This document shows positions 1 to 28,656 of a DNA stretch of 28,656 bases, piece after piece. Location: positions 1-28,656 of IMG/VR virus record IMGVR_UViG_3300014201_000023. One strand, written 5' to 3'. Source of the DNA: a virus (taxonomy: Duplodnaviria > Caudoviricetes). Each line of letters opens with the position of its first letter. Positions within the stretch are counted from its first letter, which is position 1. Position numbers and translations under genes: made by a program. Below the pieces are notes generated by a model. That model had not been told where the DNA came from and did no database searches. It saw only the letters and a list, made by a program, of their open reading frames with translations.

Positions 1-112
1 CCACGGAGCTGACGCCTTCCGCTATCTCGCACAAGCCTATCGGCAGCAATCGGGCTCGCCCGCAGTCGGCTTGAAACTCCCGCCCCTCAACTGGAAATGG
101 AAAACCGCATGA
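1..112 (+). CDS. terL: Terminase large subunit, C-terminal fragment (gene begins before the window)
   Basis: Frame 2 reads HGADAFRYLAQAY...WKWKTA*. HxxDAxRY is the conserved end of the terminase nuclease domain. Lies upstream of the portal; TGA at 110-112. Confidence 0.85.
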   Translation, partial: HGADAFRYLAQAYRQQSGSPAVGLKLPPLNWKWKTA

Positions 113-252
113 AGCACACCGCTCTCGCCTTAGCTCTGCTCGCCCTTTGCGCCTGCGCGAAGCATCATGCCCCCACCATCCGCTGCGTCGATGCGACGAC
201 CGGCAAGCCCGCGACCGTGGGGTATCTCTACTGCTGGCAGGGAGAGCGATGA
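109..252 (+). CDS. Small predicted lipoprotein (47 aa), not in the ORF track
   Basis: MKHTALALALLALCACAKHHAPTIRCVDATTGKPATVGYLYCWQGER: basic N-terminus, hydrophobic core, lipobox-like LCAC. ATGA overlaps with both terL and the next gene. Confidence 0.75.
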   Translation: MKHTALALALLALCACAKHHAPTIRCVDATTGKPATVGYLYCWQGER

Positions 253-536
253 CCGCGGCCACCTTCACCGATGCGACCGCGCGCTTGAAAGCCGTTGCGG
301 TTCGCATCTACGACCGGAGCGAGGACCGGCGCCGCGCGCTGCTTGAGCTGGCCGAAGACCTCGAAGGCGAGCTGATCCCATTCTTGGATGCCCTCGGGCG
401 CATTGCGATCGGCACCAAGACCGTGCTCGCGCACGACTCCCTCACTCCCGCGCAGTTGCGCCAGGCGCTTAAGAGGTGCGTGGACATCGCCGAGGCGGCG
501 ATCGGCGGGCGCGTCGTGGCGGCGAATGACTCATGA
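249..536 (+). CDS. Hypothetical alpha-helical protein (95 aa)
   Basis: ATG at 249 after GGAG, coupled by ATGA overlaps on both sides. The tracked start at 147 is probably too long. Confidence 0.7.
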   Translation: MTAATFTDATARLKAVAVRIYDRSEDRRRALLELAEDLEGELIPFLDALGRIAIGTKTVLAHDSLTPAQLRQALKRCVDIAEAAIGGRVVAANDS

Positions 537-787
537 GCCGCGCTGCCACACTGCCGAAGGCCGAGCGCAGTCACTGCAATGATCGCAAGCTCAATCGGAC
601 CCTTCGCCAGCTCATGGCGCGTCTGATGCAAGTGCACCAGGAAACCCACCCGCGGCGCCTCGCGCAAAAGTTCGGCGTGAGCCGCGAGTACGTCTACAAA
701 GTTTGGACCGACATACCGGCCGATGAGCAAGCCGAGATCGAGCATGCCATCCAGGCGCTGCGGAAGGGCGTCACATCCTGCGAGTAG
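533..787 (+). CDS. Small helix-turn-helix DNA-binding protein
   Basis: HPRRLAQKFGVSREYVYKVW fits the HTH pattern LAxxFGVSxxxVxx. Confidence 0.7.
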   Translation: MSRAATLPKAERSHCNDRKLNRTLRQLMARLMQVHQETHPRRLAQKFGVSREYVYKVWTDIPADEQAEIEHAIQALRKGVTSCE

Positions 788-819
788 TCAACACGCTCGG
801 GCTGCGTTTTGCTTACCGT
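786..819 (+). promoter_or_regulatory. Putative phage late promoter, copy 1
   Basis: AGTCAACACGC (786-796), 17 nt, TACCGT (814-819). Intergenic, same geometry as copies at 7246 and 19541. Confidence 0.7.
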
Positions 820-858
820 CGTGGCGCATGGCGCGCCCCGCCCCAAGGAGTCACGAGC

Positions 859-1179
859 ATGGCGAACGGTTTTGGTAAGTCCCGTGTGCGCGCGCCCGAA
901 GAGGGCGCCAACAGCCGCAAAGTGCCTCGCGGAGGCGCCGAGAAGCGCCACGAGGGCGGATTCCGCGAAGGGGAGATGGGGCGCGGCCCCACCCCATACA
1001 AGAAATCCCACAGCCATCGCAATGGCGCCGGCATGGACCTGAACGAGTACGAGGGGACGGCCGGCCGCGGCGGCGGCGGCATCATCGGCAAGTCCGATAA
1101 CTTCAAGGCGCACTCCGAGGACATTGAGCACCCTCAAAGCCACGCGGATTTCGAGCGTCTGGGCCATAGCGAGGACTGA
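859..1179 (+). CDS. Gly/Arg/His-rich, probably disordered small protein
   Basis: AAGGAG SD upstream; TGATG coupling to next gene; C-terminal SHADFERLG motif shared with next ORF. Confidence 0.75.
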   Translation: MANGFGKSRVRAPEEGANSRKVPRGGAEKRHEGGFREGEMGRGPTPYKKSHSHRNGAGMDLNEYEGTAGRGGGGIIGKSDNFKAHSEDIEHPQSHADFERLGHSED

Positions 1180-1772
1180 TGGGCGTTCGGCTCACCTACA
1201 ACCGGCCGAAACACGGCATGGGCCCGAAGGGCCGCGCGAAAGAGCGAGCGCCCGTGAAGGCCGGTGCGCACATGCCCATGCGCCACAATTCAGGATTCGA
1301 TGACGCGCGCGGCTACGAGAGCCGTCCGAAGGTCAACTTGGGGCAGCGTCAGGCCGGACGAGCCCCCACGATGGCGATCGACCGGGAAGCCGGGCATTAC
1401 CACCCCCTCGACACGCGCGTCTCCAAGGGCGGCACACGCGGTTTAATGGGCGATGTGGCCGATGTCCACGCCATCAATTCCAAGCTCTCGCCCGCGGCCT
1501 TCACGCGCCGCGACGGGCGCCACACCGGCAAGGGCGCGCAGGGCGATCAGGGGCTCATCAAGGGCGGCAAAGAGAAGGGCAATTCCTTTGGCACCGCCCC
1601 CACCGCTCGCTCGAGCAAGCCCGGTGTGCGCGGGAGCCCGGATAGCCACTTGGGGACCGCGGGCCGCGGCGCGCCGGGCAAGCACGGCCGGGGCGATGCC
1701 TGGAAGGGCGCGCCCAAGCGTTTGAGCGAGGATATCTCACACTCTGACTTCGAATCACTGGGAGCTGATTGA
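1179..1772 (+). CDS. Highly basic Gly/Arg/Lys-rich protein (possible internal or DNA-binding virion protein)
   Basis: Coupled start, GAGGA SD, low-complexity basic composition, C-terminal SEDISHSDFESLG. Confidence 0.75.
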   Translation: MGVRLTYNRPKHGMGPKGRAKERAPVKAGAHMPMRHNSGFDDARGYESRPKVNLGQRQAGRAPTMAIDREAGHYHPLDTRVSKGGTRGLMGDVADVHAINSKLSPAAFTRRDGRHTGKGAQGDQGLIKGGKEKGNSFGTAPTARSSKPGVRGSPDSHLGTAGRGAPGKHGRGDAWKGAPKRLSEDISHSDFESLGAD

Positions 1773-1773
1773 C

Positions 1774-2460
1774 ATGAAGATCTGGATTCGATCCCTCATC
1801 ACCGCCGCGCTCGGCCTATGGGCGGCGCTCGCTCTGGCCGGCAATGCCCCCTACGGGGTGTTCGGCGGTGCGAGCACGTTCGCCAACCTGCCGGGCAATA
1901 TCTCGCTCACCTTCGCCTCGGCGCCCTCCGGCTCATCGACCGCCATTGCAACGGCTTGGACGGGCTCGACGGGCTCCTACCTCGTGGTGTTCTCCGATTG
2001 GGAGAGCCGTACCGTCACCTTGACCAATGCTGCGACCACCGCGACCTGGACCGGCGCGCTGGTGGGTACTCCGACGGTTGCCGCTACGATCGACGGATAC
2101 ACGGCAACGCCCCCGGCTCCGACCTTCGGCTTTACTTCGGATTTAGGCTACGTCTACTCGACGGGCACGGGCTGGTTCGGGACGACCGAGTATGTGGGCG
2201 CCCCGGTTTACATCTCCTCGGGTTGCGCGACCGTCTCGGCGACCAAGGGGACCGCCACGAATGGCCAGTTCTCCACCACCGCGACCACCTGCACGCCGGT
2301 CATTCAGCTGCCCCCAGCGCCTAACGGCTGGGCGTGTCTGGCCTTGGATGTCACGCACCCCGTCGTCTTTACCGAGACCGCGCAGAATACCTACAGCTGC
2401 ACCGTGACCGGCACCACGACATCGGGCGATGTCATCCAATTCTCGGCGACACCGTACTGA
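1774..2460 (+). CDS. Thr-rich beta-structured fibre-like protein with predicted Sec signal peptide
   Basis: MKIWIRSLITAALGLWAALALA-GNAP (n/h/c regions, ALA cleavage site). C-terminal PNGWACxAxDVT...GDVIQF domain resembles phage fibre tips; 4 Cys. Confidence 0.7.
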   Translation: MKIWIRSLITAALGLWAALALAGNAPYGVFGGASTFANLPGNISLTFASAPSGSSTAIATAWTGSTGSYLVVFSDWESRTVTLTNAATTATWTGALVGTPTVAATIDGYTATPPAPTFGFTSDLGYVYSTGTGWFGTTEYVGAPVYISSGCATVSATKGTATNGQFSTTATTCTPVIQLPPAPNGWACLALDVTHPVVFTETAQNTYSCTVTGTTTSGDVIQFSATPY

Positions 2461-2461
2461 G

Positions 2462-2647
2462 ATGCGTATGCGCGGCGGCGACGCCTTCACCGGGCGTACC
2501 GGGAACTCCTACGAGCCCGGAGGCGTGATCGAGGTTGAGCATCCCGACTTCTCGGACGCGCAGCGCGCGGGTTGGCATCTAGCGGAGGAGGAGCCGGCCG
2601 AGCTCGGCAACGCGCAAGTCGAGGGCGATGATGCCGTGGAGTCCTAA
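2462..2647 (+). CDS. Small protein (61 aa) resembling the N-terminal module of the 2815 spike
   Basis: ATG 1 nt after the previous stop. MRGGDAFTGRTGNSYEPGGVIEVEHPDFSDAQRAGW plus an acidic tail. Confidence 0.65.
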   Translation: MRMRGGDAFTGRTGNSYEPGGVIEVEHPDFSDAQRAGWHLAEEEPAELGNAQVEGDDAVES

Positions 2648-2810
2648 GCAGGCCTCGGCCAAGACCAAGAAGGCTGATAGCCCGAAGAAGAAGCGCCAAT
2701 GGGCTCACATCGCCGACAGCGCCTTGGCTCGAGGTGAGTCCGAGGGCACAGCCATCAAAGAAGCGAATGGCGTTTTAAAGCGCGAGCGCCGCGCCCAACG
2801 CTGGAGTTGA
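2631..2810 (+). CDS. ChaB-like small basic phage protein
   Basis: MPW...KKADSPKKKRQWAHIADSALARGESEGTAIKEAN matches the MP[WY]...W...AN/AD...G..EG.AI..AN pattern of ChaB-like proteins (recognised by eye). Confidence 0.6.
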   Translation: MPWSPKQASAKTKKADSPKKKRQWAHIADSALARGESEGTAIKEANGVLKRERRAQRWS

Positions 2811-2814
2811 TGCC

Positions 2815-4512
2815 ATGATCATGTCGCCGGGATCCACCTTTGTCGGGGCGAGCGGCACCTCCTACAACAGCCTCTCCGGCACGCAGAACATCGCGCCCCC
2901 GGATGTGCGCTTGGCGCTCATGAATGGCTGGCTCGAGGTCCTGGGGCTGCAAACCCCCTTAGGCCCCGCCTCCATCAATGTGCTCGCCCTGGTGAGCGGG
3001 TCATCGACCTCCGATGCCGTGATCACGAGCGGGCAGAACACCGTCACCTCCGCGAGTGCGAATTTCTCTCTGGCCGATGTCGGCAAGCTCATCGTCGTCA
3101 CGGACCCCGCCAATTTCGCGCACGTGTTCACCGGCACCATCAGCGGCGTGAGCAGTTCGACCACCGCAATCGTCAATGCCACCTCGAGCGCGACGATCGC
3201 CTCGGGCGGTCAGATGTATTGGGGTTTCGATAATTATGCAGCGCTGAGTGCCGGGCTCGCCGCCTCCACCGGCTTAGTCACGTTGGGCGCGGGGATTTTC
3301 ATGCTCTCGAAGGGCGTGATCGTGCCGGATGGCACGACGCTGCAAGGCGCGGATACCGCTTTCACCTCCTACAACAGCCTGATCACGACGGGGACGATCC
3401 TGGTCGCGGCGGGCGCGGCGTCTTACCCGACCTCCTACGTGGTGCAGGTCGGCGTCACGACCACGAAGTCAGGCAATCTGCGCGCGAGCTTGACGAATCT
3501 CACCGTCGAGGGGATGAACCTCGCGCAGTATGGCGTTTATCAGCACGGCGTCGGATCGGAGACCAATTTCTGCGCCATCCGCCGCGGAACCTCGGCGGCC
3601 ATGCGCGCGGACGCTACGATCGGCAAGATCGTGGGTTGTGCGATCAGCCAGCAGATTACGGGCTTTGCGCTTTATCTCGACGGCGTGCAGGATTTCATGG
3701 TCCTGTACAACTACATTCATGGCGCGGGCGGCTCGAATTCCTCAACCCCGACCGCCAATCTCTACGCCTCTGATGTGTTTAACGGCGATGTGCTGATTCA
3801 GGGTAATCATTTCTTCCAAGAGAGCCCCCTGAGCGCGAACACGCCGGCGCGCAACATTTGGATGAATTCCACCGCATCCCTGCTCGTCATGAACATTCAG
3901 AACAACATTTTTGATTGCACCTACGGGCACCAGATCTACATGGCGACCACTGCGAGCACCGTGTGTGAACAGATCAATATCCACAACAACCTTATTTTCG
4001 AGAACGATGCGAACTTCCCGAACGCGACCTTTGATTTTGTGAATGTGTCCAATTTGGGCGTGATATTGGGCTTGAGCATCAAGGACAACGCCGCGCAGAA
4101 TCTGGTCAACACTAATTCGCTCTCGAACATCTATAACCCCACCGGCGCGGGCACATTTGCTGCCGTGCAAGTGGCGAACAATGTCATGCTCTCCTGCAAC
4201 GCCGTGGCTCCGGCTGGGACCGTTGTTGATGGTGGTATGCAGGGGAACGTGCTTTATAATTCGAGCTCAACGCTGCTCTACAGCACCCAGCGCGGTCGCA
4301 GCACGCAAAACGGCAACGGTTCGACCACGGCGTTTAACATTGCGCACGGATTGTCCGATACGCCGCAAACGTGGAGTGTGACGCCGCGTGTCGCACTCGC
4401 GGCGCCCGCCTTTGTGGTCACGCCAACCCTGACGAATCTCGTGGTCACTTACGCAACGGCGCCGCCGACCGGCACAGGCAACGTTGACCTGCAATGGTTT
4501 GCGAGTCTGTGA
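2815..4512 (+). CDS. Right-handed beta-helix (pectin-lyase-fold) spike or fibre, putative depolymerase
   Basis: Cap motif DNYAAL...VTLGAGIF...TLQG, Asn-ladder rungs (IQGNHF, IQNNIF, IHNNLI, IKDN, VANN), C-terminal GNGSTTAFNIAHGL..TP domain; GGAG SD. Confidence 0.75.
   Translation: MIMSPGSTFVGASGTSYNSLSGTQNIAPPDVRLALMNGWLEVLGLQTPLGPASINVLALVSGSSTSDAVITSGQNTVTSASANFSLADVGKLIVVTDPANFAHVFTGTISGVSSSTTAIVNATSSATIASGGQMYWGFDNYAALSAGLAASTGLVTLGAGIFMLSKGVIVPDGTTLQGADTAFTSYNSLITTGTILVAAGAASYPTSYVVQVGVTTTKSGNLRASLTNLTVEGMNLAQYGVYQHGVGSETNFCAIRRGTSAAMRADATIGKIVGCAISQQITGFALYLDGVQDFMVLYNYIHGAGGSNSSTPTANLYASDVFNGDVLIQGNHFFQESPLSANTPARNIWMNSTASLLVMNIQNNIFDCTYGHQIYMATTASTVCEQINIHNNLIFENDANFPNATFDFVNVSNLGVILGLSIKDNAAQNLVNTNSLSNIYNPTGAGTFAAVQVANNVMLSCNAVAPAGTVVDGGMQGNVLYNSSSTLLYSTQRGRSTQNGNGSTTAFNIAHGLSDTPQTWSVTPRVALAAPAFVVTPTLTNLVVTYATAPPTGTGNVDLQWFASL
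2856..3380 (+). repeat. 18-nt exact direct repeat CACCTCCTACAACAGCCT (2856-2873 and 3363-3380)
   Basis: Read directly; 507 nt apart, both copies encode TSYNSL in frame. Confidence 0.85.
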
Positions 4513-4709
4513 GCCTCGCGCGACTTCTCGAGGAGGCCGTGCGCTTTCAGACGCGCTTTCTCTCGCGAATGGACCCCGAGATCCGCGAGGGGATCGAGAA
4601 GCGCTGGCAGGCGGTCGAGGATGAGGTCAAGCGCATGGCAGTCCCCGCGGTATCCTTGAGGCTCGAGGAGCAGCGCCGTGGCCCTGGACGCCCCGCAAAG
4701 CGCGCCTGA
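4509..4709 (+). CDS. Small protein with C-terminal RRGPGRP (AT-hook-like) motif
   Basis: GTGA overlap with the spike stop; coiled region then RRGPGRPAKRA; immediately before the portal. Confidence 0.65.
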   Translation: MSLARLLEEAVRFQTRFLSRMDPEIREGIEKRWQAVEDEVKRMAVPAVSLRLEEQRRGPGRPAKRA

Positions 4710-6933
4710 GACGACGAGCGGCCAGCAGCGGCCGGGCGAGACGATGGGCGAGGAGCAGCTGCTTGCCCTCATCCGCATGTACGAGCTCGCCTCGCTCGGC
4801 TCGCAAGTGGCGGCCGGCGCGACCATCTCGACAACCGTTTACCCATCCAATCAAGCGATGACGACGCTTGAGATCGATCGGTACAACGCGCTCAACATGT
4901 ATTTCGCTCGCCCTTTGGGAAATGAGGTCGAGAATCGCAGCCAAGTCGTGCTCCCCGAGCTTCGCGACACCATCGAGTGGATCATCCCGCAGCTGATGCG
5001 CATGTTCACGGGTGCGAAGACCGTGTGCCGGTTCGATGCCGAGAATGAAGGCGATGAGAAGCAGGCCGAGCTCGAAACGCTCATCGTCAATCACATCTTC
5101 ATGCAGGAGAACAACGGCTTTTTCATCCTGCAGGACTTCTTCAAAGACGCGATGCTGATGCGCAACGGCTACGCCATGGTCTATTGGCGAGAGGAGCGCA
5201 TCGTCACGATCGATCGCTATCGAGGGCTTCTCGACATAGAGCTCGCCTCCGTGCTCGAGGAGGAGGAAGGCGAGACGAAAGAAGTGATCGAGCAGGATGA
5301 GAAAACGGTGGAGATCGCGCTCCCGCTCGCGCAAGCAATGCCGGGTCAGCCGCAGCCGCCCGCAGCCCCGCCGATCAAGTTATCCACTTTCGACATCTCA
5401 GTGCGCACGACCAAGACCAAGAAGGGCATTTGCGTCGAGTGCTTGCCGCCCGAGGAGATGCGCGTGACACCTCGGGCGACGGGCAACATGGAGAATGTGG
5501 GCTTCGCCATGCACATGACCACCGAAGCGCGATCGGATTTGATCGCGCAGGGGTTCGATAAGGATAAGGTCAATTCCTGCCCCGCGGGACGGCCTAACTG
5601 GCTCGACATCGACGCCCTAGCGCGTAATCAGACGGTCGATCAACTTTCGATCGAAAATCCCTCCGATCACGCGATGGAAGAGATCGAAGTGCGCTTAGTG
5701 GTGATGCGCGTCGATTACGACGGGGACGGCATTGCGGAATTGCGTCGCATTCTGATCGCCTCGAACACGATCCTGGAGAACGAGATCATCGAGGAGACGC
5801 CCTTTGCTTCCTGCGTGCCCAAGCGCATGCCGCATCGGCACACGGGCGTCTCGCTCTACGATGAAATCGCGGACATTCAGATCATCAAGACGACGCTCTG
5901 GCGTCAGGGCCTCGACAACCTCTCGATCAGCAACAATCAGCGCGTCGCCATCGATTGGCGAAAGGCTAATGTCGATGATCTTCTGACCTCGCGCCCAGGC
6001 GGTGTGGTGCGCGGCGATGGCCCTCCCTCGCAGTGGATCGAGGCTATTCAGCAGCCCTCGAACTTGGTCGAGCAGGTGCTCCCGGCGCTCGGGTACTTGG
6101 ATGAGCAGAAGACCACGCGCACGGGCATCGGCAAAGGGACGATGGCGATTGATCCGGATGAGCTGCAAAACGTCACGAAGGGCGCGCAGTTGGCCGCCAT
6201 GAGCGCGGCGGCGTTGAAGGTCGAAATGCTCGCCCGGCTTCTCGCAGAGGGCGTCAAGGACATTTTCCGCAAGATCCATTCCGAGCTCATCCGCAATCAA
6301 GACAAGCCCATGCAGTTCGAGATCGCGGGCAAGTGGATGACGGTGGATCCATCGAAGTGGAAACGTCGCTCGAAACTCACCGTCAACGTGGGGTTGGGGA
6401 GCGGCAATCGGGAGGAAATGCGCACGAACGTGCAGATGCTTGCGCAGTTGCAGATTCCTCTGGGGCAACTGGGCATGGTCGGGCCGAAACAGGCCTATGA
6501 GACCTTCAAGCTCGGGTGCGAAGCGCTCGGATTCTCAACCCCGGAGCGCTTTGCGATGGACCCCGCAAGCGCCGAGTTCCAGCAGCACATGCAGCAGATG
6601 CAGGCCGCTCAGGCTCAAGCAGGCGCGCCCGCGATCCAGGTCGCGAAAATAAAGGCACAGAGCGCGCAGCAGATCGAGCAGATGCGTTTGCAGGGGGATC
6701 AAGCCAAGCTCGCCGCGGACCAGGCGAAAGATCAAGCCGAGATCGAGCACGCGGCGCTTTCCACGCATTCGGACCGGCAGATGGCGCAAGAAGGCAACCG
6801 GCACGAGATGGCGATGACGCTCGTCAAGGTCTTGGGCCAGATCATTGCGCAGGAGTTGAAGGGGCAGCGCGAGGATGCGGGGGCGGAACTCGATCGCGCG
6901 TTTGAGTCGGCGCGCGCACTGGAAGGGGAATGA
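4678..6933 (+). CDS. Portal protein (podovirus type, long C-terminal helical barrel)
   Basis: 751 aa. Motifs ENRSQVV..DTIEWIIPQLMRMF, FKDAML..NG, DYDGDGIAELRR, PF....P..PH...G.S, VNVGLG; Q/A-rich tail; GAGGAG SD; lies between terminase and scaffold. Confidence 0.92.
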   Translation: MALDAPQSAPETTSGQQRPGETMGEEQLLALIRMYELASLGSQVAAGATISTTVYPSNQAMTTLEIDRYNALNMYFARPLGNEVENRSQVVLPELRDTIEWIIPQLMRMFTGAKTVCRFDAENEGDEKQAELETLIVNHIFMQENNGFFILQDFFKDAMLMRNGYAMVYWREERIVTIDRYRGLLDIELASVLEEEEGETKEVIEQDEKTVEIALPLAQAMPGQPQPPAAPPIKLSTFDISVRTTKTKKGICVECLPPEEMRVTPRATGNMENVGFAMHMTTEARSDLIAQGFDKDKVNSCPAGRPNWLDIDALARNQTVDQLSIENPSDHAMEEIEVRLVVMRVDYDGDGIAELRRILIASNTILENEIIEETPFASCVPKRMPHRHTGVSLYDEIADIQIIKTTLWRQGLDNLSISNNQRVAIDWRKANVDDLLTSRPGGVVRGDGPPSQWIEAIQQPSNLVEQVLPALGYLDEQKTTRTGIGKGTMAIDPDELQNVTKGAQLAAMSAAALKVEMLARLLAEGVKDIFRKIHSELIRNQDKPMQFEIAGKWMTVDPSKWKRRSKLTVNVGLGSGNREEMRTNVQMLAQLQIPLGQLGMVGPKQAYETFKLGCEALGFSTPERFAMDPASAEFQQHMQQMQAAQAQAGAPAIQVAKIKAQSAQQIEQMRLQGDQAKLAADQAKDQAEIEHAALSTHSDRQMAQEGNRHEMAMTLVKVLGQIIAQELKGQREDAGAELDRAFESARALEGE

Positions 6934-7244
6934 GTCCGGAGGAGGAAATCATTCGCGCGGGCGAAGCGCGCCAGATCATCGAATCGAAGATGTTTCTCGG
7001 CGCCAAAGCCCATGTGCTCGATCAGCTCGCCCAGGCCCGGCGGGCGGTGCCCATGACTTCGACCGACATGCACAGCCGCTTGATCTTGGCCGAGCAGATT
7101 GCGGGGTACTTTTTCGACTATTTCGAGCAGATCGCCCAGACCGGCAAGCTCGCCGAGATGCAGTTGGAGGAGCGGCGCCGGCAGCAATCGCTGATGGAGC
7201 AGGGCGTCGCGATGTTCCGTCGATTCGGTCGCAACGCCCCCTAA
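6930..7244 (+). CDS. Conserved-type small helical protein following the portal
   Basis: ATGA coupling; A..I.ES..F....TGKLA pattern typical of this position in podoviruses. Confidence 0.75.
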   Translation: MSPEEEIIRAGEARQIIESKMFLGAKAHVLDQLAQARRAVPMTSTDMHSRLILAEQIAGYFFDYFEQIAQTGKLAEMQLEERRRQQSLMEQGVAMFRRFGRNAP

Positions 7245-7245
7245 A

Positions 7246-7279
7246 AGTCAACACGCTGGGTATGCCGTATCGCTAGGGT
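7246..7279 (+). promoter_or_regulatory. Putative phage late promoter, copy 2 (scaffold-capsid operon, probably leaderless)
   Basis: AGTCAACACGC (7246-7256), 17 nt, TAGGGT (7274-7279); scaffold ATG follows after 7 nt. Confidence 0.72.
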
Positions 7280-7286
7280 TTCCGGC

Positions 7287-8357
7287 ATGTCGCTAGAGAA
7301 CCCGACCGGCGTCAACGCGTTCAATGGCCTTTCGGACGATGCGAAGGGGGCCGCAGCCTTTGAAGGGCTGTGGAATGCCGGGGCCTTCAACCCGGACGGC
7401 AAACCCGACGCGGCCCAAGGCCAGCAGGCGCCCGAGCCGCAGCGCCGCCAGGAGGCGCAGGCCGAGACTCCGGCCGCCGGCGAGGAGCCGCCGGACCCGG
7501 CAGCTGTCCCGGCAGAGCCCGAGGCGGAAGGCCCGGAATACCAGAACCTAAGCGAATACCTGACCAAAGCGGGCGTGCAGCCCGATTCCTTCTACCAGCT
7601 GCCGGTGGAGGTGAAGATCGACGGTCAGGTCAAGGCCGTGCCGCTCGCGGATGTGATCAAGTCCTATCAGCTCGAGGGACACGTTCACAACAAATCCGCC
7701 GCGCTCGCCGAGCAGCAACGCACTTTTGAGGCCGAGCGCGCGCAGGCCATTCAGCTGTGGGGCGATCAGATCAAGCAGGCGCAGGCGCTTGGCAATCTCG
7801 CGCATCAGCAACTGCTCGCCGAGTTCCAGGGGATTGACTGGAACAGGCTTCGCACCGAGAACCCGACGCAGTGGGCAGTGCTCAATACGGATTTCAACAA
7901 TCGCGCCGCGCAGATCCAGCAGCATTTGCAGCAGATGCAGTTGCAGGAGCAGCAGCGCACGCAAATGCAGCAGCAGGAGATTGCCAAGACGCTGCCGCGG
8001 GAGCGCGACAAGATGCTCGAGGCGCGCCCGGAGTGGCGCGATGAGAAACAGTTTCAAGCCGCACGTCAGGACATGAGTTCTTACGCGCGCAAGTTGGGGT
8101 TCACCGATGCCGAGATTTCCGGCGTACTCGATCACCGCATCATGCTGGCACTGCACGATGCGGCACGATACGCCGCGCTCCAAGCACAGGCCCCGGCGGC
8201 GCTGAAGCGAGTCCGTACCGCGCCCCAACAGGCGCAGGGCGGCGCGCGGCAAGCACGCGACCCGAAAGAGGTCGCCCGTCAACAGGCCAAGTCAGCGTTT
8301 CAGAAGAACATCCGCGACCCGGACGCCCAGGCGCGCTACTTCGATACGCTCGTATAA
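7287..8357 (+). CDS. Capsid scaffolding protein
   Basis: Acidic Pro-rich N-terminus, VKIDG..V.L...IKSYQ, IDWNRLRTENP, GFTDAEI..V.DHR motifs, coiled coil; directly before the capsid gene. Confidence 0.88.
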   Translation: MSLENPTGVNAFNGLSDDAKGAAAFEGLWNAGAFNPDGKPDAAQGQQAPEPQRRQEAQAETPAAGEEPPDPAAVPAEPEAEGPEYQNLSEYLTKAGVQPDSFYQLPVEVKIDGQVKAVPLADVIKSYQLEGHVHNKSAALAEQQRTFEAERAQAIQLWGDQIKQAQALGNLAHQQLLAEFQGIDWNRLRTENPTQWAVLNTDFNNRAAQIQQHLQQMQLQEQQRTQMQQQEIAKTLPRERDKMLEARPEWRDEKQFQAARQDMSSYARKLGFTDAEISGVLDHRIMLALHDAARYAALQAQAPAALKRVRTAPQQAQGGARQARDPKEVARQQAKSAFQKNIRDPDAQARYFDTLV

Positions 8358-8369
8358 GGAGCTTTTCCC

Positions 8370-9362
8370 GTGACCGTCCCGACAAATACCTACACGATCT
8401 ACCCGCAGACCAACATTCGGGAAGATTTGATCGATGCCATTTACAACGTCGATCCGTTCAAGACGCCGCTGTTCAACATGGCGAAGAAGGCCGAGGCCAA
8501 ACAGACCTATCATGAGTGGGATCTCGATCAGCTCGCCTCGCAGAACCTCGCGAATGCGGCGGTCGAAGGCGATAACCCGACCAACATCGCGCTCACCCCG
8601 ACGGTGCGCGTCGGCAATTACCTGCAGATCTCAAACAAGACGATTCAGATCTCCGGCACCAGCCAGTCCGTGATTGCGGCAGGCGGCTCGAACAAGATGG
8701 GCTATCAGCTGCTCAAGAAGTCGAAGGAGCTGAAGCGCGACATCGAAGGCATTCTGACCTACAACCAAGCACGCTCCTCGGGCTCGAGCTCAACCGCGCG
8801 GAACCTGGGCGGCCTGCCTTGCTGGCTCACGATCAATCCCGTCTTTCAGTCCACGGGCGGCGGTGCGAACCCGACGCAGGTCAATGGCTTCGGCAACGGC
8901 GCGACCACGCGCACCTATTCGACGTCGCCCACCGCGATCACGGAAGCGCAGCTCAAGCAGGCGCTGCAGAACGTGTACAAGAACTCGGGCGAGAGCCCGG
9001 AATATGCGCTGGTGAGCCCGGCCAACAAGCAGAACATCTCGGCATTCTCTGGCCCCGGCACCCGCTTCATCGAGGTCGAAGACTCAACGCTGATGACGAA
9101 GGTCGATGTGTATGAGTCGGACTTTGGCGAAGTGAAGATGATCCCCGACATCTTCCTGGCGCCGCATACGGTCTCCTCGACGCTCTATACGGATGTGCTT
9201 TTGATCAATCCGAACTACATCCGCGTGGCGTACCTGAGGCCCTTTCAGACGATTCCGCTCGCGAAGACGGGCGACTCGGACCAGAAAATGCTGCTCGTCG
9301 AGTACACGCTCGAGGTGGGGAATGAGAAGGCGCATGGCGCCATCTACGATTCCACGGGTTAA
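8370..9362 (+). CDS. Major capsid protein (DUF5309/SU10-like, HK97 fold)
   Basis: REDL.D.IY...P..TP, HEW..D.L, GNY.QI..K...ISGT, KELKRDIE, VDVYESDFG, LRPF....LAKTGD; TAAGGAG SD. Confidence 0.93.
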   Translation: MTVPTNTYTIYPQTNIREDLIDAIYNVDPFKTPLFNMAKKAEAKQTYHEWDLDQLASQNLANAAVEGDNPTNIALTPTVRVGNYLQISNKTIQISGTSQSVIAAGGSNKMGYQLLKKSKELKRDIEGILTYNQARSSGSSSTARNLGGLPCWLTINPVFQSTGGGANPTQVNGFGNGATTRTYSTSPTAITEAQLKQALQNVYKNSGESPEYALVSPANKQNISAFSGPGTRFIEVEDSTLMTKVDVYESDFGEVKMIPDIFLAPHTVSSTLYTDVLLINPNYIRVAYLRPFQTIPLAKTGDSDQKMLLVEYTLEVGNEKAHGAIYDSTG

Positions 9363-9371
9363 CGGTCGATC

Positions 9372-9421
9372 ATCCGACGCGAATCTCCCCCTGTCGTTGC
9401 ATCCCCATTCAGTCGTCGGAT
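9372..9421 (+). other. Stem-loop with C-rich loop in the capsid 3' UTR
   Basis: ATCCGACG-C-GAAT pairs with ATTC-AGT-CGTCGGAT around CTCCCCCTGTCGTTGCATCCCC. Confidence 0.55.
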
Positions 9422-9426
9422 CACTC

Positions 9427-9454
9427 GCGGGGGCTTCAAGGCCCCCGCTTTTTT
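9427..9454 (+). terminator. Rho-independent terminator after the major capsid gene
   Basis: GCGGGGGC-TTCAAG-GCCCCCGC followed by TTTTTT. Confidence 0.9.
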
Positions 9455-9467
9455 AAGGAGTGAGTGA

Positions 9468-9809
9468 ATGAGCAAGGGTTACACACCAAAGCCGTGGCGG
9501 CCGATTCCCGGCTCCGGGCAATCTCTATCGCTCACATCGGGGACTGCTGCGACGTTCGCGAATGCATTGGGCGCCGCGGCCTTCGGTGCGGCCACCTATG
9601 CTTTTGCGATCAGGCTCTCGCCCGCCGCGACCGCCTATATTGCGACCGTCACCGTCACGAAAGCGGGGACCGCGGCGACGGCCAGCACGGATTACCCCAT
9701 TTCGAGTTCAGATTATTCCCAAGTCATCGGGTGCGCGCCGGGCGACAAGGTGAGCGTGTATCAGGCTTCGGGCTCGACGCAGACCGCATACCTCTGCGAA
9801 TTGACGTGA
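9468..9809 (+). CDS. Small beta-rich virion protein (putative capsid decoration)
   Basis: TAAGGAG SD; T/A-rich; AT..DYPI...PGDKVSV...AYLCEL pattern of post-capsid genes. Confidence 0.65.
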   Translation: MSKGYTPKPWRPIPGSGQSLSLTSGTAATFANALGAAAFGAATYAFAIRLSPAATAYIATVTVTKAGTAATASTDYPISSSDYSQVIGCAPGDKVSVYQASGSTQTAYLCELT

Positions 9810-10144
9810 ACGACAAGGCGCAAGTGCTCGATAGCACCCTGCAGACGACGGTGCTCGAGGATGATGCGCAAGTCGTGGTGCGCTCCTATCAGGATGTCGA
9901 GCCGCACTTAGAGTACTGCGAGCGCGTGCGCCGCGTCGATGCGGAGGATCGCGGCGCCTTCGGCAAGCATGCGGATTTTCATCAGACGATGTCGGTCCCC
10001 TTCAACGTCATTTTGGAGATCGCGCAGAAGCTGGGCATTTCTTTTGCGAACGTCTTCGATTCGGAGTGTCAGAAGAGGATCATTCGCGAATTGAAGAGCG
10101 GCGAGTACAAGCGCTTTCGCACGACGAACGATAAGAACATTTGA
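9806..10144 (+). CDS. Conserved podoviral hypothetical protein (112 aa)
   Basis: GTGA coupling at 9806; QDVEP.LE...S.P...EY..FRT pattern. Confidence 0.75.
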   Translation: MNDKAQVLDSTLQTTVLEDDAQVVVRSYQDVEPHLEYCERVRRVDAEDRGAFGKHADFHQTMSVPFNVILEIAQKLGISFANVFDSECQKRIIRELKSGEYKRFRTTNDKNI

Positions 10145-10153
10145 GCGCGCATC

Positions 10154-11056
10154 GTGTCGACCATCGTCGATTACAACTCACTCACGCAGGCGATCACGGA
10201 TTTCACGCATCGCTCGGACCTTGCCGCGGGTGTCTATACCGATTATTTCATCCAGGGCGCGATCGAGAAGATTCAGAACGACATCTTCGCTGAGAACTTC
10301 GGCAATGGTATTCAGTTTCAGGAAAACTCCTACCCCCCGACCGTGATCACGAACGGCGTGGCGCCGGTGCCGAATGACTGGCTTGCGCCCAAGCTCATGA
10401 CGGTCTCGGATGGCTCCGGGGATGTGTTCACGCTCATCTGGAAAGCCGCGGCGTGGATCTACGACCAGTACCCGGTGCGGCAGGCCGAAGGATTACCGGC
10501 CTATATCGCGCGCGATGTATCGGCGGGATCGGTTTTCCCCACCTATTCGAACTATCTGTCCTTCACGTGCACGGCGGGCCAGACTGCTTTTACGCTCACG
10601 GGAGGGCCTTCGACACCCGTGCTCTTTGTCTCGCTGGCGGGGCAGGTCATGGTGCCGGGCACCGATTACACGATTGCCGCGGGCGTGCTCACGCTCGGCT
10701 CCGGGGCCGTCGCTGGGCAGACCCTGCTCATCCAATATGCGCCTTTTGAAAACCTCACCGCCTCGAACGCATCGAGCTTCATTTTCGCGCCTTACCCCGA
10801 CAGCGCTTACACCATTCAGGGCACCTACTATCAGAACTGTCCGATGCTTTCGAGCACGCAGGCTACCAATTGGATGGTACTCAACTGCCCGACGCTCCTG
10901 CACGCGGCGTGCATGATCAAAGCGGGCGAGTTTTTGCTGAACGATCAGATGGTCGCGCGCTGGGATACTCTGTATCAGCCGCGACTCATTGCGCTCGTCA
11001 ATCGCGACAAGGCCGAGCGCTGGGGTGCGAGCACGATGCAGATCGAGCTCGGTTGA
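10154..11056 (+). CDS. Head-tail adaptor (tail tubular A-like) with an inserted beta-domain
   Basis: I.DY..L...I.D...R.DL N-terminus, G.P.Y, FAP.PD.AY.I...YY, TNW.....P.L C-terminal part; extra ~86 aa at about 10517-10774. Confidence 0.8.
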   Translation: MSTIVDYNSLTQAITDFTHRSDLAAGVYTDYFIQGAIEKIQNDIFAENFGNGIQFQENSYPPTVITNGVAPVPNDWLAPKLMTVSDGSGDVFTLIWKAAAWIYDQYPVRQAEGLPAYIARDVSAGSVFPTYSNYLSFTCTAGQTAFTLTGGPSTPVLFVSLAGQVMVPGTDYTIAAGVLTLGSGAVAGQTLLIQYAPFENLTASNASSFIFAPYPDSAYTIQGTYYQNCPMLSSTQATNWMVLNCPTLLHAACMIKAGEFLLNDQMVARWDTLYQPRLIALVNRDKAERWGASTMQIELG

Positions 11057-11059
11057 GCC

Positions 11060-11797
11060 ATGCCGCAGCCGCTCGACATACTCTTTGGTCCCTGGGCGCC
11101 CGATCTGCAGAATGTTCCGCAGCAACTCAACGCAGCGCCCGGACCTCAGATGGTCCCGAGCGCGGACTGCTTGAACGTCTACTATCAGGATGGCGCGTAT
11201 CGCTGTCTGCCGGCGCCGGCTGCCACCGGGCCGGCCCTCACCGCGCAAGTCTTGGGAGCCTTCACCTACTACGACGATGTGGCGGGCAAAGAAATCGTCT
11301 TCGCGGGCACCGCAGCGGGAATGAACGAATTGTTGGATGGGGCCTGGAGCGCCATCCCCTTCACGACCACCGGCATCGTGTATCTTTCGGGCATTCCGCT
11401 TCTGCTTACTCAGGGCTCGCCCTTGCTCGGGTATTTGGGGACCATGACGGCCGGCAACTGGCACGGTGTCAGCACCTCAGAGGTGGGTTACGATACCGTG
11501 CGCTCGATCGGGTCGATATCGCCCGTGGATGATGTTAACGGCTATAAGATCGGCCAGGTTTATGATTTCAACTCCTCATCGGGCACCAGTTTCATTTTCA
11601 GCATTGGCACCTATGCGACGCCCGCGCCCAACTTGGGAGCGAGTTATTTTCAGGAAGTATATCTGTCGAGTCTGAGCGCGACATTCCTCGCTTCCGCGGC
11701 GTCCTATTCTTTCAGCAGCGGCGTCAACTCCTGGCAGTGGAGCACGGCCGCGGGATTCGTCACCGGCACTAATTACCCCGTCGAGATCATCTACTAA
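11060..11797 (+). CDS. Tail nozzle N-terminal part (~99 aa) fused to an unrelated beta-rich C-terminal domain
   Basis: FGPWAPD...NV....G.YR.LP...GAF...VFAGT...W matches the nozzle N-terminus; the remainder is an aromatic S/T/G-rich domain. Confidence 0.7.
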   Translation: MPQPLDILFGPWAPDLQNVPQQLNAAPGPQMVPSADCLNVYYQDGAYRCLPAPAATGPALTAQVLGAFTYYDDVAGKEIVFAGTAAGMNELLDGAWSAIPFTTTGIVYLSGIPLLLTQGSPLLGYLGTMTAGNWHGVSTSEVGYDTVRSIGSISPVDDVNGYKIGQVYDFNSSSGTSFIFSIGTYATPAPNLGASYFQEVYLSSLSATFLASAASYSFSSGVNSWQWSTAAGFVTGTNYPVEIIY

Positions 11798-13209
11798 TGA
11801 GCGTCGGGGCGACCTCTTGGAGTTTCGCGGCGATGAATCAGTACGTCGCGATGATCCCGTACACGCAAAACGGCTATAACACGGGGCCATATTTGTGGGC
11901 GAATCAGGGCGCGAGCAATGCGATCTCCCGTCCTTCGGGCGCGCCTGGGTGCCGGGTAGGCGCGACGGTCGGACAGTTCTTGATGCTGGGGGATCTCTTT
12001 CAGACGATCTCGACGACACTGTTCACCGGCAATGGCTCGCAGAATTCCTACTCGGGATACGTGCCCATCCCGATGCTATCCCTGGGCTCGATCGCGGATT
12101 CTGCCGGCGATTTGACTGGCACGCTCAATGCCAATGGGACCGTGACCGGAACGGGCTATCTCTCGACGGGCTCGATCAACTTTGCGACCGGCGCCCTCTC
12201 GCTCACCTTCTCCACCGCGCCCCCGAACGCCGATATCGTGAGCGCCTTGACGACGCAGTTCGCGCCCTACCGGGTGTGGTGGAGCGCGATTGGAGACCCC
12301 ACCAACTGGCCCACCCCGCTCACCGCCAATGCGATCGCCTTCCAATCGGGATATCAGGATTTGGACCCGGCCTTGGGGCCCGTGATGTTCATCGCGGGCT
12401 ATCCGCTCTACGGCCTGATTTTCCAGCGCTTCGGCATCACGTTGAGCTCCTATCAGGGTGGCAATGTGGTGTTCTCCTTCGGCACCTATGAGCGCGCACA
12501 CGGGCTGATTGCGCACGGTGCTGCGGTCAAGGTGTCGGGAACGGTCTACTTTTTGGCCGATGACGGGTTCTATGCGACCGATGGCGCGAACGTGGCACCG
12601 ATCGGGACGGCGCCTGATAATTCGGCGGGCATCGATAACTGGTTCTGGGCAAACGTGAACCAGAATGCGCTCGAGGCGATTCGCTCGGGGTATGATCCGG
12701 TCAAGCGGTGCGTCTTTTGGGCGATCCCGACGGGCGCCAATACGCTGCCCGACACGCTCCTCGCCTATAATATTCTCGCGCAGCGTTGGACGCGATCGAG
12801 CGTGGCGAGCGAGTGCATCTGGACTTCGGACAATGGGGCGGATAACTCCCCCGGCACGCGCCAGGTGCTCGGCGTGTTCGATCAGACGCACACGCCGAAT
12901 TTGCTCAATGGCGCAACGCTCACTGGGTACTTGGAATCCTGCGACCTGTTCATTGCCGATGCGAATCGGCGCTTTACCTCCGGCGTGCGTGCGCAGATTC
13001 AGTGCACGGATAACCCCATTGTGACCTTGGGGGCGCGCGAGGGCGTGCAATCGCAGATCCTCTACAATGCCGGAACCAATCCCGACCCCTTCTCGCTGAT
13101 CGCCCCGCAGCTCGTCTCGGCGCTCTACACGCGCGCGCGGCTCGCCTCAGGGGCGGCGAGCGCGATATCGGGCGTGACCTTATTGCAGGAAGTGGAGGGA
13201 CCGCTATGA
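11797..13209 (+). CDS. Tail nozzle / stabilisation protein (tubular B-like beta-propeller), remaining part
   Basis: WSFA..N.YV, VGQFL.LG, PYRVWWSAIGDPT.W, YQDL....G.V, GLIFQ, VYFLADDGFY, LLAYN....RW; TAATG overlap with the upstream ORF. Confidence 0.8.
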   Translation: MSVGATSWSFAAMNQYVAMIPYTQNGYNTGPYLWANQGASNAISRPSGAPGCRVGATVGQFLMLGDLFQTISTTLFTGNGSQNSYSGYVPIPMLSLGSIADSAGDLTGTLNANGTVTGTGYLSTGSINFATGALSLTFSTAPPNADIVSALTTQFAPYRVWWSAIGDPTNWPTPLTANAIAFQSGYQDLDPALGPVMFIAGYPLYGLIFQRFGITLSSYQGGNVVFSFGTYERAHGLIAHGAAVKVSGTVYFLADDGFYATDGANVAPIGTAPDNSAGIDNWFWANVNQNALEAIRSGYDPVKRCVFWAIPTGANTLPDTLLAYNILAQRWTRSSVASECIWTSDNGADNSPGTRQVLGVFDQTHTPNLLNGATLTGYLESCDLFIADANRRFTSGVRAQIQCTDNPIVTLGAREGVQSQILYNAGTNPDPFSLIAPQLVSALYTRARLASGAASAISGVTLLQEVEGPL

Positions 13210-13394
13210 AGGTGATGACGACCAAAGGATTGATTGAGGCGGCGGACCTTGACCCCCAAGATTTCATCACCTGGAGCGATAACGCGCGCGTCATCGCGAC
13301 CGAGTGGCGCCTGCAGGGCGAGCTCGTGCGCCGGGATGTGTGGGTGAGCGCGTTGCGGCCGATCGAAGGGGAGGCCAAGATTCATGCCAGCTAG
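13206..13394 (+). CDS. Small conserved phage protein
   Basis: GGAGG SD, ATGA coupling; TTKG...E.W...GELV.R pattern. Confidence 0.7.
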   Translation: MKVMTTKGLIEAADLDPQDFITWSDNARVIATEWRLQGELVRRDVWVSALRPIEGEAKIHAS

Positions 13395-13845
13395 CAATGT
13401 GCAGGCCATGGCGACCTCGTTCAAGGGCGAGGTCTTGCAGGGCATCCACAATCTCGGGGTCGGTGTGACACGCGGATCGACCGCGGCCGATACCCTCAAA
13501 GCGGCGCTCTACTACCAAAACGAGGGTCTGGGGGCTTCCACGACGGCGTATTCTGCGACGGGCGAGGTCTCGGGCACCGGCTACACCGCGGGCGGCAATA
13601 CCGTCACGAACGCAACGGCCCCGGCCACCTCCGGCACCACCGCCTATTGGACGCCCTCAGCCAATCTTTCCTGGACCGGACTCACCATTTCCTCGTTGTT
13701 CGACTGCGTGCTCATCTACAATTCGACTCAAGCCAATCGTGCGATCGCGACTTTCACGTTCGCCGCGCAGACGGTCGCGGCGGGCAATTTCATCATCACC
13801 ATGCCCGTGAATGCGGCCACGAGCGCGTTGATCCAGCTCAATTGA
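13384..13845 (+). CDS. Conserved virion structural protein (153 aa)
   Basis: QAM.TSFK.E.L.G.H, KAALY, TTAYSATGEVSGTGYTAGG, LIYNS motifs common in phage tail regions. Confidence 0.75.
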   Translation: MPASNVQAMATSFKGEVLQGIHNLGVGVTRGSTAADTLKAALYYQNEGLGASTTAYSATGEVSGTGYTAGGNTVTNATAPATSGTTAYWTPSANLSWTGLTISSLFDCVLIYNSTQANRAIATFTFAAQTVAAGNFIITMPVNAATSALIQLN

Positions 13846-13851
13846 GGCGCT

Positions 13852-14250
13852 GTGCATCTGGTCCCCCAGAATCAGCTCGCGAACGTCTGGCCGCAGGTCG
13901 CGCCCTGGATTGCGGAGGCGATCAACCGGCGCGAGGGCTGGGGGGATGAGAACCTCTTGGATGTGCTCATCGCTCTCGCGCGCAACACCTATGGCCTCTG
14001 GCACGAGCCGGGAGAATTCGCCGCGGTCGTGCAACTGACCCAGATGCCCCGGCAGAGTGTCGCGACCATCGTGTATGCGGGGGGCAAAATCGACTCCCTT
14101 CCACGGCTTTGGCAAGAATCAACACGCTGGGCGCGTCAAAACGGTATCGATGTGATCCGACTCTTCGGCCGCGCGGGCTGGGAGCGGCTGCTCAATCTCG
14201 AGCGCGTCGGGGTCATTTTGCAGGCGAGGGTATCGGATGACGGGCGGTAG
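13852..14250 (+). CDS. GNAT-like (acetyltransferase-fold) virion assembly protein
   Basis: VWP.V.P.I..A, WARQNG...I...GRAGWER.L; position before ejection proteins, analogous to T7 gp13 / P22 gp14. Confidence 0.65.
   Translation: MHLVPQNQLANVWPQVAPWIAEAINRREGWGDENLLDVLIALARNTYGLWHEPGEFAAVVQLTQMPRQSVATIVYAGGKIDSLPRLWQESTRWARQNGIDVIRLFGRAGWERLLNLERVGVILQARVSDDGR
14117..14150 (+). promoter_or_regulatory. Possible fourth, intragenic copy of the late promoter upstream of the ejection genes
   Basis: AATCAACACGC (14117-14127), 17 nt, TATCGA. One mismatch in the box and the final T of the -10 is missing. Confidence 0.45.
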
Positions 14251-15019
14251 TCAAAACACAGTTTCCCAACAAACCGTTCCCAGTTGGCTCCAGCCCTACC
14301 TCACGACCTCGCTGAGTCAAGGGCAAAACCTGCTCGCCGGGGGCGGCCCGCAGTACTACCCAGGGCAGCAGGTCGCCTCCTTGAACCCGATGCAGCAGGC
14401 CGGCATTTCGGCGGTCGGAAACGAGGCCATGCAGCCCAATGCCGCGCAGACCGCCTCGAACCAGAATCAGCTGCTCGAGTCGGGGGCTTACCTGAACCCG
14501 AATACGAACCCCTATCTGGCCGGCACGCTCACCACGGCCGAGCAGGGGGTGCAGAACCCGATCACGAGTGAGTTCGGGGCGGCGGGGCGCAATGTGCTCT
14601 CGAGCGCCCCCGTGCAATCATCCGCCATGAACCAGCTCGCGAATGAGATCTACGGCGGGGCCTATCAGCAAGGCATGCAGAACATGGTGCAGGGGCAATA
14701 TGCGGCCCCTGGGCTCACCTCGGCGACCTATACGCCGGCCTCCGAGCTGCTGCAGACGGGCGCCGGGGTGCAGCAGCAGAGCCAGAACGAGATCAATGCC
14801 CTGATGCAGAAGTGGAACTACCAGCAGCAGCTGCCCGAGAACATGCTCTCCTGGTACTCGGGGCTCGTCGGCCAGAACGCCTCGCCCTTCTCGCAGGGCT
14901 CCTCGAGCACGTCGGGGTCGGTAAATCCGTGGTTGACGGGCATCGGGGCGGCGACGGCGGCGGGCGGCCTTCTTAGTTCAACCGGCGGACTGACCGCACT
15001 TGCCGGCCTATTAGCGTAA
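14237..15019 (+). CDS. DNA ejection / internal virion protein 1
   Basis: P.WLQPY, YYPGQ.VA, NPYL, Q/N-rich helices, Gly/Ala hydrophobic C-terminus; follows the GNAT-like gene. Confidence 0.72.
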   Translation: MTGGSQNTVSQQTVPSWLQPYLTTSLSQGQNLLAGGGPQYYPGQQVASLNPMQQAGISAVGNEAMQPNAAQTASNQNQLLESGAYLNPNTNPYLAGTLTTAEQGVQNPITSEFGAAGRNVLSSAPVQSSAMNQLANEIYGGAYQQGMQNMVQGQYAAPGLTSATYTPASELLQTGAGVQQQSQNEINALMQKWNYQQQLPENMLSWYSGLVGQNASPFSQGSSSTSGSVNPWLTGIGAATAAGGLLSSTGGLTALAGLLA

Positions 15020-15028
15020 GGAGTTCGT

Positions 15029-15412
15029 ATGACAGGCGGAAGCGGGAATAACAGCCAGAACGGGCAGGGGTCGAATCCCCTCTCTGGGACTCTCGCGGGG
15101 CAACAGGGCGGCACGCAGCAGATGCCCGCTTGGATGAAGGGCCTTCAGTTGGGCACCCAGATCGCGCAGCTCGGCCAGCAGCAGCGCCCCCAGGCGCCGC
15201 CCATGGCCGCGCATCCTATGATGGGACAGGGGATGCCGCAGGGCATGCCCTCGGGGGTTGTTCCAGGCACAGGCGCCATGGCGCCCCCGATGGCGCAAGG
15301 GGGGCAGATGCCCTTTGGCGGGGGGATGCAAGGCGGGGCGGGGCAGCAGATCAACCCGCAGCTGCTCGCGCAGCTGATGGCACGCCAGCGCGGCGGGCTC
15401 ATGGGCCAGTAG
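15029..15412 (+). CDS. Low-complexity Q/G/M/P-rich small protein (ejection module)
   Basis: TAAGGAG SD; almost no acidic residues. Confidence 0.7.
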   Translation: MTGGSGNNSQNGQGSNPLSGTLAGQQGGTQQMPAWMKGLQLGTQIAQLGQQQRPQAPPMAAHPMMGQGMPQGMPSGVVPGTGAMAPPMAQGGQMPFGGGMQGGAGQQINPQLLAQLMARQRGGLMGQ

Positions 15413-17095
15413 ATGGCCGACAGCTCGCAAAATCAGCCGACATTCCTGCAGGGGCTCATGTCGGGCCTGCAGCAAGCCCCCGCCAATCCGCTGGTGAACC
15501 TGGGGCTCGGGCTCATGTCGGCCGCCAAGCCCTTCGGGAACGTGGGCGATGCCCTCATGGGCGCGAATCAGGCGACCATCCAGAACCGCGGCGCTATGCA
15601 GAATCAAGCGCTCCAGCGCTATCAGCTGCAAATGGCCCAACAGGAGATGCCCTGGCGCATGCAGTATCTCAAGGGCCTCGCGGGGCTCCTAGGAGGCGAT
15701 CAGAGCGGCGCAAGCGCGGGGGCGCCCCTCGCATCAGCCGCGGCGCCATCGGCTGCTGGCGCCTCTCCCGCGGGCGCCTCAGGGGCCGGCATGGGCACAC
15801 CGGCAAGCGCCGCTGCCGCGCCACTGCAGAGCGGACCCGCGATGAGCGCCGCGCGCCAATCGGACCCCTTCGCCCTCATGAATATGGCGGCGCTCGGGGG
15901 CGGCTTGGGGATGCCGGGAGCCGAGCAGTTGATGGAGCGCGCGAAGGCGGGACTGCAGTACGACCCTCAGATGGCCACCCGGATGGAAGCGGCGAAAACC
16001 TCGGTCGCGGTCGATCAGCAGATGATCAACGATGCCTTGAGCAAGGGCGACACCACGACCGCGCTCGGCATCGCCCAGAAGATGCGTCAGGATTTGGGGC
16101 TTTTGCACGTGGCTGCCATGTCGGGTACCCAGACTTGGGTGGGTTTGGGTGGGGATATCTCGACGTTAAGTCCGAACGAGGGGGTGCAAACGGTCAATGG
16201 GATCGAAAGTGCGATTCCCGGCGCCGCGCAAGCCCGCGGTCAGTTGGCCGCGGCCGAGGCGCAGGGAAAGGCGACGGCAGAAACGGTCGATGTCGTCGAT
16301 CCCAAAACCGGCGCCAAGTACACCATCCCAAAGAGCGCCATTGTAGGCGGGGGCGGCGGCGGCGGCACGGCGAGTGCCCGCGCTCCCAGTGCTCCACGTG
16401 GAACATCCGGCGCTCCGCCCAGCGCCATGGCGGAGTTGCCGCCCTCGACCGAAACCATGCTGAAGGGCAATGCCACGCAAGCACTCGAGTCCAACAAGGA
16501 ATACCAGACGCAGGCCGAAATCGGGCAGCAGATGGTGGCGCAGGTGCAGGCGCTCAAGAACGCGGCCGTCAATTTCACTCCCGGCAAGTTTGCCGATAGC
16601 CGCGCGACCTTCTTGCAGTACATGGACTCGCTCGGCGTGCTTACGCCCGATGAGCGCAAGGCGCTCGGGAGCTATCAGGAAGGCTCGAAAATCGCCATTC
16701 AGCTTCAGGCCGCGGCGACCAAGCAGCTCGGCAGCCGTGAGGCCGCGCAAGTATTCGACAAAATGGGCAAATCCTTACCGAACCTCACACTATCGAAAGA
16801 CGGTCTTGCGAACGTCGCCGCCTGGCAGGAAGGCATCAGCCGCTATAACATCGCGCGCGGCGAGTATGCGAACGATCGAGCGCAGCGGAATGACGCGACG
16901 GGCGTCAATCAGACCCGCGATACTTGGATTAAAAATTCCGACCCCACCTACTTCATCATGGCATCGGCCCCCCCGGACATCCGGCAGAACATGCTGAAGA
17001 CCATGGGGCCACAGAAAGCAAAACAGTTCATCATTGGCTGGAATCAGGCGGCACGCCAGGGATTCGCACCGGGGCCGAACGACTATGCCCAGTGA
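15413..17095 (+). CDS. DNA ejection / internal virion protein 2
   Basis: 560 aa, A/Q/G-rich and helical, N-terminal LGLGLM hydrophobic patch; synteny. Confidence 0.7.
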   Translation: MADSSQNQPTFLQGLMSGLQQAPANPLVNLGLGLMSAAKPFGNVGDALMGANQATIQNRGAMQNQALQRYQLQMAQQEMPWRMQYLKGLAGLLGGDQSGASAGAPLASAAAPSAAGASPAGASGAGMGTPASAAAAPLQSGPAMSAARQSDPFALMNMAALGGGLGMPGAEQLMERAKAGLQYDPQMATRMEAAKTSVAVDQQMINDALSKGDTTTALGIAQKMRQDLGLLHVAAMSGTQTWVGLGGDISTLSPNEGVQTVNGIESAIPGAAQARGQLAAAEAQGKATAETVDVVDPKTGAKYTIPKSAIVGGGGGGGTASARAPSAPRGTSGAPPSAMAELPPSTETMLKGNATQALESNKEYQTQAEIGQQMVAQVQALKNAAVNFTPGKFADSRATFLQYMDSLGVLTPDERKALGSYQEGSKIAIQLQAAATKQLGSREAAQVFDKMGKSLPNLTLSKDGLANVAAWQEGISRYNIARGEYANDRAQRNDATGVNQTRDTWIKNSDPTYFIMASAPPDIRQNMLKTMGPQKAKQFIIGWNQAARQGFAPGPNDYAQ

Positions 17096-18824
17096 CGCGC
17101 AGCTAGACCCCGAGTTTCAGCAATTGCTCGATACCGTTCAAGGTAAGTCGAGTTCAATCCCATGGAACACGAAAGCCGCGAACGCCGCAGCGATGACCCA
17201 CGGCGGCACGGGCGGCTATGATCCAGCCAATTCCGCGTGGATGCAAAGATGGGGACCGACTGCGGGCATGTCAACCCCTGCGCTTGCGCTTGCTGGCGCC
17301 GGCCAGGGACTCACCGATGTCGCGCGCCATGCGGGCAATCTAGTCGGACTTGAGTCTGATCAGGATTTGCGGAACGCGAAGGCATTGGATGCCCCTCTAC
17401 TCGGCACGGGCGCGGGGCGCTTGGGGCAGTTCGTCGGCCAAACCGCCGCCTTGGCACCCGTCGGCATGGGAGCGGGCGCGGCATTGGGGCGCATGGGTGC
17501 CCTGGGCGCGCGGCTCGCTGCCAATCCGATCGCGAGCGGCGCTATCCAAGGAGCGGGGCAGGGCGCTCTCATGGCTGATCCGGGCGAGCGCGGAAAGGGG
17601 GCGCTCATGGGCGGGGCTTTGGGCACATCAGTCCCCGCGCTTGCCGCAGGGCTGGGGAAAGCCGCCTACGGCGTCTCCCGCACCCCCGAGGCGCAGCTGC
17701 TGCTCGACCGCGGTATCGACTTGACTCCAGGGCAGATGAACCCGCGCGGCATGGCCAATCGCATGGAGCAGGCGGCCGAGGGCGCGCTAGGCGTCGGCGA
17801 CCTGATCCAAAACGCGCGGCAGAACGCCATGGGGCAGTATTCGCGCGCGGCGTTGCAAGATGCGATGCCGGCTGGCCAGAAGCTCGCGGGCGCGGGTGAC
17901 TTCAACGAGCTCATCGATGAGGCGGCGGCCAAGTTTGATACCGCCTATGACGGTGCGAAGGGCTTTCCCGTAGGCGCCAAGATCATGCAGGTGCAGGGGC
18001 CGGACATCCCGTTGTCGAAGGCGCTGCAACAAGTGGCTGCGAAACCACGGATCGGCTTGACTGCCGATGCGCGCTCGGACTGGGGGCAACAGCTCAATGA
18101 CCAGCTCAATGAAGTGATCAAGACCGCCAAGGCGACGGGCGGCATGCAAAGCGATCACTTGATCGCGTTTCGATCCGCGATCCGCGATGCGCTGCGCGGT
18201 GAGAACGGGACCGACAATGCTTCGCGTGCCGCGCGCAGTCTTCTGCAAGACGCGAACGACAAAGTGACGCAAGCGCTAGAAAGCCAACTGCCCACGGATG
18301 TCGCGCAGACACTTCGGCAGACGGACCAGCAATATGCGCGCTTCTCGATCCTGCGAAATGCCGCTGTGGCTGCGAAGGATGCGCCGGGCGGCCCGACGCC
18401 ATTTCAAATCTCGACTGCCATCGCCAAAGCAACCCCTCCGAACGCCTATGCCCGAGGAGCCGGTGCGGGGCGGGATCTGTCGAAGGCCGCAATGGACACT
18501 TTCCAGAACAACGTGCCGCGCACGGGCCTCGCGGGCGTGGGGCGATTGGCGCTACCGGCCGCGGCGCTGGGAGGCGTCGGCCTCGCTCACCCCGCCGCGC
18601 TTGCGCTTCCGGCCGGTATGGCCGCGCTCACCCTCACACAGACAGGGCGAAAGCTCGCCGCAGGTAATACGGCCGCACAGAAGTGGCTGCAAGGACTGCT
18701 CGGGAATGTCCAAGGCACGGTGCCAGCGAATGTGCGCAACCTCCCTGGGCTCTATGCGCGATCGGGACTTTTGAGCGGCGCCGCGCCGCGTCTACAACAG
18801 ATGCCCGCACAAGCCGATCAATAA
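17085..18824 (+). CDS. DNA ejection / internal virion protein 3 (P22 gp16-like role)
   Basis: Start at ATG 17085 (MPSDAQ); Gly/Ala hydrophobic stretches, GI.LTPGQ motif, hydrophobic C-terminal region. Confidence 0.72.
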   Translation: MPSDAQLDPEFQQLLDTVQGKSSSIPWNTKAANAAAMTHGGTGGYDPANSAWMQRWGPTAGMSTPALALAGAGQGLTDVARHAGNLVGLESDQDLRNAKALDAPLLGTGAGRLGQFVGQTAALAPVGMGAGAALGRMGALGARLAANPIASGAIQGAGQGALMADPGERGKGALMGGALGTSVPALAAGLGKAAYGVSRTPEAQLLLDRGIDLTPGQMNPRGMANRMEQAAEGALGVGDLIQNARQNAMGQYSRAALQDAMPAGQKLAGAGDFNELIDEAAAKFDTAYDGAKGFPVGAKIMQVQGPDIPLSKALQQVAAKPRIGLTADARSDWGQQLNDQLNEVIKTAKATGGMQSDHLIAFRSAIRDALRGENGTDNASRAARSLLQDANDKVTQALESQLPTDVAQTLRQTDQQYARFSILRNAAVAAKDAPGGPTPFQISTAIAKATPPNAYARGAGAGRDLSKAAMDTFQNNVPRTGLAGVGRLALPAAALGGVGLAHPAALALPAGMAALTLTQTGRKLAAGNTAAQKWLQGLLGNVQGTVPANVRNLPGLYARSGLLSGAAPRLQQMPAQADQ

Positions 18825-19072
18825 CGCGCTGGGTCGGTGTAGAGCAGCGCGAGCATGAGAAGTGCGAAAAAGCCGAGGGGCAGAATCACCGGCCACCAGT
18901 CTTTGCGCTCGGCCTCCGACTTCGGAACGATAGTGAGGCGTCGTGTGAGAATGCGACGCAGTGTTCCATGTGGAACCAATTTCAGCACGCAATGCGCGAT
19001 CACGGCAGCGGTAAAAAACAGTGCGACGGCCACAAAAGGGCGCCCGATGATGGCTAGCGCTGTCCAACCCAT
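18818..19072 (-). CDS. Small two-TM membrane protein, antisense to the late operon (superinfection-exclusion / moron candidate)
   Basis: Two hydrophobic segments with a basic loop; exactly fills the gap between + strand genes; has its own promoter candidate. Confidence 0.7.
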   Translation of the reverse strand: MGWTALAIIGRPFVAVALFFTAAVIAHCVLKLVPHGTLRRILTRRLTIVPKSEAERKDWWPVILPLGFFALLMLALLYTDPARY

Positions 19073-19078
19073 GCCACG

Positions 19079-19107
19079 AGCCTAACATGCCCACGCAGAT
19101 CCCCCAA
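19079..19107 (-). promoter_or_regulatory. Putative sigma70-type extended -10 promoter for the reversed membrane gene (leaderless)
   Basis: Minus strand: TTGGGG, 17 nt ending in TGT, TAGGCT, 6 nt, ATG (19072). Confidence 0.5.
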
Positions 19108-19542
19108 CTCGCGCAGCTCGAGCGCAAGCTCCCCGCCGCGCAAGCCGACTGGGACCGTTTTCGTGTCGAACTCGACCGCTGGCGCACCACCCTGCAGGGC
19201 ATGAACTGGACCGCCATCACGCTCAAAAACAACTGGGTGGCCTACGGTGGCACGACATTTGCGCCCCCCGCCTATTACCTCGATGCGGCGGGGCGCGTCT
19301 TCTGCCGCGGCCTCATCAAGTCCGGCACTGTGACCGATGGCACGGTCTTGTTCACGCTCCCCTATACGCCTTCTTGGGAAGCAATCACCTTCGCGCCGGC
19401 CTATAGCGGCGGACCGGCGACCTATGTCCCCGCGCGCTTGGATGTGCAGCAAAGCGGGAACGTCGTGATTTACAATGCCGGTACCTTCACGGGTGGCTAT
19501 TTCGTGTCGCTCGATCAGCTCTCCTTCTCCCTCATCCAATAG
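19087..19542 (+). CDS. Short tail needle or fibre protein with receptor-binding-type head domain
   Basis: N-terminal helix, then W.AITL.NNW..Y...P.Y..D..GRV..RGLIK.G...GT.LFTLP...RLDV...G.V...SLD.LSF, a typical fibre tip domain. Confidence 0.65.
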   Translation: MPTQIPQLAQLERKLPAAQADWDRFRVELDRWRTTLQGMNWTAITLKNNWVAYGGTTFAPPAYYLDAAGRVFCRGLIKSGTVTDGTVLFTLPYTPSWEAITFAPAYSGGPATYVPARLDVQQSGNVVIYNAGTFTGGYFVSLDQLSFSLIQ

Positions 19543-19574
19543 TCAACACGCCCGCCCGAGCCGTTCTATAGCGT
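19541..19574 (+). promoter_or_regulatory. Putative phage late promoter, copy 3 (fibre and lysis operon, probably leaderless)
   Basis: AGTCAACACGC (19541-19551), 17 nt, TAGCGT (19569-19574); ATG at 19583 follows after 8 nt with no SD. Confidence 0.72.
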
Positions 19575-19582
19575 GCGAAAGC

Positions 19583-22500
19583 ATGCGACGCCTTGGCGCT
19601 GTGCTCCTCCTGCTATTGCCCTTGCTGACCCTCGCGCAGCCGACGGTGATCAACTACTCGACCACCCCCTCCGGGCAGCAGATTCCGCAATCGAACTGGG
19701 TCTCGATCGTCAATGCCAATTTTGCCGCGGGCGGTGGAGGCGGGGGCGGCGGCATCGGCGGCCCGACCAGCATGCAATGGGCCGAGCTCGTCTGCGATTC
19801 CACGTGCGGCAATAAGTCGCTCTCGGGCCTCTGCTACATCGATGGAATCAATTGCTCGAGCATCATTCCGACCGTCGTGCTGCTCACCGCCCAGACCAAT
19901 GCCGACCAAAACGGCTTATGGAGTGTTTCCACGAGCGGGGTGTGGTCGCGCCCTACGAACTACGCCTCGGGATCGACCACGCTCGCCATCAACGGCATGA
20001 CGATTTTCGTGTGGAATGGCTTGAAATACCAAGGCTCGATCTGGAATCTTTATAACGGCTTGACGGGTACGATTACCATCGATTCGACCCCGACCACCTG
20101 GTATGACAACCCGCCGAGGGTGATCGCCACGGGCACGAGCGTCGGGCGCTTGGTCTCGGCGCGTGCGGCGGATGTCGCGAATGTCTTGGACTATGGCGCG
20201 ACTGGAACCGCCTTGCGCAAGAACTACGGCAATGGCACGGGGGGCATTAATTGCACGTCGGGGTCTTCATCGATCACGCTCAATAGCGTTACGGTCCCCT
20301 ATACCTCGGCGAGCGCGCTCATCCCCGGCTGCGGCAATCCAGGGGCGGTCAATAGCTCAAATCCCGGCTCGGCTTCCTCGACGTTCACCTTCTCGGCGGC
20401 TGGCACGGGCTATGTGCCGGGCGAGATTCTTACCTGCTCCGGGGGCACACAGACCACCGCCTGCCAAGCCGTCGTCTACTCAACGAACGTCGTCGCGCAG
20501 CCGACCTTGGTGAGCGGGGGCTCGGGGTGCACCAACAATACGGGCGTGACGTTCACGGGCACGACGGGCAATGCCGGCTCCTCCGGCTCCGGCTTTTTCA
20601 CGATCACCGGCAATGTGTCCGGCAACGCACTGACCTCCATCACCGGCTATACCGCGAATGGCCCCTATTGGACGAATCCCACAACCATTACCGCAGAGCC
20701 CGTGAGCGGCGGCGGGTGCTCGGTCGCGCCCACCGTCTCGGTGACGCTCGGGGCGAACCTGGGCAGCATGATCGTTGCCGGCAATTACACCGCGGTGCCC
20801 TCAAATCCGGTCTCCTTCACCTCAAGCCCCGGCTCGGGCGCGCAGGCAACCTTCGGCACGAGCCCCTACTGGTATGGCAATCCTCTGGTGGGCACGATCT
20901 CGAACGTCGTGAATTCGGGCGGCAATTCCACCTTCACGATATCGGCGAATGCCGCCTCGACGCTCACCAATGGCGCCGGCAAGGTCTATCTGTGGATCAA
21001 CGATGATGAGCCGGGCATTGCGGCGGCGATTGCGAGCGGCAAGAACACGCTGCTCTTCCCGACACCGCCCGCCGTGACGGGCTGGGAGACGGGCTATGTG
21101 ATGAGCACGGGCGTCTCCACGCAAGGCTCGCACGAGCTCGACTTTAACTGTCAGGGCAATTTCCTCTCCGGCGCGAACGCCTCCAACATCTCGACCGCGA
21201 TGCTGACTTTAAGTCAGGCATCGGCTTTCCGCGCGACCTTGGGCTCGATCGTGCATAACTGCCATTTTGATGCGGCGGGGAATTTCGCGCGCAATATCAC
21301 GAGCGCGGATTGGGATTGGATCGTGACCGCGAATTCTTTCGAGAATGCGGCATCGCTCAACGTCGCGTGGGCCTATGGAAGCGGGCGCGCAGGCGAGGGG
21401 CGCCTGTTCGATAACTACATCATCAACGATGGCTATAACCCGCTCACCTTCCCCACCAACGGCATCGTGAACGAGCGGCCCGATGAGCGCTTCGAAATGC
21501 TCACCATGCAAGGCTTTCAGAGCTGCGCGATCAATTCGACGAACGGCACGGGCGATGCGGTCTATTTCGACATTCACGCTTATCAGACGCTCGAAGGCCC
21601 CGGCGTTTTCTGCGAATACGGCGCGGGCAATCACTGGATCGCGAACCTCGCCGATGGCCCACCGCCGGGCGCTGCGGGGTTCTACGCATCGAACGGCTAC
21701 AACACGTATACCGACAACGATTATCAGGCGGATAACGGATATCAGGGGCAGTACGGAATTTTGCTGACCTCCTCCTCGCAGCACAACTCGATCGTGAGCG
21801 GCAACTTTCAGTCGGGCACGACGCCCACCAAATACGCCTGTGTCGATCAGTCAACCAATGGGAACAATTACTGGGGCTCGAATATCCAGAATTGCCCCAA
21901 TATCGGCAATATGCCGGCGGTCCCGACCGTTGCGGGCGTGGCATCGATCCCGACCTATACCGGCGCCATCACGGCAACGCATTGCGCGGAGTGGTCGGCC
22001 TTGGGGATCCTCGAGGATTCCGGCAATACGTGCGGCGGCGGCGGGGGTAGTCCCGCATTCAGCTCCATCACGGCCGGGACAAACACGACCGCTGCCATGG
22101 TGGTGGGCTCCGGCTCGAGCTTGGCGCCCACGGGCACGGGCACGATTGCGGCGACCTCGCTCTCGGCGCTCACGGGACTTCCGACCATTGCGAACAATGA
22201 CATTTTGGGGAACAACTCGGGCTCGACCGCTGCGCCCTCCGCGCTCACGGGTGGGAACGTGCAGGCGATTCTGGTCGCCGCGAACTTTGGCTATATCTCC
22301 GATACGCCCGCCGCGGGGCCGATCAATGATTACTCACCCACGGGCTTTGGCAATTCGAGCGGGTGGATCGACATTCAGCCGGCCACCGGAGGCACCACCA
22401 TCGATGGGCTCGTCGCGGGCGTGGACGGCCAAGCGGTGCTCATTGCGAACGATGAGGCGACGACCGGCACGGACAATGTGACCCTCGTCAATCAAAGCTC

Positions 22501-22615
22501 CTCGGACTCGACCGCGGCGAACCGGTTCCGAGCGGCGGGGAACTTGCTCATCCCACCGGGCGGCCGGGTGCTTTGCATCTATCGCACTGCCTTTTCGCGC
22601 TGGAGCTGTCAGTGA
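19583..22615 (+). CDS. Large multidomain tail fibre or spike with beta-helix domain and predicted Sec signal peptide
   Basis: MRRLGAVLLLLLPLLTLA-QP; fibre domain LSGL..IDG...VLLTAQT...QNGLW.V....W.R; NVLDYGA...DD..IAAAIA beta-helix cap; poly-Gly linkers; about 20 Cys. Confidence 0.8.
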   Translation: MRRLGAVLLLLLPLLTLAQPTVINYSTTPSGQQIPQSNWVSIVNANFAAGGGGGGGGIGGPTSMQWAELVCDSTCGNKSLSGLCYIDGINCSSIIPTVVLLTAQTNADQNGLWSVSTSGVWSRPTNYASGSTTLAINGMTIFVWNGLKYQGSIWNLYNGLTGTITIDSTPTTWYDNPPRVIATGTSVGRLVSARAADVANVLDYGATGTALRKNYGNGTGGINCTSGSSSITLNSVTVPYTSASALIPGCGNPGAVNSSNPGSASSTFTFSAAGTGYVPGEILTCSGGTQTTACQAVVYSTNVVAQPTLVSGGSGCTNNTGVTFTGTTGNAGSSGSGFFTITGNVSGNALTSITGYTANGPYWTNPTTITAEPVSGGGCSVAPTVSVTLGANLGSMIVAGNYTAVPSNPVSFTSSPGSGAQATFGTSPYWYGNPLVGTISNVVNSGGNSTFTISANAASTLTNGAGKVYLWINDDEPGIAAAIASGKNTLLFPTPPAVTGWETGYVMSTGVSTQGSHELDFNCQGNFLSGANASNISTAMLTLSQASAFRATLGSIVHNCHFDAAGNFARNITSADWDWIVTANSFENAASLNVAWAYGSGRAGEGRLFDNYIINDGYNPLTFPTNGIVNERPDERFEMLTMQGFQSCAINSTNGTGDAVYFDIHAYQTLEGPGVFCEYGAGNHWIANLADGPPPGAAGFYASNGYNTYTDNDYQADNGYQGQYGILLTSSSQHNSIVSGNFQSGTTPTKYACVDQSTNGNNYWGSNIQNCPNIGNMPAVPTVAGVASIPTYTGAITATHCAEWSALGILEDSGNTCGGGGGSPAFSSITAGTNTTAAMVVGSGSSLAPTGTGTIAATSLSALTGLPTIANNDILGNNSGSTAAPSALTGGNVQAILVAANFGYISDTPAAGPINDYSPTGFGNSSGWIDIQPATGGTTIDGLVAGVDGQAVLIANDEATTGTDNVTLVNQSSSDSTAANRFRAAGNLLIPPGGRVLCIYRTAFSRWSCQ

Positions 22616-24531
22616 AACGGTTCATCGCGGCGATGGCGCTCGTGCTTCCCCTCATCGTTGGGATCGCATGGCTTTCCTTCCCTGCCCAGTCGATGATCTA
22701 CTTCGGCGGCAATACCGTGGGCGGATCGGGCCCCGTTTTTGGCTACGACGGGGTAATCGCGGTTTCATCGACCGGCCAGATGGTGAACGGCCACGGTACG
22801 GCGATTCAGCTGCGCGGTGCAAATATCGCGCTTCTCGATTCCACCATCTACTCGAACCAGCCCGCCAATCAGCAATGCTGGGGCCCTTACGCGGGTGGAG
22901 GCGGCCCGCCTTGGCCGACCTATGGCAGTTCGGGCGGATGGAACTTCAACGCTGCGCGTTTCACTATGAACGCCTCCGCGTTCTTGAACGTGCTCATCGG
23001 CACGGTGACGGGCAGTGCGTCGGCGCCCGTGTGGGGCGGGACAACCCATCAAGCGGATCTGAACGGCGTCATTAAGAATTGCCTTATCAATTCGATCCAG
23101 TGGGCGCGCGCGAACAATCTCTACATCATCATCGATGAGCACGCCGCAGCGCCCTCCTACACCTTCAGCAGCACCACGCATTATGTCGGCGCCTGGGGGC
23201 AGCCGCTGTTCATCGATCACAACACGGGCGGCCCCTATTGGTATGCGGGTTATGGCGCCGGCCCCGGCGTCACGGATTCTGCGGGTTACGCCTCCTCGGG
23301 CATCGTCGCCTTCATCGATACCTATTTTGGCTCTGCGGCCTTCAACAGTGCGCATGGCTTCAATGGAGGCGCGGCGGGCACCTATTACAACTCGAATTAT
23401 GGGGGCGCTTCGGGCGTCAACGACATCATCTTCGAGCTTTTCAATGAGCCTTACCTTGATCAGCAGGGGCTCAATTTCAACACGGCAAATTTAGGTGCCG
23501 GATCATCGCAGACCGCCTACCAGATCATGGGCAATGGCGGCTGGGTGTCGGGCTACTGCAACCAAAACATCGGCACGGGCACGCTCAATCCCGGCTCCAT
23601 TCCCGTAGGTATTCCGACCTCGCTCTATGGCGCGAGTGGTCAGGCCAACACCACCAGCAACGGCTTCTGTTTTAACTGGTGGTGGCAAGCGGATGGCTAT
23701 CAAACCGTTCTGAACGGCATCCGCGCGCTCGGCAACACGAACGTCATTCAGATCAACGGGCCGGGCTTCACCACAGGGTTCGGGCACATCACGACCTACA
23801 TGCCGACCGATACGCTCTCGGTGCGGCAGATGTCGCTCGGCTGGCATCCGTACCCCGTGGGCTCTTTCCCGAACAATGATGATGGGTACGCCGGGACGAA
23901 ATACGCCCTGCAATTCCCACAGGCCATGATCGCGGGCTCATCGAGCTATACCGTCAACGGCACGGGGTTCACGGGGCTCGGATACAAGATACCCGTCGAG
24001 GCCGATGAAACCGGCACGAGCGGCGGCCCGAGCGCGACGCAGCCCGACCCCTATATACGCTCCATGACGCAATGGGCGGATGGGGGCACCGATACGACTA
24101 ATGGCGTCGCGTTCAGCGGAACTTTCGGGGTGCTCACTTGGAACGGCCTGCAAAACCTTCCCTACGGATATGGCGGCTCTGCTCAGTCGTGGCTCATGTT
24201 CATCTATGGCGCGACGCAGAGCGTCACGGGCTATGTCACGAGCACGCAAGCGGCGGGCTATCCGCTCGGCACGGGCGAGATCGTGGTGACGAATGCGAAC
24301 GGGAACACCATCACGCCGGGACTCGTGATCACGAGCGGCTACAGCTCGGGCGATGGCTTCGTCGGGCCGCAACTCTCGGGCACCACCGGGGGCGCCGGTA
24401 CTTATGTGTTCTCCATGAATACCGCGCAGGGCTCAAGTGGTAGCCCCTTGAGCATGAGCGGGCAGTATTGGCTGCCGGTGAATGGCGAGGGACAGACCAT
24501 GTACAACTGGACGAATCCACACTCGCCATGA
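22612..24531 (+). CDS. Glycoside hydrolase family 5-like (clan GH-A) enzyme with predicted signal peptide
   Basis: GTG start (GGAG SD, GTGA overlap). LRGAN, WNFNAARF, LYIIIDEH, FELFNEP (acid/base), WHPY, PVEADETG (nucleophile), LTW. Confidence 0.8.
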   Translation: MKRFIAAMALVLPLIVGIAWLSFPAQSMIYFGGNTVGGSGPVFGYDGVIAVSSTGQMVNGHGTAIQLRGANIALLDSTIYSNQPANQQCWGPYAGGGGPPWPTYGSSGGWNFNAARFTMNASAFLNVLIGTVTGSASAPVWGGTTHQADLNGVIKNCLINSIQWARANNLYIIIDEHAAAPSYTFSSTTHYVGAWGQPLFIDHNTGGPYWYAGYGAGPGVTDSAGYASSGIVAFIDTYFGSAAFNSAHGFNGGAAGTYYNSNYGGASGVNDIIFELFNEPYLDQQGLNFNTANLGAGSSQTAYQIMGNGGWVSGYCNQNIGTGTLNPGSIPVGIPTSLYGASGQANTTSNGFCFNWWWQADGYQTVLNGIRALGNTNVIQINGPGFTTGFGHITTYMPTDTLSVRQMSLGWHPYPVGSFPNNDDGYAGTKYALQFPQAMIAGSSSYTVNGTGFTGLGYKIPVEADETGTSGGPSATQPDPYIRSMTQWADGGTDTTNGVAFSGTFGVLTWNGLQNLPYGYGGSAQSWLMFIYGATQSVTGYVTSTQAAGYPLGTGEIVVTNANGNTITPGLVITSGYSSGDGFVGPQLSGTTGGAGTYVFSMNTAQGSSGSPLSMSGQYWLPVNGEGQTMYNWTNPHSP

Positions 24532-25934
24532 AAATGCTGACTCGCCTCATTGCTCTGCTCGCGTTCCTGCCTTCACTGGCTCATGCCTATTCTTACGGTA
24601 CCCCGCAAGAACTCGTGAACTCGGGCGGCAACACGGCCTCTGTCACGCTCACGGGCGTTCCAAGCGGGGCGAATATCGTCGCCTGCTTCACATGGAATAC
24701 AAACGGCACGTTTACGAGCATGACGGACAACGGTTCCAACATGAGCGCGGCGGGAAGCCAGCTCAACAGCACCTCGAATGTGAACGGGGTGTGCTACTAC
24801 GACACGAACGTTGCCTCTGGCTCGCACACCATTACTGCGACACAAACGAGCTACGGCGGCAATTACCTGGTGGCGTTTTATGTGGCGGGCGCGGGCGCCT
24901 TCGACGGCGCGAACGGGAATAACTCGAATTTCGCCGGCACGGGGGCGAACGCGGTGCTCGGCGGCAGCGTCACGACCACGGCAGCCGGCGATGCCATCAT
25001 CGGGTTTTTCAACACGGTATCCGGCTCTGGAACCTTAAGCGCAGGCACGAGCCCCGGCACCTTCACGAGCTTGGGGTTTACCTCTGCGGTCACGAACTTT
25101 GGCGAGTACTACACGCAGGCAAGCGCCGGGGCGATCCAAGCGGCGGCGACCACCAGCTCCGCGGGCGACATCATCTCCTTCACGATCGCCTTCAGAGCTG
25201 GGAGCGCCGGAAGCTCGGGAAGCGCTGCGCTGTTCAATCAATTCACGCTCTCGCAGTGGCAGACCATTACAACCAACACGACGCTCTCGCCCGCCATTCC
25301 CGCCGTGCTGTGCAATGCCGCTGCGGGCGCCATCACTGTGACCATCCCGACAGCCGTCGGAAGCTTTCAGACCTACTACGTCAAAAAGATCGACTCGACC
25401 TCGAACGCTTGCACGCTTACCCCGCAGAGTGGGCAGACCATCGAGAACGCCTCCACCTACGCGCTTACCGTTCCCTTGAGCAAGATCGCGCTGAAATCCG
25501 ATAGCGCGAACTGGTGGGACGGGGGAGGAGGCGTCGCACAAACTACCGGGACGTTTACGGCCGCTTTCACTGGATTCGGTACAGGTCCTTCCTCGTGCAC
25601 CGTGACTTATACGATTCAGGGCTACATTGCCGTCGTCAATTTCTCGCTAGGCAGCTGCACGGCCACTTCCAACTCAGGGAACATGACCATCACGAATTGG
25701 CCGGCCGCCTTGCAACCCGCAACGATCACCAATCAGACCTGCGCCCTGGAGCTTGTGGACAACGGCAATGGTCTTTCCGGGGAGATGACGCTCGGCAATG
25801 CGAGTGCGACCGTGGTTCTCGGCCTCTATGCAACAAACACGGTGACAAATCGCGTGTCTGGAGCTGCCGGCAATTTCACTTCGAGCGGAACCAAGGGCAT
25901 TGATTACGGACCATGCGTCTACTCGCTGCAATAG
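24528..25934 (+). CDS. Three-domain beta-rich fibre or adhesin-like protein with predicted Sec signal peptide
   Basis: MKMLTRLIALLAFLPSLAHA-YSY; middle LCNA..GAITVT.P...Y.VKKIDS..N..T...TI fibre module; tip domain TGTFT...Y...G..V.V...ITN.P; 8 Cys. Confidence 0.75.
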   Translation: MKMLTRLIALLAFLPSLAHAYSYGTPQELVNSGGNTASVTLTGVPSGANIVACFTWNTNGTFTSMTDNGSNMSAAGSQLNSTSNVNGVCYYDTNVASGSHTITATQTSYGGNYLVAFYVAGAGAFDGANGNNSNFAGTGANAVLGGSVTTTAAGDAIIGFFNTVSGSGTLSAGTSPGTFTSLGFTSAVTNFGEYYTQASAGAIQAAATTSSAGDIISFTIAFRAGSAGSSGSAALFNQFTLSQWQTITTNTTLSPAIPAVLCNAAAGAITVTIPTAVGSFQTYYVKKIDSTSNACTLTPQSGQTIENASTYALTVPLSKIALKSDSANWWDGGGGVAQTTGTFTAAFTGFGTGPSSCTVTYTIQGYIAVVNFSLGSCTATSNSGNMTITNWPAALQPATITNQTCALELVDNGNGLSGEMTLGNASATVVLGLYATNTVTNRVSGAAGNFTSSGTKGIDYGPCVYSLQ

Positions 25935-26218
25935 TGCTATTTTTCCTCACCGGCTGCGCCGGCTTATCCGTGCGCCCGGAATTCGAGCACATGTCGCACC
26001 TCTCGCAGCATGAGCCGTTCACCGATCATCCCACGGGCTACGGCGAGAATATCGCAAACCTCATCGTGCATTGGCAGCACGGGCCGCTCTATGTGGAGGC
26101 AGGGGAGGGCATTGCCCTCGCGCCCTATTACCCAGCCTCGCAGAGCTTTGGCGAGATCGTGGGGCCCAAGGAGGAATTCAGCTTTCGCTTAGGCTATGTG
26201 CTGTGGGGCGAGCGCTGA
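25913..26218 (+). CDS. Predicted lipoprotein with amphipathic beta-strands
   Basis: MRLLAAIVLFFLTG-C lipobox; C-terminal FSFRLGYVLW. Confidence 0.7.
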   Translation: MRLLAAIVLFFLTGCAGLSVRPEFEHMSHLSQHEPFTDHPTGYGENIANLIVHWQHGPLYVEAGEGIALAPYYPASQSFGEIVGPKEEFSFRLGYVLWGER

Positions 26219-26219
26219 T

Positions 26220-26573
26220 GTGGCTGAGGAAGATTACAAGCTGCTCGATGACACGATGCGCAACTTGGAGACGCTTGCGCACTCGCCGGAGGAGCTGCGC
26301 TGGCGTCTCTCGCTGGTGCAAGCGATCAAGGACTTGCGGCGCGAACAGCAGCTCACGCGCACGGAGCTGCGCGCGCGGTTCGATAAGCTCGAGAAGGGCG
26401 CTGTCACGCCGATCCAGGTCGCGCGTGTCGTGAAAACCGAGATCAAGGACAATGCGGATTTGGCGAAAGTCGCCCAAGATGTCAAACGGCTGTGGGCGGG
26501 TGCCATGTGGCTCGTGGTGCTCATCGTAGGAGGCTGCCTGGGGGCCGTGCTGAAAGCGACGGTATTCAAGTGA
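26220..26573 (+). CDS. Coiled-coil protein with C-terminal TM helix (lysis cassette, holin/antiholin-like)
   Basis: GTG at 26220 just after the previous stop; LWAGAMWLVVLIVGGCLGAVL. Confidence 0.65.
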   Translation: MAEEDYKLLDDTMRNLETLAHSPEELRWRLSLVQAIKDLRREQQLTRTELRARFDKLEKGAVTPIQVARVVKTEIKDNADLAKVAQDVKRLWAGAMWLVVLIVGGCLGAVLKATVFK

Positions 26574-26803
26574 GCACGCATTCATGGCTCCTCGTGATCA
26601 CGCTGGCGACGCTCGCGATCGTGATCTTCATCGCGATCCGCAAAAGCAACGAGTCCGGCGTATCAGAAGTGCGCAAGGACATCGAGGGGCTGCGCCAGCA
26701 GTGGGATGTCGAGCACAAGGCGCTGCAGAGCGATATCAAAGTCAGCAAGGGGTGGCTGCTGAGGATCTTGAACCGCTTCGGGTTTTTGCAGGATAAGGAA
26801 TAG
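26570..26803 (+). CDS. Membrane protein with N-terminal TM and coiled coil (holin or i-spanin candidate)
   Basis: GTGA coupling; WLLVITLATLAIVIFIAI followed by heptads. Confidence 0.65.
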   Translation: MSTHSWLLVITLATLAIVIFIAIRKSNESGVSEVRKDIEGLRQQWDVEHKALQSDIKVSKGWLLRILNRFGFLQDKE

Positions 26804-26808
26804 GGCAA

Positions 26809-27291
26809 GTGACGCCAAACCAGCGAGGTTTTCTCGCCATGATTCGCTGGTCCGAAGTGCTCTCAGGGCGCCCCGATGCCGACCCTTACCGGCAGGTCTT
26901 TGGGTTTGGCTTCGTGATCAACGATCTCTCCGACCATCCGGCACTCTTGGGCTGGAAGGGCGCACCGCTCGATTTCTTGGGGCCCGATTACAAGGGACTG
27001 GTCTCGACCGCCGCGGGAGCGTACCAGATCAGGAAATTCACGTGGGTCACGCTCAAGGGGCAGTGCGGCCTTCCCGACTTCACCCCCGCCTCCCAGGATA
27101 CCGCGGCGCTTGCGCTCATAGGCCAGCAGCGCGGCGCGCTCGATGACATCGAGAATGGCGACATCGAGAGCGCCATCGCCCGCTGCTCTGGCATCTGGGC
27201 CTCGCTCCCCGGCAACAGCGCCGGGCAGCCGCAGCAGAAACTCGCCGATCTCACCGCGCAGTACCAACTTGGAAGGAGCCAATATGTCTGA
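26809..27291 (+). CDS. Endolysin, lambda R-like lytic transglycosylase (GH104-like)
   Basis: N.R.FL.MI..SE, STAAGAYQI, DF.P.SQD.AA..L, RGAL.DI..G, WASLPG...GQ. Confidence 0.9.
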   Translation: MTPNQRGFLAMIRWSEVLSGRPDADPYRQVFGFGFVINDLSDHPALLGWKGAPLDFLGPDYKGLVSTAAGAYQIRKFTWVTLKGQCGLPDFTPASQDTAALALIGQQRGALDDIENGDIESAIARCSGIWASLPGNSAGQPQQKLADLTAQYQLGRSQYV

Positions 27292-27541
27292 CCCAGATCC
27301 GCAGATGCCCCGAGATTTTGGCTGGCGCTACGTCGCGTGGCTGGCGTGGTCAAACGCTATTTCCATCCTAGCCACCCTGCAGGCGATCTTTGCGGCGATC
27401 ACCTTAGACCCGACGCTCGTGTCCCATCAAGCGTTCCATGTGATCTCGATCGCGAACCTCGTGCTGCTGGTCGTGATTGCGCAGCTCAAGAAGAACAATC
27501 CGCCGTCTCCACCCCCCACCAAGCAACCCCCGAAGGAGTAA
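27284..27541 (+). CDS. Two-TM holin candidate
   Basis: AAGGAG SD; two hydrophobic helices and a Lys/Pro-rich tail; follows the endolysin. Confidence 0.65.
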   Translation: MSDPDPQMPRDFGWRYVAWLAWSNAISILATLQAIFAAITLDPTLVSHQAFHVISIANLVLLVVIAQLKKNNPPSPPPTKQPPKE

Positions 27542-27546
27542 TTCCC

Positions 27547-27816
27547 ATGTCCACGCCCAACCCCCTCGAAGCTGCCGCGGTCCCTGCCCTTGTGGCCGCA
27601 TTACAGGCCGTCCAAGCCTTCATCTCGAACTTAGGCACCGATCCCGCCCAAGTCGCCGTCAAGGCCCCTGGCGCCATCCAGGTGCTGATAGGCACCCTTG
27701 AGATGCAGATCCCGGTCCTGGCCGCTGCGGAGCTTTCCGCCGCGCAGTCCGACATCAACGCCAAGATCGGGGGCTGGGTCTCGAAATTGCAGGGCCTAGC
27801 CGCCCCAAAGTCGTGA
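27547..27816 (+). CDS. Ala-rich amphipathic hypothetical protein (89 aa)
   Basis: AAGGAG SD, ATG 27547, GTGA coupling to the next gene. Confidence 0.7.
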   Translation: MSTPNPLEAAAVPALVAALQAVQAFISNLGTDPAQVAVKAPGAIQVLIGTLEMQIPVLAAAELSAAQSDINAKIGGWVSKLQGLAAPKS

Positions 27817-28298
27817 GTCGAGTCCCGATCCGGCTGCGCTGGCGCCGCGGCTCGGGGCTTTCCTCCGCGGCGATTGCCTGGTTTTCGGCTGGGCAGTTCA
27901 GCCACGTCGATGCAGTGCTTGACGGGACGCTTTACGGGGCCCGGAGCGATAACGTCGGGGGTGGTAAGGGGGTACGGGCCAGGCCATATCCCTACGAGAA
28001 ATCCGAGGCCGTGATGGTGCTTGAGCTACCCGTAGCGCCCCAGCTCTACCAAGCCTGGCGCTCGTTCCTGATCGCGCAGAACGGCAAGCCATACGATTCC
28101 ACTGCGATCTGGGGCTTCGGGCTTGACCGGGATTGGCGCGATCCCGATTCCTGGTTCTGCTCGGAGCTGCAAATGGCCGCGCTCGAGGCGGCCGGCATCT
28201 GCCACGATGTCATTGTGCCGGCGTACAAGGTGACGCCGGTCGCGCTCTCGGCGGTGTTCTCGGCCCTGGGCGCCTATGCCGTAACGGACAGCCCATGA
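27813..28298 (+). CDS. Permuted papain-like (NlpC/P60, YiiX/YaeF-type) amidase or peptidase
   Basis: His-before-Cys order: FSHVD ... GKPYD ... WFCSEL. Confidence 0.82.
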   Translation: MSRVPIRLRWRRGSGLSSAAIAWFSAGQFSHVDAVLDGTLYGARSDNVGGGKGVRARPYPYEKSEAVMVLELPVAPQLYQAWRSFLIAQNGKPYDSTAIWGFGLDRDWRDPDSWFCSELQMAALEAAGICHDVIVPAYKVTPVALSAVFSALGAYAVTDSP

Positions 28299-28513
28299 GG
28301 CGAGCTATCGTCCTCGCTCTCCTGCTCGCGGTCCTAACTTTGCAGCCTCATATCCTTGCCGCCGCGCCTGCTCGCGAATGTCGGCGAGCGCCGCGTAATT
28401 GCTCGCAAAGAAATGCGGGGCGCGCCCGGTCGATGCGAGATAGATGCGCCGGCCGGCATCCTCGGGGCCGAAGCGATACTCAAGTTCCTCGCCGGCTTTT
28501 CCTGCGAGCGTGA
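28295..28513 (+). CDS. Signal-peptide-like ORF, probably truncated or chimeric
   Basis: ATGA coupling and MRRAIVLALLLAVLTLQ; the rest is antisense to a conserved-looking minus-strand frame. Confidence 0.35.
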   Translation: MRRAIVLALLLAVLTLQPHILAAAPARECRRAPRNCSQRNAGRARSMRDRCAGRHPRGRSDTQVPRRLFLRA

Positions 28514-28596
28514 TCGCCCATCCGGCGCGACAGTGCGTGGTGTTACAGGCGTGCCAGACGGACATGTTGAGTTTTCCCGTCCCCGACTCGAGCGCG
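28305..28596 (-). pseudogene. Phage domain with WH.C.TTHCRAGW motif; start uncertain, possibly a 5'-deleted remnant
   Basis: ALESGTGKLNMSVWHACNTTHCRAGWAITLAG.AG..LE...IY.AS...P.FFA.N..ALADIR, a motif I associate with C-termini of phage pentapeptide-repeat proteins. The only in-frame ATG is inside the domain. Confidence 0.5.
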
Positions 28597-28656
28597 GGCG
28601 GATCATTTTTTGCCCTTCTTGTATGGCTTGACGCAAACCTTCGCCATCGCAAGCGC

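Follow-up and report, generated by a model that had tools for sequence, protein, structure and literature searches.

The window analysed here, a stretch of 28,656 nucleotides, belongs to an uncultured podophage of the SU10 type from a wetland. An operon of three genes, P1, P2 and P3, directly precedes its lysis genes. The operon and the features discussed with it are as follows.

786..796, + strand: AGTCAACACGC motif preceding the gene run that contains P228 and the portal gene
1774..2460, + strand: P228, a fourth leader-bearing, low-charge late protein with 4 invariant Cys
7246..7256, + strand: AGTCAACACGC motif preceding the scaffold and capsid genes
19087..19542, + strand: g151, a leaderless mini-fibre with a distinct N-terminal segment of about 35 aa
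19541..19551, + strand: AGTCAACACGC motif in the 40-nt gap ahead of P1
19583..22615, + strand: P1, 1010 aa, 20 Cys; predicted leader, decoration-type domain, spike-like body and fibre shaft
19775..20071, + strand: decoration-type domain of P1, resembling PDB 9NX3 chain A ('Capsid decoration protein') and virion proteins of mycobacteriophage cluster C
22612..24531, + strand: P2, 639 aa, 4 Cys; predicted leader, GH5 TIM barrel and beta-rich C-terminal domain
24528..25934, + strand: P3, 468 aa, 8 Cys; predicted leader, beta-rich domain and further modules
25913..26218, + strand: predicted lipoprotein with a lipobox at Cys15; its gene begins within the end of P3 and lies ahead of the lysis genes

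The start codons proposed in the initial annotation, at 19583 (ATG), 22612 (GTG) and 24528 (ATG), and the N-termini quoted with them agree with the sequence, and the translational coupling described there is visible as 4-nt overlaps at the P1/P2 (GTGA) and P2/P3 (ATGA) junctions. A GGAG lies 6 nt upstream of the GTG of P2, and P1, which follows a 40-nt gap, starts without a Shine-Dalgarno sequence. The reading frames are not an assembly artefact, because a second contig, possibly from the same sample, is 99.94% identical to this one across 16,045 bases, gap-free. The three genes have a GC3 of 0.74–0.80 versus 0.72–0.83 in the core genes and share the late strand with them. Two metatranscriptomes contain short contigs inside the operon (22490–22718 and 20888–21308), whose strand and level are not readable and which may stem from DNA carry-over. 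As the operon is missing from two close relatives (G001 and G003) it is dispensable and, judged by gene content, accessory; in the complete relative G010 the slot is occupied by other leader-bearing proteins.

Three exact copies of AGTCAACACGC are present in the window (at 786, 7246 and 19541), every one intergenic, and four matches are found when one mismatch is allowed, versus 0.35 expected. The copies at 19541 and 7246 bear out the statement that the operon follows the same motif as scaffold and capsid. In 12 related records the motif showed no conservation ahead of genes, and scans for sigma-70 promoters and terminators remained at chance level, with no sigma-70 site above chance. The motif is a candidate late promoter or regulator site.

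Leaders were called with a home-made n/h/c-region heuristic, which errs in both directions (false calls on P0008, P0014 and P0018; misses on P0057, P0100 and P0177). P1, P2 and P3 were all positive, versus 3 of 435 unique core virion protein homologs, and among 5000 shuffled versions of each protein 24–44 were called; the classical signal peptides claimed for the three proteins thus lie far above background. Across proteins more generally, the heuristic was positive for 35 of the 78 fibre-like proteins of low charge and for 16 of the 644 others of at least 200 aa. At their true starts P1–P3 display a basic n-region, a hydrophobic h-region and a small-residue cleavage site. The leader extends over about residues 1–18 in P1 and 1–20 in P3, and the predicted cleavage position in P2 is uncertain (19 by the heuristic versus 27 in the initial annotation). 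Retention of the signal in homologs had been proposed as a check: the two near-full-length homologs of P1 both have leaders, unrelated in sequence. Among P1-module relatives with intact starts the heuristic found a leader in 68 of 145, and among relatives of the shaft and C-terminal module in 34 of 38. The late cassette of another phage, after a phrog_644 gene and before terminase and portal, holds a leaderless GH5 gene followed by a leaderless twin of the beta-rich domain of P3, in the same order as P2 and P3; residue 20 of P3 aligns with residue 2 of the twin, at 47% identity. Since this leaderless pair exists, with its P3 starting at the mature-P3 position, the leaders are, as far as alignments can tell, add-ons to virion modules.

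The Cys counts given earlier (20, 4 and 8 in P1–P3 and 1 in the capsid protein) were reproduced on recounting. The designation 'Cys-rich' does not suit P2, with 4 Cys in 639 aa, and the part that stands is the even number in all three proteins. Pairing, not richness, is the Cys signal, because leaderless proteins of the window hold as many Cys as P2 (adaptor, 4 in 300 aa; nozzle, 5 in 470; P565, 5 in 565); the comparison with the capsid protein was dropped, other leaderless virion proteins being similar in Cys. Among 145 P1 relatives, an even count is seen in 61 of the 67 leader forms that contain Cys and in 26 of the 68 leaderless ones, and the median Cys content is 1.48% versus 0.61%; as these relatives are not independent of one another, p-values for the contrast are overstated. 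In a clade-wide set the content is hardly different (1.04 versus 0.88 Cys per 100 aa), and even counts are found in 23 of 33 leader forms versus 14 of 36 leaderless ones. Cysteines are conserved, gained and lost pairwise in relatives of P1 and P2: C648 and C677 of P1 are missing together in P0048, and C89 and C157 of P2 occur jointly in 3 of 37 sequences, all leader-bearing, and singly in none. The exceptions lie at C316/C353 of P2, a pair that is also present in two leaderless homologs; four leader forms of the P2 family have neither pair. Leaders kept despite unrelated sequence, leaderless twins that begin at the mature end and pairwise gain and loss of Cys uphold the earlier proposal of export with disulfide folding, and both Sec export of P1–P3 and disulfide folding of the exported proteins are well-supported predictions. 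According to PMC13576161, disulfides of virions can arise spontaneously in air, with export unneeded.

Immediately behind its leader P1 carries the decoration-type domain (about residues 65–165), with matches at E 1.2e-10 and 3.1e-9; at the latter value residues 65–163 resemble residues 25–118 of 9NX3 chain A, a solved capsid decoration protein. P1 thus combines a leader with a candidate attachment domain. In many relatives the domain is internal and repeated, 42 of 54 being without a leader call, and it may serve as a general-purpose module rather than as a capsid clamp of P1. Behind it follow the spike-like body with its insert (about 215–470), a fibre-shaft repeat and a C-terminal domain. 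The body is a putative beta-helix interrupted by the insert. P1 has an Atlas feature lead of 0.90 to viral beta-helix clusters; its single-sequence AlphaFold model is poor (pLDDT 32), no Pfam or PHROG match to a beta-helix was found, and scanning viral contigs for patterns of P1 and of P0005 returned no relatives. P2 matches Pfam PF00150 above cut-off and its model (pLDDT 86) matches the GH5 fold; E279 (acid/base, NEP) and E466 (nucleophile), assigned by motif, are invariant in 26 of 26. On these features P2 is a GH5 protein with both catalytic Glu in place, and a search of the PDB by sequence with P2 alone gave no match. The P3 modules other than the beta-rich domain have no close relatives, and searches with P3 gave no usable Atlas feature match and only weak structure neighbours. 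No docking module is recognisable in P2 or P3, and no catalytic signature in P3 or P228.

The N-terminal segment of g151, which in relatives is fused to spike-like proteins of 570–630 aa, is a putative tail anchor; weak lectin and Fc-receptor matches of g151 were set aside. Classical podovirus tail fibres are leaderless and have an N-terminal tail anchor, whereas P1–P3 have leaders and the anchor-like segment sits on g151. P1–P3 need not be tail fibres: P1 holds a capsid-decoration-type domain, and the phage has a mini-fibre of its own in g151. P228, overlooked by the initial annotation, is about 70% identical in relatives, with diverged leaders and a conserved position in the head region. Its C-terminal domain is common to one P1 homolog, and no match to cultured phages was found.

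Relatives of this phage are temperate and occur as prophages in four named Burkholderiaceae isolates; hosts of such prophages include Paraburkholderia bannensis NBRC 103871, P. nemoris LMG 31836 and Pararobbsia silviterrae DHC34. Every leader-bearing gene of this kind seen in relatives sits inside the late operon. The leader-bearing proteins of these prophages match PHROG tail-fibre families (for example, residues 21–445 versus positions 81–499 of phrog_32740) and are without the N-terminal part of the matching profiles. Among cultured phages, BcepC6B gp19, KL4 gp48 and PBR31 gp35 have leaders and share with P1–P3 the slot between an anchored fibre or spike and the holin. Together with Bcep781 gp49, listed in RefSeq as 'possible tail fiber; possible signal peptide domain', they resemble P1–P3 in their classical leader and low-charge, fibre-like character, but each phage has one such gene versus three here, GH5 included. 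No direct similarity of the four to P1–P3 was found, and no characterisation of them was found in the literature, as far as its accessible text goes. A leader was found in none of six phiM5 virion proteins checked, and a weak Shewanella phage match was dropped, as it lay on the opposite strand of the annotated gene. The literature yielded no virion proteome with any such leader-bearing protein and no prior description of leader-bearing late appendages, a point on which supplementary proteome tables might bear.

Completion of tailed-phage particles is assumed to be cytoplasmic. T4 Hoc and Soc and lambda gpD are dispensable capsid decoration proteins added to finished heads, and P22 tailspikes are added to finished particles. 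Known capsid decoration proteins are, to our knowledge, cytoplasmic and leaderless; P1 differs from them in being four times longer and in its spike-like modules and leader. The tailspikes of podoviruses and their branched RBP systems (P22 gp9, K1-5/SP6, KP32) fold in the cytoplasm and are not known to have leaders. P1–P3 are like these systems in lying after the ejection genes and in the succession of an anchored first fibre and anchor-less proteins, and P1 would be like the tailspikes in the putative beta-helix and fibre-shaft features behind its Atlas lead. Filamentous phage pIII and pVIII are virion proteins with periplasmic disulfides and, in common with P1–P3, Sec leaders; they belong to another virus class, in which the proteins stay membrane-anchored until assembly at the membrane and particles are extruded without lysis. 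The MAT fibres of Bdellovibrio (PMC10769870) and WceF of Pantoea (PMC7949094) are exported and have folds known from phage fibres or tailspikes, as is predicted for P1–P3; unlike P1–P3 they are encoded on bacterial chromosomes, outside any phage late operon, and serve to adhere to prey or to trim biofilm, and WceF is exported by Tat. P2 has the same fold and both catalytic Glu as other GH5 proteins, phage-encoded auxiliary metabolic genes included, and differs from the latter in that its gene lies in an operon of virion genes, next to those for fibre-type proteins. Among prophage CAZymes 5% have signal peptides according to PMC13507307, where structural genes were excluded and secretion was interpreted as host metabolism.

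The preferred reading is that P1–P3 would be accessory phage appendage proteins made late in infection; their leaders likely route them via Sec to the periplasm, for folding that likely involves disulfides. Once lysis brings the compartments together they would bind the finished, cytoplasm-built particle, P1 likely by its capsid-decoration-type domain and P2 and P3 perhaps via P1, P228 or g151. Their role would be glycan binding or cutting, directed against exopolysaccharide or a plant or peat matrix. That periplasmic, disulfide-bearing P1–P3 are added to the particle at lysis appears evenly balanced between true and false. Slightly more doubtful than probable is the wider proposition that two-compartment particles are built by many of the tailed phages living in soils and wetlands, and that in these particles periplasmic, disulfide-bearing appendages for host recognition or matrix degradation are snapped onto the capsids or tails of a cytoplasmic core at lysis, the leaders of virion modules being repeatedly gained and lost.

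It is conceivable, if rather unlikely, that P1–P3 are exported and disulfide-folded yet stay free, as a periplasmic stockpile or through pre-lysis secretion, and aid progeny escape by loosening biofilm or peat polysaccharide or by mopping up receptor-like decoys. The intact GH5 of P2, the lack of a known anchor in P2 and P3, the N-terminal truncation of the relatives' leader-bearing fibres relative to tail-fibre profiles and the position of a dispensable operon just ahead of the lysis genes are all compatible with free factors, as is WceF, a bacterial exported enzyme of tailspike fold that acts on biofilm according to PMC7949094. However, the decoration-type domain of P1 and its fibre shaft are retained, P3 and P228 are devoid of a catalytic signature, P228 is kept in the head region and the leaderless twins are located in virion-gene cassettes. 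A service to the infected or lysogenic host, with P1–P3 as moron-like surface adhesins or receptor-masking or exclusion factors comparable to Bdellovibrio MAT fibres, is improbable: the motif upstream of P1 is that of scaffold and capsid, strand and GC3 are those of late core genes, P1–P3 show no sign of an anchor or barrel for the outer membrane, and the genes of this kind seen in relatives all lie within the late operon. This role would nonetheless suit the temperate habit of the relatives, an operon with its own upstream motif, the lipoprotein gene after P3 and the signal-peptide-bearing, phage-fibre-like trimers of Bdellovibrio described in PMC10769870.

Very improbable is that the leaders are unused, the true starts lying downstream and P1–P3 being ordinary cytoplasmic virion parts. 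Met28 of P2 is an in-frame ATG (22693) exactly at the proposed mature start, P1 starts without a Shine-Dalgarno sequence and the leader calls rest on a heuristic; against this, the GTG of P2 overlaps the P1 stop and has its GGAG whereas 22693 has none, the next in-frame start of P3 past the leader would truncate a conserved domain, and leader character is kept in diverged homologs and covaries with even Cys counts.

Should the proposed addition at lysis be true, virion maturation would have Sec and Dsb among its host factors, disulfides could make receptor-binding gear acid- and protease-stable, and many of the carbohydrate enzymes that soil viruses secrete and that are classed as 'auxiliary' would belong to the virion as appendages; with two-compartment particles, appendages could be shared or swapped among particles outside the cell. 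Attachment to virions, if true, would be categorically new among tailed phages, and free factors too would represent a late function without earlier description. The same arrangement in BcepC6B, KL4 and PBR31, and in the prophages of environmental isolates that are known by name, makes the proposal open to direct testing.

The leader-bearing appendage operon of this phage is an instance of a real variant among phage appendage proteins, one that is widespread and apparently undescribed. The genes concerned are the following.

1774..2460 (+), P228, a fourth low-charge late protein with a leader
19087..19542 (+), g151, the mini-fibre gene before the operon
19583..22615 (+), P1, 1010 aa
22612..24531 (+), P2, 639 aa
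24528..25934 (+), P3, 468 aa

The three operon genes, their starts, their Sec-type signal peptides (leaders) and cysteine counts of 20, 4 and 8 for P1, P2 and P3 are as the initial annotation gave them; P1/P2 and P2/P3 each share a four-base overlap. The epithet 'Cys-rich' suits P1 and P3, not P2. The upstream motif said to be shared with scaffold, AGTCAACACGC, occurs exactly three times, always intergenic, before the head-region run, scaffold and P1; it is not kept in relatives. Leaders were detected with a self-written heuristic, calibrated on control protein sets and shuffles, which made calls in 35 of 78 low-charge fibre-like proteins, 3 of 435 unique core virion protein homologues, 16 of 644 other proteins and <1% of shuffled sequences.

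P2 is a GH5 protein: its Pfam score is above the cut-off, the catalytic Glu pair is invariant in all 26 aligned sequences, and the model (pLDDT 86) has GH5 enzymes, and also phage glycanases, as top fold matches. Another locus (L146, 2342-13477) encodes a low-charge protein of 3711 aa with a GH5 module in a gene context that looks large-phage. P1 is, judging by its similarities, a mosaic. Residues 65-163 resemble PDB 9NX3, 'Capsid decoration protein', and mycobacteriophage virion proteins; the body, from the Atlas lead only, looks like a spike with an interrupted beta-helix. After the body come a repeat resembling a fibre shaft and a C-terminal domain also present in leaderless phage proteins. 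The N-terminal part of P3 is a beta-rich domain that occurs both with and without a leader. As g151 is leaderless and its N-terminus is common to long spike-like proteins of three related genomes (G002, G012, G014), it is likely an ordinary anchored fibre.

Another phage has a GH5 gene and a P3 twin, both leaderless and arranged as in the window, behind a phrog_644 gene and ahead of terminase and portal; P3 residue 20 aligns with residue 2 of the twin. The window has its own phrog_644 gene (13384-13845), relatives of which repeatedly border low-charge appendage-like cassettes in unrelated phages (L134, L210). In the P2 tree, leader forms are dispersed among leaderless ones, three heuristic calls being judged false and database starts possibly miscalled. 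The P1 homologues P0047 and P0048 have retained leaders, which are unrelated in sequence. On these comparisons the leaders are add-ons under selection.

Among the best 150 matches of a P1 profile search (148 new), leaders were called in 68 of the 145 with intact starts. Cysteine counts are even in 61 of 67 leader forms versus 26 of 68 leaderless forms, a significance inflated by kinship; Cys-free proteins (one leader form, nine leaderless) are omitted. Median cysteine content in this set is 1.48% versus 0.61%. In P1, C648 and C677 change together as a pair, and the P2 pair C89/C157 occurs in 3 of 37 sequences, exclusively leader forms. Against strict leader-Cys coupling, C316/C353 of P2 is found in two leaderless forms too, and cysteine density hardly differs when 75 proteins from across the clade are compared. 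Most leader-bearing P1 relatives among the best 150 have, like P1, Gln first after the predicted cleavage, which hints at pyroglutamate capping.

Export and disulfide formation of P1-P3 are very probable. In the proposed sequence of events the proteins would be made late in infection, exported through Sec and folded in Dsb-type fashion; lysis would mix the compartments and let them bind finished particles, P1 via its decoration-type domain. This whole course has about an even chance of being correct. Attachment is its uncertain step, because the literature searched yielded no virion proteome for such proteins, P2 and P3 show no known anchor, and many leaderless proteins among the best 150 P1 relatives carry the decoration-type domain too, as an internal repeat. 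Virion disulfides are reported to arise in air as well (PMC13576161), so that disulfides alone would be no proof of export. P1-P3 might instead be free factors that loosen matrix, a tentative reading that the predicted glycanase P2 would suit; roles at the host surface are rather unlikely. Should attachment of P1-P3 to the particle be shown, the category would be new for tailed phages.

The operon is absent from this slot in G001 (97% complete) and G003, related genomes; in the complete G010 unrelated proteins with leaders, 566 and 1376 aa long, occupy the slot. P228 is retained in all three, with divergent leaders. A leader and a conserved short mature N-terminus start fibre-like genes at 22 of 69 capsid loci (not dereplicated, many truncated); outside their N-termini these resemble PHROG tail-fibre families, and they are similar to gp19 of the cultured podophage BcepC6B. 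Leaders are also present on KL4 gp48 and PBR31 gp35, from cultured phages. Literature listings and abstract openings, with most subscription papers outside this scope, gave no description of exported tailed-phage appendages; the only prior trace found is a RefSeq note on Bcep781 gp49. What the window contributes that is new is a matched P2-P3 pair lacking leaders, the parity test relating leaders to Cys, and the link to a decoration domain.

The window itself, a linear virus record from IMG/VR with 37% completeness, encodes an SU10-type portal, scaffold and capsid, along with an endolysin and the tail and ejection proteins of a podophage. A Gram-negative host is likely, since seven of the eight loci nearest by capsid protein (65-75% identity) are from Betaproteobacteria, including four named Burkholderiaceae isolates. 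More than half of the region's words are present in four wetland DNA runs, two of them possibly its source, and a second contig matches it gap-free across 16 kb.

Several other genes deserve mention. Ahead of the portal lies a leaderless, low-charge, spike-like protein of 565 aa (2815-4512, and 2468-2647). Relatives carry its first ~45 aa at the head of other long proteins or as stand-alone genes of 68-93 aa, which suggests a second anchor type. The adaptor (10154-11056) has an internal segment absent from some relatives, and the nozzle (11060-13209) is split into 245 and 470 aa, being a single 822-aa gene in G001; such inserted domains could be docking sites. Two Gly-rich, highly charged proteins with a common C-terminal motif (859-1772) are conserved before P228 in G001, G003, G010 and G012, and a family search gave them no match. 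Two small predicted lipoproteins (97-252 and 25913-26218) have similar counterparts close to the genes for packaging in G001, G010 and G012. The minus strand carries a small hydrophobic ORF (18818-19072, -) that lies past the last ejection gene and ahead of g151; it possibly encodes an exclusion-type membrane protein.
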